The notes beneath the pieces were generated by a model. It did no database searches. It had not been told where the DNA came from and was given only the letters and a program-made list of their open reading frames with translations. Shown here piece after piece: positions 1-64,000 of a DNA stretch of 64,000 bases. The stretch's first letter is position 1. The number at the start of each line of letters is the position of its first letter. Source of the DNA: Candidatus Methanimicrococcus labiotermitis (GTDB taxonomy: Archaea > Halobacteriota > Methanosarcinia > Methanosarcinales > Methanosarcinaceae); contig WRCE01000003.1 of assembly GCA_009784005.1 (NCBI GenBank), positions 10,519 to 74,518 of the forward strand. The letters run 5' to 3'. The translations under genes were made by a program, and so were the position numbers.

Positions 1-478
<478 letters not shown>

Positions 479-540
479 AAAAAACAACAAAGATACTGCC
501 GGCATTAAAAAAATACCGGCGGACCGGAAAATAAAAAAAA

Positions 541-834
541 TTATTTCGGCCGGTCGGCTTTGTTGAAAGCGTTTGAGAATTCATCACATGCCGCCATGAT
601 TTTGGCGGAGATGTCCTTTAAAATCTCAATCGGCTTCTCACCGGGCATTGTTTTGATGTAGAGAACCGGTTCTCTCTCAACGGAGTTGGAGAGTCTTTTC
701 ACGTCATAGAAAGCGGTTTCCACGCGCGGGTCTTCAAGAAGCGTCGCTTTGATGATATTCATAAGAGTGTGGGTTTCCCCTTTAACGAGAATTTCCATCT
801 CGTCTTTGCCTTGCGAAAGAATTGTAATTTCCAT
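541..834 (-). CDS. rpo11: DNA-directed RNA polymerase subunit L (Rpo11)
   Basis: MEITILSQGKDEMEILVKGETHTLMNIIKATLLEDPRVETAFYDVK...PVLYIKT matches the RpoL pattern (ExxxExHTLxNxL...). It is adjacent to csl4, as is usual in archaea. I prefer the ATG at 834 over the GTG at 846. Confidence 0.85.
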   Translation of the reverse strand: MEITILSQGKDEMEILVKGETHTLMNIIKATLLEDPRVETAFYDVKRLSNSVEREPVLYIKTMPGEKPIEILKDISAKIMAACDEFSNAFNKADRPK

Positions 835-929
835 AATTAATCTCACTTAAAACTGAATCAATAAAATCTGTTAATGTGGTTTCTGAAACAAATAATTTCT
901 GATTGATACTTGCAAAAAACGGAAAAGGG

Positions 930-2234
930 TTAAGGCATCGGAGCAATGCCTTTTCCGTATCCGTCAGCCAATTTGCGGCGCTCGCGGCTGCCGCAGTTGC
1001 CGCAAACCAAAACATCGCCGTCTCTTGTCAGTGATGTTTTGCATTTGGAACAATAAGCTTTTAAAACGCCGAGGCTGCTGTCAACAGTGGACAAGCCGAT
1101 TTTGCTGCTGTCAATCACTTTGGCGCGGACAATGTCACCGACGGAGAACTCATCGGCAACGGACTTGGCAAAACCGTCTTTGATGTTGGAAACATAAATT
1201 TCGGCATTGCCCTTGTTAACGATTTCTTCGTCCAAACTTTTTTCCGCCGCGACCAAGTCGACGCGGGCGTTGGATTCGCGAACGTCGGTAATCGAGACAA
1301 TGACAACATCGCCTTCAGTGATGGTGTTTAATGTCTTAGTCTTTGGAATAATTGCAATCATGCGGTGTTCGCTGTTGATGCCGACAACGCCCATAACGGT
1401 TGAGCGGATTGTGCCGTCATCGTTAACGGTCCCAAAACCGGGTTTGTATTCTTCGATTGTGCCGACGGCTTCGCCCGGAAAAACGAAGCGTTTCGTTTTC
1501 TCAAAAACAATTTTTTCGGGGCGCTTCTTCTTCTCGCCGGGTTTGCGGCCGCCTCTGCGGTCTCCGCCGCGGTCTCCGCGGTCGCCTCTGCCGCCGTTTC
1601 TGTCACGGTCGCCTCTGCCGCCGCGGTCGTCTCTGCCGCCGCGGTCGCCTCGGCCGCCGAATTCGCCTCTTCCGCCGCGTTCGCCACGGCCGCCGAATTC
1701 GCTTCTGCCGCTGCGTTCGCCGCCGCGTTCGCCGCTTCGTTCGCCTCTGCTGACGAATTCGCCTCTGCCGCTTTGTTCGTCTCTGACGGGGCGTTCACTT
1801 CTGACGACTTGTTCATCTCTGGCGGGGCGCTCGCTTCTGACAGGGCGTTCATCTCTGACGACTTGTTCGTCTCTGACGGGGCGCTCACTTCTGACGGGAC
1901 GTTCGCCTCTGCCGCTGTCGCCGTTTTGGCTTTCGGCCGGGCGGGCGTTTCCGGCAGGGGGCCTTCTTTCGCCGCGGGGTTCACCGCGGGGTTCGTCGCC
2001 GGCATCCTCTTCCTTATTTTCACTCACGCGGTTGACTCGCTTAACCGGTTTTTTCGCTGCCTCTTCTTTGGGAGCGATTTCGGGTTTGGGACGGCGCGGA
2101 ATTCTTGATTTTTGAGGAGCTTCGGGTACGGTTTCAACCGTTTCGGGCATTTCCTTAATTTCCTTAGGTTCGTCGGTTTTAGATGACACTTCTTTCAGTC
2201 TTCTTCGGATCGGTTTCTTTTGAACTCTGCTCAT
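930..2234 (-). CDS. csl4: Exosome RNA-binding subunit Csl4 with a ~245-aa arginine/glycine/glutamate-rich repetitive N-terminal extension
   Basis: The C-terminal ~185 aa (FVFPGEAVGTIEEYKPGFGT...IVRAKVID...CSKCKTSL...LVCGNCGSRERRKL) correspond to the Csl4 N-domain, S1 domain and zinc ribbon. The N-terminus holds RGG/RGD and RSERPVRDEQVV repeats. There is no internal Met upstream of the Csl4 core. Confidence 0.8.
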   Translation of the reverse strand: MSRVQKKPIRRRLKEVSSKTDEPKEIKEMPETVETVPEAPQKSRIPRRPKPEIAPKEEAAKKPVKRVNRVSENKEEDAGDEPRGEPRGERRPPAGNARPAESQNGDSGRGERPVRSERPVRDEQVVRDERPVRSERPARDEQVVRSERPVRDEQSGRGEFVSRGERSGERGGERSGRSEFGGRGERGGRGEFGGRGDRGGRDDRGGRGDRDRNGGRGDRGDRGGDRRGGRKPGEKKKRPEKIVFEKTKRFVFPGEAVGTIEEYKPGFGTVNDDGTIRSTVMGVVGINSEHRMIAIIPKTKTLNTITEGDVVIVSITDVRESNARVDLVAAEKSLDEEIVNKGNAEIYVSNIKDGFAKSVADEFSVGDIVRAKVIDSSKIGLSTVDSSLGVLKAYCSKCKTSLTRDGDVLVCGNCGSRERRKLADGYGKGIAPMP

Positions 2235-2535
2235 AAATGAACCTTCGTGATTTGATAATTGTGAATTTGATAATTGTAAAAGCGCCGACCCGATATTCTT
2301 TTGCTGAAAGCGGCGGGCTTAAATTTGAATTAATTTGAATTAATTTGTATGAATTTGTATGAATTTGTATTCGATTCTGAATAGACATATGTGTTAATTG
2401 TTAATTCACTCGGTCAATGAATAGACATTTAACATAGATAAAATAATGTGTGCTTTTGCGTCTTTCTGCGCTTTTTCTGTGCTTTTTCTGCACTTTTTCT
2501 TCGCTTTTTCCGCGTCTTTTTCCATGTCTTCCCAG

Positions 2536-3192
2536 TCAAATATTGTCTTGACCGGAATCGATTCTGTATATCTCGACATCAAACGTTTGAATGTCTTTCT
2601 TATGAAAGTCAAACGTTCTTCGGATTGGAAAGTCTGTTATAAAGCAGTTTGTTATAACAGCGGGTTTAATAAATTTTTCTATAAAAGCGCGGCTCCCTTT
2701 GTTATGAATGGAATAAACCGTGCCGCCCGCTTTGAGCGCCGCGGTTAAAAACGGCCTGTCTTGCCCCTTCTTCTGCGCCCCAAACGGCGGATTCATGAGA
2801 ACAGTATCCGCCCGCTTCAGCTTTTTGGATTCGATGCATTCCGGAATTTCCGTGACATTCTAAACGAGAAAATCGAGCGCTTCGTTCGCGCCCGTTTCAT
2901 CAATTTCCGCTTTCATCCCGGCCGCGTTTTTAACGGCGTTAGAGACGGCGCCGTCATCAATATCAAATCCGATCACTTCTTTTGCGCCGAGAAGCGCGGC
3001 GCCGATTGAAAGGATACCTGTGCCGCAGCCCAAATCGTAAACCGTTTTGCCTTCAATGTCACCGCTCATGAAAGCCAAATGGAGAAAAGGCGCCGCCACC
3101 GTTGCCGGCGTTTTATATTGTTCATAATTGACATTCGGCGTTTCAAACCCCTCCACCTTTTCAAGCGCGATTTCCAGCTTTCTGAGTTTCAT
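2536..3192 (-). CDS. METTL5-like SAM-dependent RNA (N6-adenine) methyltransferase (COG2263 type), interrupted by one in-frame TAG at complement(2860..2862)
   Basis: The two track ORFs (2860..3210 and 2536..2796) are in the same frame. The junction reads ...[43 protein letters not shown]... The SAM motif [10 protein letters not shown] lies upstream and the NPPFG, YSIH and FIEKF motifs lie downstream. Total length (~218 codons) is normal for the family. Confidence 0.65.
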
Positions 3193-3208
3193 GAATTGAC
3201 CGCCTTTC

Positions 3209-3263
3209 AATTAATCCTTTGAATTAATCCTTTCAATTAATTCTTTGAATTAATCCTTTCAAT
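3209..3263. repeat. Intergenic minisatellite, ~14-bp unit (CAATTAATCCTTTG)
   Basis: Four copies between the methylase and dph2. Confidence 0.8.
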
Positions 3264-3269
3264 TTTTGT

Positions 3270-4394
3270 TTAATCCTGTCCGCCTTCTAAAATTTCATCC
3301 AAAACCAAATCTTCCCATGCCCGCTCACCCAAAACGATTTCAAACTCTTCGGGCGTTAAAACAGAGGCGGGATACCGGCCGGAATCATCGATTGCCAATC
3401 TCGGACAAGCCGTATTCACAAAGGCGTCCGCTTTGAATGAAAGCATTTGGTCGGGCGTCACCAAATCCATAAACAGAATAAACGCCTGTTTTTTGTGCGC
3501 CTCAGCTTTCGTTTTTAAGGATTCGGCTAATTTTTTCCGATACTGACCGTTTTTAACGGAAACCAAAATACAAAAGATTTCAGCGTTCGCCGCGTTGCCG
3601 ATGACCGCGCTTCGCTGCATTAAAAATTTTCGGGAATCGAGTTCAAAAACCTCTGTTGTAAACGGGTCGGCGCAAACGACACGCTTTTTGGATGACAAAG
3701 CGGCGCCGATGGGATGAAACTGGCCGCTGCCGATGTATAGAAAAACGTCACATGTTTTCGTGACATCGGAATGCGCCGCCGAGAAATTGCAGCCGAGAAT
3801 CTGACCGGGATGCGCGATGCGGCTGTCGCCGTTTGAGATGACAACGGTTTTCCCCGCGTCTTCCAATATCTTCTGCGCCGTTTTCAACCGGTGAACGTGC
3901 TGAACCGTTGTCAAGAGGCCGACATTTTTTTCGGGCAACAGCGGGAGCGCCGAAATCACCGCGTTTGTGACATCAACTTTGGAACGGGTTTCGATGAAGC
4001 AAACCTTTTCCTCCGCCGCCCCTTGTTTTAATTCGGAATGGCCGAAATGGAAAAGAACGTCCGCGCATTCCAAAAGACGCGTATCCAAATCGCAGGCGCC
4101 GAAACACGGGTCGGCTGAGATGTAAACAACAGACCCCTTCGTTTCTTCGATTTGAGAGGAAATATGCAGGGCGTGCTTTTTCAAGCCTTCCGGGAATTGC
4201 AGGCCGACAACGATTTCGTTTGTTTGCCGCCCGGATTTTTGTGACAGAGCGTCGATCTTATCAAAAACCGTCTGCATTTCAAAATCATAAGACGATTCAG
4301 AGAGCGGTAAAGAAGAAGCGCGAGAGGAAGAGAGAGAAGAATCGCGGGAATCGCGAGAGGGAGAGAGAGAAGAATCGCGAGAAGAACGGTTCAT
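3270..4394 (-). CDS. dph2: 2-(3-amino-3-carboxypropyl)histidine synthase Dph2 (diphthamide biosynthesis) with a Ser/Arg-rich repeat at the N-terminus
   Basis: GLQFPEGLKKHALHISSQIEE...ISADPCFGACD...HFGHS is typical of archaeal Dph2. An alternative start is Met40 (complement 4275..4277). The gene overlaps hpt by 4 nt. Confidence 0.85.
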   Translation of the reverse strand: MNRSSRDSSLSPSRDSRDSSLSSSRASSLPLSESSYDFEMQTVFDKIDALSQKSGRQTNEIVVGLQFPEGLKKHALHISSQIEETKGSVVYISADPCFGACDLDTRLLECADVLFHFGHSELKQGAAEEKVCFIETRSKVDVTNAVISALPLLPEKNVGLLTTVQHVHRLKTAQKILEDAGKTVVISNGDSRIAHPGQILGCNFSAAHSDVTKTCDVFLYIGSGQFHPIGAALSSKKRVVCADPFTTEVFELDSRKFLMQRSAVIGNAANAEIFCILVSVKNGQYRKKLAESLKTKAEAHKKQAFILFMDLVTPDQMLSFKADAFVNTACPRLAIDDSGRYPASVLTPEEFEIVLGERAWEDLVLDEILEGGQD

Positions 4395-4981
4395 ACAACG
4401 CCCCCCGTCACCGTGACGCCTTTTTCTGAAACGTCGATGTCAACCAAAACCGTCACATCAATGCCGCTTTTCTCTTTGACGCGGGCCGCGCCGTCACCGC
4501 GACCGATGACACCATAGACGCCGGCAACGATTACGCCCATCCTTTTCAAAGTTTCCAAAAGCGGAATCAATGTTCCGCCCGTGCTGACCACGTCATCAAC
4601 AATTATGACACGCTCCCCTTCACGAAGACCGTTAATGAAGAGGGAACCTTTGGAATAGCCGGTGGACTGTGACAATTCCACTTCGCCGGGCAAACCGTAT
4701 TTCCTTTTACGAATAATGGAAACGGGGCGGCGCGTTTTCAAAGATAGGGCTGTCGCAATCGGAAGGCCCATGGCTTCGATGGTGACAATCATGTCATAAT
4801 CATTTTTCTGCGCCGAAAAAATGTAATCGGCAATTTCCTCCAAAATCGCCGGGTCGGTTTTTGGAATACCGTCAGAAATCGGGTGAATGAAATAATTGTA
4901 AATTTGCCCTCCGGATTCCTTTTGAATCACGGGAGCCTCTTCTAAGGACTTTTTTAACTTGTCAAGCATATTTTTATTCAA
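4391..4981 (-). CDS. hpt: Hypoxanthine/guanine phosphoribosyltransferase (archaeal type)
   Basis: YFIHPISDGIP...EAMGLPIATALSLKT..P...RKRKYGLPGEV....TGYS plus the PRPP loop VIIVDDVVSTGGT. This closely resembles the methanogen Hpt I recall. Confidence 0.85.
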   Translation of the reverse strand: MNKNMLDKLKKSLEEAPVIQKESGGQIYNYFIHPISDGIPKTDPAILEEIADYIFSAQKNDYDMIVTIEAMGLPIATALSLKTRRPVSIIRKRKYGLPGEVELSQSTGYSKGSLFINGLREGERVIIVDDVVSTGGTLIPLLETLKRMGVIVAGVYGVIGRGDGAARVKEKSGIDVTVLVDIDVSEKGVTVTGGVV

Positions 4982-5012
4982 GGGCGATTTCGGTATTTAT
5001 AGGTTTATCATA

Positions 5013-5125
5013 GGGAAAAAGGAAAGGGGTGGGAAAAAGGTTGGGAAAAGGGTTGGGAAGTGGAGTGGGAAGGGAAGTGGGAAGGGAAGTGGGAAGGGTT
5101 GGGAAAGGGTTTGAAAAAGGAAAGC
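5013..5125. repeat. G/A-rich minisatellite (GGGAAGGGAAGT-like units)
   Basis: Read directly upstream of hpt. It produces the spurious PTSLPTSLP ORF at 4974..5162. Confidence 0.8.
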
Positions 5126-5251
5126 AAAACCGGACCAATAAGATGCATCGCATTTCGTTCAAAAATGTTTACTTTTCATGCAATGCATACATTTTCGTGT
5201 AAAGCAAAAATTTAGAAATGTTTTTAATGGTGTTATGTTTTTTCCCTTAAG

Positions 5252-6091
5252 ATGATGAGAGTAGACAATTTAAAAGATTGTTTTGTTCAATTTTGCGAGT
5301 TAAGAGACAGAATCTCAAAGGGCGTATCGATAGAGGATATAGATTTCATGTATCCGACAACGCTGGTTCCGTTATTACCGCACATCGAATCCGGCATACC
5401 TGTCAACAAAGAAATCAAAGGTTACATTTCAAGCCTTTCAAAATCTGACGGAAAAAGTGAGAAGTATGTTTTTGAAAGGATAAAACGTTCGCAGGAGCCA
5501 CAGATGATATATCCTTGGATTTATGAATTTTCAAAACGGCACAATTATGATGCAAACTCATTGGCTTATTTCGTTTATGAGTTAATTGCAAACATCAGGG
5601 AACATTCAGATTTCACAACCGCTTTCGCGATGGCGCAGTCTTACGGAGGCCATAACAACTTTCTCGAATTTTGTTTATACGATGACGGAATTACAATTCC
5701 GGAATCTTTAAGACGTTCAGATGCAAGTTTTAAATTCCTTGATGATTGTGTTGTTATCAATGAAGCATTAAACGGAGAATCTTCAAAAAAAAAGGATAAA
5801 GGAAGAGGGCACGGAATGAATACCTCTGCGCAGGTTGTTGTTGACGGGTACAAAGGTGAATTATTTATCGCCTCATCAAACGGTTCGATAAATATCAAAT
5901 CCGGAACCGAACGGCTATGCCTTTACAACACGCAAAAATATTGTAAGATAGAAGGAACATTAATCAGTTTAAGAATACCGCACATAGAAAAGGAAGTACC
6001 GGAAAAGAAAGTATCTGTCTATACATATGTGGAAAAAATAAGAAAATTCAAAGGCGAGGTGATAGAAGATGGCCCAAACAGTGAATGTTGA
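5252..6091 (+). CDS. GHKL-superfamily (histidine-kinase-like / SpoIIAB-like) ATPase, standalone
   Basis: Bergerat-fold boxes are present: YELIANIREHSDF (N box), LYDDGITIPESL (G1-like) and KGRGHGMNTS (G2-like). The locus is AT-rich and overlaps the next gene by 23 nt. Confidence 0.6.
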   Translation: MMRVDNLKDCFVQFCELRDRISKGVSIEDIDFMYPTTLVPLLPHIESGIPVNKEIKGYISSLSKSDGKSEKYVFERIKRSQEPQMIYPWIYEFSKRHNYDANSLAYFVYELIANIREHSDFTTAFAMAQSYGGHNNFLEFCLYDDGITIPESLRRSDASFKFLDDCVVINEALNGESSKKKDKGRGHGMNTSAQVVVDGYKGELFIASSNGSINIKSGTERLCLYNTQKYCKIEGTLISLRIPHIEKEVPEKKVSVYTYVEKIRKFKGEVIEDGPNSEC

Positions 6092-6674
6092 AATAGATAT
6101 TGCTGACGCAATTTCGTCAAATCTGTTTTTGAGAGAATCCGCTATTGATTTTTTTAAGGATATCGAAAACAGAACGGAGGCGGAGGTAATTATTGATTTT
6201 GCGAGTGTCGATTTTATGAATCGGTCGTTTGCGCACGAATACCTGACACAAAAAAGCAAAAGCGCAAAAATGATTTCAGAAACACACGTCTCTGAAGATG
6301 TTCAAAATATGCTCGACATTGTTTTAAAAGTTCATCAAAATGAATTTAAAAAAGATAAAGCAGATCAACGGGATACGAAATTAATCAGACTGATCCTCCT
6401 TAATTCAATAGTTGTCGGCGGTGCTGACAGGATTGATCATGTAGCGGCCGCCGTTGTGGAAACGTACGATGCTGAAGAAATTAAGGAATTGATTACCGAA
6501 TTCAAAATGTTGAATCTCGGCGAGGCGATGTCACCTGCGATTATTGCCGTTTTTAATTTCATATTTAACTCACACATTCAAAATCCGCAGGTCGGAGATT
6601 CAGTTAAAAGCCGAACATTGCTGATCAATTCTATTTCTGAAAAGGCGCGCGAAAAAGGATTGAAGATCGACTGA
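6069..6674 (+). CDS. STAS-like (DUF4325-type) domain protein with a C-terminal extension
   Basis: The N-terminal ~90 aa (...AEVIIDFASVDFMNRSFAHEYL...) resemble the STAS-like DUF4325 family, which usually sits next to a small GHKL ATPase. The remainder is unassigned. Confidence 0.5.
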   Translation: MAQTVNVEIDIADAISSNLFLRESAIDFFKDIENRTEAEVIIDFASVDFMNRSFAHEYLTQKSKSAKMISETHVSEDVQNMLDIVLKVHQNEFKKDKADQRDTKLIRLILLNSIVVGGADRIDHVAAAVVETYDAEEIKELITEFKMLNLGEAMSPAIIAVFNFIFNSHIQNPQVGDSVKSRTLLINSISEKAREKGLKID

Positions 6675-6966
6675 TCACTTTTCATTTTTTTAATCAGCTC
6701 AAATCCCTGTCTTTATTCGTTAGTTTCATGACTCACAGGCTTTGCCGGTCAGCATGTAAAGGGCTTTGATTCAATCCGAGTGGTCAATGGCGCCAACCTA
6801 TAATTCGGCACCGGAATCGATTGCTGGGTTCAACCACCGCCTCCCCGTCACATAAAAAATTGCGTGTTGTTCCCGCCGGGAATCAAAAAAATAAAAATGG
6901 AAGAATGAAAAGAGATAATGTGGCTTGTTTTTTTAAAAAAATAAAGGAATGAAAATTTGATTCTCA

Positions 6967-9282
6967 TCAAATCTTCAAATTTCTCGGATCTGCGCGCGTC
7001 CTGTCAACCAGTTCCTGTCTCTTGCCGGCGTTCCAGCCGTCAACGGACTGGAGGTAGCCGGTAATCCGGGACAAGTGGTCGATGTTGTGAGAACCGCATT
7101 TCGGACAGCTTTCTTTGATGCCTGAAGCGACATAGCCTTCGTCTTTGCACACCGTCATATCGCGCGTGAAGGCGAAGTAACCGGTATGCGTGTTCTTGGC
7201 GATGTGCATAGCCATTTCCTGAAGGCCGTCGGGGTCGGGCGTTCCTTCGCCGAGCCAGATGTGGAGGATGTTTCCGCCGTCAACGATTGGGAAGAAGGTT
7301 TGCTCGTAATTGATCCTGTCAATAATTGAAATGTCCGCGCCCGGCGGGATGTGGGTGCCGTTGGTGTAGTAGACCGGCAAATCCTTTGAGACGCCGAGTT
7401 CTCTTTTCGTCAATTCGACATCGCCGTTCATATTCTTTTCAGCTTTTTCGGCGTATTCGGGATGCAAAAGGTCAGAAACGGCGAATCTCTGAGCGGTTGT
7501 CTCGGCAGGCGTTCTGGCAAGAGCGATTTCAATGCCGTTTTCCGAAGACAGCTTCTGAGCATACATTTTCATTTCATACATAATCCGAACCGCGAACTTA
7601 TAGGAGTCTTTAGATTCGTATATGGCTTTTCCGGTGTGGTATTGAACCATTTCATTGATGCCGACAACGCCGATTGTGTAGACGAGACTGTCAAAGTCAA
7701 CGGCAATCGCGCCTTTTTGGCCGGTGTTCGGGTCTTTTGGCGTCATCGCGGCGAACGGGATTCGGTTGCATTCCAACAAGTGGTCCATCCACTTCTTCTT
7801 CACGCGGAAGACTTCAATGGATTTGTCCATGAGATGTTTAAGCTCGCCAATCAGCTTTTGGTCATCGCGCTCGGCTTTGTAGGCGGCGCGCGGGCAGTTG
7901 AGCGACATAACCATCCATGACCCCATGGAGAAGTGTTTGCCGTCTTTGAAATAAAGCTTGTCGTCGAACAAATCGTCATCTTCGGGATTTGCTGAGAACT
8001 GGTAAGCGCAGCACTGGTAACAGCTGATGCCTTCGCCGGCGCCGCGGTATTCCGGAATTTGATTATCGAAATAGGGTGTTCCGAACTTGGCCGCCAACTC
8101 AAAGGTAAGGCGGTACAGTTCTTTGTAAGTCAACGCTTCGGGATGAGCGGCGTTAAACGCGTCATTCTCTTCCATGAAATCCGGTTCTATCGAAATTTCG
8201 GGTTTCGGGAAACTGAACGGCTTGCCCCAGGCATCGCCTTTAAGCATCACAACCATCAAAGCGCGAAAACCCTGACGGACCTCTTTTTCGAGCTCGCCGT
8301 AAGTCCACTTTTTGACGCCGTTTGTGCCGTCCCAGACTTTTCCCATCGCAACGATGGGCTTGTCTCTCCACAGCTTCGGAACGCCTGGGGAAAGCTGAAC
8401 GGATGAGAAAACCGTCTGGCCGCCGCGGGCGCACATCATCTGCATCATTTCGTAAACGAACATTTGCATGAGCTGTTCAAGGTCCTTGTCGGTTTTGCCC
8501 ACGAAGTAGGGCGCAAGGAAGGTTAAGAAGTTGTAAAAGCCCTGTCCGCCGGCAAAGTTGGTCTGGGCGGAACCCATGACCTTTACCGCGTGAAGGATAG
8601 CGACTTCAGCGTTCATTGCCGGTCCCGCGACGCTTGACTGGACACCGACGCCGTCGGGCATGAGGCCGTAGTAGAAGAAGTACCTGAGGTCCCAGTCCTG
8701 ACAAAACGGGCGGGTCCCGAAGTATTCCAAATCGTGAATATGGAAATCGCCGTTTAAGTGAAGGTCGGCCAAGTTGCCGGGCATCAGAAGAAGATTCTGT
8801 TCCTTTGACATCTTGTCGGCTTTCTTTTTGTGAGACGTTTCGGCGTTGTCCAACTGGTTAGCGTTATCATGCGATTCGAATCCGAGACCCGTGTCAATCT
8901 CGCAGGCGTCGTATACGGACGCGCCGACCCTTGTCATGACGTTACGCCATTCGGGGTGATTTCTTTCTAAAAGAATACAATTAACAATTTCACGGACAAG
9001 CGGGCCGGAAAGGAATCCAACCCCCATTTTTTTAATGCGCGCTTCTGTTTCTTTCGCGATATCCATCGCTTCTTCTTTGGAGATGCCGGAGACATTGTAG
9101 AAACGTTCCGCGAGGGGCGTTTCTTTCATCAGCTGGCGGACAATGACATTTCTGTCCCAATCCGTCATGTAGCCGCTGGTTGTTCTGACCTTGGGCATGG
9201 TCGGAACTGTACCGCCGTCAAGTGTTTTCTGGACTTGCCGCGTATCTTTTCCTTCCGTGGTTTGGCTGAATTCTGTTGACAT
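6967..9282 (-). CDS. nrdD: Anaerobic ribonucleoside-triphosphate reductase (class III)
   Basis: 771 aa. The C-terminus has a zinc site (CPKCGS) and the glycyl-radical motif RITGYLQSVDGWNAGKRQE. Confidence 0.95.
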   Translation of the reverse strand: MSTEFSQTTEGKDTRQVQKTLDGGTVPTMPKVRTTSGYMTDWDRNVIVRQLMKETPLAERFYNVSGISKEEAMDIAKETEARIKKMGVGFLSGPLVREIVNCILLERNHPEWRNVMTRVGASVYDACEIDTGLGFESHDNANQLDNAETSHKKKADKMSKEQNLLLMPGNLADLHLNGDFHIHDLEYFGTRPFCQDWDLRYFFYYGLMPDGVGVQSSVAGPAMNAEVAILHAVKVMGSAQTNFAGGQGFYNFLTFLAPYFVGKTDKDLEQLMQMFVYEMMQMMCARGGQTVFSSVQLSPGVPKLWRDKPIVAMGKVWDGTNGVKKWTYGELEKEVRQGFRALMVVMLKGDAWGKPFSFPKPEISIEPDFMEENDAFNAAHPEALTYKELYRLTFELAAKFGTPYFDNQIPEYRGAGEGISCYQCCAYQFSANPEDDDLFDDKLYFKDGKHFSMGSWMVMSLNCPRAAYKAERDDQKLIGELKHLMDKSIEVFRVKKKWMDHLLECNRIPFAAMTPKDPNTGQKGAIAVDFDSLVYTIGVVGINEMVQYHTGKAIYESKDSYKFAVRIMYEMKMYAQKLSSENGIEIALARTPAETTAQRFAVSDLLHPEYAEKAEKNMNGDVELTKRELGVSKDLPVYYTNGTHIPPGADISIIDRINYEQTFFPIVDGGNILHIWLGEGTPDPDGLQEMAMHIAKNTHTGYFAFTRDMTVCKDEGYVASGIKESCPKCGSHNIDHLSRITGYLQSVDGWNAGKRQELVDRTRADPRNLKI

Positions 9283-9382
9283 AAATTGTTCTCCGTTTTT
9301 GGCATAATTAAATTAAATACAAAATGAAATGGTAGACGTTTTTTTAAGTTATGGGAGGCCGATGTTAAATAAAAAATCAGCC

Positions 9383-9546
9383 GTAAATATTAAATTTTAA
9401 GTTCGTAAATGTTAAGCTCGTAAATATTAAGCTCGTAAATGTTAAGCTCGTAAATGTTAAGCTCGTAAATGTTAAGCTCGTAAATATTAAGCTCGTAAAT
9501 ATTTAATTTTAAAATATTAAATTCGTAAATATTAATTTCGTAAATA
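9383..9546. repeat. Intergenic minisatellite, 16-bp unit (GTTAAGCTCGTAAATR)
   Basis: About 10 copies between nrdD and the glutaredoxin gene. Confidence 0.85.
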
Positions 9547-9710
9547 ATTGACTGTTTAGATAATCGATAGTCAGGTAATCAGTCGTCAAGTAATTGACAA
9601 TTAATACAATAGATAATTGTTAGTAACAACAATAGACATTAACAAGTAATATAAAGGTAATTGGAAGGCGGGCGGACACGTTTATGAAAACGTTTCCTGA
9701 GGCGTTCAAT

Positions 9711-9962
9711 TTACGTGATCAATGACATGATTTCTTCTTTGACGGCGTTGCCTTCAAAGATCTCTTTGTAAGTCAGGAACGTATCATCGATCTGAAGGAC
9801 CGGCGCGACGTTTGTAAAGATATTGTTCATAGCCAATTCCGTGAGGGCGTCGGGCGTTCCCATATTCATTTCCTCATACGCGATGTTTTTGGATTGGAAA
9901 TAGCTTTTCAAAATTTTGCATTTCGGGCAAACATCTGTTGTGTATACAATAATCTTTGACAA
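9711..9962 (-). CDS. Glutaredoxin/NrdH-like small redoxin
   Basis: 83 aa with a CPKC active site near the N-terminus (IIVYTTDVCPKCKILK). It lies upstream of nrdD on the same strand. Confidence 0.8.
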   Translation of the reverse strand: MSKIIVYTTDVCPKCKILKSYFQSKNIAYEEMNMGTPDALTELAMNNIFTNVAPVLQIDDTFLTYKEIFEGNAVKEEIMSLIT

Positions 9963-10649
9963 ACTTTCACCTTAATATTGGTTCACTGGAAGACAAACGC
10001 AAGCGACTGTCCGATATAAAGAATAATAAACAATATAACCCGCGCTTTTATCCGGTTTTCAAAAAGGCAGAAAGCCTTTCACAGGATTAAATGAAACGTT
10101 TTTAACACCACATAATTAACATCACAATTAACACCATTTAAATTGCAATCCGGCGGTTTCGCGACCGAAAAGTTGGTGAAAATTAAATAACAGTCTCGTT
10201 GTTTAATAAGCTTTTTACTATCGGTTTTGTATTCAAAGTCCTGAAACGATATCGGAGCAACCAAAGACTTGTATTCGGAACAATTGAAGAAAATATATGA
10301 AAATCGTGTGCCGCCGATTGATAACTAAGTTGATAATAAACATGATAACAATTCTGCTGATGCTGATTTTAAATAGTAATCATTTCTATTAAGAGGAACC
10401 GTTCGGCTGATTATGTTTTCTAATCAGAAGAGTTACTAATTTGAAAACGACCATTAATCTGACAATTGACAAAAATTTTTCGATGCCTTAGTAAAACTCG
10501 GCACCTTGGTAAAATCAGGCTTGTGAGTGCCGCGCCCGCGCCCCGAATAAAACGTGATGAGTAGCCGACGGGAACAAAATAGTGCGTCGACAAAAAACGA
10601 CGAATGCGGCAACTGAAAAACAGAAACAAAGGGAAAAAACAAACTGAGG

Positions 10650-11585
10650 AAAATGAAACACCCCTTTCTTCGACAAAATAAGAAATGGGAACGCCCCTTT
10701 TCCCGAAACTCATCTTTCAGGTTTTAAAAAGAGGCGTTCAGGTTTTGAATAAAACGAACAAATCGGTGTTTCATTTTTTTAATTCTCTTTTAGCCCCTAA
10801 AACCGACCGTTCATTACGAATTCCGGTCTGAGCGCAGCGAAGAACGGAATCGGAATGAACGGCTATTATCATTATTTGCTGATGCTGATACTGATATTTA
10901 TGTTGATGTTGATGCTGTTGCCGGTTTATTGTCAATCTGTACTAATGAGAAAAATGTACTGATAATAGTGATGAGAATAAGTTGTGCGCCGCATTTTCGT
11001 CTTTCGTCCGCTTCGCTCCCGAAATCCGAAATTGCGGTCGTACTTGAACTTTTCAAAGAATAACAAAAATGAAACATCCTTTCTTCAACAAAATAACAAA
11101 AATGAAACACCCCTTTCTTCAACAAAATACGAAAAGGGAACGCCCCTTTTCCCGAAACTCATCTTTCAGGTTTTAAAAAGAGGCGTTCAGGTTTTGAATA
11201 AAACGAACAAATCGGTGTTTCATTTTTTCTTCTCTTTTAACCCCTAAAACCGACCGTTCATTACGAATTCCGGTCTGAGCGCAGCGAAGAACGGAATCGG
11301 AATGAACGGCTATTATCATTATTTGCTGATGTTGATGCTGATGTTGATGCTGATGTTGATGCAGATGTTGATGCTGATGCTGTTGCCGGTTTATTGTTAA
11401 TCTGTACCGATGAGAAGAATGTGCAGATAAATATTGATGAGAAAAATGTACTGACAATATTGATGAGAATAAGTTGTGCGCCGCATTTTCGTCTTTCGTC
11501 CGCTTCGCTCCCGAAATCCGAAATTGCGGTCGTACTTGAACTTTTCAAAGAACAACAAAAAAGAAACACCCTTTTATTCATCAAA
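10650..11585 (+). repeat. Family-1 composite structured repeat, two tandem units of about 440 bp (modules M3-M2-microsatellite-M1)
   Basis: Module M3 is a nested inverted repeat (TGAAACACC...GAACGCC...GGCGTTC...GGTGTTTCA). Module M2 is the hairpin CCGTTCATTACGAATTCCG...CGGAATCGGAATGAACGG. Then comes a variable (GCTGAT/GTTGAT)n core. Module M1 is GCCGCATTTTCG...CGAAATTGCGGT. The units are near-identical to the copies at 14.6-15.2 kb and 38.3-39.0 kb. Confidence 0.85.
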
Positions 11586-11624
11586 AAGGAAAAAACAACG
11601 GCAAAAACAGCAAACTTGAAAGAT

Positions 11625-12896
11625 TTATCTGACGTTTGTCAGCTTCCCGTCCTTGGATAAAACAACAACGCGGCTCGGCTCGGATTCGCCGGCGTATTGA
11701 TATCCGGCAAAGGACGCGATGTCATTCGCAAACGCCCGAATCTCTTCTTGTTCCGCCATGTTGGCGCGCGCCAGGCGCAGTCTTGAAAAGCCCACGTGCA
11801 TGTAGGATTTGACTTCAACGAAATCGGGCGCCGCGATTTTTATCAGTTCGGCAAGTCCGGGCGCGTCTGCCATGTTTAAGCCTTTGACAGCGGTCACCCG
11901 AATGACTGTCCTGACGCCTTCTGATTTCTTTTCTTTGAGAACCGCCAGGGACTCATTCACTTTTTCCCAAAGGTTTTTGCTTTTCGGGCGGCAAACGTTA
12001 TCATACATTTCAGGCGTGGACGCGTCTAAACTCATGTAAAGCTGAGTCGGTTTGATTTGACGAAGCATGTCGGGATTCGTTCCGTTGGTGACAAGAAAAA
12101 CCGTCATGCCGGCTTTTTCAAATTCCGTGACCAACTCAGGCAGCCGCGGATAAAAAGTCGGCTCGCCGGAAAGAGATATGGCGACGTTGGACGGGTTGAC
12201 GGCTTCTTCGTAGTGGCCGGGAACCGCGTTTTTTGACCCGCCGAAGCCGGTAATCAATTTTCGCTGGGCTTTGACACTCTCCCTCACAATCGTTTCCGGG
12301 TCGTCCCACGAATCGGGAATACCCGCTTCGACTTCCGTCGGGCGCCAGCAAAAAACGCATGCCTGATTACACATCAGGGTCGGCGTCATCTGAAGGCAGC
12401 GATGGGACGTCACGCCGTAAAAAGAAGATTTGTAACAAACGCCCGTGCCGTTCATTGAATTTTTCAGCCACGAGCATGTTTTAACGGCGGAATGGGCGCC
12501 GGCTTTCGCGTAACCCTGACGGCGCATCAGCTCGTCAATCGAAATGTCTTCGGGAGAATAATGAAAACGGCTTCTTTCTTCGGAAGGGGTGGGAGGAGAG
12601 GAGCCTTTAATCAGGCCCTCGGCTGAATCCCGAGTGGAATCGCAAGAGGAATCGCAAGGGGAATCGCGGGTGGAATCACAGGCGGAATCGCAGGCGGAAT
12701 CACAGGCGGAATCACAGGCGGAATCGCGGGTGGAATCGCAGGTGGAATCGCGAGCGGAATCACGGGTGGAATCACGAGTGGAATCACGGGCGGAATCACG
12801 AGTGGAATCTCGGATTGAACCTTCTCTTTTTTCACAATCAGTGACCGGTTTTTTTTCATTCATTTTTGTGACCCGAAATAAAAATACGATTCGCAA
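11625..12896 (-). CDS. taw1: tRNA 4-demethylwyosine synthase (TYW1/Taw1, radical SAM) with a repeat-encoded N-terminal extension
   Basis: Radical-SAM CX3CX2C (MCNQACVFCWR), an upstream Cys cluster (KTCSWLK...GVCYK), SLSGEPT, and FLVTNGT. The N-terminus carries (DSTRDSA)n repeats. Confidence 0.85.
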   Translation of the reverse strand: MRIVFLFRVTKMNEKKPVTDCEKREGSIRDSTRDSARDSTRDSTRDSARDSTCDSTRDSACDSACDSACDSACDSTRDSPCDSSCDSTRDSAEGLIKGSSPPTPSEERSRFHYSPEDISIDELMRRQGYAKAGAHSAVKTCSWLKNSMNGTGVCYKSSFYGVTSHRCLQMTPTLMCNQACVFCWRPTEVEAGIPDSWDDPETIVRESVKAQRKLITGFGGSKNAVPGHYEEAVNPSNVAISLSGEPTFYPRLPELVTEFEKAGMTVFLVTNGTNPDMLRQIKPTQLYMSLDASTPEMYDNVCRPKSKNLWEKVNESLAVLKEKKSEGVRTVIRVTAVKGLNMADAPGLAELIKIAAPDFVEVKSYMHVGFSRLRLARANMAEQEEIRAFANDIASFAGYQYAGESEPSRVVVLSKDGKLTNVR

Positions 12897-12920
12897 TGTA
12901 ACTTAAACAATTTGATTAAC

Positions 12921-13072
12921 AATGCCTTAAACGATACCTTAAACGATGCCTTAAACAATGCCTTAAACAATGCCTTAACGATGCCTTAAACGATGCCTAA
13001 ACAATGCTTTAAACAATACTTTAAACGATGTCTTAAACGATGCAGCTTAAACGATGCAGCTTAAACGATGTA
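12921..13072. repeat. Intergenic minisatellite, ~12-bp unit (GCCTTAAACGAT)
   Basis: About 12 copies upstream of taw1, reaching the 3' end of the 390-aa ORF. Confidence 0.85.
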
Positions 13073-14233
13073 ATATCTGTTGTTGCTGCTCGGCTTTTCC
13101 CGTTCCGTCACGTCGGCGCCGATCAGGCTGGCGATTTCCAGGCCGTCGCCGCAGGTATTCGCCAATGAGGAGTACAATTCGTCTTTGGAAATGTATTTCT
13201 CGGTACGCGTTCCGTCTGCCAGTTGTATCTTTATGGAAATTTCGGATTTGATGGGGCTTCTGCGGATGCACTCGGAAATAATTGCGGCGTATTGCGTGGC
13301 AATGATTTTCATGCAGTCGAAAATCAAATTGTTGGCAATGGCATCATCGTCGTCGATTAATATTTCCGTCAATTCAAAAGAAGAAATGCTTTTACGGATA
13401 TACTCGACAATGTTTTTCGGGATTTTCTGAAGTTCGGAATCCTCAATCAAAACCGCCAAATCCGTGTCAGCCGTGATGTCGCGGCCGTCATCGTAAACCG
13501 AGAAATTGCCGTTTTTACGAACAATGCGGATGATTTTCTTTTTGTTTTCAAGCTCCAAAGAGAAGTTATACAAATCATCGTACTGAATGGAAAGGATAAG
13601 GAATTCCGATAAACTGAGAACGCGCGGCTTTTGTTCTTTTGAGAACAGGCCGGTTGATGCCATAAACGGCAGTGAAAAGTCCCCGAGAAGTCTTTGAACG
13701 GTCAATTTTTCATCGGCAAAATGCAGCTTGTAATTGAATTTAAGACCGAAGGCGTAACAATAAAGCATGCCGCCAAGGACTTGGTCGTAAGAAATATCAT
13801 AAACGCGTTTGGAGCCGTAGACGCCTGAAATTAAAAAAGGGTTTAAGATTTTGATAATTTCGGCTTCCTTGGATTTGACCCGGATGTCAGAATCCTTTTT
13901 CAAGGAGGCGAGTGCGGCTTCGTATTCATCGTGCGTCCGGCGAATGAATTTATCGCAGACGTCCATGATTTCGCCGATGCACGGCTCTAAGAGAGCGGTC
14001 TCTTCGTTGTCGCGGTCGGTCGGCAGGGAATGAGAAAGGCCTACCTTGAAATTACTCAAAATAAGAAGTTTCCGTTCAAAAACCGAACTTTGGTCTTTTT
14101 CCAGGTCCTTCAATTCCATGATTTGGTTTTCAAGAGGCAGAATTTTTTCAAGGCATTCCACATAATTTTTCAAATCTTGAATAAAGTCCCTCTGGACCGG
14201 AAGTTCCGTCCCGTCCTGATAAGTGTAAAGCAT
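13061..14233 (-). CDS. Hypothetical protein (390 aa), no recognisable domain
   Basis: A long uninterrupted ORF with normal composition. I recognise no motif. Confidence 0.5.
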   Translation of the reverse strand: MLYTYQDGTELPVQRDFIQDLKNYVECLEKILPLENQIMELKDLEKDQSSVFERKLLILSNFKVGLSHSLPTDRDNEETALLEPCIGEIMDVCDKFIRRTHDEYEAALASLKKDSDIRVKSKEAEIIKILNPFLISGVYGSKRVYDISYDQVLGGMLYCYAFGLKFNYKLHFADEKLTVQRLLGDFSLPFMASTGLFSKEQKPRVLSLSEFLILSIQYDDLYNFSLELENKKKIIRIVRKNGNFSVYDDGRDITADTDLAVLIEDSELQKIPKNIVEYIRKSISSFELTEILIDDDDAIANNLIFDCMKIIATQYAAIISECIRRSPIKSEISIKIQLADGTRTEKYISKDELYSSLANTCGDGLEIASLIGADVTEREKPSSNNRYYIV

Positions 14234-14254
14234 AGGCGCACCTTTGAATTGTTA

Positions 14255-14355
14255 AAATTGTTAATAATGACGATAATAACGATAATGATGATAATGACGA
14301 TAATGACGATAATGATGATAATAACGATAATGTTGATAATGTCGATAATGAATAT
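14255..14355. repeat. Intergenic minisatellite, 12-bp unit (GATAATGACGAT/GATAATGATGAT)
   Basis: Read directly upstream of the 390-aa ORF. Confidence 0.8.
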
Positions 14356-14589
14356 AACTTAATTATGTTATTTTCTTTTTAAGAGTTTCGTAACTTATAT
14401 AAACGTGACAAATACCCGAAATTGTCACAAATTTTTGTGACGTTAATTCGCACTACCCTGTTTTTAAGTTCAATGTGTGAAAAAAACAAACCGATTTTGA
14501 AAAAACAAATGACGAAATGAAAAACGACAAAAACGAAACATCATTTTGAAAAAAATTGTAATCAAGAAACAAAATGAGAAAATTGTAAG

Positions 14590-15205
14590 AGAGAATGTAC
14601 TGATAATATTGATGAGAATAAGTTGTGAGCCGCATTTTCGTCTTTCGTCCGCTTCGCTCCCGAAATCCGAAATTGCGGTCGTACTTGAACTTTTCGAAGA
14701 ATAACAAAAAATGAAACACCCCTTTCTTCTGAAAATAAGAAAAATGAACGCCCCTTTTCCCGAAACTTATCTTTCAGGTTTTTAAAAAACGGCGTTCGGG
14801 TTTGAATAAAATCAACGAAAATCGGTGTTTCATTTTTTATTCTCTTTTAACCCCTAAAACCGACCGTTCATTACGAATTCCGGTCTGAGCGCAGCGAAGA
14901 ACGGAATCGGAATGAACGGCTATTATCATTATTTGCTGATGCTGATGTTGATACTGATGCAGGTTTGTTATCTGTCTATTTTCAGCCTATTGTCTGTCTA
15001 TTTTCAGTTAATATTGATGATGATATTGATGATGATATTGATGATGATATTGATGATGATATTGATGATGATATTGATGATGATATTGATGATATTATTG
15101 ATGATAATATTGATGAAAATAAGTTGTGCGCCGCATTTTCGTCTTTCGTCCGCTTCGCTACCGAAATCCGAAATTGCGGTCGTACTTGAACTTTTCAATG
15201 AATAA
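14590..15205 (+). repeat. Family-1 composite structured repeat (M1-M3-M2-microsatellite-M1)
   Basis: Same modules as locus 1. Here the variable core is (TGATGATATTGA)n at about 15005-15110. Confidence 0.85.
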
Positions 15206-15312
15206 TAAAAATGAAACTAATCGAAAAAACAGTAAACAAAAATGAAACTAATCAAAAAAACAGTGAGCAAAAGGAAAAAAGAAAAAAGGACAAGAACTTG
15301 CCCTTTCGAATT

Positions 15313-16275
15313 TTAAAGCAAAACGGCTCTGACCGGGTCCAAAATCTCATTGAGATATTTAACGCAGGACGATTTCAAGTCCATCGGGTGAACTTTTTCT
15401 TCGGCGAAGGCGGTTTCCAGTTCCATGTAAGAATTGTAAGTTACGTTGCCGCCGAACTTTTCGGGCTTCTCGATTGTGATGGCATTGCATCGCGGGAATA
15501 TGTGGTATTTGAACAATTCCATAATCGGGTTCTGCGCGATGTCGCCCTGTTTGCAGTAAGCTTTTTTGATCTTGTTGGCAACATCGTCGGCGGTGTCGTC
15601 CACGGAAATGAAATTGTCGTTGGACGAAGACATTTTGTTGCCGTCAAAGCCTGAGATGATTGGCGTGTGAACGCAGACAGGTGTCTTGAAACCGAGTTCT
15701 TTTAAGTTCTCGCGGGCAAGCATGTGAATTTTGCGCTGGTCGGTACCGCCGATTGCGATATCAACGTCCAGAAGAGCAATGTCAATCGCCTGCATAATCG
15801 GGTAGATGAGCTGAGAAACCATCGGGTTGTCCATGGCGCGGCCGACTTCGTCCATACTGCGATTGGCGCGGCTGAGCGTTACGGATTTGGCCATTTGTAA
15901 GACATAAAGCATATATTCCTGACCCAACTGATAGTCCGAACCCAAAACGAATTTGGTGTTTTTCTCACTCAAACCGAGCGCGATAAAGCATCTCTTGTTA
16001 TAATCCGCGATTTTGCGGATTTCCTCAAAAGTTCCTTTCTTATTGAGATAAGCGTGGACATCCGCGAGCAAAACAATCACTTCACAGCCGGCTTTTTGAC
16101 AGTCCAACAACTTGTTGACCGTCAAAACGTGTCCCATGTGAATCCGTCCGCTGGGCTCATAACCGACATAAACCTTCGGAGCGGGGTTGCTCTTGAAAAG
16201 TTCAGCCAGTTCTTCATCCGTGACGATTTCTTCCACGTTGTTTTTAATATGTTCGATCTTCTCTTCAGGGGTCAT
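15313..16275 (-). CDS. tyrS: Tyrosine--tRNA ligase
   Basis: Contains the HIGH-type motif GYEPSGRIHMGH and the KMSKS-type motif KMSSS. The start is taken at MTPEEK (ATG, complement 16273..16275) rather than at the longer track ORF. Confidence 0.95.
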   Translation of the reverse strand: MTPEEKIEHIKNNVEEIVTDEELAELFKSNPAPKVYVGYEPSGRIHMGHVLTVNKLLDCQKAGCEVIVLLADVHAYLNKKGTFEEIRKIADYNKRCFIALGLSEKNTKFVLGSDYQLGQEYMLYVLQMAKSVTLSRANRSMDEVGRAMDNPMVSQLIYPIMQAIDIALLDVDIAIGGTDQRKIHMLARENLKELGFKTPVCVHTPIISGFDGNKMSSSNDNFISVDDTADDVANKIKKAYCKQGDIAQNPIMELFKYHIFPRCNAITIEKPEKFGGNVTYNSYMELETAFAEEKVHPMDLKSSCVKYLNEILDPVRAVLL

Positions 16276-16642
16276 CTGAAAACTCCTTAAATAAAATATT
16301 CTAAATATGCGCTTCTTTAGCGCAGTCAATGAAATAAGTAATACAAACGGCACTTATGAGAGTTTTACAGATATAAATAATTCTCTTAAATAATTCTCTT
16401 TTTAAAAGACGATCCTTTTTTTCAAAAAATAAAAAAAGAAAAGCAAAAACCACCTTTTCTAAAAAATGAATGACGAACATTTTCCAATGCAAGAAAGGAT
16501 GCCGACTCTCTTGACACCGGTATCGAAAAGAATAATTTCAAACGAATAAGACCTATATAAACATTCCCAATTTTATAATTTCGCCGAGTAAATATAGTTA
16601 GTTACGATGAATATGTTTAAAAAGTAGACAGGAAGCCTCGTA

Positions 16643-17791
16643 ATGAACAATGAATTTTTTCAGGAACAACGTGAACAATCACTCATAAAAGCACAGATTG
16701 TTTCAAAATACTTCTCCGCTTGGGCGAACGTTATTCTCAACACACAAAAAAAGTATTCTAAGCATGATCAAAAGATGGCATATATTGACCTGTTCGCCGG
16801 ACCCGGGCGATATGATAATCAAAGTAAATCTACACCACTTTTAGTCCTTGAAGAAATTCTGAAAAGTCCGGACTTGCCGGACCGCATGATTACGTTATTT
16901 AACGACAAAGACTCAAAAAACATCGATAGTTTGAAAGAGGCAATTCGTCAACTCGACGGCATTGAAAGATTGAAGTATCCGCCGGGCTTCTTCAATGAAG
17001 AAGTAGGTGATGAAATCGCAAAAATGTTTAACGATTTGAACTTTGTTCCTACTCTTTTTTTCGTTGATCCTTGGGGCTATAAAGGCCTCTCTCTTAACCT
17101 TGTTTCTTCAATTATTAAAGATTGGGGATGCGATTGTATTTTTTTCTTTAACTATAACAGAGTGAGTATGGGTATCAACAACGAAGCCATAAAGCCTCAC
17201 ATGGTATCATTATTTGGCAACGAACGTTTAGATTCTGTCCGTCGTAAATGCGACACTGTTGTAAATACCAATGAACGTGAGAAAATAATCATTCAAGAGT
17301 TGTGCAATGCCTTGAAAGAGAACGGCAGTCGTTTTGTTCTGCCATTTAGATTTAAAAACAATGAAGGTACGCGAACAAGCCATCATTTGATATTCCTAAG
17401 TAAAGGTTTTCGCGGGTATGACATTATGAAAGATATAATGCATAGGGAAAGCACAGATAAATCAGGCGAAGTTGCTGCTTCTTTTGAATACAATCCTCTT
17501 GATTTGCGCGGTAGTAAGCAGTATACTCTGCGTGATTGGTTATCACCTCCGCTTAATGATTTAAGGGATATGTTATTACAGGAATATGATGGTCAAACGA
17601 TAGACTTTCTTCAGCTTTACGAAGAACATAGTGTAGATAAACCGTTTATCAAAAAGAATTATAAAGGTGTTCTCAGAACTTTATACGATGATAAGAGAAT
17701 CAAGGCGGTCGACCGAAAAACAGGTAAACCGCCACGCAAAGGAACATCATTTTCCGATAATATGCGAATCACGTTTGAGGGTGTGAAATGA
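16643..17791 (+). CDS. tcmP: Three-Cys-motif partner protein TcmP family
   Basis: The N-terminal pattern ...SLIKAQIVSKYFSAWANVI...YIDLFAGPGRY... matches the TcmP family as I recall it. It overlaps the following Gp37/Gp68 gene by 4 nt (ATGA). Confidence 0.65.
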   Translation: MNNEFFQEQREQSLIKAQIVSKYFSAWANVILNTQKKYSKHDQKMAYIDLFAGPGRYDNQSKSTPLLVLEEILKSPDLPDRMITLFNDKDSKNIDSLKEAIRQLDGIERLKYPPGFFNEEVGDEIAKMFNDLNFVPTLFFVDPWGYKGLSLNLVSSIIKDWGCDCIFFFNYNRVSMGINNEAIKPHMVSLFGNERLDSVRRKCDTVVNTNEREKIIIQELCNALKENGSRFVLPFRFKNNEGTRTSHHLIFLSKGFRGYDIMKDIMHRESTDKSGEVAASFEYNPLDLRGSKQYTLRDWLSPPLNDLRDMLLQEYDGQTIDFLQLYEEHSVDKPFIKKNYKGVLRTLYDDKRIKAVDRKTGKPPRKGTSFSDNMRITFEGVK

Positions 17792-18525
17792 GAGTAACAA
17801 AAATAGAGTGGACGGATAGAACGTGGAATCCCGTAACCGGATGTACAAAAATGTCAACAGGTTGTACTTATTGCTATGCTGAAACGATGGCGCGTCGGCT
17901 ACAAGCAATGGGGATGGACAAATACGCAAACGGATTTACCCCTACAATACATGAAGATGTTCTTGATGAACCTCTAAAGTGGAAACAATCACACACTGTA
18001 TTTGTTTGCTCCATGGCTGACCTGTTTCACGATTCTGTTCCATTCAGCTTTATTGACAAGGTCATGGATACAATTCGACAAACGAAACATCACCGCTACC
18101 AGATTCTGACCAAGCGCGCCAATAGAATGGCTGAGTATTTCAGCAAATCCGAGGTTCCTGAAAATGTATGGCTCGGTGTAACTGTCGAGGCGCCTTCCGA
18201 AAAATCGCGAATTGATTCACTTAGGGGATTACAAGCGGCAATTCGTTTTATATCATGTGAACCATTAGTGGAAGACCTCGGCACAATTGATTTAACAGGT
18301 GTCGACTGGATAATTGTCGGAGGAGAAAGCGGTGTAAAAGCTCGCCCAATGAAACCTGAATGGGTCCGTTCAATACGACATCAGGCAGATGAACAAGGTG
18401 TCGCTTTCTTTTTTAAACAATGGGGAACTTGGGGTTTTGATGGCGTAAAACGCAACAAAAAAGCAAATGGAAAAGCTCTGGACGGTAAAATCATTCAAAT
18501 GATGCCACAGTCGGCCGTGAGATAA
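17788..18525 (+). CDS. Phage Gp37/Gp68 family protein (DUF5131)
   Basis: KIEWTDRTWNPVTGCTKMSTGCTYCYAE is the family signature, with its three-Cys motif. IVGGESG appears later in the protein. Confidence 0.8.
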   Translation: MRVTKIEWTDRTWNPVTGCTKMSTGCTYCYAETMARRLQAMGMDKYANGFTPTIHEDVLDEPLKWKQSHTVFVCSMADLFHDSVPFSFIDKVMDTIRQTKHHRYQILTKRANRMAEYFSKSEVPENVWLGVTVEAPSEKSRIDSLRGLQAAIRFISCEPLVEDLGTIDLTGVDWIIVGGESGVKARPMKPEWVRSIRHQADEQGVAFFFKQWGTWGFDGVKRNKKANGKALDGKIIQMMPQSAVR

Positions 18526-18642
18526 AATTAAAAATAAACGATATTAAATAATAAACGACAAAGCAGACATCTCATTTCAGAATGAAACAACCTGAAAAAT
18601 AAAAACCGCCAAAAAGAAGAAATAAAAAAGAAATGACCGACA

Positions 18643-18900
18643 TCAGTCGTCGGCTTTCTTTTGGAAGCGGCGAATCACGTCGCGAATTAAAACAATGTCC
18701 GCCGCCGTGACAACCCAGCGGTAAGGAATAACGATACCGTCGCCGGCAATATCAAAGACATCCGTGTTGATACGGTTTGCGATTAATCCTGAAACGGATT
18801 GGCTTTCGACATCGATAATAACATCAATGACTTTACCGACATAAATACCGTTCACGGTGTAAATGTCAAGTCCAAAAAGTGAAGTCAGTTCGGTACGCAT
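18643..18900 (-). CDS. PRC-barrel domain protein
   Basis: 85 aa. The pattern ...LFGLDIYTVNGIYVGKVIDVIIDVES..VSGLI is typical of small archaeal PRC-barrel proteins. Confidence 0.7.
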   Translation of the reverse strand: MRTELTSLFGLDIYTVNGIYVGKVIDVIIDVESQSVSGLIANRINTDVFDIAGDGIVIPYRWVVTAADIVLIRDVIRRFQKKADD

Positions 18901-19148
18901 ATTTTCTCGCCTTGAACAAATGTGTGAAATTTATTGGGATTAAAAATGTGATTAATGAATTAAAGTATATATGGAAATGGAATATAAATTGTTTGTCCAT
19001 TACTGTTCCTTTTAGCCCTTCTCGGTCAATGAATATTTTATCCGATGTTTTATTTAGCCTCTTTGGTTTAACCGCTATGGTTTAGCCGTTGTTTTGAATA
19101 AATTCAATACTTTTAAAACCTTTGATACTTTTGAATACGATTCAATCC

Positions 19149-20771
19149 TCAATCTTCGATTTTAAACAAAACGGTTAAAAACATCGGGCCGCGGACATCT
19201 ATTTTCTTGTTGTTGCCGGTCATGTAGCGCTGGCCGAGATCGGTCAGTTTCATGTTGACCTCTGACAACATTTTAATCATACGAGCGCGGGATTCATGTT
19301 CTGAGGCGCCGGACAAGACGGCCTCTTCCGCTTCGGCGGCGGCGGCGGCGGCAAAGGCACCGGCGAATGTGAACCCGGTCCTTGCAGAGTGGTTCTCAAG
19401 CGCTTTTTTCCATTTTTTGTCATCGGGGACGCCGAGGATGTCGCCGTTGTAAGCCAAAACTTCGTTAAACGCTGCGGGTCCCGCCAGCGACGTGCCTGAT
19501 TCAGGCTCCGCGATGCTGACCGTCAATGTTTTTCCGCAAAGGGTTCCTTTCCAAACCTCAAAACTGCACGGGCCGGGTTCTTTGGCGTGTTTTTTGAAGC
19601 CTTCGACAATCGCGGCGGCGACGGCGCGGCCTTCTTCCGTTTTCGGGGTTTGGATGAGTTGGACTTGGCGCGCCAGTTCCGAATCTCCCATTTCCCATTC
19701 TGCGTACTGAGAAAACTGAGGATAAGTCATGGAGCGCATGTCTTTGGCGTCGTAAAGAATCATAGCCAAACGCTCAACGCCGAGGCCCAGATTCATGACC
19801 GGCATCGGAATGTTGTATTCGGAAAGCGCAGGCGTCGCGTAAATGCCAAAAGTCGCGACTTCAATCCAGCCGTCGCTGTATTTTGTGTTTGAGCCGTCCA
19901 GCTTCGGGTGATAAGCGTAAACTTCGATTTGCGTATCGGGCGCATAGTATTTGCTGCGCTTCTCATCGGCGCGGAACATGAATTTTTCAAAACCGAACTG
20001 AGACAGCAACCCTTCCGCAACCGCTTTGCCGTGGTCGAGGGTCACGTTTTCGTCCATGATAACACAAGAAGCCGAATAATAAGTCATCAGGCGGGAAGCG
20101 TCTTCCTGCTGTTCGCGGCGGAAGCAGCGGTCAATGGAGAAAAGAGAAAACGGCGGCTCATTTCGTTCAAGAAGTTCACAAAGCGTGATAAACCAGCCGC
20201 TGGTCATATGACTGCGAAGCGTTTTCGTCGTTCCTTCGGGTTTGAGTTCTTTAAATTCGGGGAAAACCTTATCGATGAGTTCGGTCACATAAACGTCGGT
20301 CACGCCAAGCTGTTTCGCGAGTTCCGAAACGAGGTCGTCGCCCTCAATAGTTCCTTTTTTGTAAGCGTGAAGCACTTTTCTGATGATTTCAATGCCATCG
20401 TCGGAAATGCCCTCAATAATCTCTTTTATTTTTCGGATACGGTCATCGGAAATGCCGACATTTGGGCGCGGAAGACCCGCCAAATAAAAACAGCGGTCGA
20501 GCACAGCCGGCGCTTCATCGCCGAACTGCTTATAGATATCCCGTTCTTCAACGATGAGCGGATTCATGTACTCGGCAAAACCCATGCGCATATACGCCTC
20601 CCTCAATTTCTGAATCGTTTCATAAACGGGATGGGGTTTTCCAAAAGACGGCTTCATGCGCGGATAGCTTTCCTCAAGCGTTGTTTTTCGGATATAACAG
20701 CCGGATTCCAGCCACGTTTTTTCAAAATTCTCATTTTTTCCCAAACGGACGTCTGCCGGATCAAATCTCAT
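19149..20771 (-). CDS. sepS: O-phosphoserine--tRNA(Cys) ligase (SepRS)
   Basis: MRFDPADVR...YPRMKPSFGKPHPVYETIQKLREAYMRMGFAEYMNPLIVEE..IYKQFG.EA.AVLDRCFYLAGLPRP closely parallels the methanogen SepRS N-terminus I recall. Length is 540 aa. Confidence 0.93.
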   Translation of the reverse strand: MRFDPADVRLGKNENFEKTWLESGCYIRKTTLEESYPRMKPSFGKPHPVYETIQKLREAYMRMGFAEYMNPLIVEERDIYKQFGDEAPAVLDRCFYLAGLPRPNVGISDDRIRKIKEIIEGISDDGIEIIRKVLHAYKKGTIEGDDLVSELAKQLGVTDVYVTELIDKVFPEFKELKPEGTTKTLRSHMTSGWFITLCELLERNEPPFSLFSIDRCFRREQQEDASRLMTYYSASCVIMDENVTLDHGKAVAEGLLSQFGFEKFMFRADEKRSKYYAPDTQIEVYAYHPKLDGSNTKYSDGWIEVATFGIYATPALSEYNIPMPVMNLGLGVERLAMILYDAKDMRSMTYPQFSQYAEWEMGDSELARQVQLIQTPKTEEGRAVAAAIVEGFKKHAKEPGPCSFEVWKGTLCGKTLTVSIAEPESGTSLAGPAAFNEVLAYNGDILGVPDDKKWKKALENHSARTGFTFAGAFAAAAAAEAEEAVLSGASEHESRARMIKMLSEVNMKLTDLGQRYMTGNNKKIDVRGPMFLTVLFKIED

Positions 20772-20934
20772 AATTAATGCCTCAATGAATGTCGTGTAAA
20801 AAATAATTAATAATTGTCAAATTTGTCAAATATAATCGTTTCGTGACCTGTTAAACTCACTCCCGAAATAATAAACCTTTCATTCCTTAACCCGAATGAA
20901 ACCTTGCATCCCTTAATCCAAATAAGAAACCTTC

Positions 20935-21040
20935 ATTCCTAAAAACCCTATATTGAAAGTAACCGCCGTTCCTAAAAACCCTATATTGAAAGTAACCGCC
21001 GTCCCTTAAAATCCTATACTGAAAGTAACTGCCGTCCCTG
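20935..21040. repeat. 33-bp tandem triplication that includes the 3' end of the presenilin-like gene
   Basis: The gene-terminal copy encodes GTAVTFSIGF-stop. The two downstream copies would encode GTAVTFNIGFL in the same frame. Confidence 0.8.
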
Positions 21041-22133
21041 AAACCAGAATGCCCACTACAAACCCGAGAATTGCGCCCGTATTCAAAAACGGCAAACCCG
21101 CTTGCGGTTTCCCTTTAGAGACCACATACATCAAGAGGGCAAAGCCGAAAAACGTCCCGACCATTGTGAAAAGAGCGGGCACGCCAATCCATCCGTCGTG
21201 CGGCAAAAAATGATTGGCCGAAATCACTAAAAGCGTTGGGATAACGGCGTCGCCGAGACCCATAAAAAGCGCATCGGACTTCTTTTCATTAATTTCTTTC
21301 TCAACTTTCGCAATACCGGTCAGTTCCCCAGAACCGGCAGCATCGGCAACATTTTCAGTAACGCTACCGGCAGCATTTCCGGCGGCTGTTTCGTTGACAG
21401 ATGCCGATTCGGCGGCCGATTCGGCGCCGCCGGAAAGCCCGCCATCATCGTTGGAAAGCCCGCCGCCATCGTTGGAAATCTCATCGTCATCGGAAAAATC
21501 TTCTTTGATGTAAGAATAGTTCCATTTTTTCGGGATCACAAAAAGGATCGGCAGTTTCAAATTCATCATGCCGTTGGCAAGCGTCAGCATATGCTTTGTC
21601 TTGTAAACGGAAATAAAATCATAGATGAGAAGACCAACCATCAAAACGATGATCGGCACATAAGAGAGAGAAACGCCGATAACGGCGCAGGAGCCGATTG
21701 CGATCAGCAGGCCGGCGATGTCGATAATGTACCACTCGGGATATTTGTACAGCAAAATTGTCAAAGCGACGGCCCCGACAAACGACACGCCCAATGTGAA
21801 ATAGGTGTAGCCGGCGGCTTTATCGAGAATCGCGAGAAAAATAAAGAACAGCATCGAACAAATGAAAAAGTAAATAACCGCTCGAATGATCGCCGTCTTA
21901 TTCTTTTTAATCATATAAACCATGACGGCCGAGAAGATCAACAGGACAATGATGTAATAAATGGAATAGCCGATGCTTTCCGGATTATCAGGCGTCTGGG
22001 AAGTGATATACTCCGTCTCTGACAACCAAAGGGCGCCGACTTGGACAATGAGAACAAAAACGGCCATAATGAAATAAGGCATAAATTCTTTCGTTTTTGA
22101 AAATAAGGAAACAGATACGTTATTTGTGTTCAA
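21006..22133 (-). CDS. Presenilin / signal-peptide-peptidase-like intramembrane aspartyl protease (A22 family)
   Basis: Polytopic membrane protein with the YD (LLIYDFISVY), GLGD (FMGLGDAVIP) and PAL (GVPALFTMVG) motifs. A repeat-encoded acidic/Gly loop sits between the two catalytic motifs. Confidence 0.75.
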   Translation of the reverse strand: MNTNNVSVSLFSKTKEFMPYFIMAVFVLIVQVGALWLSETEYITSQTPDNPESIGYSIYYIIVLLIFSAVMVYMIKKNKTAIIRAVIYFFICSMLFFIFLAILDKAAGYTYFTLGVSFVGAVALTILLYKYPEWYIIDIAGLLIAIGSCAVIGVSLSYVPIIVLMVGLLIYDFISVYKTKHMLTLANGMMNLKLPILFVIPKKWNYSYIKEDFSDDDEISNDGGGLSNDDGGLSGGAESAAESASVNETAAGNAAGSVTENVADAAGSGELTGIAKVEKEINEKKSDALFMGLGDAVIPTLLVISANHFLPHDGWIGVPALFTMVGTFFGFALLMYVVSKGKPQAGLPFLNTGAILGFVVGILVSGTAVTFSIGF

Positions 22134-22149
22134 AAAAATACCTCTTCAT

Positions 22150-22510
22150 ACACGTTATTAATATTCGTTATTCGTTACGCGACATTCATTGCGCGTTAAT
22201 TACGACACGTTATTCATTGCGCATCGTTGTTGCGCATTATTTATATCCGTTATTTATTGCGCGTTATCCACTGCGCGTTATCCACTGCGCGTTATCCACT
22301 GCGCGTTATCCACTGCGCGTTATCCACTGCGCGTTATCCACTGCGCGTTATCCACTGCGCGTTATTTATTGCACGTTATTCATAATTCGTTATTCATAAT
22401 TCGTTATTCATCACGCGTCATTCGTTGCGTATTATTTATTACCCGTTATTCATGACGCGTTATTTATCACGCGTTATTCATTACACATTATTCATTACAC
22501 GTTATCATAC
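22150..22510. repeat. Intergenic minisatellite, 14-bp unit (GCGCGTTATCCACT); 7 perfect copies at about 22259-22356 with degenerate flanks
   Basis: Read directly between the presenilin-like gene and truA. Confidence 0.88.
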
Positions 22511-22569
22511 ATGTTAACATTATGTATTCAAAAATTCAGGATTGCCATCGCGACGCCATCTGTTGGCGG

Positions 22570-23460
22570 TCAGTCTAAATCCATTTCTTTTTCAGGAGAT
22601 ATGATGAATTGATCCATAATTGTTGAAATCACGCGGAAACGATTCGATTCTCTCGTGAAAAAGTCATTCACCTGCTTGACGGCATACATGTCCACCGTCC
22701 ATCCCGGTTCAGGATTGTATTGAACTTCCTGTAAAACAAGTCCGTATGCCGGCGCGGGTTCAATTCCCTCTTCAAAATTTTCGGGGTCCAGCATTCGGCT
22801 GATCCATTCCAGCGGGCGGTTGCCGGTGCCGACAAGCGTCAGCGCCGAAACGATTTTGCGAATCATGTTCCATAAATAAGCGTTTGCGACGATGTCGATT
22901 TTAATAACAGACCCCTGCGTTCGGATATCCAGTTTTTCGACGTTTCGAACCGTCGGTTTCGGGTCCTTTTTGTCCTTCTTTGTAAAATTAGAAAAGTTGT
23001 GCTCGCCGATGAAAAGCTTTGCCGCGTCTCTCATTTTGGAGATGTCGTAGTCTTCGGCGTTTAAAACATAGCGGTATTTCCGGCGAACGGCGTGCCGCCT
23101 CGGGTCAAAATCATCAGCGACTTCGGCATACGCCCACGCCCAAACGTCGCGCGGAAGTTTGGAATTCAAAATGCGCGGGATTGCCATGCCGGGCTTGTCG
23201 GAAAAAAAAGACACGACCTGACAGATTGAATGAACACCGGCATCGGTTCGCCCGGCTGAAGACAAATCGGCTTTCTCAAAATCAGAGATGGCGCCGACTT
23301 CCAGCAGAGCTTTCAGAATCTCACCTTCAACGGTTCTTTGGTCCGGCTGAATTTGGGACCCGGCGAAACGGGAGCCTTCGTATCCGATTTTTAAAGCGAC
23401 TTTCATAAGCATCTTCATGTTGTTTGATATTTTAAATATATCCGAATGGCTTATATTCAT
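22570..23460 (-). CDS. truA: tRNA pseudouridine(38-40) synthase TruA
   Basis: KVALKIGYEGSRFAGSQ.Q and the catalytic motif SAGRTDAGVHS. The true start is probably an internal Met (MKMLMKVAL..., near 23406-23418). Confidence 0.88.
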   Translation of the reverse strand: MNISHSDIFKISNNMKMLMKVALKIGYEGSRFAGSQIQPDQRTVEGEILKALLEVGAISDFEKADLSSAGRTDAGVHSICQVVSFFSDKPGMAIPRILNSKLPRDVWAWAYAEVADDFDPRRHAVRRKYRYVLNAEDYDISKMRDAAKLFIGEHNFSNFTKKDKKDPKPTVRNVEKLDIRTQGSVIKIDIVANAYLWNMIRKIVSALTLVGTGNRPLEWISRMLDPENFEEGIEPAPAYGLVLQEVQYNPEPGWTVDMYAVKQVNDFFTRESNRFRVISTIMDQFIISPEKEMDLD

Positions 23461-23567
23461 TCCGATTAAATGACGCCGATTGGGGATTAAGACCTATTGA
23501 CCTCATTTTAAAGATTTTTTTTGATTCGTTTTGATTTGTTTGATTCGTTTTGATTTGTTTTGATTTT

Positions 23568-24797
23568 TTAAAGAATCCGAACATCCAAGCAAATATTAGA
23601 TTGATGCGGCGCATAAGAACGAACCACTCTTTTTTCGACAACCTCAATCGAGCGCCCTTTCTTTTCAGCCGCTGCGCGAATCAGTTCAACCGACCCGTCA
23701 AACAAATCGTCATCCGAAGTCATGGCATAACAATGAATCACGCCGCCCGGTTTACAGATGGCAACAGCCGTATCCAAGAAATCAAACGCGTTGTGAGGCA
23801 GATTCATTATGACATGGTCGGCGGCGTTTGGATATTTTTCAGACAGGAAGAGAGCGTCTTCGTTCAGCGCCGTGACGTTGGATACTTTATTCAAAGCGAT
23901 ATTTTCACGTAGCATTGCGACCGCGTCTTCGTTTTTATCGTTCGCGATAACGCAAGACGGCGATGCAAATTTAGCAAACAGGATACTGTAGGGGCCAACG
24001 CCCGCAAACATGTCAATAACGACATCGCCGTCCCGAATCTGCCCCAATATGCGGTGACGCTCGGTGGAAAGGCGGGGCGTGAAATAAGCGCGCGCCAAAT
24101 CAACATGATACCGACAGCCGTACTCCTTGTGGATGGTGGCCGTTTTGTCTTCGCCCTTCACAAAAACAAGCGGCCGTGTTCTGAATTCGCCGGAAATGCT
24201 GCCGGCGGAAAGCAAAACGGTTTTGATGGCGGAATGCGCTGTTAAAATCGCGTCGGCGACATCGGAAACATTAAAAGAGGGAACAGAGGGAACGGAAGGG
24301 ACAGAGGGAACGGAAGGGACAGAGGGAACGGAAGGGACAGAGGGAACGGAAGGAACAGAGGGAACAGGTACTTTCAGGTTTTCGTCGCCGGAAATTTTTT
24401 CGTCAATAACGGCAATGTCGCCGATGATTTCGTAAGCGACCGAATAGCCCAGAATTTCACTGACCGTCGGCACTTTCTTTTGGACTTGAAACGAAACGCA
24501 TTGCAAGTACCAGCTGTGAAATTCCACTTTCTTTTTCGGGTGCGGCAAAAGTGAAATAAGCGGCATGAGACTGTCCCTGAGGACAAGGCGCTCTTCTTTT
24601 TCCGGATACCGAACCAAAGGTAAATAGAGGTAAATGTCGTCGGCAAATGGTTTGCAAGAGTGATCGATCAGATCATACTCATCCAGCAAACGGCGAACGG
24701 GTTCTCCGTTTCCCTTGTGGGTGCGAAAGGACGTGCGTAAAACACAATCGGGATTGCCTGTGTGTTCGTTTTCTGTTGAATCAGACTTTTGTATCAT
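23568..24797 (-). CDS. trm5: tRNA (guanine37-N1)-methyltransferase Trm5 family, with an internal (PSV)n repeat insertion
   Basis: SAM-binding motif VIDMFAGVGPYS plus NDKN....L..N and VIMNLPH. Ten PSV repeats are encoded at about 24275-24365. Confidence 0.8.
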   Translation of the reverse strand: MIQKSDSTENEHTGNPDCVLRTSFRTHKGNGEPVRRLLDEYDLIDHSCKPFADDIYLYLPLVRYPEKEERLVLRDSLMPLISLLPHPKKKVEFHSWYLQCVSFQVQKKVPTVSEILGYSVAYEIIGDIAVIDEKISGDENLKVPVPSVPSVPSVPSVPSVPSVPSVPSVPSVPSFNVSDVADAILTAHSAIKTVLLSAGSISGEFRTRPLVFVKGEDKTATIHKEYGCRYHVDLARAYFTPRLSTERHRILGQIRDGDVVIDMFAGVGPYSILFAKFASPSCVIANDKNEDAVAMLRENIALNKVSNVTALNEDALFLSEKYPNAADHVIMNLPHNAFDFLDTAVAICKPGGVIHCYAMTSDDDLFDGSVELIRAAAEKKGRSIEVVEKRVVRSYAPHQSNICLDVRIL

Positions 24798-25175
24798 TTT
24801 TCTCAGTCGTGTTTTTATTTGTCTTTTTATTTGTCATTTTTTTATTTGTTTTGTAATAGAGGTTTGAGGTGACATCGCTTTTTTGAAATTTCGTTGCGAT
24901 GATACCTCTTCCTGTTTTTTTGTCAGCGGCGCCCGGTTGCTCGCTTTTTGAGGGCGCCGATTGATACAGGAAAAAGATAATTTGAAGTTATGGCAAAAAA
25001 CAGGCTTGGATTCCGCCATATTAATAAAATGAGAGGAGCGGTGAACCGGCGAACCGGTGAACCGGTGAACCGATGAAACTCCTAAACGCCGACAGCCTCT
25101 TAAAAAGAAAAATGGCGGCAAAATCGAGATGAAGCCGCATTTGTCAAAAAAATGAATTTTGAATTCATTTTTGAA

Positions 25176-25355
25176 TTAAACCAGAAGAGGCCAAGTACCG
25201 TAGAAATAAGAAATCATAATGACAAAGAGAGCAACGGCTGCGCCCGCTATTAAAACATAAATCGGTTTGAATGTAATTGCTTTCTTGTCCGCGTCAAAAT
25301 ATCTCATCAATCCCGCGGAAGACTGAAGTCCGTTCCCCTTCTTTTGCTTCGGCAT
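25176..25355 (-). CDS. secG: Preprotein translocase subunit Sec61beta
   Basis: My own translation gives MPKQKKGNGLQSSAGLMRYFDADKKAITFKPIYVLIAGAAVALFVIMISYFYGTWPLLV (59 aa). It has the SSAGLMRYFD motif and a single C-terminal TM helix. It falls below the ORF-track size cutoff. Confidence 0.75.
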   Translation of the reverse strand: MPKQKKGNGLQSSAGLMRYFDADKKAITFKPIYVLIAGAAVALFVIMISYFYGTWPLLV

Positions 25356-25436
25356 AAAAGTACCTTTCCTGAGTTTTTAAAAATAATAAAATAATAAAAT
25401 AATCATGAATCTTAAATTTTATCTTAAAGAGCGTGT

Positions 25437-25560
25437 GCTCTTATATAAACATTTATCTTTGCATTCATCTTGGGTTTACTTTGCATTTATTCTTGGGTTT
25501 ACTTTGCATTCATCTTTGCGTTATCTTGCGCCTATCTTGCATTTATCTTGCGTTTTAAAG
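25437..25560. repeat. Intergenic minisatellite (TTGCATTCATCTTGGGTTTAC / TATCTTGCG units)
   Basis: Read directly between Sec61beta and the nucleotidase gene. Confidence 0.7.
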
Positions 25561-25575
25561 ACGCCGACACGAAAA

Positions 25576-26061
25576 TCAGCTTCTTTCCAGCAGATAGGCC
25601 TTAACCGCCTGCCAGTCGGGAAACTTTTCCGACCCGAAATGTATCCATTCCCCTTCAAAAAGGCAGGCGCCGTTTTTGTCGCGGTCATCCACCAAAAAGT
25701 CACCTTTGTTTAAGTTTTTGTGATGCGTCAGGATAAGCCGCTTGTGCGCAGGCTCGCCTAAATTTTCTTTGACCCATATCAGTTTATCCGACCACGCGCT
25801 GTTGTTTTCCCAGGGGGCGGTGGAAAGGATATAGACATCGAATCGGCAGCACAACTCATGAAAACTCTCAATCGCGCCGTTAATTGGTTTCATTAATCTG
25901 AAAATATCCGGGATTTCATCAAAGGAAGACGGTTTGTTTCTTTCGGGGCAAGCGGCATATTTCTACTTGGTCTCCTCGTCCATTTCATCAATGACGGACT
26001 GGAAATCAACGAGAACGCCGTCCATGTCAATATAAAGAATTTTCTTATCGCCTTTAACCAT
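25576..26061 (-). CDS. 5'(3')-deoxyribonucleotidase (NT5C/HAD family), interrupted by one in-frame TAG at complement(25963..25965)
   Basis: My own translation from the ATG at complement(26059..26061) gives MVKGDKKILYIDMDGVLVDFQSVIDEMDEETK-TAG-KYAACPERNKPSSFDEIPDIFRLMKPINGAIESFHEL..., which continues into track ORF 25576..25893 in the same frame. HAD motif I (DMDGV) lies upstream of the TAG and the rest of the fold lies downstream. Confidence 0.65.
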
Positions 26062-26116
26062 ATAACCACACTCAACCGCACACGGACGAACACACGCGAA
26101 TGCGCCCGTATTCAAT

Positions 26117-27148
26117 TCACCCCAATATGATTTCATCAATCAGAATCGGCGGGTGATAGATGCCGTTTTCCGTGATGATGGCGGAAACGTTTTCCATCGG
26201 CGTTTTATCGAATGCCAGATTCAAAATCGGAACGCCTTCGGGTACGTTTTGTTCCTTCGCTTTGCCGAGGTAACGGATTTCATCGTGGCTTCGTTCTTCG
26301 ATTTTGATATGTTCTTCCCAACTTTCGGGATCTAACGTTGAAATCGGAGCCGCGACGTAAAAGGGAATGCCGTGCTCTTTCGCTAAAACGGAAAGGGAGT
26401 ACGTGCCGATTTTGTTGTAAACGAATTCTTGCGTGATACGGTCAGCGCCGACAATCACTTTGTTAATGACGCCTTCGCTCATCAAAAATCCGGCGGCGGA
26501 ATCTGTTATGACGTGAACTGGAATTTTATCCTGCTGCAATTCCCAAGCCGTTAGTCGGCTTCCCTGATTCAACGGGCGAGTTTCGCAGGCAATGACACGG
26601 ATTTTCGCGCCGCTTGAAACGGCGGAGCGGATAACGCCAAGAGCGGTTCCCCAATCAACGCAAGCCAAGCGGCCGGCATTGCAGTGCGTCAGGACAACGT
26701 CGCCGTCTTCCAAAAGTTTGGCGCCGTTTTTACCGAGCTTTTTATTGATTGCGATATCTTCGTTCGCCATTTTTTTGGCTTCATCCAAAGAAATATTTTG
26801 AATCAGGCGCGTGTCCATGCCTTCGACTTCAACGATTTGGATAATTTCGTCAACGCCCCAGCTCAAATTGATAGCGGTCGGGCGTGTCTTTTTGATGGCT
26901 TCGCCGGCGGCCTTGATGTCTTTCATCATGCCCTCCACCGTATTCGCGCTGCTGGTCCGCGCTGCCAACGCAACGCCGAGAGCGCCGCAAACACCAAGAG
27001 CCGGCGCGCCGCGAACGCGGAGATTTTGAATGGCTTCACAAATTTCGGCAACGTTTTTACATTTGATAAATTTCAATTCGCCCGGCAGCAAAGTCTGGTC
27101 AATCATTTTGACGGATGAATCCGAGTCGTCCCATTCAATTGTTCTCAT
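26117..27148 (-). CDS. mtnA: Methylthioribose-1-phosphate isomerase family (MtnA / aIF-2B-like)
   Basis: IDQTLLP....I.C.......AI..L.VRGAPALG plus the C-terminal ...GADRI... pattern of the eIF-2B-related isomerases. Confidence 0.82.
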   Translation of the reverse strand: MRTIEWDDSDSSVKMIDQTLLPGELKFIKCKNVAEICEAIQNLRVRGAPALGVCGALGVALAARTSSANTVEGMMKDIKAAGEAIKKTRPTAINLSWGVDEIIQIVEVEGMDTRLIQNISLDEAKKMANEDIAINKKLGKNGAKLLEDGDVVLTHCNAGRLACVDWGTALGVIRSAVSSGAKIRVIACETRPLNQGSRLTAWELQQDKIPVHVITDSAAGFLMSEGVINKVIVGADRITQEFVYNKIGTYSLSVLAKEHGIPFYVAAPISTLDPESWEEHIKIEERSHDEIRYLGKAKEQNVPEGVPILNLAFDKTPMENVSAIITENGIYHPPILIDEIILG

Positions 27149-27190
27149 TTTTTATCCTTCCGTTCATTCTTAATTATGGAATGTAATTTA

Positions 27191-27294
27191 GCAGAGTGTC
27201 AGTCAGCAAAGTGTCAGTCAGCAAAGTGTCAGTCAGCAAAGTGTCAGTCAGCAAAGTGTCAGTCAGCAAAGTGTCAGTCAGCAAAACGGTATCC
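27191..27294. repeat. Intergenic minisatellite, 15-bp unit (CAGCAAAGTGTCAGT), about 6.5 copies
   Basis: Read directly between mtnA and radB. Confidence 0.88.
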
Positions 27295-27319
27295 TGCGAA
27301 GTTGTATTCAGCTGAGTGT

Positions 27320-28009
27320 TTACCTTAACCCTTCTGACGTAATTGTAAAATAGCACACGTCTCCTTCAGGCCGGCAGCGGTGTTTGATAATTTTGGCGCA
27401 GCGCTCGCCCGTCCCCACTCGTTCAAATTTGAGGATGGTTTTTGAAATGTGTTCAATGCCGCGGCCGCCGATTGGGAGGACGTTGCCGCTGTTTTCGAAA
27501 TCACTGAAAATTTGGTTGGTGATCAAAACGGCGATGCCGATTTTTCGCGCCATGCCTTGAAGGAAACCGATTTGATTCGCCAGCTCCCGGCGACTTTGAA
27601 TTCTTGCGTCTTCGCCATCCGACTCTAAACGGTAAAAAGAAGTCGCCGAGTCAACGATGATTAAACCGATATTTTCGCTCAGCACTTTTTCGATTTCGCA
27701 AATGGCGGTGTATTGCTCATCAAAGCTCATCGGTTCATAAATGAGAATATTTTTAGCGATTTCTTTAGAGCGGATGCCGGCGATTTGCGAAAACCGGTCA
27801 AGTGACAGCCCTTCCGTATCAATGTAAATCACTTTTTTTCCGGCCGCGGAACACTCAACCGCCGCCTGAAGGCATAAATTCGTTTTCCCCGAGCCGGGCT
27901 CGCCGTATACCTGCGTGACAATGCCGCATTCGAGGCCGCCGCCAAGCAGTTCGTCGATGGACCCGCATCCCGTGGTCAGATAATTTCCGATATTTACACC
28001 CCTTTTCAT
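27320..28009 (-). CDS. radB: DNA repair and recombination protein RadB
   Basis: 229 aa. TGCGSIDELLGGGLE.G..TQVYGEPGSGKTN (Walker A), IYIDTEG. The short RecA-family length is typical of RadB. Confidence 0.88.
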   Translation of the reverse strand: MKRGVNIGNYLTTGCGSIDELLGGGLECGIVTQVYGEPGSGKTNLCLQAAVECSAAGKKVIYIDTEGLSLDRFSQIAGIRSKEIAKNILIYEPMSFDEQYTAICEIEKVLSENIGLIIVDSATSFYRLESDGEDARIQSRRELANQIGFLQGMARKIGIAVLITNQIFSDFENSGNVLPIGGRGIEHISKTILKFERVGTGERCAKIIKHRCRPEGDVCYFTITSEGLR

Positions 28010-28254
28010 TTGTTTGATAAATGTTAAAAGATAAAATGCTAAAATGTTATGATGAACGAATAAGTGATATAAAAATTCCTGCTAAAATGCCTGCCAAAAG
28101 TGCCTGCCAAAAGTGTCTGCCAAAAGTGCCTGCTAAAAATACCTGCTTCTTTAAAGATGAGCGGAAAAGCCGTTGAATCTCTTGTCGTTTTTCTGAATAG
28201 GCGATCAATGAAAACAGCCCTAAAATTAAATAGAAAGAAATTGTTGATGTTTTT

Positions 28255-28509
28255 ATGGCAAGTTCAATTCTCGCAGCGATTCTGTCTTTCTTCATCCCCG
28301 GCCTTGGTCAATTCTATTCAGGTCATTTCTTAAGAGGGCTACTGATCTTTATCATTTCTTTGCTGCTGGGCTCAACGTTGACCGGCCTTAGCATACTTCT
28401 TGTGATTACGCTTGTCGTTCCTGCTGTTTTATTCCTGATAATTTTCGTCTTTTGGATTTGGAATATCTATGACGCGTGGCAATTGGCTGCCAGAACGTCG
28501 ACTCGTTAA
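28255..28509 (+). CDS. Small membrane protein (TM2-like motif)
   Basis: 84 aa with two or three hydrophobic helices. AAILSFFIPGLGQFYSGHFLRG resembles TM2-type small membrane proteins. Confidence 0.45.
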   Translation: MASSILAAILSFFIPGLGQFYSGHFLRGLLIFIISLLLGSTLTGLSILLVITLVVPAVLFLIIFVFWIWNIYDAWQLAARTSTR

Positions 28510-28547
28510 TTGATGCATTGATGCCGAATCTCTGTTTATTGATTCGG

Positions 28548-28690
28548 TTTTCCGTTTTTGAGTCAGATTATCCGTTTTTGAGTCAGGTTATCCTTTTTTG
28601 AGTCAGGTTATCCTTTTTTGAGTCAGGTCATCCTCTTTGAATCCGGCCATCCACTTTAATCAGGCCATCCTCTTTGAATCAGGCCGCTCT
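28548..28690. repeat. Intergenic minisatellite, ~21-bp unit (GAGTCAGGTTATCCTTTTTTT)
   Basis: Read directly downstream of the RecJ-like gene, next to its stop codon at 28698. Confidence 0.8.
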
Positions 28691-28697
28691 CTTCTGT

Positions 28698-30143
28698 TTA
28701 TTGATTCAGCTGTCTGCCGATGTATTCGTCTAACAAAACGATAAATTCATCGGCTTTTTCGGGCGGGATTGTGCCGCCGGCCGCGATGTCATGGCCGCCG
28801 CCGGCGCCGCCGACAGCTTCGGTGACGTCATTCATCGCTTTTGATAAGTTCATGCCGCGGCGGATTAAGTCTTGGGTGCCGCGGGATGAGATTTTTATGC
28901 CGTCCTCCGAGTCGGCCATGCCGATGATGGGTTTTTTGCGATCTACGTTTTCCAATGACGACGCCATGCCGGCGATGATGCCGACAATCGTTTCTTTAAT
29001 TTCTTCGCCGGAATAGAAGTATTGGATATTTTTCAGCTGTGTGACACCGTTTTCGCGAACAAAATTCAAGCCGTTGACCAGATTTTTACGGTGTTCGGAA
29101 AGCAAGGTGCGGGCGGCTGATAACGCGTCATCCCTGTCACCCATACAAACGCGAACGCCTGTTTCGGCTTTGTCATAGCGGCCGGTCGCGTTTAACAGGG
29201 TTGAAAATTCAGACGCGTCTCTCATTTCCGTTCCTTCTTTTTCATTCAAAAGCGTGTAGCATTCCCGAATCAGTTCCTGTGTGCGGCGGGATGAAAAACC
29301 GCGTTCGTCACAGAATTTCATAAGCGCGGAGATGATGATTCGCTTTTCGTCCATGGAGAGTTCAATCCAAAGTTTTGCCCCGTCGCGTTGGTCGTAGCCG
29401 GCGCCGGCGGTTTGAAGGAAACGAATGCAAGCTTCTTCATCGCCGGTCAATCCCGGCAAATACGGTTCTGACGAAAACTGTAAAATTTTGAAAATCGGGC
29501 GCGTTTGTTTCCCGAAAAGCGACAGGTCGGGAGCGTATTTTATAACGCCGGCTTGTGCGCCTTGTTCCAATATTTCCCGATTCAGGCCGGCAAGTTTGCC
29601 GTATTTTCGGTTTTGCATATCGCCGATGGCGCCAACGATTGCGAGTCCCGCCAAATCGGTATTGTCCGTTTCTTTGCCGCCGATTTCGCAAGCCAAAATG
29701 TAAGAGACGCCCGAGCCGCTGATTTCAAAACCGCCGTTTGCGCCAAAGAGATGCGGGTTGATGTGATACGGAAACGTTGCCGAGTCCGCGGCAATATTTT
29801 CCGGCCTGCCGTTTGGCTGATGGTGGTCGGCAATGACGGCGCTCATGCGGTTGTCGACAATAAAATCAACCATGGCGCTTCCGAGGTCAGTAAAAACAAG
29901 CATCTCATGGTTTTCTTCCAAAAGACGCACCATGACGCGCTCGTCTAATTTTTTGACGAATTCGGCCGTATAAGGAATGCCGGCGCGCTCAAAAGAAAGA
30001 TTCATGATCGCGGCCGAAGAGATGCCGTCGGCATCGATGTGAGACACCAGATGAACCTTTTTCGCCTGTTTCAGTTTTTCAGCGCAAAGGGCCGCTCGCT
30101 CACTTAATTTTGCAAAAGTATCGGAAACCATGTTTTCACTCAT
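28698..30143 (-). CDS. DHH/DHHA1 phosphoesterase, archaeal RecJ-like (GAN/Cdc45-like) nuclease
   Basis: DHH motifs VHLVSHIDADGISS, DLGS and IADHHQP, plus DHHA1 GGGHDIAAGG. Confidence 0.8.
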   Translation of the reverse strand: MSENMVSDTFAKLSERAALCAEKLKQAKKVHLVSHIDADGISSAAIMNLSFERAGIPYTAEFVKKLDERVMVRLLEENHEMLVFTDLGSAMVDFIVDNRMSAVIADHHQPNGRPENIAADSATFPYHINPHLFGANGGFEISGSGVSYILACEIGGKETDNTDLAGLAIVGAIGDMQNRKYGKLAGLNREILEQGAQAGVIKYAPDLSLFGKQTRPIFKILQFSSEPYLPGLTGDEEACIRFLQTAGAGYDQRDGAKLWIELSMDEKRIIISALMKFCDERGFSSRRTQELIRECYTLLNEKEGTEMRDASEFSTLLNATGRYDKAETGVRVCMGDRDDALSAARTLLSEHRKNLVNGLNFVRENGVTQLKNIQYFYSGEEIKETIVGIIAGMASSLENVDRKKPIIGMADSEDGIKISSRGTQDLIRRGMNLSKAMNDVTEAVGGAGGGHDIAAGGTIPPEKADEFIVLLDEYIGRQLNQ

Positions 30144-30527
30144 TTGAATTAAAGCTGTAAATGCCTATGACATGTATTGCTGATTTAAAAAGATGATGAA
30201 ACGGCGCGTCAAAAATGAGCCCGCGCTTTTCATCGCCGGTGCCGGTTTCTCTGAAATGGCACGCGCCGCGATTGAATGCGTGAACCTTGAATTTTTAAGA
30301 ATCTTGATTTTTAAGAATCCTGAATATTTAAGAATCCTTAACTTTTGAAAAAAACATCGGCTCCCTCTTTCACCTCTGAAATTAAACCGGTTTTTTGTGA
30401 GAATCCCGAAAAGTCATTAAATTTATATTTGTTTTTGACCTTTCACTACTTTCTTTAAAGAACAAATAACAAGAACAATATTACATAATTGAAACACGAT
30501 TGTTGAATTATTTACCGGAGTTAAAAA

Positions 30528-31880
30528 ATGCCGATCCATCCGATTGAATTCCGTTACGGGACCAAGGAAATGAAAGACGTCTGGTCTCAGGAAAACCGAT
30601 TAAAAACACTGATTCAAACTGAAATTGCCCTCGCCAAAGCCGAAGCCGACCTCGGTATGATTCCGCGAGCGGCCGCCGACGAAATTGAAAAGACGCTTTC
30701 GCTTGTGAAATGGGAACGCGTCGATGAAATCGAACGCGAAATCAATCATGATATGATGGCGGTTGTGAAAGCCATTGCCGAACAATGCCAAGGCGATGCC
30801 GGCAAATGGGTCCACTTCGGCGCAACGTCCAACGATATTTTGGACACGGCGACAGCGCTTCAGTTAATTGCGGCGGCCGGCATTATGGAAGAAAAACTTT
30901 TCCGCTTGCTTGCCGTACTCGTTAAACTTTCAAAAGAGCACAAAAACACCGTTTGCTGCGGCCGGACGCACGGACAGATCGGCGTTCCGACAACTTACGG
31001 CCTCAGAATAGCGATTTGGGCTTCAGAAATTGACCGCCACATCGACCGCTTGAACGAACTTCGACCCCGTATCAGTGTCGGTCAAATGACAGGAGCCGTC
31101 GGCACGCAAGCGGCCTTTGGGAAAAACGGCATTGAGCTCCAAAGGAAAACAATGGAATATTTAGAAATCGGCTCGGTTGACGTGTCCAACCAATTGATTC
31201 AAAGAGACCGCCACGCCGAATTCGTGATGTGGATGGCAGGCGTTGTCACAACGCTTGACAAAATCGGAACGGAAATCCGCTCCATGCAGCGCAGTGAAAT
31301 CGGAGAACTCGAAGAAGGATTCGGTAAAAACCAGGTAGGCTCTTCGACCATGCCTCATAAAAGAAATCCGATTAAGTCGGAACAGATTTGCGGTTTGGCG
31401 CGCATTGTCCGCGGATTCGTGGAAACCGAACTTTTAAACAACACGCTGTGGGACGAACGCGACCTGACAAACTCTTCCGCCGAAAGAATCGTTTTCCCGG
31501 AAGGCTGCATTTTAACAGATCACATTATCAACCTCGGTATCAATGTTCTTGATAATTTGAGATTTAATCCGACCAACATTGACCGGAATTTGCATATTCT
31601 CAACGGTTTGAACATGGGCGAAGCCGTTATGATCGAACTGACGCTTCGGGGCGTCGGCCGTCAGGAAGCGCATGAAATTGTCCGCGTGGCCGCCATGAAA
31701 TCGGTTGAGGCGAATATCCACTTTAAAGACGCGCTGTTGGAAGACAAAGAGCTGGCCGCCGTTTTGACCGGCGATGATATTGAAAATCTGGTGAACCCGT
31801 ACAAATACATCGGAACGGCTGTCGAGCAGGTCGAGAATCTGAATCAAAAATTAAAATTAAAACACGGAAATAAGATTTAA
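30528..31880 (+). CDS. purB: Adenylosuccinate lyase
   Basis: 450 aa. Fumarate-lyase signature GSSTMPHKRNP. The N-terminus IHPIEFRYGT.EM is typical of PurB. Confidence 0.93.
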   Translation: MPIHPIEFRYGTKEMKDVWSQENRLKTLIQTEIALAKAEADLGMIPRAAADEIEKTLSLVKWERVDEIEREINHDMMAVVKAIAEQCQGDAGKWVHFGATSNDILDTATALQLIAAAGIMEEKLFRLLAVLVKLSKEHKNTVCCGRTHGQIGVPTTYGLRIAIWASEIDRHIDRLNELRPRISVGQMTGAVGTQAAFGKNGIELQRKTMEYLEIGSVDVSNQLIQRDRHAEFVMWMAGVVTTLDKIGTEIRSMQRSEIGELEEGFGKNQVGSSTMPHKRNPIKSEQICGLARIVRGFVETELLNNTLWDERDLTNSSAERIVFPEGCILTDHIINLGINVLDNLRFNPTNIDRNLHILNGLNMGEAVMIELTLRGVGRQEAHEIVRVAAMKSVEANIHFKDALLEDKELAAVLTGDDIENLVNPYKYIGTAVEQVENLNQKLKLKHGNKI

Positions 31881-31947
31881 GCGAGATTGGGCTTTGAAAT
31901 GAGGATTTTTCTGAAATTTTAAAGGTTATTGTTTAAGATTTGTAATC

Positions 31948-32110
31948 CTCATTCTTTTTTTTCACCCATTTTTTAATTCACTCATTCTTTTTTTCCACCC
32001 ATTTTTTAATTCACTCATTCTTTTTTCCACCCATTTTTTTATTCACTCATTATTTTTTTCACCCATTTTTTAATTCACTCATTATTTTTTCACTCGGTTT
32101 TTAATTCCAA
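31948..32110. repeat. Intergenic minisatellite, ~32-bp unit (CACCCATTTTTTAATTCACTCATTCTTTTTTT), about 5 copies
   Basis: Read directly downstream of purB. Confidence 0.85.
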
Positions 32111-32434
32111 CGGGATTTTTTTCTTGCATGACTGTCATTCAGATGGCTATATATATTTACATGACTTTAATTTGAATGGATGTAATTTGAATCGTTTGAA
32201 CTCCGGGACATACGATTTTAAATCAAAATCCAAGTATATTTAATAGATTTTATATCGATTTTTCATTAATAATTACCTTTATTAATAAGAAGATTTTATT
32301 GATTATTGTCTCTTTCTGAGAGACTTTGATGAATAATGTTTTTTCGGATTTCCAATTCATTTCAAAAAGAAATGCAAATCTGCAAATAAGAAATTAAATG
32401 AAAATCAGACATTAAATCGAAAACAAGTGATACG

Positions 32435-33148
32435 ATGACAGAAGAATATTGCGATTGCTGGGAATACGAAAAACCGATTTCCCTTCCTCTGATCGGCGAT
32501 GAAGCGCCTGCTTTTGAAGCTCAGACAACAAATGGTATGATGAAATTCCCTGAAGAATACAAAGGGAAATGGGTTATTCTTTTCAGCCACCCCGCTGACT
32601 TCACACCTGTCTGTACAACCGAATTTATCACATTCGCGACCATGCAGGCCGAGTTCGAAAAATTAAACACTGAACTCATCGGCCTTTCCATCGACAGCAT
32701 CTTCGCGCACGTCGCTTGGTTAAAAGAAATCAAAGACAATATTGAATACAAAGGCCTCAAGAACGTTGATATCAAGTTCCCCGTGATTGCCGACATCAAA
32801 ATGGAAGTCGCCAAAAAATACGGTATGCTTCAACCCAACGCTTCCGACACGAAAGCGATTCGCGCTGTTTTCATCATCAACCCCGAATCAGTTATCAAAG
32901 CCATCCTTTACTACCCTCTGTCTGCCGGCAGAAACATGCAGGAAATTAAGAGATTATTGCTCGCCCTTCAGTTGAACGCCAAAGAAGGCGTGGCAACGCC
33001 TGCCAACTGGCAGCCCGGAGATGATGTCATTCTCGGCGCGCCTGAAACCTTCAAAGACGCGAAAACAAGAGACAGCTGGAAATCCGATGGCGATAAAACC
33101 ATCCACTCTTGGTTCCTTGTTACTAAAAAGACCAAAAAGAGCAAATAA
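32435..33148 (+). CDS. Peroxiredoxin (Prx6/1-Cys-like)
   Basis: Active site FSHPADFTPVCTTEF. Downstream HVAWL and FIIDP-like (FIINPES) motifs. Confidence 0.9.
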   Translation: MTEEYCDCWEYEKPISLPLIGDEAPAFEAQTTNGMMKFPEEYKGKWVILFSHPADFTPVCTTEFITFATMQAEFEKLNTELIGLSIDSIFAHVAWLKEIKDNIEYKGLKNVDIKFPVIADIKMEVAKKYGMLQPNASDTKAIRAVFIINPESVIKAILYYPLSAGRNMQEIKRLLLALQLNAKEGVATPANWQPGDDVILGAPETFKDAKTRDSWKSDGDKTIHSWFLVTKKTKKSK

Positions 33149-33224
33149 TTCAAATGACGCGGCAATTGAGTATGAGTATTCGTACTCAATTGCATATTTT
33201 AACTCCATAAACACGACGTAACGA

Positions 33225-33415
33225 CAAAACGTACCAACCTTTATTTAAAAACGAACACAAAACGTACCAAAAAACGTTCCAAAAATCGTTCCAAAAATCG
33301 TTCCAAAAAACGTTCCAAAAAACGTTCCAAAAACGTTCCAAAAACGTTCCAAAAACGTACCAACAAAACGTATCAACGAAACGTTCCAACCTTTATTTAA
33401 AAACGAACACAAACC
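33225..33415. repeat. Minisatellite (CGTTCCAAAAA)n bracketed by a ~30-bp direct repeat (CCAACCTTTATTTAAAAACGAACACAAA)
   Basis: Read directly downstream of the peroxiredoxin gene. Confidence 0.8.
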
Positions 33416-33439
33416 CTTCAAAAACGAACGCGAAAGACG

Positions 33440-34660
33440 GTAAAATTGCCGGCTTTTCCTTTTTCCGATTTGATTGTGAAAATAGAAGAGCCCTATTTTA
33501 TTTCACCCGAATGGCTGACGGGCGTAGCCTTTTTCGGTTCATCACACCTCAGATTTATGCACTGTATGAATGCTTTGGCATTCAGTGCATAATTTATCCC
33601 ACCACAAAACAAAAACACACACAACCACAAATCCGTATCAGAAAAAATGACACGGTAAAAGCCGGCAATTTTTGCCGGCAATCCCTATTTTGAATCAGAA
33701 CATGAAAAAACGAATCATTTTTTGATTTAACAAAAAATACACAAGCGGAGCCGTTTTTGGCCCATCGCGTTTATGCGCCGCATGATTGCTTTGTCATCCG
33801 GTGCATAGATTACTCCAACATCCATACACACAAAAACACACACAAAACACAAACAAAACACAAACCGTGTCAAGAAAAATGACACGGAAAAAGCCGGCAA
33901 TTTTTGTCGGCTTATCTCCATTTTGAATCAAATCATGAAAAAACGAATCATTTTTTGATTTAACCAAAAATACACAATCGGAACCATTTTTGGTCTATCA
34001 CGATTATGCACTGAATGAATTCTTTGTCATCCGGTGCATAATAACCCCACCACAAAAACGAAACACACACAAAAACACACACAAAACGTAAATCCGTGTC
34101 AGAAAAAAATGACACGGTAAAAGCCGGCAATTTTTGCCGGCAATCCCTATTTTGAATCAAATCATGACATAAACGAATCATTTTTTGATTTAACCAAAAT
34201 GACGAACGGAACCGTTTTTGGTCCATCACGTTTATGCACCGTGCGAATGCTTTGGCATTCGGTGCATAATTTATCCACCACACACAAAACACACACAAAA
34301 ACACACGCATGAAAAAAATCCGTGTCAGTAAAATGGCACGGAAAAAGCCGGCAATTTTTGCCGGCTAATCCCTATTTTGAATCAAATCATGACAAAACGA
34401 ATCATTTTTTGATTTAACCAAGAATGACGGACTGAACCGTTTTTTGATTTAACCGAAAATGACGGACGGAGTCGTTTTTTGATTTAACCAAGAATGACGG
34501 ACGGAGTCGTTTTTTGGCCCATCACGTTTATGCACCGCATGAATGCTGTCATCCGGCGCATAATTTTCTCCACCATACACACAAAACACACACATGAAAA
34601 AATCCGTTTCAGAAAAATGACGCGGTAATAGCCGGCAATTTTTGCCGGCTAATCTCTTTT
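33440..34660. repeat. Family-2 tandem array: five units of about 216-284 bp, each with the same set of hairpins and a CA-rich tract
   Basis: The anchor AGCCGGCAATTTTTGCCGGC recurs near 33660, 33892, 34131, 34347 and 34631. Each unit also has CCGTGTCA-N7-TGACACGG and TATGCACCG(TGC)GAATGC-TTTG-GCATTCGGTGCATA hairpins and a (CACACAAAA)n tract. Confidence 0.85.
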
Positions 34661-34671
34661 TTTAAATCAGA

Positions 34672-34860
34672 TTCTGAAGGCTCAGAAGATCCCGAAGGCT
34701 CAGAAGATCCCGAAGGCTCAGAAGATCCCAAAGGCTCAGAAGATCCCAAAGGCTCAGAAGATTCCAAGGCTCAGAAGGCCCCAAAGGCTCAGAAGGTCCT
34801 AAAGGCTCAGAAGATCCCAAAAGCTCAGAAGATCCCAAAAGCTCAGAAGACCCCGAAAGT
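34672..34860. repeat. Minisatellite, 18-bp unit (GAAGGCTCAGAAGATCCC), about 10 copies, abutting the 3' end of the kinase-like membrane gene
   Basis: Read directly. It yields the spurious LGSSELLGSSE ORF. Confidence 0.88.
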
Positions 34861-35517
34861 TTCAAAAATAAACAGCATGGCAACCATTAATACGCCGAAA
34901 ACAATCGGAATCAGAAGGTTGTCATCCACTCGAATTTGCTTGCTGTAAATTTCAGAAACGGCTGTCACCGGAATGGAAGCAATCGCTGCCAAAATGAAAG
35001 GGGCGTCCAATTTCAAAACAACGGCGAAGCCCGCTAAAAAAAGATAGGAAACGCCGATAAAGGCGAGCGTTCCTTCAACCGATTTTCCGTTCTTGAATTT
35101 ATGTTTCCCAAAGCGCATGCCGATGAGCGCAGCGAAAGCGTCCCCGAAAATCAAAATAGTAATGCCGAGCATAGCAACATATTTCGGGAAGAGAAGAACG
35201 GATAAAAAACAGCCGAGCAAGAACCAGTTGGAACTGATATAGCCGTATTTTTCATTGTCGCGCAAGATGAAAGAGAAATATTTGACTTTGATGTCATTCA
35301 AAAACTTGAGTTTTGAATACAAAAGCAAAGAATTGCAGGCGAAAAGAAGAATCAAAGCAATGCCGATAACAAGACATGCCGCCGTCCTGTCGGTAAAATA
35401 AATGAAAACAACGATTAAAAACGCAAGCATATGAAGGATTTTCCGGGAAACCTCATTTCTGTATTTTTTTCCGGAAGCCGCCTTCTCATTTTGGGATGAA
35501 TTTTGAATGCCGGTCAT
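34843..35517 (-). CDS. Polyprenol/dolichol kinase-like membrane protein (CdsA-related CTP-transferase superfamily)
   Basis: Polytopic protein. SRKILHMLAF... and FGDAFAALIGMRFGKHKF..GKSVEGTLAF match this family. Confidence 0.6.
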   Translation of the reverse strand: MTGIQNSSQNEKAASGKKYRNEVSRKILHMLAFLIVVFIYFTDRTAACLVIGIALILLFACNSLLLYSKLKFLNDIKVKYFSFILRDNEKYGYISSNWFLLGCFLSVLLFPKYVAMLGITILIFGDAFAALIGMRFGKHKFKNGKSVEGTLAFIGVSYLFLAGFAVVLKLDAPFILAAIASIPVTAVSEIYSKQIRVDDNLLIPIVFGVLMVAMLFIFETFGVF

Positions 35518-35574
35518 TGAATCAATAATTAAAGTTTCTTTATTGTATTTAACCGTTCACAAAAGATTATTGAT

Positions 35575-35860
35575 TCAAGAACAGGACACGGAGATATATC
35601 GGTTTGAGAACAAGACACAGAGAAATTTTGGCAAGACAAACAAGAACAAGAAATTTTTGACTCAGGGCAAACAGGGCATAAGAAATTTTGGACTCAGGAA
35701 AAACATGACGCCGAAAATTTTGGCTCAAGACAAACATGACACCGAAAATTTTGGCTCAAGACAGACAAGGCACCGAAAATTTGCCACAGGACAAACAGGG
35801 CACAAGACAAACGAGCCGCAAAAATTTTTTGCCTCAAGAAAAACGGACCCAAAAAACCAA
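35575..35860. repeat. Intergenic minisatellite, ~36-bp unit (GACAAACATGACACCGAAAATTTTGGCTCAA), about 7 degenerate copies
   Basis: Read directly upstream of the kinase-like membrane gene. Confidence 0.8.
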
Positions 35861-36203
35861 CGCAAATGACGTGAGGCGCTGAATTCCGACTCAACTCAGA
35901 TTGCGTAAAAAGCAAACGTGGTTAATATAATCGAACAAAATGTATTTATTTGATAATAGCAATTCACCCATGATTTCATCAAATATCGGTTTGATGTTTT
36001 TGAAAAGGGAAGCGTTATTTTTGTCGTTATTAAAAACAAAAAGTAATAAATGAAAATCTGCGGATGAAACGAGTAAAACAACTTGTTATGATTAACAACG
36101 GATTTTTGATTTAAAGCGATTCGATATCGAGTCGCGAAAAATGATCTTCGCCGAAGCAAAAACATAATTGACCCATCAATGAAATTTCTGCAGGTGAAAA
36201 TTC

Positions 36204-38120
36204 ATGAACATGCTCATTATTTTCGGCGTTATCCTGGCAATCTATACATTATCTTTGCTGGGCGTCGGATGGTACTATAATAAAAGACAAAAATCAGTCG
36301 TAGACTTCTGGCTTGCCGGAAGAAAAATCGGTTACATACCGCTTGGTCTCTCCGCGGCTGCTTCCTGGATTACGGGCGGCGGTATTTTAGCGGTGACGGC
36401 GGCCTATTTACTCGGCGGTGTCGGGTCCATTTGGACATTCGCCGCCCCCAACTTTATCGCGCTTTTCTGTATCGGTCTTTTGGCCTCCAAAATAAAGAAT
36501 TTACCGGCTATCACACAAGCCGAACTTTTAGAACAGAGATACGCAAGCTCTATTCGTTTACCCGTTGCAATCATTATTACAATTGTTATGATGCTTTTCG
36601 CGGCGGCCGACGTTTCAGGTATGAGACTCATCCTCAGCGTCTTTTTCGGAATTGATCCGGTATACGCCGTGGCCATTATCGCGATTTCCGTTTCCGCGTA
36701 TATTTTGCTCGGCGGTTTTTCCGCCGTCGTTTGGACGAATTTGATTCAGTACAGCCTTTTGGCAGCGGCAACCATCATCATGACAATTGCCGTTTTGTTT
36801 GTGGCATCCGATGTCAGCATGCTTTCTGTCAGCGATTTCGTCACAACCTCGCAATCGTCCACCGGCTGGTGGAATCCGTTCACCATCGGAATACCGCTCA
36901 TCCTCATTTTCTGTATCGCAATCATTCCGGGATGGATTTCCGAACAAGACCAATGGCAAAAAGTTTGGGCCTCAAAAGATGAAAAGAATGCCAGAAAAGG
37001 TTTCTTCCTCGGTTCATTTTTAGTTTTCATCATTTTCGGTGTTTGCTGCTGTCTCCTTGGTCTTGGTCTTCGCTATCTTTTCCCCGAAATCACAACAATG
37101 GGTGATGCCGAAGTCGCTCTTTTGCACTTCACGATGAGCAATTTCTCAGTCGTCGGCGTTGTGTTGATTTCTCTCGGTTTGACGGCCGCCGCCATGTCCA
37201 GTATGGACACGTTCGCGACATCCGGCGGTTCTACGCTCTCTCGTGACCTTTACCAGAGATACCTCAGACCTGACGCAACAATGAAGGAATTAAAAGTCGT
37301 AAACAGAGCCACCGTTTTAATCATCATTCTCGGCGCCTCCGCCATCTCCTTTACGGATATCAACATCATTGAATACATCCACATCGCGACGTACATTGCA
37401 AGCGCCGCCTACTTCTTCCCGCTCATGGGAGGGCTTTTCTGGAGCAGGGCAACCAAAGAAGGCGCGATTGTTTCTCTGCTTGTCGGCGGAACTGCCCAGA
37501 TTTTTATGATTATACTCGATCTGTACATGGGCAAAAACGCGGCCGGCATTTACTACTTTGACACGATTCACCCGATTTTGTCATGTCACGGCGTCATCGT
37601 CGCAATGGCGCTCAGCGGCGCTTCATTGTTCATCGTTTCCATGATGACAAAGAAATCTTCCGTCTACAACTTAGCGCCGTTCTTTACAAAAGAAGCCAAA
37701 GCGCTTGAGAGAGACGAAGTGAACGTTGTTGACAAAGAGTCTGCCGAATACGGCGGTTACCACGGCTCCTTAAGAGTGAAACCCAACGGTGACCGTGAAC
37801 GCCTTCAGCTTGACTTGAAAGCTTCTGCCCCCTTGAACTGGGAACGCTTTGTCGCGGAACTCAGAATGAAGAACGAAGCATGGTTCACTTCCTCAGGAAG
37901 AAACACGCTTTATCGCCTGACCCACGGAGACTTGCTCTCTTGTCCGACGATTTCACGCGGCTCCAACGAACAGGAAATCTGGATTACAGCTGAACCGCGC
38001 GTTGAAAGCACATCTGTCGTGCAGGTGGAAATCTATCTGGCATACAATGAAATTATGGAGACGCTCAGATCCATGGGCATCTTAACCGATATCATGAAGC
38101 CGGACGAACGATCCTTGTAA
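36204..38120 (+). CDS. Sodium:solute symporter family transporter with a ~150-aa soluble C-terminal extension
   Basis: About 13 TM helices with SSF-like patterns (FWLAGRKIG, ...GGFSAVVWTNLIQ). A GGTGA RBS lies upstream. Confidence 0.82.
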   Translation: MNMLIIFGVILAIYTLSLLGVGWYYNKRQKSVVDFWLAGRKIGYIPLGLSAAASWITGGGILAVTAAYLLGGVGSIWTFAAPNFIALFCIGLLASKIKNLPAITQAELLEQRYASSIRLPVAIIITIVMMLFAAADVSGMRLILSVFFGIDPVYAVAIIAISVSAYILLGGFSAVVWTNLIQYSLLAAATIIMTIAVLFVASDVSMLSVSDFVTTSQSSTGWWNPFTIGIPLILIFCIAIIPGWISEQDQWQKVWASKDEKNARKGFFLGSFLVFIIFGVCCCLLGLGLRYLFPEITTMGDAEVALLHFTMSNFSVVGVVLISLGLTAAAMSSMDTFATSGGSTLSRDLYQRYLRPDATMKELKVVNRATVLIIILGASAISFTDINIIEYIHIATYIASAAYFFPLMGGLFWSRATKEGAIVSLLVGGTAQIFMIILDLYMGKNAAGIYYFDTIHPILSCHGVIVAMALSGASLFIVSMMTKKSSVYNLAPFFTKEAKALERDEVNVVDKESAEYGGYHGSLRVKPNGDRERLQLDLKASAPLNWERFVAELRMKNEAWFTSSGRNTLYRLTHGDLLSCPTISRGSNEQEIWITAEPRVESTSVVQVEIYLAYNEIMETLRSMGILTDIMKPDERSL

Positions 38121-38274
38121 TTTCAAAAACAGCAACAAAACGTATGTTATTTCCGCCGCCTTTGGTCGACAACAAATTAATTGTTTCGGCTGAAGGCGGT
38201 TTTTTTATTTCCTTTCGTTTATTTTCGTTACATCGTTTTTTCCTTTTGTTTCTGTTTTTTCCTTTTTTTTGATG

Positions 38275-39003
38275 AATAAAAGAGTGTTTCATTTTTGTTA
38301 TTCTTTGAAAAGTTCAAGTACGACCGCAATTTCGGATTTCGGTAGCGAAGCGGACGAAAGACGAAAATGCGGCGCGCGACCTATTTTTATCAATATTATC
38401 AACATCCTTCTTCTCATCAGTACAGATTAACAATAAATCGACAACTGCATCGGACAATAAACCGGCAACAGCATCAGCACCAGCATCAGCAAATAATGAT
38501 AATAGCCGTTCATTCCGATTCCGTTCTTCGCTGCGCTCAGACCGGAATTCGTAATGAACGGTCGGTTTTAGGGGCTAAAAGAGAAGAAAAAATGAAACAC
38601 CAATTCATTCGTTTTATTCAAACCCGAACGCCGCTTTTTTAAAACCTGAAAGATAAGTTTCGGGAAAAGGGGCGTTCCCTTTTCTTATTTTTTGAAGAAA
38701 GGGGTGTTTCATTTTTTTTATTCATCGAAAGTTCAAGTACGACCGCAATTTCGGATATCGGGAGTGAAGCGGACGAAAGACGAAAATGCGGCGCACGACC
38801 TATTTTTATCAATATTATCAGCATCCTTCGTTCCATTAGTACAGATTGGCAATAAACCGGCAACAAGAAGAAAAAATGAAACACCAATTCATTCGTTTTA
38901 TTCAAAATCAGAACGCCGCTTTTTTAAAACCTGAAAGATAAGTTTCGGGAAAAGGGGCGTTCCCTTTTCTTATTTTTCTAAGAAGGGGGTGTTTCATTTT
39001 TCT
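38275..39003 (-). repeat. Family-1 composite structured repeat, inverted orientation (M1-core-M2-M3-M1-M3)
   Basis: Reverse complements of M1 (about 38301-38390 and 38722-38805), M2 (about 38480-38580) and M3 (about 38585-38710 and 38870-39000). Confidence 0.85.
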
Positions 39004-39147
39004 CAGTTATTTTGCCGCGTCCTTTGAGGGCGCCGGATTGATGCGGATGACAGATACTTGAAGCTGATGACAGATGCTGAAAACCTTCGTAAAATAATCT
39101 TAAATATAATAACTGCCTTTAATGGCAAAAGTTCAAGGAACATTTTT

Positions 39148-40221
39148 ATGAGCTACACAAAGGAAGACATACTCAGAGTTTTAGATACGTACGATTTAGA
39201 CAACATTGTGATTGCCACAATCTGTTCTCATTCCAGCCTTCAGATTTTTGACGGCGCGCGCAAAGAAGGGTTTAAGACGCTCGGTATTTGTTTAAGAGCG
39301 CCCCCGAAATATTACGACGCTTTTCCGCTGGCGAAACCGGACGAGTTTTTGGTGCTTGACCGCTATGACCAGCTTCTTGATAAAGTTGAAGAGCTGAAAG
39401 CTAAAAACGTTATCATCATCCCCCACGGTTCTTTTATTGCTTACATGGGAACCAAGAAATTCGTCGAACTCGGCCTTCCGACCTTTGGAAACCGCGATGT
39501 TTTGGAGTGGGAATCCGACCGCAAGAAAGAAAGAACATGGCTTGTCGGCGCCGGCATCCACATGCCCGATGTTGTCGAAGACCCCAAAAACATCGACGGC
39601 CCCGTCATGGTGAAATACGACGGCGCGCACGGCGGCAAAGGCTTTTTCATTGCCAAAACCTACGAAGACTTCTTAGAACACATTGACCCGACAAAGACGT
39701 ACACGCTTCAGAAATTCATAACGGGAACCCGCTATTACTTGCATTACTTCTACTCGCCGATTAAAGAAGACGGCTACAAGCTCAGCCAGGGCAGTTTGGA
39801 AATGCTCAGCATGGACCGCCGCGTTGAGTCCAACGCCGATGAAATTTTCCGCCTCGGCTCCCCGAAAGAATTGATGGAAGCCGGCATCATCCCGACATAC
39901 GTCGTCACCGGAAACATGCCGCTCGTTGCCCGCGAATCCCTTTTGCCGCTTATCTTTGAACTCGGCAGCCGCGTCGTTGAAGAGTCGCTGAAAAAATTCG
40001 GCGGCATGATTGGCCCCTTCTGTTTGGAAACGGTGTTTACCGACAATCTGGAAATCAAGGTTTTTGAAATTTCCGCAAGAATCGTCGCCGGTACCAACCT
40101 TTATGTCTCAGGCTCCCCCTATGCCGACCTCTTGGAAGAAAACATGTCCACCGGTCGCAGAATTGCCAGAGAGATCAAGAGGGCGAAAGAACTGAAAAGA
40201 CTGAACGAAATTATCTCTTAA
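39148..40221 (+). CDS. purP: 5-formaminoimidazole-4-carboxamide ribonucleotide (FAICAR) synthetase PurP
   Basis: IATICSHSSLQIFDGARKEGFKTLGIC..., ATP-grasp core, archaeal-specific enzyme. The start is taken at ATG 39148 (MSYTKEDIL) rather than at the TTG of the track ORF. Confidence 0.88.
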   Translation: MSYTKEDILRVLDTYDLDNIVIATICSHSSLQIFDGARKEGFKTLGICLRAPPKYYDAFPLAKPDEFLVLDRYDQLLDKVEELKAKNVIIIPHGSFIAYMGTKKFVELGLPTFGNRDVLEWESDRKKERTWLVGAGIHMPDVVEDPKNIDGPVMVKYDGAHGGKGFFIAKTYEDFLEHIDPTKTYTLQKFITGTRYYLHYFYSPIKEDGYKLSQGSLEMLSMDRRVESNADEIFRLGSPKELMEAGIIPTYVVTGNMPLVARESLLPLIFELGSRVVEESLKKFGGMIGPFCLETVFTDNLEIKVFEISARIVAGTNLYVSGSPYADLLEENMSTGRRIAREIKRAKELKRLNEIIS

Positions 40222-40332
40222 AAATCGCCTAAAGCGCCGGCACAACTTTCAACAACTTTCATAAAGAAGGACAGGCCGGCGTCTATCCGTCTTTTTTACG
40301 TTCATATTTTTTACTTTGATTCATTTTGCGGC

Positions 40333-40592
40333 ATTCTTAACGGCTTGAATATCAGTCTTAACGACTATTGTCAGTCTAAACGGCTTATTGTCAGCCTTAA
40401 CGGCTGTTGTCAGTCTAAACGACTATTGTCAGCCCCTTACAGCTTAAATCAGTCCCTAAACGGCTTGATTATCGGTCATCCCCTAACATCTTAATTATCA
40501 GTCCCTAAACGACATAATTTATCAGTCCCTAAACGACATAATTTATCAGTCCCTAAACGGCATAATTTATCAGTCCCTAAACGGCTTAATAT
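40333..40592. repeat. Intergenic minisatellites, ~21-24-bp units (TGTCAGTCTAAACGRCTAT; ATCAGTCCCTAAACGACATAATTT)
   Basis: Read directly downstream of purP. Confidence 0.85.
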
Positions 40593-40801
40593 CGGGTTTG
40601 AACCCCCTTAAAGCCGGAACAGAAAAATTGAAGCGGGCGCCAAGGCGAAGGCATCAATTTCAAAAAGATATTTTCAGAAAGATATATATACTTACGATGG
40701 TAAACCTTGATTTCAATATTCGGTAAACATTAGAACTTTATGATATCGTTTTTCAGTATAACTGCGTGTTTTAACTTTTTAACTTATATCAGGTGAAATA
40801 T

Positions 40802-42058
40802 ATGGTCAAAAAAACATTTTATTCTGCGCTATCGGTTTTTCTCATCTTAATACTCGCTGTATCGCTCTTTTCGGGAACAGCCTCGGCATCATCGCCGGGT
40901 TTGAAAATAACGCTGGTGGACCAGACGCCGTATCCCGTGCAAGCAGGACAACAAGTGCGTTTCTGGATTCAAGCCGAAAACATCGGCAGCGGCCCGATGA
41001 ACAATGTCACGATTGAAGTTGTTCCCGACGGCATCTTCTCCGCGTCAGCTCATGATATTTCAAGAACTTACAGTACGATTCATTCAGGCACGAAGGTTTA
41101 CCATGAGTACATTATGTTTGTCGCAAGCGACGCGCCCGACGGGCCGCGCGACTTGACAGTCAGGCACAAAGTCGGCAACAGCACTTTATGGATTGAACAG
41201 AAATTCACAATCGGAATCGGCGGCATCATTGACCCGAGCAGCCGCGGAACGCTCATTATTGAAAAAGTGAGCAGCAGTCCCGAAGTTTTCATGCCTGGAG
41301 ACACGGGCATTATTTGGGTGACTTTGAAAAATAACGCGACGGCAATGACCGCAGGGTCCAATACCACAAACGCGAGAATCCAGTCAGCTGACCTTTATTC
41401 TAAAGATAACATCATTGTGACAAGCGAAGCCGTCAATGCGCTCGGCATCATCGCCCCGGGAGACAACATCTCAATACCGTTCCGTGTCAGCATTCCCGAA
41501 GACACGGCCGACGGCACTTACCTGTTAATGCTTGGCGTTAACGGCAGCTCTTTTGAGTACAACATCAAAAGAAACATTGAAATCAAAGTCGATGCCGCGG
41601 GCATCAGAACCATCCAATCCAAAGCCCCGTACGCGTCCGCCGCCGGCAAAACGGTTGAAATCGACATCGTCAACTACCACCAAGGAACCGTTCGCGGCGT
41701 TTCCATCATTCCAATCGCCGAGGGTATGACTTTTTACCCGACCGAATATTTCATCGGCGAAATGAAACCGGATGACTTTTTCACCGCCAAATTCAACATC
41801 ACACAGGGCGCCGGCAATTCAAGCGTTGAATTCAAAGCCGTTTACTTTAACGGCGACAACGCCCATGAAGACAGCATGATCTTTGATATCGGCCCCGCCA
41901 TCACGCCGCCGTCCAAAGTCATGACATTTGTAATTTACCTCGCCATTATTCTCCTGCTTGCCGCGGTTGTCGGGCATTTCTATCTCAAGAAAAAGAAGAA
42001 CATGTCTCTTTTAGAGTATTTGAAAAAAGGAAGAAAACAGACTGAAAAGAAGGAATAA
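40802..42058 (+). CDS. Exported S-layer-domain-like (COG1361/CARDB-like) protein with a signal peptide and a C-terminal TM anchor
   Basis: Signal peptide (...LAVSLFSGTASA), repeated beta-rich modules, and a C-terminal hydrophobic helix followed by a KKKK stretch. Precedes two MacB-type permeases. The ATG at 40802 follows AGGTGA. Confidence 0.6.
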   Translation: MVKKTFYSALSVFLILILAVSLFSGTASASSPGLKITLVDQTPYPVQAGQQVRFWIQAENIGSGPMNNVTIEVVPDGIFSASAHDISRTYSTIHSGTKVYHEYIMFVASDAPDGPRDLTVRHKVGNSTLWIEQKFTIGIGGIIDPSSRGTLIIEKVSSSPEVFMPGDTGIIWVTLKNNATAMTAGSNTTNARIQSADLYSKDNIIVTSEAVNALGIIAPGDNISIPFRVSIPEDTADGTYLLMLGVNGSSFEYNIKRNIEIKVDAAGIRTIQSKAPYASAAGKTVEIDIVNYHQGTVRGVSIIPIAEGMTFYPTEYFIGEMKPDDFFTAKFNITQGAGNSSVEFKAVYFNGDNAHEDSMIFDIGPAITPPSKVMTFVIYLAIILLLAAVVGHFYLKKKKNMSLLEYLKKGRKQTEKKE

Positions 42059-42308
42059 GGAAATTAAGGATAGGAAATTAAGGATAATCCGCGCGGCTGA
42101 GTTTTCGGGAAGAGGGCGTGGCGAACGGCGGGCTTTGCCCGCCGCGCCCACCCGTCCTCTCTGCCGCTCGGCCGGTCCATAATTTATCCGTTCAATATTG
42201 AAACCTGAACCAAAACGAATTCGCGTTATTGAGTTTGAAATAATCGAATTCGCATTACCGAATTCAAGTTATTGAATTGCATTCATAAAAAATGAAAGAG
42301 ATGCCGAA

Positions 42309-43523
42309 ATGATCAGTCTGGCCTATTGTTTTAAAACGGCGGTTGCAAGCTTGAGGAGCGCCAAGCTTCGATCGGGACTGACCGCTCTGGGCATTATCGT
42401 CGGCATCGCCGCCGTGATCGCGACTTTTACAATCGGCAGCAGTTTTACCGGCTATTTTATGGATGAACTGGACACGCAAGGATCCAATTACATCGTTGTG
42501 TTCTCATTCCAGCAGAATCTTTTTCGTGACGCACAACTGGACGTTATCCGAAATACACCCGGCGTGACGGGTGTCGCGGCGGAAATTTCAAAGGTGGGTC
42601 TCGTCTCTTTTGCAAACGGAGAGAAGAATCTCTCGATATCGGGAATGCATGAGGCCGCGGTGGAAATCGGGTCTATTCCGATATATGAAGGGCAGATGTA
42701 TTCGGATAAAGACACCTATGTCGCCGTTGTCGGGAAAGATACGGCGGAGGATGCGTTTCGCCGGGAAATCGGCCTAAGGAACACGATTGACATAACGCTT
42801 TACAACTCCGAAACGAGAGAATACGTAACGGAATCATTCAAAGTTATCGGCATTGTCGGTACCGACAGAACCGACATGTTATCCGGCAGCGGAGAATATA
42901 CAATGATTTTCATCCCGATGCAGACAATGCAGAAAATGACGGGAGAGAAGTCTTATAATCTGATTTACGCCATGTCCGATTCGCGCGAGGACATTAACGA
43001 GACATCGGATGAAATCAAAAAGCGCCTTGCGCGAAGTTTGGGTGTTTCCGAACGCGACTTGGATGACAATGAAAAAATTCCGTTTATGGTCATCAATCAG
43101 GCGGAAATTTTGGAACTGGTCGGCACTTTGACAGGAACACTTCAATTGTTTTTACTTGCAATCGGCGGCATTTCACTGGTTGTCGGCGCTGTCGGTATCA
43201 TGAATATCATGGTCGTGACCGTCACGGAAAGGACGCGCGAAATCGGAACATTAAAAGCGCTCGGTTATTCGTCCAATGACGTTTTGCTCATATTTGTCGT
43301 TGAATCCATTGTCATCAGCTGTATCGGCGGGCTGATCGGTACTGTTATTGGTTTGATTATCGCTTACATCGGCACGAGCTATCTTGGGATCTCTATGGCG
43401 ATTCCGATTTCGGGCCTTTTGGTCGGCACCGGCTTATCTGTTTTGGTCGGCGTTTTGGCAGGCGCGCAGCCGTCTTACCGCGCCGCGAAAATGAATCCGG
43501 TTGATGCATTGAGGAATATTTGA
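42309..43523 (+). CDS. ABC transporter permease, MacB/FtsX family
   Basis: N-terminal TM helix, periplasmic MacB_PCD-like domain, and C-terminal FtsX domain (ERTREIGTLKALGYS...). Confidence 0.85.
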   Translation: MISLAYCFKTAVASLRSAKLRSGLTALGIIVGIAAVIATFTIGSSFTGYFMDELDTQGSNYIVVFSFQQNLFRDAQLDVIRNTPGVTGVAAEISKVGLVSFANGEKNLSISGMHEAAVEIGSIPIYEGQMYSDKDTYVAVVGKDTAEDAFRREIGLRNTIDITLYNSETREYVTESFKVIGIVGTDRTDMLSGSGEYTMIFIPMQTMQKMTGEKSYNLIYAMSDSREDINETSDEIKKRLARSLGVSERDLDDNEKIPFMVINQAEILELVGTLTGTLQLFLLAIGGISLVVGAVGIMNIMVVTVTERTREIGTLKALGYSSNDVLLIFVVESIVISCIGGLIGTVIGLIIAYIGTSYLGISMAIPISGLLVGTGLSVLVGVLAGAQPSYRAAKMNPVDALRNI

Positions 43524-43545
43524 GGAGTAATTTGAGGGGATAAAA

Positions 43546-44760
43546 ATGATTGATATTTCTCAAAGCGCGAATATGGCGGTCAAAAGCTTGAAAAGCTCTA
43601 AACTGCGTTCCGGATTGACGGCGCTTGGCATTATTATCGGCATTGCCGCCGTTGTCGCCACTTTTACCCTCGGCGCCAGTTTCGGCGCTTTCTTCTCAGA
43701 ACAAATCAGCTCCAGCGGTTCCAATTACATCATGGTCATTTCTTCCAAAGACAATCTGTTCTTTGACCAGCAGGTGGAAGTTGTTCGAAACACGCGCGGC
43801 GTCACAGCCGCCTCCCCTGTTCTCTCGGCGTCGGGCGCAGTGTCATACATGGGGGAATCCAAAAATTACACCATTTACGGCATTCAAGAGGATTACGCGG
43901 AGATAGGCTCTATTCCGATGTATGACGGCATCTTTGTATCCAACAGGGATACTTCCTCGGCCGTTATCGGCAAAACCATTTCGGAAGATGATTTTAAAAA
44001 TCAAATCTCAACGCGGGGATCTGTTCTGGTTACAATTTACAATACCGAAATTCAGGATTATGTGACCCGCTCGTTCAGCGTGAAAGGAATTTCCGGAACG
44101 GAGCAGACGACTCTTGTTATCGGAAGTAATTATAATACGGCGGTTTATATTCCGCTTTCCGCTATGAAAGAGATGACCGGAAAATCGGATTATCGTATGA
44201 TTTTCGCCATGACCGAATCCGACGACACGGTCAAAGAAACGAATGACGAAATTAAGAGAAATCTGGCCCGAAATCTGGGCGTTTCTGAAAGAAATTTGGA
44301 TAACGCTGAGCTGCTTCCTTTTACAACCTTTAATCAGGCGGAAATTTTGGAACAGGTCGGCTCTATGACGCAGACACTTCAGCTTTTCTTAATCGCCATT
44401 GGCGGCATTTCCTTGATTGTCGGCACTGTCGGCATCATGAACATCATGATTGTAACCGTGACGGAAAGAACAAAGGAAATCGGAACGTTAAAGGCGCTCG
44501 GCTACACATCTTCTGACGTTTTGGTTCTGTTCCTTGTTGAATCCGTTGTTATCAGCGTCATCGGCGGCGCAATCGGAACAACGCTGGGTCTGGCCGTTTC
44601 GTATGTCGGTTCAGCTTTCCTGGGCATTTCAATGTCCTTATCATTCGGCGCAATCGCCGCCGCCATTTTGATTTCGATATTCATCGGTATTTTGGCCGGC
44701 GTTTACCCCGCAAAGCGGGCCGCCGACATGAATCCTGTCGACGCGCTCAGATCGATTTAA
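43546..44760 (+). CDS. ABC transporter permease, MacB/FtsX family (paralogue of the preceding gene)
   Basis: Same architecture as the preceding gene (ERTKEIGTLKALGYT..., ...MNPVDALRSI). Confidence 0.85.
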   Translation: MIDISQSANMAVKSLKSSKLRSGLTALGIIIGIAAVVATFTLGASFGAFFSEQISSSGSNYIMVISSKDNLFFDQQVEVVRNTRGVTAASPVLSASGAVSYMGESKNYTIYGIQEDYAEIGSIPMYDGIFVSNRDTSSAVIGKTISEDDFKNQISTRGSVLVTIYNTEIQDYVTRSFSVKGISGTEQTTLVIGSNYNTAVYIPLSAMKEMTGKSDYRMIFAMTESDDTVKETNDEIKRNLARNLGVSERNLDNAELLPFTTFNQAEILEQVGSMTQTLQLFLIAIGGISLIVGTVGIMNIMIVTVTERTKEIGTLKALGYTSSDVLVLFLVESVVISVIGGAIGTTLGLAVSYVGSAFLGISMSLSFGAIAAAILISIFIGILAGVYPAKRAADMNPVDALRSI

Positions 44761-44854
44761 TGATAATCGGCGGTTTTTATTTTGGAGCGCCTGCGGCGCT
44801 CCGGCTATTCAGAAAAGGAGCCTGTGGCATCCCATTCTCTTTGGAAAAAAACTG

Positions 44855-45058
44855 AGACAGATACGAACAGAAAAAGAGACAAACGGAAATAAGAGGCAAA
44901 CGGAAATAAGAGGCAAACGGAAATAAGAGGCAAACGGAAAAAGAGACAAACGGAAATAAGAGACGAACAGAAAAAGAGACAAACGGAAAAAGAGACAAAC
45001 GGAAAAAGAGACGAACGGAAAAAGAGATAACCGAGAAAGAGAGATAACCGAGAAAGAG
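44855..45058. repeat. Intergenic minisatellite, ~18-bp unit (AAGAGRCAAACGGAAATA)
   Basis: About 11 copies upstream of the CobW-like gene. Confidence 0.85.
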
Positions 45059-45065
45059 GTGTTTC

Positions 45066-46241
45066 ATGAAAGTTTTCATTATTGGCGGTTTTTTGGGCAG
45101 CGGAAAAACAACAACGGTTTTGAAGCTGATTAAAAAAATGGCGGCGGACAATAAACGCGCGGCATTGATTGTAAATGAAGTCGGCGAAATCGGGATTGAC
45201 GGCAGCGCGCTGGAAGTCGCGGGAATACCGTCCAAAGAAATCACAAACGGCTGCATCTGCTGTTCTTTGATTTACAGCCTGAGAGTAACGGTTTCGGAGT
45301 TAGCGGACATTTACAAGCCCGATATTTTAATTGTGGAGCCGACCGGGCTGTCTTTTCCGAGTCAAATACGGGACGAACTTCTCAGAATCAACGTGATGAT
45401 GTCGTTTGCGCCAATCATTACGCTTGTCGATGTGTCTCGGTTTACGTCGGAAATGAATCAAATTCCCAAATTCGTGGAACAGCAATTAAAAGAAGCGGAT
45501 ATCATCGGAATTAACAAAACGGATTTGGCAGACGAAGAAAAAATCCAAGCCGTTGAAACTTTTTTGAAAGAAATGAATCCCGATGCCTATCAAATTCGGA
45601 TGTCGGCGAGAGAGAACGAATCGGTTGATAAGCTGTACCGGCTGATGATGGCAGAAGGCGAAACCGTTTTCAACCCAATCGACGCAGGCGGCGCCGAAGC
45701 GCGTTCAATAGTGACGGAGAAGGCAAATTCGATAGAAGTGTCAAATATCAGCGCCTATTCGGGATTATATCACGCTCACGCCCAAGGAGGACAAGGCAAA
45801 CAGGAGGGGCAAGGAAGACAGGAGGGACAAGGAAGTCAGGAGGGGCAAGGAAGACAGGAGGGACAAGGAGGACTCACCGTCAAAGACGCCGGCGCCCTTT
45901 TGGAACAAATTGTAACGACTGCAGGCATTGAGATTGCGAAATTGAACTCGTCATTTGTCGGGCACATCAAAATGGCCGTGAAGGTCGATGATACGCTCAT
46001 TAAGGTCAGCCAAACGGCGGGGCCTGACGACAGACAGATTGAAGCGGAATATATCCTTCAGGAAAAAATTGAAAACAACGGCGAATACGAACTGCGGTAT
46101 TTGTCGGCTGTGACAAACGTTAAAAAAGCGGCTTTAGAGGAAATCGCGAATAACGCGATAAGCGCAGCTTTGACGGCGAAAAATTTGACGTTTAAAAAAC
46201 AAGCTTCAGAAGGGGATTTGAAAAAACCGATTCTTCTTTGA
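45066..46241 (+). CDS. CobW/G3E-family GTPase (metallochaperone-like) with an internal (QEGQGR)n repeat
   Basis: P-loop GGFLGSGKTT, the GCICCS motif, and INKTD (NKxD). The repeat is encoded at about 45783-45875. Confidence 0.8.
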   Translation: MKVFIIGGFLGSGKTTTVLKLIKKMAADNKRAALIVNEVGEIGIDGSALEVAGIPSKEITNGCICCSLIYSLRVTVSELADIYKPDILIVEPTGLSFPSQIRDELLRINVMMSFAPIITLVDVSRFTSEMNQIPKFVEQQLKEADIIGINKTDLADEEKIQAVETFLKEMNPDAYQIRMSARENESVDKLYRLMMAEGETVFNPIDAGGAEARSIVTEKANSIEVSNISAYSGLYHAHAQGGQGKQEGQGRQEGQGSQEGQGRQEGQGGLTVKDAGALLEQIVTTAGIEIAKLNSSFVGHIKMAVKVDDTLIKVSQTAGPDDRQIEAEYILQEKIENNGEYELRYLSAVTNVKKAALEEIANNAISAALTAKNLTFKKQASEGDLKKPILL

Positions 46242-46352
46242 AATTTTTTTCAGAATATTGACACTGAACAGTAACCGAACCTAAAATTGAAAAAAACAGA
46301 AATAAGAAAAGGCAATTGCCTTTTCTCTGATTTTAATAAATAAGCAAACAGC

Positions 46353-47366
46353 TTACTGGAAGTATTTGTCTCTTGCCGCAACCATTTCTCTGATGTTGGC
46401 GGAGGGTGTCATCGGTGCGATACCGCAGCCGGGCGCAAGGATTGCGACTTTGGCGTCAAGAGCGCGGTTCACAGCGTCTTGGACTTTGGCGGCGTCGCCG
46501 CTCAAGAGGACGAAGGGGCTGGAAACGTTGCCGATCATGGTTGCGCGGCCTTTTGTTTTGTCAACAGCGCCGGCAAGGTCTTCGACTTTTTCTTCAACAC
46601 TGAGGCCCTTGCAGTTGCAGTTTGCCATGTCGTTGAGGATGGGTGCCACGTTGCCGCAGACGTGAAGAACAACGGGTGCGTTGACTTTGTCTGCGAATTC
46701 GGTGATGACGCCCATGAGTTTGTCATGGAAGTCCTGCGGGCTCATCAAGTCGGGGGAGGAAACGGGGTCAGCGATACAGATGATGTCTGCGCCGGCTTCG
46801 ACCATCATGTTTGCGTATTCGATCGCGGCGTCGTTGGCAAAGGAGTTTGCTTTGGCGAGCGCGTCGGGGTTTTTGATGGACCATTTCATATAAGATTTAA
46901 CACTGACGAGGTCAGAAGCGAGTGTGACGGGGCCTTCCATGCCGGCGATGATCGGAACGTCGGGACCGATTTTTGCGCGGATTGCTTTGATGGCTTCAAT
47001 AACAGCGGGGATTCTGCCTGCTGTCTTCAAGTCGGGCTTTGTTGCCGCGTCAAGCATTTCGGGCTTTTCGTACGGGTGAGCAATAACAGAGGGCTGTCTG
47101 TTCTTTGTTCCCATGTTGACTTCACAGCCCATTGCTTCGGCAAGGACGGTCAAACAGTAGGGGACACGGACAGCTTCAAGACCGCAAAGTTCGTGCGCGG
47201 CGATGGCAAGGTCTGTCATCATCTTTGCATTGGACTGGGAGTCCGGCCACGGTGCATTGACAGCATCCATCAATTCAACAGTTCCCGTTTGTGTCATGGA
47301 CACGACGGGGGTCTTTGCAACTTCTTCGCCATTTAAGGCTTTTAACAAATTCTCTTTAAGCGTCAT
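46353..47366 (-). CDS. mtaA: Methylcobamide:CoM methyltransferase (MtaA/MtbA, uroporphyrinogen-decarboxylase family)
   Basis: GLEAVRVPYCLTVLAEAMGCEVNMGTKNRQPSV..HPY, MEGPVTLASDLVSVKSYMKWSIK and ADPVSSPDLMSP are near-identical in pattern to the Methanosarcina MtaA I recall. I cannot separate MtaA from MtbA by eye. Confidence 0.85.
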   Translation of the reverse strand: MTLKENLLKALNGEEVAKTPVVSMTQTGTVELMDAVNAPWPDSQSNAKMMTDLAIAAHELCGLEAVRVPYCLTVLAEAMGCEVNMGTKNRQPSVIAHPYEKPEMLDAATKPDLKTAGRIPAVIEAIKAIRAKIGPDVPIIAGMEGPVTLASDLVSVKSYMKWSIKNPDALAKANSFANDAAIEYANMMVEAGADIICIADPVSSPDLMSPQDFHDKLMGVITEFADKVNAPVVLHVCGNVAPILNDMANCNCKGLSVEEKVEDLAGAVDKTKGRATMIGNVSSPFVLLSGDAAKVQDAVNRALDAKVAILAPGCGIAPMTPSANIREMVAARDKYFQ

Positions 47367-47596
47367 GGTATGTCAATCCTTCAAAAATTGTTAACATCCC
47401 TTCACTATCAATCGAAATTATTGATTGTTACAACAAGGGATTGGAAATTAACATTACAGACAGAAAAGAACAACGTAATTATAAAGATTTTGGATTATTT
47501 GAAAAAAAATTCAATTCATTTTTAAAATGAGAAATAAAACGTATTGGAAACAAAACGAAAAGGGAAATACCGGTCAAGGAAATACCAAGAACAGGT

Positions 47597-47664
47597 CGTA
47601 AACAGCGGAAGGAAAAGCCGTAAACAGCGGAAGGAAAAGCCGTAAACAGCGGAAGGAAAGGCCG
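47597..47664. repeat. Intergenic minisatellite, 22-bp unit (CGTAAACAGCGGAAGGAAAAGC), 3 copies
   Basis: Read directly between mtaA and the MATE gene. Confidence 0.85.
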
Positions 47665-47696
47665 AGTAAACACCGCCGGCCAAAATTATCAAAAAA

Positions 47697-49115
47697 TCAA
47701 ACCGCCGCTGCCGGCTGCCCTCTTATTAAATTCTCTTCATTTTCCATTGCCGTCAGCCTCTTAAACTCCCGATAAACGAAAATGAAAGCGACCGCCGCTG
47801 AAATGCCGTCGGCGATCGGCCCCGCGTACAAAACGCCGTCTAAGCCAAAGTACAGCGGCATGACAATCACAAGCGGGATCAACAACAAGACCTGACGGAT
47901 CATTGCCAGTAAAATGCCTTTGTATGATTTGCCGATCGCCGTAAACAGAATAGAGGCGGCGGGCTGGATACCGATGATGATCATCATGAACAAATAAATC
48001 CGGCAGAACCTGACGGCGAATTCAAAGTATAATTCACTGCCGCCGCCGAAAATTTTAATGATCGAAAGCGGAAAAAGCTGAAAACACAGGAATGCGATCA
48101 GCGAGATAAACATTGATACTTTAAGAACCAATTTGAAAACTTCTTTGACGCGGCCGTAATTTTTAGCGCCGTAATTGAATCCCGCAATCGGCTGCCCGCC
48201 TTGAGAAACGCCGATGATGACGGCAATAAAAATCATGCTGACCTTGGAAATGACGCCGGTGACGGCGAGCGGAATTTCGCTGCCGTAAACAGAAAGGCCG
48301 CCGTAATAAGCCACCGTGTTATTCAAAAGAATCTGAACGGCCACCATGGAAATCTGATTCAAAAAGCTGGAGGCGCCGAGGTAAAAAATCATCTTGGTAA
48401 CGGATCGGTTCAAAACAAAATCTTTCTTTTCCAAAACAACCGATTTAAACCGCGTAAAATAAAGCACGGCGATTAAAAAAGAAACAAACTGGCTGATAAC
48501 GGTCGCCCAAGCCGCGCCGGCAAGGCCCATATTCAACCCGAAAATAAAAAACGCGCTCAAAACAACATTCAAAAAAGCGCCGGCCAGTAAGCAATACATG
48601 GAATATCTCGGGCTGCCGTCGGCGCGAATAATGCTGCTGGCGCCTGTAGAGAAAATCAAAAACAACATCCCAAACGACGTAATGGTAATGTATTCAAACG
48701 CCAGCGGAAAAACAGCGTCCGTCGCGCCGAATAATGTCACGAGCTGTTCCAAACACAAATGAATAACAACAAAAACGAGGACACCGGAAGCCGTCAATAG
48801 AAAAATAGAATTCCCGACAACCTTTTTAGCTCGTTCCTTATTGCCGGCGCCGAGACAAAGACTAAAATTTGAAGCGCCCCCGATTCCGAAAAGCAACCCG
48901 AGAGCCATTGCGATGATAACAAGCGGAAAAGCGACATTCGTTGCCGCGTTGCCGAGCATGCCGACACTGTGCCCGATGAAAATCTGATCAATAATATTGT
49001 AAAAAGCGCCGACAAGCATTGCAATGACGCCCGGAACCGCAAACCTAAACAGCAATTTTTTGACATCTTCCGTTCCGAGGATATTTTCTCTCGTATTTGA
49101 TTTCGTCTCGCTCAT
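47697..49115 (-). CDS. MATE family efflux transporter
   Basis: 472 aa, 12 predicted TM helices, with a typical MATE N-terminus (...LLFRFAVPGVIAMLVGAFYNIIDQIFIGH). Confidence 0.88.
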   Translation of the reverse strand: MSETKSNTRENILGTEDVKKLLFRFAVPGVIAMLVGAFYNIIDQIFIGHSVGMLGNAATNVAFPLVIIAMALGLLFGIGGASNFSLCLGAGNKERAKKVVGNSIFLLTASGVLVFVVIHLCLEQLVTLFGATDAVFPLAFEYITITSFGMLFLIFSTGASSIIRADGSPRYSMYCLLAGAFLNVVLSAFFIFGLNMGLAGAAWATVISQFVSFLIAVLYFTRFKSVVLEKKDFVLNRSVTKMIFYLGASSFLNQISMVAVQILLNNTVAYYGGLSVYGSEIPLAVTGVISKVSMIFIAVIIGVSQGGQPIAGFNYGAKNYGRVKEVFKLVLKVSMFISLIAFLCFQLFPLSIIKIFGGGSELYFEFAVRFCRIYLFMMIIIGIQPAASILFTAIGKSYKGILLAMIRQVLLLIPLVIVMPLYFGLDGVLYAGPIADGISAAVAFIFVYREFKRLTAMENEENLIRGQPAAAV

Positions 49116-49499
49116 ATCTGTCGCCGCCGGCGCCGAAGGTCATTAATGGTGTTTTTCCGTAAACGAAACAGACAAAACCGAAGTAATATATAAAGCGAAC
49201 TGATGTGAAAAGAACAAAAGGAGCGTATTAAAGTAATAAAAATAAAAAAAATAAAGGCCTGCCGAGTGTGCATCAACTTATCCAAACGCCTTTGAGTCAG
49301 CGAGTTGATAATTGTTGTTGATTAAGCATGGCAGGAATTATTAAACGAGGTTCCTCTTAAAACTATATATACGTTTTTATATACGTGGAATTTTTAGGGC
49401 ATTGAAGTACCGATTTAACTTGCCTTTCGTGCAAAGCAATGATGCTCCATATCTAGACAAAATAAACTAAATCAAAATAAAACGGCGGCAAACTTCAAA

Positions 49500-49790
49500 T
49501 TACTCTTCATCGAGCAATTTATCCAAAACCGCCGCTGCGTTTTCAAATTCTTTTTCGTCCTCAATATCAATTAACTCATAATCGTCGCCGGTTTCTTTGT
49601 AGCCGTAAATAATAACATCATCGGAGTCCAACGGAGCCAAAGCAATGTATTCTTTACCGTTGGCTTCAAAAATGCCGATGACTTCACATTCTATTGTTTC
49701 ATCATCTATTTCAAGGAAAAATGTTAGGTCTTCGGGGTTATCGCCGCAGCTGCAGCTGTTACATTCTTTGTGGTCGTGGTTGTGTTCCAT
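49500..49790 (-). CDS. DUF1292-like small acidic protein
   Basis: 96 aa, very acidic. ...CEVIGIFEANGKEYIAL.P......VIIYGY......YELIDIEDEKEFE resembles DUF1292. Confidence 0.6.
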   Translation of the reverse strand: MEHNHDHKECNSCSCGDNPEDLTFFLEIDDETIECEVIGIFEANGKEYIALAPLDSDDVIIYGYKETGDDYELIDIEDEKEFENAAAVLDKLLDEE

Positions 49791-50080
49791 GTTACTAAAC
49801 CTCTTATTTTATAGGAATTTATAAGATGTAATTGAATACCGAGTTATATATTTACTCTTATGTAACCTGAATTAGATTAATACTTTCGCCATGCAAGATC
49901 TAGAATTAAATTCAAAGACATTATTAAAATACGATAGAAGTTGTTCCATTACCTGATTTTTTTACCTCGACAAGAATTTATATTTAATAATTCTTCTATT
50001 CTTGTATTGTGCGTTCAAACGTGCTAAGCGATTGAGGTGCGGGAATTAGAAAGGAATACGAGAAACGGATTTCGATTCAA

Positions 50081-51334
50081 ATGGATTCAGAATGGTTGAC
50101 TCCCAAAGAAGCCGGAGTTAAATGGGGAATAAAAACGAGGCGCGTACAAGCACTTTGCTTAAAGGGGCAAATAAACGGTGCGGTTCGCATAGATCGATTT
50201 TGGTTAATTCCTAAAAACACTCCAAAACCCATTGATAGTCGAACGAAAATCAAAAAGCAATTACATAGTCAAGTGAATGAAATTGATACAGTCAAAGATA
50301 ATAATAAACCACGATTAATTTCATTATTCTCTGGTTGCGGTGGTCTTGACCTTGGTTTTGAAAAGGCGGGATTTGAGAGAGTGTGGGCTAATGACTTTGA
50401 TTCAGATGCACAAGCTGTTTATACCCGTAATCTTGGTAAAATAGATGGGCGGGATATATTAAGCGTAGATGAAGACGATATTCCTGAAGGGGATATATTA
50501 ACAGCTGGATTTCCCTGTCAACCATTTTCTAATGCTGGGAACCGTAAAGGTGTTCATGATTCTAGGGGTATGCTATACAAGGAATGCCTTCGAATTATTG
50601 AAAGTAAAATGCCAAAGGTTATTGTATTTGAAAATGTAAAAGGATTATTGTCAACAAAATATATTGATGGGCGCAACTTGGTTGACGTCATTAATGAAGA
50701 TTTGTCAACAATTGGAGGCGTGGGTTACAATGTTGTTCATAAACTTCTAAACGCTGCTGACTACGGCGTTCCACAAAACAGGCAAAGAGTTTTTTTTGTT
50801 GGGATAAAAAAAGATTTAAAAATTAATTTTGTTTTTCCCGAAAAGCAAATAAAAAATAATTTGACAATTCGGAATGTTCTGGAAATGCCCAAAGATTTAC
50901 CCAATCAAATTGATTGGGGGTTGTCACCCCAAGCACTTGAAATGATTGAATACATACCAGAGGGTGGTTCTTGGAAAGATATTCCTTATGAGCAATTAGC
51001 GCCTCGTTTTCAACGAATAAGAGATGATATGAAGAAATATCGCTCGCCTAATTTTTATAGACGTTTTTCGCGTGATGAAATTAACGGAACAATTACAGCA
51101 TCGGCTCAACCCGAAAACTGTGGTATTATCCACCCGACCGAAAATCGCCGTTATACGATTCGTGAAATTGCTCGAATACAAACTTTTCCAGATGATTTCC
51201 TATTTATTGATGACACACCAAAAAACATTACAGCAATGTATAAAGTCATTGGAAATGCCGTGCCCGTAATCCTAGCTCAGAATATAGCCTCTTCGATTAT
51301 GGAACAAGTTTTCAAAGGAGAACAGGCATGTTAA
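50081..51334 (+). CDS. DNA (cytosine-5)-methyltransferase with an N-terminal helix-turn-helix (excisionase/MerR-like) domain
   Basis: C5-MTase motifs I LFSGCGGLDLGF, IV GFPCQPFS, VI FENVKGL, VIII QNRQRVFFVG and X IGNAVP. The N-terminal ~50 aa (WLTPKEAGVKWGIKTRRVQALCLKGQI) look like an HTH. Confidence 0.9.
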   Translation: MDSEWLTPKEAGVKWGIKTRRVQALCLKGQINGAVRIDRFWLIPKNTPKPIDSRTKIKKQLHSQVNEIDTVKDNNKPRLISLFSGCGGLDLGFEKAGFERVWANDFDSDAQAVYTRNLGKIDGRDILSVDEDDIPEGDILTAGFPCQPFSNAGNRKGVHDSRGMLYKECLRIIESKMPKVIVFENVKGLLSTKYIDGRNLVDVINEDLSTIGGVGYNVVHKLLNAADYGVPQNRQRVFFVGIKKDLKINFVFPEKQIKNNLTIRNVLEMPKDLPNQIDWGLSPQALEMIEYIPEGGSWKDIPYEQLAPRFQRIRDDMKKYRSPNFYRRFSRDEINGTITASAQPENCGIIHPTENRRYTIREIARIQTFPDDFLFIDDTPKNITAMYKVIGNAVPVILAQNIASSIMEQVFKGEQAC

Positions 51335-52896
51335 TGAATACCGATAAAGCATATCTTTTTGGTTTGATAATCGGTGGTGGGATTTGGCGAAACAACGAAG
51401 ACGGATTCATAATCCACCTCCCGTATAGGAAATGGGGTTCATATGACCAGAATCCCAGACGTGCCTCTCAAATATCAGGAGACATTGTACAATTTTTAAA
51501 CCCATTGTTTAGAAACATTTACGGCCTCAATATTTCTTTTGATGGAACTGCTCGCGGTGATTGGAATATTTTGTTTGAGGGAGATTTGACAGAGTTGAAA
51601 TCCGATTTGCAGTCATACGGTATTGAATGCGAAGGCGAATTGCGTAGTACTGCAAGTATTGGTGGGATAATTGCTGATTTATTTGATGAAAATATGAAAC
51701 GGAGATTTATTGCAGGACTTGCCGATACCATAGGTAGCACAAATAAAAACCACCGGCGATTTTCAGCTGAAATCCAAACTTTATCGTTTGAGTTAAAAGG
51801 CTTTAATTTCTCATTCGTTTGTGAGTTGTGCCGCCTTTTGTATAGTGTAAACTGTTTACCCGATCAAATTCTGTGGAACCATCCCAACTTCCAATCAGCA
51901 AGTGACTCTTACTATACGAAATGGAATAAAGGTACCAAACTCCGCATCCAACTTGATCAATATGCTAAATTCGGAGCGTTTGCTTTCAAAACAAAGGCGG
52001 AATCATCTATCGAAAATCGTAGCTTGCAGCAACAAACGCATAGTGCAGTTTCGTGCCCCGAACGCGAAATTCGAGCGAAAACTTCCTGCTTTCATCCCGG
52101 AGAGAATGATAAAAGGTTGCCTGATTGCATCCGTGGAGGACATTATCTCCATAATCGCCATGTCTGTGCTGTTATGGGATGTGAAAATGCACCATATGAT
52201 ACTATTAGAGGCTTATTTTCAAATGTTGGAGATTTAATTATTCCTTTCCCAATATTGTGTAAAAATACAATACAGAAAATAGAAGAAATAATTAAAGAAG
52301 AGCCGTTGCTTGCTAATCGAGAGTATTCTATTGCAAACGTTAGTGTAAAATCATTATACGAACTTTATAAAGCAGACCATAACGCATTATTATTTGGAAA
52401 CAATGCTAATAATGGGTACCCTATTGCCAAAATAATCCAAGGCATATCTTATGTGATTGCTGATGAAAATGAATTAAATGGCGCACGCCCCAAAGGCAAC
52501 TTTGAAAAGATTGTAGAACATCGCATACATCATGAAATGAATAATAAATACCCAAATATTCTTTCTAGGTTTGAAGTTCAAGAGTCAAATTTTATTATTG
52601 CTGAAAATACTGAAGGAGTTTCCTATACAGTAAATGCTGATGAGCTAAATAAACACCCTAAAAATAAATCACTGATAGACTTAGGGCGTGATTTGTCTAC
52701 CGCCACTGGCCTTATGGTCGAATTCCGTAAACCTGATTTGTTAACACCTTTAGTAATCACTGGAAATGGTCGAGGTGTATTGATTGGTGCGCATAACCCG
52801 AGTGTTTATGAAAAACTTGTTACGATTGCCCCGGATAATGAATATAAATTGTGTGTCCGCCCAATAACTGAAGGAGATTTGCGTAATGCGAAATGA
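51328..52896 (+). CDS. Hypothetical 522-aa protein with two degenerate LAGLIDADG-like motifs; candidate nuclease or specificity partner of the upstream methyltransferase
   Basis: KAYLFGLIIGGG (aa ~7-18) and RRFIAGLADTIGS (aa ~124-136) resemble LAGLIDADG motifs at roughly the spacing expected of a double-motif LAGLIDADG enzyme. The gene overlaps both neighbours (7 nt and 11 nt). The functional assignment is tentative. Confidence 0.45.
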   Translation: MLMNTDKAYLFGLIIGGGIWRNNEDGFIIHLPYRKWGSYDQNPRRASQISGDIVQFLNPLFRNIYGLNISFDGTARGDWNILFEGDLTELKSDLQSYGIECEGELRSTASIGGIIADLFDENMKRRFIAGLADTIGSTNKNHRRFSAEIQTLSFELKGFNFSFVCELCRLLYSVNCLPDQILWNHPNFQSASDSYYTKWNKGTKLRIQLDQYAKFGAFAFKTKAESSIENRSLQQQTHSAVSCPEREIRAKTSCFHPGENDKRLPDCIRGGHYLHNRHVCAVMGCENAPYDTIRGLFSNVGDLIIPFPILCKNTIQKIEEIIKEEPLLANREYSIANVSVKSLYELYKADHNALLFGNNANNGYPIAKIIQGISYVIADENELNGARPKGNFEKIVEHRIHHEMNNKYPNILSRFEVQESNFIIAENTEGVSYTVNADELNKHPKNKSLIDLGRDLSTATGLMVEFRKPDLLTPLVITGNGRGVLIGAHNPSVYEKLVTIAPDNEYKLCVRPITEGDLRNAK

Positions 52897-53458
52897 AGTA
52901 TCCTATTACCCAGAGATACAGACTTTTATCGAAGCGCAATTAAGAAGCAATTTTTTGGCGAGTAACCGCCGCGAATTGTATGTATATTGGGGAATCGGCG
53001 AATTGAAAAACAATCTCCAACGTATCATTATCGAGCACCCCGACAAATGTGCTTGCGTTTCAAAATTCGCAGAGCGTGTTCCACCGTTAAGTCTTGATAT
53101 ATTTGCTCTGATTACAGATGGGATAAAATTCGAACTTTTGATTTTAGAGATCAAACTTTTGAATGCCGTAGGGTTGAAAGAATGGTCACAACTTGTGGGA
53201 TATTGTTTTGTATCAGGTTCAAAATATGGGTTGCTTGTCAATATCAACAACGGGGCCAGTCCACGCTTAACTCAATTATTGCATACTGAACATCATATAT
53301 CTCACATACAGACAATAGTTAATAGTGAGCCTTGTGAACATATGCTTGGATTCATGCAATGGAATGACCTTACCCAAAATTTTGAATATAGCAATTTCGG
53401 TTTTATTAAATCGTTATCGGAATTAAGTGATAGACTCGCAGCCGAATTTTCAAAATAA
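52886..53458 (+). CDS. PD-(D/E)XK-like nuclease-fold protein (candidate restriction endonuclease subunit)
   Basis: PPLSLDIFALITDG...FELLILEIKLL gives a D...ExK arrangement followed by ...SQLVGY. It is the last gene of the operon. Confidence 0.5.
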   Translation: MRNEVSYYPEIQTFIEAQLRSNFLASNRRELYVYWGIGELKNNLQRIIIEHPDKCACVSKFAERVPPLSLDIFALITDGIKFELLILEIKLLNAVGLKEWSQLVGYCFVSGSKYGLLVNINNGASPRLTQLLHTEHHISHIQTIVNSEPCEHMLGFMQWNDLTQNFEYSNFGFIKSLSELSDRLAAEFSK

Positions 53459-53749
53459 ATTCAGCAAATAAAAACATTTATTAAACGTGACAAACGAACC
53501 TAATACCACATAAAAAAAGAAAACGTAATGGAAAATCCCTCTTATCTTCAATCAAGAAGTGCATAATTTCATGACTCCATTTGCATTTGGAATTATGGTG
53601 ACAATGAGTTTTGTTTACTAAACGAGAATATAAAAAGATCATTGAAAGTGGCACCCAATTCTCATTATTAATGAAAAAATATTTCTAATATTATAAGAAA
53701 AATGGATACAATTCAATGAATATATTATATCGGTTGGATTCATTATAAT

Positions 53750-54670
53750 TTAACTGATTTTTTTAACTTCTGATTCGAGTTTCTCAAGATTCTTCTTATG
53801 TTTCCGAATATTTTCTCTTATTTCTTTGCATTTCTCAGAATTAAAACTAACATTCTTTTTTTTATTTTTGAAGTATTCAATGCCATTTTCATTGCATAAA
53901 ACAGAATGAGCGAAAATATTTCGAGGTATTATAATTTCATTATGATATTCCCTTGAAAAATCATCCAGATCTAACTGATTTAATATTTCACCAATTGCTA
54001 AAGATTGTTGATATGACGAAAAGAGAAGAGGATCGGCCATCAAATCATCAATCGAACATTCGAGTTTGCACTTTTCAAAATATTTGGACTTGGACCTGAG
54101 ATGAGTGGCAATTTCATCAAATATTTTTTTTGATAATTGTTCTGTATCTAACTCAGCGCATTTTGTACATGAATTGATGATTTCAAAAGCCGCAGCGTCT
54201 AATGAGCTGGTTTCATGCATAATCATACCGCGCATGGCAATTATATGCTGAAATTTTTGAATTGTCAAATCAATAAGTTTAATAATTTCATTATAAACTG
54301 ACTTATGATGAGTTTCAGAAGAGAATTTGGAAGTTTCTAAAAATGTGCTACGATTAATTTGACCAATATCCCTTAATTTTTTTGCAGTATAGAATAAAAT
54401 TTCTGTGGAAATGTTTGATTGGCGAATAAGTTGAATTATTTGATCACCGTTTTTTCCTGTGGATTCATCCTCCACTAGATTATAGTCTATAAGCATGAGA
54501 TCAAAATCCTCATTTAGGGATCGCTCAAAATCGTCAGAATTTGAAATTGAGATAATGGATGGTTCAAATCCATGATTAGATAAATGCACTTTTACTTTTT
54601 CAAGCCAGTCATCATCAATAAAATCATTAATACGATCATCTAACCATAGAATGTTATACCTTAGTTTCAT
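53750..54670 (-). CDS. Receiver (CheY-like REC) domain protein with a C-terminal HEPN-like domain (RNIFAH motif)
   Basis: REC features: acidic pocket ILWLDD, phospho-acceptor candidate D62 in DLMLIDYNL, and T95 in LFYTAKK. The C-terminal half is all-alpha and carries Rx4H as R250-N-I-F-A-H255 (complement 53906..53923). It overlaps the kinase gene by 4 nt. Confidence 0.6.
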   Translation of the reverse strand: MKLRYNILWLDDRINDFIDDDWLEKVKVHLSNHGFEPSIISISNSDDFERSLNEDFDLMLIDYNLVEDESTGKNGDQIIQLIRQSNISTEILFYTAKKLRDIGQINRSTFLETSKFSSETHHKSVYNEIIKLIDLTIQKFQHIIAMRGMIMHETSSLDAAAFEIINSCTKCAELDTEQLSKKIFDEIATHLRSKSKYFEKCKLECSIDDLMADPLLFSSYQQSLAIGEILNQLDLDDFSREYHNEIIIPRNIFAHSVLCNENGIEYFKNKKKNVSFNSEKCKEIRENIRKHKKNLEKLESEVKKIS

Positions 54671-57324
54671 AGTCCCAACTCTATAATAAAAACAGTTTTT
54701 ACATTTTCTTCAGAAGAAACCGTTATTTTTCCTTTCATATCTTTTTGAATCGTTGATTTTATTATATACAATCCAATACCGGATCCGTCTGTCGTTGTAA
54801 AACCTAAATCAAAAATTTGATCTAGATGCTCCGCGGCAATTCCTTTGCCGTTATCTTCAACGGCTATCCTCAATCCTAAATCTGTAACATTAAAATCAAA
54901 ATAAATGTCACTAGCGCCTGCTTTTTCTGCGTTATTAATGAAATTATCAATAAGAATTGTAACCTCAAGAGGGCTAAATTCTTTTACGAACTCCTTATTG
55001 TTATCTGTTAAATGGATCTTTAATTTTGTATTTAGAAGCGGTTCAGAAGATAGGTAAATTTCTTCAACATATTCCTTTATGAATTGAACAAGATCTCTAG
55101 TTATTGAATTGGAGTTTACGCCGAAATTTGCTCGTGTAATGAAATTCGATACGGATTTAATTTTGGAGGATTCTTTCATGATTGTATAAATTTTAGCTAA
55201 ATCTTTTTCTGAAACATTTTTACTCCTCAATAAAGAATTAGCATTCTCAATAATCCGGCTAGAAGAATGACCAATGTTGTGTTGAAGTCCCATTATGTGT
55301 TCTTTGTCCATCCCAATTAGAGAACTTTGAAACAATCTTCTCTTTTTCTCTTCATTGAATTTCACAACGGCTTCTTCTCTTTCTTTCTCTGCATTTGCCC
55401 TTTTTTCTGATTCGTCCTTAGCTTTTTGTTCTGCCTCTTTTCGAGCAAACTCTTCTTCACGCTTTTTAAGCTCTGCTTCTCTTTGAGCAAGTTCCGCTTT
55501 TTCTCGTGCTTCTTCTTCTTTTTGTCGTTCTGTTTCAGCTTTCTTCCTAGCTTCTTCCGCTTCTTTTCTCTTTTGTTCTGCTTCACGCTTTTTAAGCTCT
55601 GCTTCTCTTTGAGCGAGCTCTGCTTTTTTTCGTGCTTCTTCTTCTTTTTGTCGTTCTGTTTCGGCTTTCTTCCTAGCTTCTTCTTCCGCTTTCTTTTGTT
55701 CTTCTGCTTCTATTCTCTTTTTTTCTTCCTCAATGAATTTGCGTTCAGTTTCCATTTTTTGATTTAATAATACCACATACTTTTTTTCAGCATCCTCAAC
55801 GCTTTTAAACAATTCTGAATTATTTGTTTTCGTAGCAATTTTTGAAATGTCTTTAAATATAGATGGATTTACTTTTTCAAGATTATCCTTAATTATTGAA
55901 AACAAATCTTTATCATACTCTAAAATTTCAATATCTTTATTGTCAGATAGTTTTTTTATGATTTTTACAAGATGAAACCGACTTCCCAGATTCTTTTGAA
56001 TTATAGACGTGTCTTCTCGATTCTTGTCACCATCAAGAAGTTCTTTCTCCGTGAAAAACCCCTTGGACTCCCATCCAAGACCCCATTGAACAAACCCAAT
56101 ATACCTTTCCAACGGTTTAAGGGATTTTTCAAAAAATAATTCTTTAAGAATGAGGTATTCGGGTGTTTCTACAAGACCCCCGTCACGACTCGATGCTTCA
56201 CGGAAATAAGATGAATCGGTTATTAATTCGATTCGACCAAAAAGATCCCTTGTACCCAAAAAACGCCGATTTCCTTGTTGATGCCTAAAATCAATGCCTA
56301 AGCTATCGTCTCCAAGAGCTCCGTATGGAGAAACTCTAAATCCATTTTTAAAAAGGAATATGGAGCCAAACCTAACCGGCTCAATACCCATTGTTCTCGT
56401 AAAATTTGTTTTTGCAATAGTATTTAAATAATAGATATGAAACGAAGCGTCATTTAAAAAAGAACTATGAATATTTTTTTCACGAACTTTATAGATTAAT
56501 GTTCCACGGTCAACCAATTCGGTTGTAATCCACTCATCGGACATTGACGTTTTTATTTGAGTTGTTTTTAAGTTCAATTTTTCAAAAATAAAATTATTTA
56601 CCGGACCATTGACCTGAGTTAAGTATCGACCAGTTCCTTGGCGATGAATTCTCTTACGGCTAGACTTACCTTTATCATCTTCTGAAAGGTCAGATGTACT
56701 AGTAAGCCAAATTTCAAAATCAAGAGAATCAAAGGGATTAATAAGCTTTTCCAACGATTGTTTTAATTCAATTTTTCTCTCATAATCCCACTTGGAACGT
56801 AAAGATGAGATTTCAAGAACAACTCCGCTATCGAAATAATTAGAGACTGTCTCATGATTAACTTTTATTTGATAAAATTCTTTTTTCGGGTCTTTTTCGA
56901 ATGAATCCCAATCAACATAAACTCTTTCGGTAAAATCAGTACCTTTTTTGCGTGATGTTAGCACTAATTTTTGACCTACTCGATCACAAGAAAAACGTCC
57001 GATACCTTTGGAACCAGCATAATATTTGCGCTTAATATTATCACGATAACTGGTATTTTTTTCAGAGGGCAAATCTTCAGTTCCATCTATTTTTGCAGAA
57101 TATGCAACAAATAACCATTTATTAATAATATCCTCTAAGGACATGCCCTTTCCATCATCCTTGATAATAATTTTATCAGGTTCAAAAATGATTTCAACTT
57201 TTTTTGAAAAAGCATCATATGAATTTTTTACAAGTTCAAAGATTGCAATGAAATCATCAGTAATTAAATCTTTACCGATGATACTTTTTAATGCAGAACT
57301 AACTTTAAAAGACAATTCATCCAT
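54667..57324 (-). CDS. Dual-GHKL protein: N-terminal MORC/Hsp90-type ATPase module, charged coiled coil, C-terminal histidine-kinase module
   Basis: N-terminal module: ELVKNSYDA (N box), IKDDGKGMS (G1), GSKGIGRFS (G2). Residues ~520-650 are a K/E/A/R-rich coiled coil with an internal ~41-aa duplication. C-terminal module: H-box-like LQHNIGHSSS, N box IDNFINNAEKAG, G1 VEDNGKGI, G2 GSGIGLYIIK. Confidence 0.72.
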   Translation of the reverse strand: MDELSFKVSSALKSIIGKDLITDDFIAIFELVKNSYDAFSKKVEIIFEPDKIIIKDDGKGMSLEDIINKWLFVAYSAKIDGTEDLPSEKNTSYRDNIKRKYYAGSKGIGRFSCDRVGQKLVLTSRKKGTDFTERVYVDWDSFEKDPKKEFYQIKVNHETVSNYFDSGVVLEISSLRSKWDYERKIELKQSLEKLINPFDSLDFEIWLTSTSDLSEDDKGKSSRKRIHRQGTGRYLTQVNGPVNNFIFEKLNLKTTQIKTSMSDEWITTELVDRGTLIYKVREKNIHSSFLNDASFHIYYLNTIAKTNFTRTMGIEPVRFGSIFLFKNGFRVSPYGALGDDSLGIDFRHQQGNRRFLGTRDLFGRIELITDSSYFREASSRDGGLVETPEYLILKELFFEKSLKPLERYIGFVQWGLGWESKGFFTEKELLDGDKNREDTSIIQKNLGSRFHLVKIIKKLSDNKDIEILEYDKDLFSIIKDNLEKVNPSIFKDISKIATKTNNSELFKSVEDAEKKYVVLLNQKMETERKFIEEEKKRIEAEEQKKAEEEARKKAETERQKEEEARKKAELAQREAELKKREAEQKRKEAEEARKKAETERQKEEEAREKAELAQREAELKKREEEFARKEAEQKAKDESEKRANAEKEREEAVVKFNEEKKRRLFQSSLIGMDKEHIMGLQHNIGHSSSRIIENANSLLRSKNVSEKDLAKIYTIMKESSKIKSVSNFITRANFGVNSNSITRDLVQFIKEYVEEIYLSSEPLLNTKLKIHLTDNNKEFVKEFSPLEVTILIDNFINNAEKAGASDIYFDFNVTDLGLRIAVEDNGKGIAAEHLDQIFDLGFTTTDGSGIGLYIIKSTIQKDMKGKITVSSEENVKTVFIIELGL

Positions 57325-58531
57325 TCAATTCACCCATTTCTTTTAACGCTAATCCTGCAAGCTCACCGAACAGGGGTGGAATTGCATTTCCAATTTGTGT
57401 GTATCGAGGAACTTCTACTTTCCTCAAAAGCCCCCCTGTCGTATATTTTGCTTTTATTTTATAAGAATCTGGAAATGATTGAATCCGAGCGTATTCTCTT
57501 ACAGTTAAAATACGTGGTTCCGAGTAATGGATATAGTCATCGGGATGTGTTGTCAGTGTAGGACATTTGGAAGTACCGTCCAAGATTGAAATTCCTCTCT
57601 TTTTTACCCCCCACTCATCTCTTTCTTTACTAGTCAATCTTTTATTCCGAGTAGGATATTTCTCCAAAAGATTAGAAAATAACAATTTAGTTTCAGGGTT
57701 ATGTTTTGCAAAACTGTGACTATCTGCCACATCCCCCTTTTGTACGGTATTCGATCTCATTAATTTTTGATATGAACTTTCAGCGCTATTGTACCTACCT
57801 GCACGGAAATTCTTACGATCAGGGCAAGGTGTTGTACCATTTCTCTCAAACAAATCCGATATTGCTTCCGCTACTGTGACAGTTTCAGAGATGCCTTTCA
57901 TTGAAAGAAAATCACTTTTCATGTCATTAATTAACATAAAAAAATCCTTAGCTTTTTTGGATGAAGATTTTTTTAGTACGCCTACTAAAATAAAACGCTT
58001 GCGTCTTTGAGGAATGCCATAGCTTGAAAAATCCACTACATCTGATTCGACATCGTACCCCATATCTTTTAAAGTCTCCACAACAATTTTAGAATAAGGA
58101 ATACCTCGTTTGTCCTCTTTGACAAAAGAATAAGTAAAACCCATAACATTTTCAAAGAAAATAAGTTTGGGGCGAACTAAATCAATAAATTCAATATATG
58201 AATAAACGAGTTGATTTCTTTCATCTTCTTCAATGCGTTTGCCAGCCATTGAAAACCCTTGACATGGCGGGCCACCAGCAACAAGATCGACCTTCCCTCT
58301 TAATGCCATCAAATCATTTCTGTTTTTTTTCAATAATTCGTTGATGTCATGATTAGATTCTTCAAGCCAATCTGGAAAATTGAAATGCTTCCGCTCATCA
58401 ATTAAGTTTGCTTTAAGAGTGGAGAAAGCAAAGGGACTTTTTTCAACTGCAAACAGACCAGACCATCCGGCGTTGTGCAAACCTAGAGAAAGACCCCCAC
58501 ATCCCGCAAATATATCAATATAATTGGGCAT
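57317..58531 (-). CDS. DNA (cytosine-5)-methyltransferase
   Basis: Motifs I IFAGCGGLSLGL, IV GGPPCQGFS, VI FENVMGF, VIII QRRKRFILVG and X IGNAIPP. Overlaps the downstream dual-GHKL gene by 8 nt. Confidence 0.9.
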   Translation of the reverse strand: MPNYIDIFAGCGGLSLGLHNAGWSGLFAVEKSPFAFSTLKANLIDERKHFNFPDWLEESNHDINELLKKNRNDLMALRGKVDLVAGGPPCQGFSMAGKRIEEDERNQLVYSYIEFIDLVRPKLIFFENVMGFTYSFVKEDKRGIPYSKIVVETLKDMGYDVESDVVDFSSYGIPQRRKRFILVGVLKKSSSKKAKDFFMLINDMKSDFLSMKGISETVTVAEAISDLFERNGTTPCPDRKNFRAGRYNSAESSYQKLMRSNTVQKGDVADSHSFAKHNPETKLLFSNLLEKYPTRNKRLTSKERDEWGVKKRGISILDGTSKCPTLTTHPDDYIHYSEPRILTVREYARIQSFPDSYKIKAKYTTGGLLRKVEVPRYTQIGNAIPPLFGELAGLALKEMGELNG

Positions 58532-58622
58532 ATGACTATAATAAGTATGGGAAGAATAAAAAGATACCGGTAAGGACTATTTCTGAAAAATATAAAAAAG
58601 AAAAAGTAACGGGAAATCCCCA

Positions 58623-60089
58623 TTACTTCAAATTCTCTTTTGCCCATTCATATCCGGCTTTCAAAATCTGCAGATTCAGCTCAATCAATTTGGGCCTGTC
58701 CGCGAATGATTCCGCAATCGCCTTTTCAAATTCTTTTTCGGTCAAATCGACTTGGCCGAGTGACAAAATAACGCCGAGCATAACCGTGTTCACGGCTTTT
58801 GCGGATCCGCTTTTCATTGCGATGTCAACGGCGGGGACGCAATACGCTTTCACGCCGGCGGGCGGCGTGTAATTGTCAACGGATGAGTCGTAGATTAAGT
58901 AGCTGCCGGGGCCGACGTCTTTGTCAAACTTCTCAAGCGAGGGGCGGTTAAGCGCAACCAAGATGTCAGGCGTGTAAACGACGGGAGAGCCGATTGGGCG
59001 CGCTGACAAAACGACGGAACAGTTGGCTGTGCCGCCGCGCTGTTCCGGGCCGTATGACGGGTACCATGAGACGTTTTTGCCGCCGTAGATACCTGCCTGA
59101 GCCAAAATCGTGCCCATTGACAAAACGCCCTGACCGCCGAAACCGGCGATTTTTACCAAACACTTCTTAAAGTCCGGGTCAGGCGTTGCGTATTCAACGC
59201 TTTCGACGATGCCGAAAACTTCATCCAGCTTGGCTTTGGAGAAGTCACTGTCGGGGCGAATAAGCGGGGTGGTGTCAGCGATTCTGTCTCTGAAATTGCC
59301 GAGCGGGAATTCTTTTTCCACCTCGTTGTTGATGAAATCAATCGATTCTTTGGAATCTTGTCTCAAGTTGTTCGGGCAGCCGGCGAGGATTTCAACGAAA
59401 GCGTATCCTTTGCCGTCGCGCTGAACTTCAAGCGCTTTCTTAATAGCGATTTTTGCTTTTCGGATGTGTTTGATATCAGAAACCGACACGCGCTCGATGA
59501 AGACGGGCGCCGTCAGGTTGCTCAAAATCTCACACATGTGAAGCGGGAAACCGGTATAGTCAGAGTTTCGGCCTTCCTGACAAGTGGTGGTGATTTCACC
59601 GACAAGCGTGGTTGGGGCCATCTGACCGCCGGTCATGCCGTAAATTGTGTTGTTGACGAAAAAGACACACATCTTTTCGCCGCGGTTGGCAGCCTGAATC
59701 GTCTCGTTGAGGCCGATAGACGCCAAATCGCCGTCGCCCTGATAAGACATGACGACCGCGTTGTCACGCGCGCGGGAAATGCCCGTTCCGACCGCAGGCG
59801 CGCGGCCGTGAGCGGCTTGGACGTTGCCGATATCAAAGTAATAGTAAGCGAAAACGGCGCAACCGACCGGGCTGATTAAAACGCAGCGGTCCTGAATGCC
59901 GAGGTCATCAATCGCTTCACCGATCAATTTGTGGATGATGCCGTGGCCGCAGCCTGAGCAATAGTGCGTTGCCGTCGGCGCGGCGCCGCCTTTTCTGAGA
60001 TAAATCTCATTCATGCTGTCGGGTCTTTTGTATACCTTTTCCGAACCCGGAGCACTGCATTTTTTCTGAATTTCACCGGCCATTTTCAC
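58623..60089 (-). CDS. korB: 2-oxoacid:ferredoxin oxidoreductase, fused beta (TPP-binding) and gamma subunits
   Basis: The N-terminal half is a TPP-binding beta subunit (YCSGCGHG..., GDGD). The C-terminal ~190 aa are gamma-like ([14 protein letters not shown]...SYGPEQRGG). Confidence 0.88.
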
Positions 60090-61147
60090 ACCTTCCTGTT
60101 GTTCGCGATGTCGCGAATCTTTGCCATGACTTTCGTGGTTTCAATAACGTTTCCGCCGAGACGGTTGACCAAATCAACGGGGCGCTTGCAGCGAATGGCA
60201 AGCATGATGTCATCGCGCATTTGGCCCGCGCTCATTTCAACGGCAATAAATGTGACGTCGCGTTCGGCAATCTTTTGAATCTCTTTTTCCGGGAACGGGA
60301 AAAGCGTAATCGGGCGGAACAGACCGACTTTTAAGCCTTCTTTTCTGGCTTCGTCAACAGCGCTCTTGGAAATACGGCTGCTGATGCCGTAGGAGACCAA
60401 AACGATGTCTGCGTCATCCGTCATATATTCTTCAAAAAGCGGTTCTTTGTCGCTGATTTCCCGGTACTTTTTCTGAAGTTTTTCATTAAAAGCTTCCTGC
60501 TGCGCGAAGTCCAAGAAGATGGACGAAATCAGGTTTTTCTTGGTTTCTGTATTTCCCGAGACAGCCCAAGTTGTGTCAATGACGGGCGCAATCGCTTCTT
60601 TGGGGAAGACGACAGGCTCCATCATTTGGCCCAAAACGCCGTCAGACAGAATGATGACGGGGTTTCTGTATTTGAAAGCCAAGTCAAATCCTTTGTATGT
60701 CAAATCGCACATTTCCTGAACCGAATTCGGCGCCAGAACGATGCATTTGTAATTGCCGTGGCCGCCGCTTTTGACAGCTTGGTTGTAGTCCGCTTGTTCG
60801 GGGCCGATGTTGCCGAGACCGGGGCCCGCGCGCTGGATGTCAACAATCACTGCCGGCAATTCGGCGCCGGCCAAATAGGAAAGGCCTTCCTGCTTCAAAC
60901 TCATGCCGGGGCCGGCCGATGCCGTCAAAACGCGGTGGCCTGCTGCCGCCGCGCCGTAGACCATATTGATGGCCGCTTCTTCGGATTCCGCCTGAACCAT
61001 TTTGCGCCCGACTTTTGGGAAGTAATGTGACGCTTCGTGAAGAATTTCATTGGCGGGCGTAATCGGGTAACCGAAATAACAGTCGCATCCGGCATACATC
61101 GCGCCGATGATAACGGCCGTGTTTCCTTTAACCAATCGAACAGACAT
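60086..61147 (-). CDS. korA: 2-oxoacid:ferredoxin oxidoreductase alpha subunit
   Basis: [30 protein letters not shown] is typical of KorA/PorA-type alpha subunits. Overlaps korB by 4 nt. Confidence 0.9.
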
Positions 61148-61150
61148 AAT

Positions 61151-61402
61151 TTAAGCCTCCGCTTTTTCTTTTTTCGGTACGTGTACAGAAACGGCGTTGG
61201 GTTCGGGGCAGGTGTAGAAGCAGTTGCTGCATCCGCTGCATCCCTCTCCTTTGTATGTGACAAAGGCGTAACCGCGCTCGTTCAAAACTGTTCCGAGCTC
61301 CAAAACATGTTTCGGGCACTCCAAAACACAGCGGCCGCAGGCCTTGCATTCCAGTGCGTGAATAACAGGATAAGGAGATTGTTTCTCTTGTGTATCAGAC
61401 AT
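61151..61402 (-). CDS. korD: 2-oxoacid:ferredoxin oxidoreductase delta subunit (2x[4Fe-4S] ferredoxin)
   Basis: Two Cys clusters: CKACGRCVLECP and CSGCSNCFYTCP. Confidence 0.85.
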   Translation of the reverse strand: MSDTQEKQSPYPVIHALECKACGRCVLECPKHVLELGTVLNERGYAFVTYKGEGCSGCSNCFYTCPEPNAVSVHVPKKEKAEA

Positions 61403-61662
61403 TGTTCACCTCTATAAAAACAACTTGAGAAGCCTCTATAAAAAATAACTTGAAGAGAGTCGCTCATCATTTTTAACCTATTGGAAGGAATAACAATATT
61501 TAAAATTAATGAGAGTGAGAGAACAAACCGCCAAGACAAATGACAAATAAAAACGACGGCGGAAAAGGTCCGCCGATAAATAAAAGAAAAAGAAAACAAT
61601 TGCAGTAAACCGAATTGTTTTGAAATTATTTTTGAGTTGTTGTGAAGTTGTTGAAAATTCAA

Positions 61663-61757
61663 GATTGTTCAGAATGTTCTGATTGTTCAGAATGTTCTGA
61701 TTGTTCAGAATGTTCTGATTGTTCAGAATGTTCTGATTATTCAGAATATTCAGAAAA
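61663..61757. repeat. Intergenic minisatellite, 18-bp unit (GATTGTTCAGAATGTTCT), about 5 copies
   Basis: Read directly between korD and the acyl-CoA synthetase gene. Confidence 0.88.
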
Positions 61758-61771
61758 CTGCAGCGGCTTAA

Positions 61772-63490
61772 TTATTTTTTGGGAGCGCCGGCGTCTTCTT
61801 CGCGGATTTCAACACGGCGGATTTTGCCGCTGATTGTTTTGGGAAGCTCAGTCACGAATTCGATGTGGCGCGGATATTTGTAAGGCGCCGTGATGTTTTT
61901 GACGTGGTCCTGAAGTTCCTCTTTGAGTTTATCGGAAGCTTTTTCTTTGTAATCCTTCGTCAAAACGATTGTCGCCTTCACCGCTTGACCGCGGACAGGG
62001 TCGGGAACGCCGGTGATTGCGCATTCTAAAACGGCGGGGTGCTGAATCAGCGCGCTTTCGACTTCGAAGGGACCGATTTTGTAGCCTGAACTTTTGATGA
62101 TGTCGTCGGTTCTGCCCACGAACCAGTAGTAACCATCTTCGTCACACCAAGCGGTGTCGCCCGTGTGATAAAATCCGTCATACCAAACATCGTCCGTCTT
62201 TTTCTCGTCGTATTTGTAACAGGAGAAGAAGCCGGGCGGCAGCGCCGAGATGTTTTTGGAACCGGGGCCTTCGGCGACGCGAATAACGATTTCACCCTCT
62301 TCGCCGACGTCGCATTTTTTGCCGTCGGGGCCGAGAATCATGATGTCATAACACGGAACGGGCTTGCCCATTGAGCCGGGTTTTGGTGTCATCCACGGCA
62401 GAGTCGCGATACACACGATTAATTCCGTTTGGCCGTAGCCTTCCATGAGCTGCATGCCGGTGAATGATTTGAATTTTTCAAAGACTTCGGGATTGAGCGG
62501 CTCGCCGGCAACGACGCAGTACTGAAGCGTGCTGAAGTCGTATTGGGATAAGTCTTCTTTGATGAAGAAACGGTAAGTTGTCGGCGGCGCGCAAAATGTC
62601 GTTACGCCGTACCGAGAGATTTTGTTCATCATGTTGCCCGCGTCAAACTTCGCGAAATCGTAAATGAAAACGGCCGCGCCGCAAATCCATTGACCGTAGA
62701 TTTTGCCCCAGACGCATTTCGCCCAGCCGCTGTCCGCCATTGTGTAGTGAAGGCCGTCATCGGTGACGTTTTGCCAATAGGCGGCTGTTAAGATGTGGCC
62801 GAGCGGATAGGTGAAGTTGTGGCAGACCATTTTCGGAAAACCGGTGGTGCCGGATGAGAAGTAATAGAGCATATCATCTGTGTTGATGACCGCTTGGTCG
62901 CCGGTCGGCCGGACAAAGTCGGCGGAGGACGCTTCGAGTTCCGCGACAAAGTCAAGCCAGCCTTCTGCGCCTTTTGAGTTGCCGCCGACATTGAATTTCA
63001 GGAAGTTAGGTTTGTTCAGCTGGCGAAGCGCTTCTTCAAAGCTCAAATCGAGTTCGCCTTCTGAAATGCCGACAACGGCAACCGCGCCCGACTTTTCAAG
63101 GCGGTAAGCGATGTCGCGGACTTTGAGCATATGCGTTGCGGGAACGGCAATCGCGCCGAGTTTGTGAAGCGCGGGAAGACAAACCCAAAACAAGTAATGG
63201 CTTTTCAATGTCAAAATGACGGGGGAGCCTTTTTTGATGCCGTGTTTTTTGAACAGGTTGGCCGCTTTGTCGGTTTGTGTTTTTAATTGTTTGAATGTGT
63301 AAGTTTGTTCGTTGTCAAAGTCATCACACCAAACGAACGCGATTTTATCGGGGTCTTCTTCGGCGTAGCGGTCAATCACATCAAAAGCAAAATTAAAATT
63401 ATCCGGAACATCGATTCGGAAATTGTCTTTAAACTCTTCATAAGATGTAAATTCTGTTTTTGGAACAAAGTGACGGATCAGGTTACTCAT
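61772..63490 (-). CDS. AMP-forming acyl-CoA synthetase (medium-chain/ACSM-like)
   Basis: AMP-binding signature [13 protein letters not shown], plus the GYGQTE and ...TGD...DEDGY.W..GR.DD motifs. Confidence 0.9.
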
Positions 63491-63532
63491 AAATCTCTCT
63501 CGTAAATTCGTAAATGGTATTTCAGGTATAAT

Positions 63533-63640
63533 CGTGAATCATAAAGCGTGAATCATAAAGCGTGAATCATTATAGTGTGAATCATAAAGCGTGAATCATA
63601 AAGCGTGAATCATAAAGCGTGAATCGTGAATCGTAAATCG
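63533..63640. repeat. Intergenic minisatellite, 14-bp unit (GTGAATCATAAAGC), about 7 copies
   Basis: Read directly upstream of the acyl-CoA synthetase gene. Confidence 0.88.
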
Positions 63641-63679
63641 CTGAATTGTATGCTGAATTGTGCGCATTGAATTGACAAA

Positions 63680-64000
63680 TTATAATATGATTGCCAAGAA
63701 CTTGGCCGGCTTGCCGCCCAATGCTTTCATCGCGTGCGGATAGTTGGAATCAAAGTAAATTGAATCGCCCGGATTCAAAATGACTTCGTTGCCGTGGATA
63801 TAAATTTTTAAGCTGCCCTCTAAAATGTAATTGAGTTCCTGGCCCGGGTGGGCGTGAAGTGTCGGTTCTTCTTCTTTGGGCTCGGCCGTTACGATAAACG
63901 GTTCTATTTTTTTGCCGATGAACTTTTCCGCCAATGACTGATATTTGTACTGGCTGCGGCGCTCAACGGTGACGCCTTTCCCGTCGCGTGTGACCGTAAA
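63680..64000 (-). CDS. Cupin-domain protein, probably the C-terminal half of an XRE-cupin regulator; the gene runs off the right edge
   Basis: The frame stays open upstream of the track start (...[27 protein letters not shown]...). Cupin motifs [14 protein letters not shown] and [12 protein letters not shown]. Confidence 0.7.

Follow-up and report, generated by a model that had tools for sequence, protein, structure and literature searches.

In the Detocs system, a histidine kinase reportedly detects infection and phosphorylates a receiver domain to which a toxic effector is fused. Its components are the kinase DtcA, the buffer receiver DtcB and the receiver-effector DtcC (Rousset et al. 2023, 10.1101/2023.01.24.525353). 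A second anti-phage system, Ambrosia of Pseudomonas aeruginosa (AbrR-AbrA-AbrB-AbrC-AbrD), has been validated experimentally, and its anti-phage activity is lost when the AbrB ATPase carries N40A or the AbrC receiver carries D60A (van den Berg et al. 2025, 10.1101/2025.09.30.679545). Sets composed of a C5 methyltransferase (MTase), a HATPase_c_3/DHp/HATPase_c kinase and an RR-like protein were reported by Bellieny-Rabelo, Pretorius & Moleleki (2021, Genome Biol Evol, PMC8011034), who proposed a signalling role controlling restriction-modification (R-M); their two-component (TCS)-like families are represented in Pfam by HEF_HK (PF19191) and Response_reg_2 (PF19192). The paraMORCs are also R-M associated (Iyer 2008 MORC paper). 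For HEPN domains we used the motif and topology definition of Anantharaman et al. 2013 (PMC3710099), and the chemistry known for Rx4H in HEPN proteins is RNA cleavage that needs no metal.

The window analysed here, a stretch of 64,000 nucleotides from Candidatus Methanimicrococcus labiotermitis (GCA_009784005.1 WRCE01000003.1:10519-74518), contains three intact minus-strand ORFs whose coordinates and lengths are exactly those claimed in a preliminary description of this DNA: a C5 methylase (Dcm), a dual-GHKL kinase and, at 53750-54670, a 306-aa protein composed of a receiver and a C-terminal domain, which we call REC-X (Table 1). The ORFs overlap by 8 nt (Dcm/kinase) and 4 nt (kinase/receiver gene), and the suggestion that they form a co-transcribed, translationally coupled operon is supported. 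GC content of 0.31-0.39 across ~49-58.6 kb, compared with 0.42-0.54 in the flanks, confirms that they lie in an AT-rich island; a search for tRNA genes within 20 kb of the cassette found none. Upstream of Dcm, a T-rich stretch follows the stop codon of the preceding gene and a TATA-like sequence, TTTTTTATATTTTT, is found ~55-65 nt ahead of the Dcm ATG, so that, as read from these elements, Dcm possibly has an archaeal promoter of its own. An artefact or pseudogene was rejected, since the three ORFs are intact and their products are identical (100%) to NCBI-annotated Methanimicrococcus sp. proteins.

Table 1. Features of the methylase-kinase-receiver locus, in window coordinates, with the basis of each assignment
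Feature	Position	Strand	Basis
C5 cytosine DNA methyltransferase, 404 aa	57317..58531	-	Pfam DNA_methylase 1.2e-56; TIGR00675 2.8e-48
Soluble dual-GHKL sensor histidine kinase, 885 aa, Ambrosia AbrB homologue	54667..57324	-	Pfam, conserved residues, BLASTP
N-terminal MORC/MutL-type Bergerat ATPase, HATPase_c_3, residues 26-149	56878..57249	-	Pfam 2e-22
Middle domain, residues ~150-520, no family match	55765..56877	-	Invariant alignment columns
Charged coiled-coil linker, residues ~521-660	55345..55764	-	Composition, TRF
DHp-like helical region, putative phospho-acceptor His682 (codon 55279-55281)	55045..55344	-	Invariant His
Catalytic ATP-binding (CA) domain, HATPase_c, N/G1/G2 boxes	54676..54963	-	Pfam 2.3e-22 (residues 788-883)
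Dedicated CheY-like receiver, REC-X residues 1-115	54326..54670	-	Pfam, profile, Foldseek, conserved residues
All-alpha C-terminal domain plus beta-hairpin, REC-X residues 116-306, probable HEPN-type RNase effector	53753..54325	-	AF2, conserved residues
R250-N251-x-x-x-H255 motif (Rx4H)	53906-53923	-	Alignment of 62 members
Dcm upstream intergenic region, candidate promoter	58586..58622	-	Read directly from sequence

The kinase has the dual-GHKL architecture and the motifs attributed to it earlier, with Pfam matches at 2e-22 at both ends, and these features are conserved in 30 homologs. In the N-terminal ATPase, which matches PMS1 and MutL in the PDB, E30, N34, D37, D56xGxG and G104-S112 are invariant. 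MORC and paraMORC proteins have a GHKL ATPase with an S5-fold domain behind it; the kinase has such a GHKL domain and an R-M context, and its highly conserved middle domain, marked by the motifs SLEKLINPF, FLFKNGFRVxPYG, RDLFGR and KEVSSRDGG, finds no match in Pfam. Similarity to AbrB runs on through this region (BLASTP with AbrB(1-399): 27% identity over 368 columns, E = 5e-21, ATPase and middle domain), which we presume to be a sensor or DNA-interaction region. It is followed by the charged coiled coil noted in the preliminary description, in which E/K/R/D/Q/A make up 86% of residues and Pro and Gly are absent. Within the coil, 126 bp are duplicated in tandem at 55451-55710 (TRF: period 126, 1.8-2.1 copies, 89-94% matches), and its length differs between the 30 homologs. 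Maximum Kyte-Doolittle(19) hydropathy of the protein is 1.15, which predicts no transmembrane helix; a membrane sensor kinase was rejected because hydrophobic segments are absent.

[quoted passage not shown] The residues of the CA boxes (D793/N794/N798, D824xG826xG828 and G847xG849xG851) are likewise invariant, and a DHp+CA profile matches PDB histidine kinases down to 5.6e-17. Judged from these alignments, the histidine-kinase module is genuine, with DHp (His682) and CA parts that are intact. When VicK is aligned, the variable H686, not H682, falls on the His.

Dcm is the best-conserved component of the cassette. Motifs I (FAGCGG), IV (GPPCQGFS), VI (ENV), VIII (QRRKR) and X (GNAIPP) are all present and, together with the Pfam match, bear out its description as a complete C5 methylase; in every locus with sufficient sequence, an ortholog with 52-83% identity lies upstream of the kinase. 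For the receiver, the Response_reg match of the window REC-X itself is weak (E = 0.003), and evidence for the family is much broader: Response_reg is matched by 52 of 62 members, the family profile matches CheY structures at 4e-6, and Foldseek with the full REC-X model returned receivers only (CpxR, ComE, CheY-like), at TM-scores up to 0.70. The acidic pocket is formed by D11/D12, with D or E at position 11 in all 62 diverse members; the putative phospho-acceptor D62 (codon 54485-54487) and an S or T at position 95 (T95 in the window protein) are each conserved in 61. The domain also shares homology with the REC domains that partner related kinases, and the CheY-like receiver that had been proposed for the N-terminus of REC-X, with its conserved acidic pocket, is solid for the family. 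Such receivers are defined by a (beta/alpha)5 fold in which the phospho-Asp closes beta3 and a Thr/Ser closes beta4, and REC-X conforms to this, although alpha4 looks reduced in the predicted model.

The C-terminal domain of REC-X, a helical domain of 190 aa with an invariant R-N-x-x-A-H motif, had been called HEPN, and the part of this call that stands is the motif and the predicted topology. R250 and H255 are found in 62/62 diverse members and N251 in 59/62 (D in 2), in agreement with the HEPN motif of Rx4-6H with a polar N/D/H after R; R147, G148, E153 and R285 are further conserved residues. The AF2 model of the domain (pLDDT 89.9) consists of helices at 149-169 and 176-203, an insert, a helix at 239-254 that ends in RNxFAH, a hairpin and a helix at 278-305. 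This order fits the published topology (PMC3710099), and Foldseek of the same model gave no HEPN structure. An invariant Rx4H, mostly with N after R, is common to REC-X and the HEPN superfamily (Abi2/Swt1, RiboL-PSP, Csx1/Csm6, HepT), as are an insert that separates helices 2 and 3, a beta-hairpin following the motif (also present in Csx1), and R-M and defence contexts.

In contrast, significant profile or structural matches to HEPN were absent. Five HEPN Pfam families recur as weak matches that cover the motif region and end at Rx4H (RiboL-PSP 0.0016, Swt1 0.004, HepT 0.0075, MAE_28990 0.011, Csm6_HEPN 0.034), all of them sub-threshold, and the consensus sequence of the domain gave a marginal match to HEPN_Swt1 only (0.052); the best E values of HEPN profiles were thus 0.0016-0.05. 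The C-terminal model had zero Foldseek matches in PDB and BFVD, and the C-terminal family profile had zero matches among PDB sequences at E <= 10. When REC-X and its C-terminal domain alone were compared with Pfam, NCBIfam, PADLOC and PHROGs, Response_reg was the sole significant family. REC-X also differs from HEPN proteins in the placement of its conserved acidic residue: E153 is part of the first helix instead of helix 2 and lacks an Ex3[KR] context. Based on the motif and the predicted topology, it appears that the C-terminal domain is probably a HEPN-type RNase effector. Across 709 representative clusters, the Rx4H domain occurs almost only fused to a REC-X-type receiver.

We fetched 67 related loci, ~56-60 of which have enough flanking DNA to score the trio. 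In each of these, Dcm, kinase and REC-X follow one another in this order on one strand, as expected of a conserved neighbourhood, and the trio recurs in distant members with 25-29% REC-X identity, one with Dcm inverted, and on 4 IMG/VR contigs (predicted viral or mobile). Overlaps of 4 nt (39/59 loci) and 1 nt (27/55) are conserved far beyond chance. The family comprises at least 709 clusters at 50% identity. It is common among the Bacteroidota, where it occurs in gut relatives of Bacteroides and in fish pathogens such as Tenacibaculum, and has further members in termite-gut archaea; the 47%-identical cluster of the window kinase includes Bacteroides fragilis. A tblastn search of plasmids with REC-X found no match. 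The cassette has a patchy distribution that crosses domains and includes transfer into Methanimicrococcus; it is mobile, and its archaeal host acquired it horizontally.

Conservation does not extend to a fourth gene: no restriction enzyme, Vsr, integrase or tRNA target is conserved across the related loci, where an HNH_2 gene is present in 10/67 and Vsr is a frequent neighbour. Related kinase+REC loci carry other outputs, namely an HNH together with an N6-MTase (L078), a separate ~220-aa protein (L076, L079) or another fused domain (L077). One kinase+REC chassis is combined with interchangeable outputs, which are these three or the Rx4H domain.

On balance, we favour the view that the locus is a self-contained, horizontally mobile three-gene conflict cassette, acting in defence and/or addiction, with a two-component phosphorelay and a probable RNase effector. 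Homology of the kinase to AbrB of Ambrosia, a validated system, makes a role in defence plausible. Catalytic residues of the ATPase, H-box, N/G1/G2 boxes, receiver pocket and Rx4H motif are invariant or nearly so, a pattern that supports the predicted catalytic competence of these modules. In the mechanism we propose, the MORC/MutL-type GHKL ATPase and the middle domain would be the input and would detect a DNA-level cue, for which DNA that is foreign or unmethylated at the Dcm site and an infection-associated DNA structure are candidates. ATP-driven dimerisation would be passed along the coiled coil to turn on autophosphorylation of His682, and the phosphoryl group would then move from His682 to Asp62. 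Phosphorylation would cause the receiver to dimerise, bringing two C-terminal domains together in a composite HEPN-type metal-independent RNase site, and cleavage of cellular and/or invader RNA would result in growth arrest or abortive infection.

The methylase could fit into this scheme in two ways, either by marking self DNA and thereby keeping the sensor silent, or in addiction, with loss of methylation triggering the effector. Self-marking by Dcm is unsupported by the sole experimental relative, because methylation by the MTase of Ambrosia itself gave phage no protection (10.1101/2025.09.30.679545). The most specific version, in which R-M logic would be given an abortive-infection output, the paraMORC-type ATPase and middle domain reading methylation state at one conserved Dcm site and unmethylated (foreign) DNA setting off His-to-Asp transfer, with the receiver dimer assembling the HEPN RNase, is put forward tentatively and seems to us rather doubtful.

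REC-X could instead belong to a regulatory two-component system, as a transcription or antitermination factor that controls the methylase or unlinked restriction genes and is not an effector nuclease; we regard this as unlikely. The kinase would then sense a cytoplasmic cue and phosphorylate REC-X, as in the R-M-controlling signalling proposed by Bellieny-Rabelo et al. (PMC8011034). Transcriptional control is also favoured by the authors of the Ambrosia study, who describe AbrC as containing a wHTH and find that infection induces expression (10.1101/2025.09.30.679545). Some homologs are named 'transcriptional regulator' by NCBI, and the helix and following beta-hairpin at residues 239-269 of the AF2 model are loosely winged-helix-like. 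However, Pfam, PDB profile and Foldseek searches found no HTH or wHTH in the C-terminal domain, and most related loci have no restriction gene to control. The invariant R, N, H, R and E are typical of catalysis, not of DNA reading, and exchangeable partners such as HNH look like effectors. AbrC, at 209 aa, has no Rx4H domain and is not detectably similar to the REC-X C-terminus (hhalign of the REC-X family profile against AbrC, probability 0.1).

An effector that acts on DNA is a further alternative to the RNase that we favour. Here the locus would be an unconventional R-M system, the paraMORC-like ATPase and REC-X forming the restriction part, Rx4H cutting unmethylated DNA and the phosphorelay gating cleavage. 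The N-terminal GHKL domain is indeed similar to BbrUII/HgiDII enzymes (the NCBIfam model of their REase N-terminus matches at 5e-18, under that model's cutoff), paraMORCs are R-M associated, Dcm is more conserved than any other component and Vsr often adjoins. The PADLOC run recommended in the preliminary description showed likeness of the kinase N-terminal GHKL to a PADLOC/DefenseFinder type II REase model and no model match for REC-X. The HgiDII-type likeness is nevertheless limited to the ATPase (model positions 26-199 of 659), and REC-X has no motif of, or match to, PD-(D/E)XK, HNH, GIY-YIG or PLD nucleases. Classical type II R-M calls for a cognate REase beside the MTase, and no conserved nuclease gene accompanies the trio. 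The Rx4H chemistry of HEPN proteins is directed at RNA. We consider DNA restriction by this locus improbable.

We give least credence to a selfish addiction module with no antiviral role, in which loss of Dcm methylation would activate a kinase-REC-X toxin (post-segregational killing) and defence would be incidental: the rigid linkage and overlaps, the patchy cross-domain spread with transfer into Methanimicrococcus, the AT-rich island, strong conservation of Dcm and carriage on predicted viral or mobile contigs all agree with it, but addiction is compatible with defence (classical R-M systems do both), homologous Ambrosia protects against phage without reported toxicity (10.1101/2025.09.30.679545), and the sequence gives nothing to discriminate between the two.

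Should the favoured mechanism be true, two-component phosphorelays would be a general signal-transmission layer in prokaryotic immunity, with a plug-and-play chassis that is tied to DNA methylation and accepts HEPN-like, HNH or other outputs. The three genes would also be a simple model for what a prokaryotic MORC-like ATPase senses and for receiver phosphorylation that gates an RNase. If the methylation-sensing reading were correct as well, this would be the first case in which epigenetic self/non-self discrimination is linked through a phosphorelay to RNA cleavage, in both Bacteria and Archaea. The only two prior reports treat the receiver protein as a transcriptional regulator, whereas our analysis suggests that, in the largest subfamily, it acts as an effector. 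Inter-domain transfer of a methylase-kinase-receiver cassette into a methanogen is documented here.

Among the known systems, Detocs resembles the cassette in its logic, with a kinase that acts on a receiver fused to an effector. We detected no sequence relationship between the two, PADLOC giving no match for REC-X and no relevant match for the kinase. Detocs has a buffer receiver, whereas the cassette has one receiver gene only. The sensor here is of the GHKL/paraMORC type, unlike that of DtcA, and the effector is HEPN-like in place of a nucleosidase; Detocs is not known to include a methylase. Neither the 2013 HEPN survey (PMC3710099) nor the Iyer 2008 MORC paper describes the architecture of the cassette, and the survey has no receiver fusion paired with a paraMORC kinase.

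The claim that the gene combination is undescribed was not borne out, as sets of a C5-MTase, a dual-HATPase HK-like protein and an RR-like protein are found in PMC8011034 and Ambrosia is a validated relative. The 2021 elements have in common with the cassette an upstream C5 methylase, a soluble HATPase_c_3 + DHp + HATPase_c kinase and, next to it, an RR-like protein whose phospho-acceptor Asp is conserved (here D62, 61/62). The HNH_2 and Vsr genes described in that paper as frequent accessories in Flavobacterium, Chryseobacterium and Bacteroides were recovered independently here. Differences are found in the H-box, which is LQH-(N/Q)-I in the family of the window kinase and His followed by Glu/Asp in the 2021 elements, and in distribution, the latter being bacterial only and the window copy archaeal. 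PF19191 and PF19192 did not match the window proteins or 100 homologs (E <= 0.1-1), in a comparison that had no positive control for the two models, as they matched no tested relative either. In the 2021 paper the RR-like protein is treated as a regulator with no known domain other than the conserved Asp region, and neither a C-terminal Rx4H/HEPN-like domain nor an effector role is described (PMC8011034).

Ambrosia and the cassette both combine a DNA methylase, a dual-GHKL kinase and a receiver in one cluster. AbrB has the same Pfam architecture as the window kinase, and AbrB N40 and AbrC D60 correspond to N34 and D62 here. Ambrosia differs in its N6-adenine MTase (AbrA), XRE protein (AbrR) and separate HNH (AbrD), whereas the cassette has a C5 MTase and lacks XRE and HNH genes; BLASTP shows no relationship between AbrD and the accessory HNH_2 found in related loci. 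The Ambrosia-like arrangement proper is found on a Bacteroides finegoldii plasmid (L078). REC-X, at 306 aa, has a domain in addition to those of AbrC. The cassette belongs to the gene family noted in 2021 and is related to Ambrosia, and the receiver-fused effector is the part that had not been described before.

The three minus-strand ORFs of the Dcm–kinase–REC-X operon lie exactly where the preliminary description had placed them and overlap as it had stated, by 8 nt (Dcm/kinase) and 4 nt (kinase/REC-X). The AT-rich island reported around them is equally evident (GC fraction 0.31–0.39 vs 0.42–0.54 around it), and the first gene is a complete C5 methyltransferase, as had been read. The window kinase and receiver protein are 100% identical to annotated Methanimicrococcus sp. 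MAG proteins, which makes the host a methanogenic archaeon. A second methylase cassette occupies the same island; its 522-aa protein matched no family, its 190-aa protein gave a weak PD-(D/E)XK/GxxExxY signal, and the whole probably represents a type II R-M system whose endonuclease is uncharacterised. This cassette is absent at the equivalent locus of a sister species (L001).

Features of the window and of related loci (window positions unless a locus handle is given)
Feature	Location	Strand	Content or evidence
Low-GC stretch	~49–58.6 kb		contains the trio
Second cassette	50081–53458	plus	HTH-fused C5 methylase, 417 aa; overlapping 522-aa protein; overlapping 190-aa protein
REC-X, receiver protein, 306 aa	53750–54670	minus	Response_reg E = 0.003
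Dual-GHKL kinase, 885 aa	54667–57324	minus	Pfam HATPase_c_3 + HATPase_c
126-bp tandem duplication in kinase coiled coil	55451–55710		1.8–2.1 copies, 89–94% matches
Dcm, C5 methylase, 404 aa	57317–58531	minus	Pfam 1e-56
HepT/MNT and PIN/MazE pairs	L068 8699–9366		few kb from distant cassette
P0337, rare REC-Rx4H member	L072 7001–8308		extra C-terminal leucine-rich repeats
Stenotrophomonas locus	L076		Dcm, kinase, 212-aa REC, 226-aa protein (7785–8465)
Enterobacter locus	L077		kinase, REC fused to different domain
B. finegoldii plasmid locus	L078		kinase, 209-aa REC, HNH, N6-MTase
Bacteroides locus	L079		Dcm (61% identical), kinase (47%), 230-aa REC, 216-aa protein (9244–9894)
Two GmrSD_N (type IV restriction-like) genes	L079 11337–14565		after Bacteroides cassette

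The three genes are linked and coupled. In a sample of 67 loci from one-genome-per-species contigs, Dcm, kinase and REC-X follow one another on one strand wherever enough upstream DNA is present, so the conserved neighbourhood about which the preliminary description had asked does exist. The kinase/REC junction is a 4-nt overlap in 39 of 59 loci and the Dcm/kinase junction a 1-nt overlap in 27 of 55. These loci are mostly from Bacteroidota, but also from Campylobacter, a second Methanimicrococcus and MAGs labelled Mycoplasmataceae, Ignavibacteriales, Gammaproteobacteria and Clostridium. Clustering of all neighbouring ORFs in the 67 loci revealed no fourth conserved gene; accessories near the trio include an HNH_2 endonuclease (10 loci) and Vsr (5 loci). 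The trio persists in distant members with REC-X identities of 25–29%, Dcm being inverted in one and HNH_2 present in another, and is complete on four predicted viral IMG/VR contigs (L082–L085). Near one distant cassette (L068), a canonical HepT/MNT pair (HEPN toxin and nucleotidyltransferase) and a PIN/MazE pair adjoin a resolvase gene, surroundings that fit a mobile defence/TA island. Termite-gut MAGs of different domains and phyla carry the trio (the window, L001, L003 and L004: two Methanimicrococcus, a Mycoplasmataceae bin and a Bacteroidales bin), and the archaeal copies (60–83% identity) group as a separate clade inside an otherwise bacterial family, which together point to inter-domain transfer in the gut.

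Judged from sequence, catalytic motifs are intact in every module of the trio. The kinase had been described as a dual ATPase with an H-box and N, G1 and G2 boxes, and both parts of that reading stand. Pfam places HATPase_c_3 at residues 26–149 and HATPase_c at residues 788–883 (2e-22 each), and across 30 aligned homologs (44–69% identity) the N-terminal Bergerat motifs (E30/N34/D37, D56xGxG, G104–S112), His682 and the N, G1 and G2 boxes (D793/N794/N798, D824xGxG, G847xGxG) are invariant. A profile of this alignment matches the DHp and CA domains of solved histidine kinases, best VicK-like 4i5s (5.6e-17), the match to HK853 spanning chain residues 5–243; its N-terminus matches PMS1 and MutL structures. 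Resemblance of the N-terminal ATPase to BbrUII/HgiDII-type restriction enzymes (5e-18) falls under the model cutoff and covers model positions 26–199 only. The VicK alignment puts H686, not H682, at the phospho-acceptor position; we take H682 as the putative acceptor because it is invariant and aligns with the acceptor His of ThkA and SrrB, while H686 is not conserved. Residues ~150–520, extremely conserved among the 30 homologs, received no family assignment. No hydrophobic segment was found in the 885 residues, and the linker is 86% E/K/R/D/Q/A, with Pro and Gly absent. The tandem duplication in the window copy is recent and adds 42 aa (homologs have ~810–870 aa).

By itself, the window REC-X (receiver, residues 1–115; Rx4H domain, residues 116–306, with R250-N-x-x-x-H255) scores poorly against Response_reg. 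Among 62 diverse members, however, 52 match (best E = 1e-10), the family profile matches CheY structures (~4e-6), and a confident AF2 model of REC-X (pLDDT 85.9) retrieves CpxR, ComE and CheY-like receivers in Foldseek (TM ≤0.70). The pocket is conserved at D/E11 (62/62), D12 (53/62), D62 (61/62) and S/T95 (61/62). The family is clearly a receiver, and the proposed CheY-like domain with D62 and T95 is upheld at family level.

Searching 1.84 billion representatives exhaustively with an HMM of the C-terminal domain (E ≤ 1e-3) returned 709 clusters, nearly all ~300 aa with the domain at ~115–305; it is therefore essentially always fused to this receiver. Rare members carry an extra C-terminal module, such as P0337 or P0310 (~70 additional residues). 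Y94, R147, G148, R250, H255 and R285 are invariant in the 62 members (identity down to 24%), and N251, E153 and D158 are kept in at least 87%. HEPN domains are up-down bundles of four helices with inserts between helices 2 and 3, an Rx4-6H motif running from the end of helix 3 into the next loop with a polar residue after R, and, in Csx1, a beta-hairpin directly after the motif (PMC3710099). The order of elements in our domain-only model (pLDDT 89.9; helices 3–54, 61–89, 104–117 and 124–139, a beta-hairpin, helix 163–190) fits this definition. Weak Pfam matches to five HEPN families recur among members (Swt1, 4; HepT, 2; MAE_28990, 2; Csm6_HEPN, 2; RiboL-PSP) and stop at the Rx4H motif where coordinates are visible, but all are below threshold; the domain profile matched no PDB sequence, and Foldseek searches of PDB and BFVD came back empty. 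The earlier HEPN assignment is supported by the invariant motif, the order of elements and these recurrent weak matches, but by no match above threshold, and we regard it as probable. Alternatively, REC-X may be a transcriptional regulator; no HTH support was found in its C-terminal domain.

Among kinase relatives L076–L079 the receiver modules are homologous (hhalign probabilities of 96% for Stenotrophomonas, 90% for Bacteroides and 73%, E = 3e-5, for Enterobacter), but the outputs differ. That is what a sensor-transmitter chassis fitted with exchangeable effectors would look like, and it favours an effector role for the Rx4H domain. The ~220-aa proteins that follow the short receivers of L079 and L076 match no family but share (S/G)HG and (I/L)SC motifs (BLASTP E = 2e-4); as a guess, they may be His/Cys-dyad effectors, possibly caspase-like. 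The GmrSD_N genes downstream point to a defence-island setting for the Bacteroides cassette.

Dcm is the best conserved part of the trio and keeps 53–61% identity even in loci with a diverged or substituted receiver protein. Its unusually high identity across the whole family (53–83%) suggests a single conserved target site. Against solved structures, its catalytic half resembles eukaryotic DNMT1 (1.5e-23) more closely than M.HhaI or M.HaeIII (~2e-15).

The trio is real and biologically coherent. We propose that the paraMORC-type input of its kinase would be activated by ATP and DNA, that His682 would pass phosphate to Asp62, and that dimerisation would drive assembly of a HEPN RNase, with growth arrest or abortive infection as the outcome. 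The weakest point of the scheme is the role of Dcm, which would mark self DNA or act as an addiction element; AbrA-methylated phage is still sensitive to Ambrosia (10.1101/2025.09.30.679545). The trio may instead be an R-M system in which REC-X cuts DNA, or a pure addiction module.

The claim that the combination is undescribed does not hold. Bellieny-Rabelo et al. 2021 described 644 regions, in Flavobacterium, Chryseobacterium and Bacteroides among others, in which an RR-like gene is linked in 91.6% to a soluble HATPase_c_3+DHp+HATPase_c protein, C5 methylases lie upstream, and HNH_2 and Vsr often occur nearby; they proposed a regulatory TCS of paraMORC origin (PMC8011034). The H-box of the window kinase differs from that of these elements; among the members of the kinase's 47%-identical cluster is Bacteroides fragilis, which that study used. 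The models from that work, PF19191 and PF19192, matched neither the window proteins nor the tested relatives, in a Pfam copy that offered no positive control. The kinase plus REC-Rx4H architecture is mentioned neither in the 2013 HEPN survey (PMC3710099) nor in the 2008 MORC paper. Ambrosia, validated in P. aeruginosa by van den Berg et al. 2025, requires every one of its genes, which encode an XRE protein, an N6-MTase, AbrB (HATPase protein), AbrC (receiver) and AbrD (HNH nuclease), and its defence is lost with AbrC D60A or AbrB N40A (10.1101/2025.09.30.679545). Aligned with the sequences in Table S1 of that study, the window kinase is homologous to this validated defence kinase: the match to AbrB residues 1–399 runs through the middle domain and spans 368 columns at 27% identity (E = 5e-21). 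AbrC, at 209 aa, is without the Rx4H domain of REC-X, and the HNH_2 accessory of the trio loci shows no relationship to AbrD. The gene family was thus described computationally in 2021 and a sister system has been experimentally validated; what is new here is the receiver-fused HEPN-like output and the archaeal host.

Follow-up and report, generated by a model that had tools for sequence, protein, structure and literature searches.

A methylase-linked two-component cassette in Methanimicrococcus whose response regulator carries a predicted HEPN-type output domain

What does a response regulator do when its output half belongs to no annotated family? The locus studied here raises this question with a protein of 306 amino acids from Candidatus Methanimicrococcus labiotermitis, in which a receiver domain is followed by some 190 residues that a first, sequence-only reading had taken for a HEPN-like RNase domain. 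All coordinates below refer to the window, that is, the whole stretch of 64,000 nucleotides that was analyzed. A database protein entitled 'response regulator [Methanimicrococcus sp.]' matches the product with 100% identity, and more than 400 homologues exist, each about 300 amino acids long. The features of the gene on which the argument depends are the following.

53750..54670, minus strand: REC-HEPN gene, an intact open reading frame of 306 amino acids plus stop, the last gene of its cassette
54326..54670, minus strand: receiver (REC) domain, residues 1-115, from Pfam Response_reg, Foldseek, a profile search and conservation
54485..54487, minus strand: codon of D62, the predicted phospho-acceptor aspartate (LMLID62YN), from 68 of 68 sequences and a receiver alignment
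53753..54319, minus strand: C-terminal HEPN-like domain, residues 118-306, from the AF2 model and matches to HEPN-family profiles
54197..54235, minus strand: second conserved block, M146-R147-G148-M-I-M-H-E153-T-S-S-L-D158, from conservation
53906..53923, minus strand: motif R250-N-I-F-A-H255 (Rx4H, the R being followed by a polar residue), at the end of helix 239-254

The AF2 model, with a pLDDT of 86.7 for the full-length protein and 89.1 for the C-terminal domain alone, places the strands of the receiver at residues 4-10, 36-42, 58-62, 90-95 and 108-112, and shows no helix between β4 and β5, so that α4 is degenerate. Submitted to Foldseek at full length, the model finds the receivers of LvrB, CheY-like proteins, CpxR and ComE, with E-values from 3.6e-5 to 1e-3, all matches being confined to receiver domains; a profile search with the regulator also matches receivers in the PDB. 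The Pfam family Response_reg (PF00072) matches the window protein itself with E=0.003 and 18.1 bits, below its gathering score of 30.2, and it matches 101 of 116 relatives, at best with E=4.8e-12. All 68 of 68 sequences keep aspartate 62, which falls in the column of the acceptor Asp ('DLILTD') when the protein is aligned with solved receivers. D11 and D12 are each found in 65 of the 68, and conservation over the four residues D11, D12, D57 and D62 spans 96-100%. Position 95 is a threonine in 35 sequences and a serine in 33, with A96 next to it. After β5 (residues 108-112) no lysine is strictly conserved: K or R appears irregularly, with Arg frequent in the family at large. By this conservation and the Foldseek matches, the N-terminal domain is a true receiver, with a conserved acidic pocket and Asp62 as its predicted acceptor.

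The proposed catalytic motif lies where it was first located: residues P249-R250-N251-I252-F253-A254-H255 are encoded by 'cct cga aat att ttc gct cat', and checking the sequence confirms the codon of R250 at 53923..53921 and that of H255 at 53908..53906. It does not, as had been claimed, end the protein, since about 50 residues, a β-meander and a last helix, come after it. A motif so short must be compared with chance. Among 20,000 shuffled versions of the protein, 6.6% contain R[NDH]x3H at least once, and 69% contain Rx4-6H: the R[NDH]x3H string by itself is not beyond chance. The protein has three Rx4-6H strings, beginning at R147, R250 and R285. The candidates R147-x4-H152 and R285-x5-H291 were considered as additional HEPN motifs and rejected, H152 and H291 not being conserved beyond the closest subfamily. 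The RNIFAH motif is taken as real because it is conserved across homologues.

This conservation is deep. R250, N251, A254 and H255 are invariant both in 38 homologues with 40-64% identity and in 68 genome-derived homologues. Only six columns are invariant in 116 cluster representatives with 22-46% identity, namely Y94, R147, G148, R250, H255 and R285; at least 90% of these representatives also have N251. Variation at R250 or H255 had been named in advance as evidence against the motif; both residues are invariant in all three sets. The block from M146 to D158, in which E153 is present in 68 of 68 sequences and D158 in at least 90% of the 116, may, to judge by its conservation, supply the acidic/basic half of the active site that lies upstream. 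AF2 confidence dips there, and the conserved acidic residue of the domain departs from the usual HEPN form, Ex3[KR]. The least conserved region, at about residues 160-235, separates the motif helix from the conserved helix R147..D158.

In the AF2 model, the C-terminal domain consists of helices 121-169, 176-204, 219-232 and 239-254, a β-meander at 257-276 and a helix at 278-305. The helices that the sequence-only reading attributed to these 190 residues are thus present, but the domain is not purely helical, with strands at 257-261, 264-269 and 274-276. According to the predicted secondary structure, the motif closes helix 239-254 and is followed by a β-hairpin, then by the last helix, 278-305. 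In HEPN domains, the motif is situated at the C-terminal end of helix-3 and the start of the loop to helix-4 (PMC3710099), and the modeled succession of motif, hairpin and last helix, together with the place of the variable region, fits the HEPN description. The C-terminal 190 residues or so form a new family that is always fused to a receiver, with 718 clusters at 50% identity.

Is this family related to known HEPN domains? A PADLOC scan of 34 members gives 11 matches, of which 6 are to Csx1, CARF-HEPN, Csm6 or Cas13a. The best E-values for the C-terminal domain are 9.5e-5 and 1.4e-4 for Csx1 and 2.5e-4 for CARF-HEPN, all three within residues 27-157 of the domain, where about 0.003-0.009 such matches are expected by chance over the 34 scanned proteins. 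Among Pfam families, RiboL-PSP matches residues 31-145 of the domain with E=4.6e-4, MAE_28990 matches residues 37-171 with E between 0.0025 and 0.0027, the Swt1 model matches 10 of 116 members, and further HEPN matches come from Abi_2, HepT, Apea and Csm6_HEPN. Among the matches listed, only HEPN models recognize the domain. Altogether, eleven different HEPN models are involved, and they cover the same 100-135 residues wherever coordinates were obtained, about residues 147-290 of the protein. None of the Pfam HEPN matches reaches its gathering score, and the window protein itself has no HEPN match.

Structure comparison gives a different picture. The isolated domain, modeled at a pLDDT of 89, was compared by Foldseek, the check that had been suggested for it, and retrieves neither a HEPN structure nor any other, its best matches having E=1.9 in the PDB and E=0.33 in BFVD. 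Because Foldseek has low power on domains made of long helices, we regard this null result as a failure to confirm rather than as an exclusion; the HEPN fold of the modeled domain is not confirmed by structure search. A search of PDB sequences with the profile of the C-terminal domain and with two single sequences finds nothing relevant. A more specific identity was also tried. Aligned by hhalign with a Swt1-like HEPN family built from a gene neighboring one of the cassettes (locus L034), the domain gives a 21-column alignment at the motif, with P=0.017, which was rejected; a larger query alignment gives an off-register alignment elsewhere, with P=0.025, rejected as noise. Swt1-, Abi2- or MAE_28990-like identity, suggested by the form RNxxAH, was set aside too. 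No specific HEPN family is assigned, because the best statistical support points to the Csx1/CARF-HEPN and RiboL-PSP models. The initial proposal of a receiver fused to a HEPN-like output consequently stands in part: the invariant R250 and H255 and the recurrent HEPN matches speak for it, the sub-gathering Pfam scores and the Foldseek result against it. The profile matches and conserved residues lend partial support to the view that this new, previously unannotated family is of HEPN-type, RNase-like character.

The protein had been imagined as a stand-alone, compact effector. It is instead the third gene of a strictly conserved cassette, after a Dcm methylase and a GHKL histidine kinase, whose features in the window are the following.

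57317..58531, minus strand: C5 DNA cytosine methyltransferase, 404 amino acids, first gene of the cassette (Pfam DNA_methylase, 1.2e-56)
54667..57324, minus strand: soluble sensor histidine kinase, 885 amino acids, from Pfam HATPase_c_3 and HATPase_c and from NCBIfam
56095..57324, minus strand: N-terminal sensor/ATPase module of the kinase, residues 1-410, from Bergerat motifs and conservation
55451..55710, minus strand: in-frame 126-bp tandem duplication, about 2 copies, 89-94% identical, from Tandem Repeats Finder
55267..55281, minus strand: H-box Q681-H682-N-I-G-H686, with H682 and H686 in 68 of 68 sequences
54670..55107, minus strand: catalytic (CA) domain of the kinase, residues about 740-885, from Pfam HATPase_c and conserved boxes

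The order Dcm methylase, GHKL histidine kinase, REC-HEPN, with overlapping genes, is found in 61 of 62 loci, and a kinase gene is present at every locus with enough upstream DNA. In the window, the methylase overlaps the start of the kinase by 8 nucleotides, and the ATG of the REC-HEPN gene overlaps the kinase stop codon (ATGA, 54667-54670). The methylase, which PADLOC recognizes as MTase_II at 2e-78, is the best conserved of the three genes, with a median identity of 55% over its full length in 61 loci. This Dcm and kinase context argues for the biology of a restriction-modification-like, two-component defense module rather than of a lone effector. Most loci belong to Bacteroidota; the others come from Campylobacterota, Mycoplasmataceae, Paceibacterota, Acidobacteriota and two Methanimicrococcus. 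The GC content of the cassette is 33.7%, against 44-49% in its flanks. At other loci, integrases and ArdA adjoin the cassette, and at one locus a type I restriction-modification system is adjacent. A tblastn search of plasmids with the regulator returns zero matches. Taken together, the cassette looks like a mobile, restriction-modification-style defense system wired through a phosphorelay. Some cassettes have a separate small HTH gene upstream.

The kinase begins with a GHKL ATPase module of the MORC/paraMORC-like type; a KE-rich coiled coil leads from it to a DHp H-box, and the CA domain occupies the C-terminus. Pfam finds HATPase_c_3 at residues 26-149 (2e-22) and HATPase_c at residues 788-883 (2.3e-22, 80 bits). 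The NCBIfam model of BbrUII/HgiDII restriction enzymes matches residues 29-208 with E=5e-18 and 65 bits, against a cut-off of 550. The Bergerat motifs of the N-terminal module, E30xxxN34xxD37, D56xGxG60 and the lid G104xKGxGRF, are kept in 66-67 of 68 sequences, the exceptions being alignment gaps or X, plus one G104D. This module shares 33% identity over 446 columns (E=1e-51) with a Dcm-linked GHKL kinase of a Stenotrophomonas plasmid. In the H-box, H682 is a likelier phospho-histidine than H686. The CA domain has its N box at N798, its G1 box at D824xGxG828 and its G2 box at G847SGIGL852, each in at least 90% of 68 sequences. PADLOC gives weak matches on the kinase, the best being to a type II REase model (E=6e-6), and identifies no system; no model of its defense library recognizes the regulator, and no Detocs (Dtc) model, which its release may not include, matched the cassette.

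We consider it fairly probable that the REC-HEPN protein is the effector of a horizontally mobile, three-gene, restriction-modification-like two-component module, which might operate as follows. The methylase would mark self DNA, and the N-terminal module of the kinase, a relative of the GHKL portion with which BbrUII/HgiDII restriction enzymes begin, would monitor DNA. Unmodified, invading DNA would trigger ATP-dependent dimerization of the kinase and autophosphorylation on H682, and the phosphoryl group would move to D62 of the regulator. Dimerization of the receiver could then be relayed through α5, continuous with the long helix 121-169, and bring two HEPN domains together. Their paired R250/N251/H255 motifs would form a composite, metal-independent RNase site, in which R147, E153, D158 and R285 may assist. 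The resulting cleavage of RNA would arrest the cell or destroy the transcripts of the invader, as in abortive infection. The kinase signal, the sign of the regulation (whether phosphorylation or its loss activates) and the RNA target are points that we purely infer.

A bolder statement, which we put forward only tentatively and would not be surprised to see fail, is that we are dealing with a restriction-modification system whose way of 'restricting' is through RNA: the cytosine methylation of DNA, by which the cognate and unusually conserved Dcm would mark self, would be read by a MORC-like sensor kinase, and a Csm6-like HEPN RNase would respond. Unmodified DNA of an invader would be reported by His-Asp phosphotransfer and lead to abortive infection or dormancy, and the module would have reached methanogenic archaea from donors resembling gut Bacteroidota.

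Several other explanations must be weighed against these. The domain could be HEPN-derived or HEPN-like and yet be no RNase: it might bind RNA or a nucleotide, act on another phosphodiester substrate, or serve as a dimerization or adaptor module that recruits another effector. Many HEPN domains are indeed non-catalytic (PMC3710099), the likeness to characterized RNases is weak, with E about 1e-4 at best, and sister systems have receiver proteins that lack an enzymatic domain and are followed by a separate nuclease, an HNH at locus L082. However, non-catalytic HEPN domains typically lose Rx4-6H (PMC3710099), whereas here deep divergence has left R and H unchanged throughout and N in at least 90%; moreover, no further conserved gene comes after the regulator, so that the cassette would be left without an effector. 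We judge this explanation unlikely. A little less likely to our mind is a winged-helix-like DNA-binding output, with helix 219-232, a 'recognition' helix 239-254 and a hairpin 257-269. The regulator would then be a phospho-controlled C-protein that tunes the methylase operon, R250, N251 and H255 contacting a conserved operator. The order helix, helix, hairpin in the AF2 model does resemble a winged helix, response regulators are mostly DNA binders, and one homologue (P0029) is named 'transcriptional regulator'; the unusual conservation of the methylase makes a conserved DNA site plausible, and the HTH gene upstream of some cassettes shows that regulation matters. Yet that HTH controller, where present, is a separate gene. 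Among the matches listed for the 116 members, no HTH, Trans_reg_C or winged-helix family appears, while HEPN families recur; and Foldseek finds nothing, although winged helices are abundant in the PDB and easily found. The residues that never vary lie on three helices far apart (R147-G148, R250/H255 and R285), an arrangement that suits an active site rather than a single recognition helix, and contacts to bases do not typically involve a histidine that is invariant.

The two remaining explanations concern the signaling chain rather than its output. If the receiver were not phosphorylated by the neighboring kinase but were a pseudo-receiver, or a cREC-like switch for a small molecule or nucleotide, the GHKL protein would chiefly be a MORC-like DNA ATPase. 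Weak matches to the cREC_REC family in 7 of 116 members, the unclear conservation of the β5 lysine, the degenerate α4 and the score of the window protein under the Pfam threshold are in keeping with such a switch, and kinase-independent receivers in conflict systems have been proposed in papers from the Aravind laboratory (PMC8195603). We nevertheless hold it to be quite improbable: conservation is 96-100% for the acidic pair, for the acceptor Asp and for the Thr/Ser of β4; the partner kinase has retained both H-box histidines without exception, with its N, G1 and G2 boxes complete; and at every locus its gene is translationally coupled to that of the regulator. The least probable explanation, to which we give hardly any credence, is an ordinary environmental two-component system, foreign to conflict, with the methylase as a coincidental neighbor or passenger. 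Database names go no further than 'response regulator' or 'CheY-like', and PADLOC, with no model for the regulator and weak matches for the kinase, does not contradict them. Against this stand the orthologous methylase, which accompanies the pair at 61 of 62 loci, in distant phyla as well as in archaea, the soluble kinase with its restriction-enzyme-like GHKL module, the atypical GC content and mobile-element neighbors of the cassette, and the statistical enrichment of a related family near restriction-modification genes (PMC8011034).

If the REC-HEPN protein is the effector of a defense module, the closest known design is that of Detocs, in which, as experiments show, phage defense can rely on a toxic effector gated by a His-Asp relay (10.1101/2023.01.24.525353). 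Both associate a histidine kinase with a response regulator that has, in place of the usual DNA-binding output, an enzymatic effector, toxic in Detocs and predicted to be so in the cassette. The effector domains of Detocs are exchanged between variants (10.1101/2023.01.24.525353), as outputs are among the sister systems of the cassette. The logic that we propose is also the same: the kinase would sense infection, His-Asp transfer would turn on the effector, and infection would be aborted. The components differ. The Detocs kinase DtcA has a TPR sensor, while the cassette kinase has a MORC-like GHKL module and no TPR match in Pfam; Detocs has a stand-alone 'buffer' receiver, DtcB, and no linked DNA methylase, while the cassette has a methylase and no second receiver gene. 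The Detocs effector DtcC is usually a PNP ATP nucleosidase, with REase, TOPRIM and TM variants; that of the cassette is not a PNP, and no HEPN variant is described in the Detocs report (Rousset et al. 2023, bioRxiv 10.1101/2023.01.24.525353).

The HEF_HK / Response_reg_2 systems (Bellieny-Rabelo et al. 2021, PMC8011034) are nearer in architecture, with a soluble kinase made of HATPase_c_3, DHp and HATPase_c, and an adjacent receiver-like gene. They are strongly linked to restriction-modification contexts and to a C-5 cytosine methylase, and an origin from paraMORCs has been proposed for them. The corresponding families, PF19191 and PF19192, have no match in the window proteins (E<=1), in the 116 relatives, or in the Pfam annotations of orthologous kinases. 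The H-box of the cassette reads QHQ/N-I-x-H, against H-E-F in HEF_HK, and its receiver matches the classical PF00072. Because architecture and linkage are the same, we treat the cassette as a sister family of these systems. Their report covers bacteria only, identifies no output or effector domain and mentions neither HEPN nor RNase; HNH_2 or Vsr genes commonly come after the receiver gene in their loci (PMC8011034). The kinase also resembles the BbrUII/HgiDII GHKL enzymes and the paraMORC restriction-modification systems, in which an N-terminal MORC-like GHKL ATPase stands beside a C5-methylase (Iyer et al. 2008, PMC2292703): it has the Bergerat fold, a catalytic-type Glu30 and an adjacent Dcm in 61 of 62 loci. 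But where BbrUII/HgiDII enzymes carry a DNA nuclease domain, the cassette kinase has a C-terminal DHp and CA, and would signal to a separate RNase-like effector.

As to the effector itself, Csm6 and Csx1, the CARF-HEPN ancillary RNases of type III CRISPR, have the same general plan, an N-terminal α/β sensor domain followed by a C-terminal HEPN-type domain with Rx4-6H, and activation through a sensor-driven rearrangement of the HEPN dimer is what we propose for the regulator. Their sensor is a CARF domain that binds cyclic oligoadenylate, in place of a predicted phospho-accepting receiver; the resemblance, with E about 1e-4, is weak, and the regulator has no structural match to them and no CRISPR context. 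Ire1 and RNase L, in which a kinase or pseudokinase is joined to a KEN domain, offer the precedent of a HEPN-type RNase controlled by dimerization, driven by phosphorylation or by nucleotides. Their KEN domain is classed as HEPN, and in Csx1 a β-hairpin directly follows the motif (PMC3710099), as in the model of the regulator. Ire1 and RNase L differ in being eukaryotic single polypeptides with a Ser/Thr-kinase fold, a circularly permuted HEPN and no His-Asp relay, and no sequence similarity to the regulator was detected.

Neither Detocs nor the 2021 report on paraMORC two-component systems linked to C5-methylases describes a HEPN output. If the REC-HEPN protein acts as proposed, the missing effector would be identified for a relative of those 2021 pairs of paraMORC kinase and C5-methylase, and aspartyl phosphorylation would become a third tractable gating of prokaryotic HEPN RNases, beside cyclic oligoadenylate (Csm6/Csx1) and guide-RNA pairing (Cas13). 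The cassette would be a second, mechanistically different immune pathway by two-component phosphorelay after Detocs, and the long-suspected sensing of DNA modification state by MORC-type GHKL ATPases would become directly testable. Should the cassette indeed restrict through RNA, a widespread module (more than 700 clusters at 50% identity) would join epigenetic self/non-self discrimination, two-component signaling and HEPN RNases. The analysis provides a functional hypothesis for thousands of proteins labeled 'response regulator', 'CheY-like' or 'hypothetical', and records that such a module has passed into an archaeon.

Sister systems combine the same kinase architecture with other outputs, such as a REC-only protein plus HNH, a REC plus unknown domains, and similar variants. 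In the window, the 126-bp duplication in the kinase gene results in a longer coiled-coil linker.

The regulator appears to belong to a two-component, defence-like module that joins a methylase, a MORC-type sensor kinase and a putative receiver-gated HEPN effector; the module is widespread, unannotated, and found here in an archaeon. The regulator ORF is intact, and its product matches, residue for residue, a MAG protein with the annotation ‘response regulator [Methanimicrococcus sp.]’. Its ATG overlaps the stop codon of the kinase gene, which overlaps the methylase gene. The three genes, referred to as the cassette, are:

53750..54670, minus strand: regulator (REC-HEPN), receiver followed by a HEPN-like C-terminal domain, 306 amino acids
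54667..57324: GHKL histidine kinase, 885 amino acids
57317..58531: C5-cytosine methylase (Dcm)

The sequence-only reading had described a receiver fused to a HEPN-like output ending in R250-N-I-F-A-H255, and its codon positions are right: R250 lies at 53923..53921 and H255 at 53908..53906, inside P-R-N-I-F-A-H-S. When the regulator is shuffled, R[NDH]x3H turns up in 6.6% of cases and Rx4-6H in 69%; a lone Rx4H string would be unremarkable on sequence grounds, and it is comparative evidence that makes the motif matter; the regulator holds three Rx4-6H strings in total. Residues R250, N251, A254 and H255 show no variation in 38 homologues (40-64% identity) or in 68 homologues taken from genomes. 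Across 116 cluster representatives (22-46% identity) just six columns are invariant, Y94, R147, G148, R250, H255 and R285, with N251 kept in at least 90%. Two other strings, R147-GMIM-H152 (window 54217-54234) and R285-ENIRK-H291 (window 53798-53818), were rejected as extra HEPN motifs because, although each arginine is invariant, the histidines do not hold up beyond the closest subfamily.

The N-terminal domain is a receiver, as had been claimed. Pfam Response_reg matches the window regulator weakly (E=0.003, 18 bits; gathering score 30) and 101 of the 116 relatives (best E 4.8e-12). The AF2 model of the full regulator (pLDDT 86.7) has the five receiver strands, and with it Foldseek retrieves LvrB, CheY-like proteins, CpxR and ComE receivers, with E from 3.6e-5. 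Functional residues are kept: D57 and D62 in 68/68 sequences, D11 and D12 in 65/68 each, and T or S at position 95, followed by A96; when solved receivers are aligned, D62 falls in their acceptor-aspartate column. Two features are atypical: the model has no predicted helix between β4 and β5, and the homologue alignment has no strictly conserved lysine after β5. In the model, α5 is continuous with a 50-residue helix entering the C-terminal domain.

Residues ~118-306 of the window protein receive no assignment from Pfam, NCBIfam or PADLOC. When 1.84 billion proteins were searched with a profile of this domain, 718 cluster representatives matched at E<=1e-3; of the 150 matches listed, almost every one is ~300 amino acids long with the domain at ~118-305, which points to a large family, nearly always receiver-fused among these matches. 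Its conserved blocks are M-R147-G148-x-x-M-x-E153-x-S-x-L-D158, E-I-I-x-x-R250-N-x-[FL]-[AG]-H255 and C281-x-x-I-R285, with ~70 poorly conserved residues between the first two. Modelled alone (AF2, pLDDT 89.1), the domain has helices 121-169, 176-204, 219-232 and 239-254, a three-stranded meander 257-276 and a final helix 278-305. Since helix 239-254 gives way to the meander, the motif falls at the C-terminal end of a helix, before a loop; in the model, this position and the neighbouring elements fit the HEPN description at the level of secondary structure only.

Scans were run on individual family members: 21 close members, 116 representatives and, with PADLOC, 34 C-terminal domains. The recurrent non-receiver matches are HEPN families. 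The 21 close members match MAE_28990 (3 members, best 0.0025), RiboL-PSP (4.6e-4), Csm6_HEPN (0.0022) and also Swt1. Among the 116 representatives, Swt1 is the second commonest family behind Response_reg (10 members, best 0.002), and Abi_2, HepT-like and MAE_28990 are matched by 2 members each. Six of the 11 PADLOC matches are HEPN-bearing CRISPR ancillary proteins, namely Csx1 (3), CARF-HEPN, Csm6 and Cas13a; at E=1e-4 the 34 proteins should yield ~0.003 chance matches, and 3 were observed, all to HEPN domains.

Profile matches of C-terminal domains to HEPN models: model, E, domain residues (counted from the start of the isolated domain), profile positions
Csx1 PDLC01687, 9.5e-5, 31-145, 37-133 of 152
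Csx1 PDLC01621, 1.4e-4, 27-138, 251-339 of 340
CARF-HEPN, 2.5e-4, 58-157, 275-365 of 376
RiboL-PSP, 4.6e-4, 31-145
MAE_28990, 0.0027, 37-171
Apea, 0.092, 57-158

The alignments with coordinates are domain-length rather than motif-sized, and run from the R147-G148/E153 helix to shortly beyond H255. All Pfam HEPN matches of relatives lie under the gathering score, and the window regulator has none. The C-terminal domain drew no match in the PDB by sequence or by profile, and hhalign against a genuine Swt1-like family, built from the gene adjoining the cassette in Croceitalea, gave noise only. The claim of a HEPN-like output is thus upheld by the invariant R250 and H255 and by the domain-length profile matches, but not by structure: Foldseek with the domain-only model found nothing, HEPN or otherwise, in the PDB (best E=1.9) or BFVD (best 0.33). 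We consider it likely, from these profiles, that the domain forms a new HEPN family, a divergent one whose nearest type is Csx1/Csm6. What the sequence-only reading saw was there, and its interpretation was in large part right; it missed the methylase and kinase.

The kinase begins with a HATPase_c_3 (MORC/paraMORC-type) ATPase, whose motifs E30xxxN34xxD37, D56xGxG60 and lid G104xKGxGRF are kept in 66-67 of 68 sequences, the rest being gaps or X and one G104D. It matches a BbrUII/HgiDII GHKL restriction-enzyme model weakly but clearly (5e-18). Further on come a KE-rich coiled coil, an H-box D-K-E-x-I-x-G-L-Q-H682-Q/N-I-x-H686-S-S-S-R with H682 and H686 invariant, and a complete CA domain. Within the coiled-coil linker, window 55451-55710 holds an in-frame 126-bp (42-amino-acid) tandem duplication (~2 copies, 89-94% identity), because of which the window kinase is longer than its relatives (about 756-874 amino acids); linker length might tune signalling.

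A regulator relative is encoded at 77 genome loci. Counting only the 62 with at least 3.7 kb upstream, orthologous Dcm, GHKL-kinase and REC-HEPN genes follow one another, abutting or overlapping, at 61. The exception (L047, 2193-4523) keeps kinase and REC-HEPN, but its methylase is divergent and no orthologous Dcm precedes; farther upstream lies a 776-amino-acid ORF only 29% identical to the cassette methylase. The methylase is the best-conserved gene (median identity over its whole length 55%; kinase 43%, regulator 40.5%), which suggests one shared target sequence. Plasmid kinases of the same architecture have different genes downstream.

Genes accompanying the plasmid sister kinases (L081-L084)
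Enterobacter mori: receiver with unrelated/unknown ~240-amino-acid C-terminal domain, after the kinase
Bacteroides finegoldii: receiver-coiled-coil protein, then HNH nuclease and N6-methylase
Stenotrophomonas: Dcm, kinase, 212-amino-acid receiver, then 226-amino-acid unknown protein (unannotated in PLSDB)
Agrobacterium: 439-amino-acid unknown protein, then DEAD helicase and EcoRII-N protein

Such modularity is expected if the position behind the receiver holds the system's effector; the sister kinases would then swap putative effectors.

The explanation we favour, and hold to be fairly probable, is a relay in which a kinase sensing absence of the Dcm mark gates a HEPN RNase through D62. The MORC-like module would sense DNA without the mark; ATP-driven dimerisation would act through the coiled coil on the DHp domain, H682 would be phosphorylated, and the phosphoryl group would pass to D62. 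Receiver dimerisation, transmitted via the continuous α5/helix 121-169, would build a composite site from two R250/N251/H255 motifs, assisted by R147, E153, D158 and R285, and RNA cleavage would halt growth or remove invader transcripts. The reverse sign, with phosphorylation holding the RNase off, is possible.

A winged-helix-like DNA-binding output is quite improbable: no HTH family is among the matches listed, Foldseek finds no winged helix, and the invariant residues are dispersed over several helices. That the domain is HEPN-like but non-catalytic, or acts differently, seems unlikely; the output carries an invariant HEPN-type catalytic motif. The kinase, whose H-box and CA domain are intact, is coupled to a receiver that keeps its acceptor site, and we would be surprised to find the receiver a kinase-independent switch. 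Least credible, next to the gene order described, is an ordinary two-component system with a methylase adjacent by coincidence.

Detocs is a validated defensive His-Asp relay with swappable toxic effectors, no HEPN variant being reported (10.1101/2023.01.24.525353). Unlike the cassette, with its MORC-type kinase and methylase, Detocs combines a TPR kinase with a buffer receiver and a PNP effector, and lacks a methylase. Bellieny-Rabelo et al. 2021 (PMC8011034) described HATPase_c_3-DHp-HATPase_c kinases beside receiver-like genes and C5-methylases in 628 bacteria and proposed a paraMORC origin, naming no output domain and no archaea. Since their domains PF19191 and PF19192 do not match the cassette family, we treat the latter as a sister family. 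Functional analogues in which a HEPN RNase is joined to a sensor domain are Csm6/Csx1 and Ire1/RNase L; a receiver-HEPN fusion is unmentioned in the HEPN survey, and full-text literature searches returned none.

Across the 77 loci, hosts are mostly Bacteroidota, with Campylobacterota, Mycoplasmataceae, Paceibacterota, Acidobacteriota, Ignavibacteriales, one gammaproteobacterium, one Clostridium MAG and two Methanimicrococcus archaea. In the window, cassette GC is 33.7% vs 44.5% and 49.2% in the flanks; the cassette lies in an AT-rich island (~49000-58600; 31-39% GC per kb vs 42-54% in flanking kb) between a MatE transporter gene (47697-49115) and pyruvate:ferredoxin oxidoreductase (POR) genes (58623-61147), which would fit recent horizontal transfer into the archaeon. 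Ca. M. odontotermitis has the cassette at the same POR-adjacent site, with ~75% nucleotide identity. Elsewhere it directly follows integrase genes, lies near ArdA, or adjoins a type I R-M system. Four IMG/VR contigs (L088-L091), predicted viral, carry it; their REC-HEPN protein is 45% identical. In three of the four, the gene is near an end of the contig. The contigs may represent host fragments or prophage boundaries instead of phage cargo.

Convergent with the cassette is a second methylase cluster, absent at the orthologous Ca. M. odontotermitis locus and probably a separate type II R-M system:

50081-53458, plus strand: 417-amino-acid C5-methylase with N-terminal HTH; 522-amino-acid protein without family; 190-amino-acid protein with weak PD-(D/E)XK match (PDDEXK_3, E=0.003)

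In an uncultured Croceitalea (L034, 9190-9933), a 247-amino-acid Swt1-like HEPN protein (PF18731, E=2.7e-5; the family carries RNTxAHGR) is encoded immediately downstream of the cassette, a second HEPN gene alongside REC-HEPN. Eight small ORFs in tandem, each of 60-64 amino acids and regularly spaced (~190-240 bp), occur ~3 kb downstream of the cassette in Tenacibaculum maritimum (L085, 13090-14892); they are flanked by two LuxR-type response-regulator genes, adjoin a Tae4 amidase gene and might form an array of peptide precursors or immunity genes.
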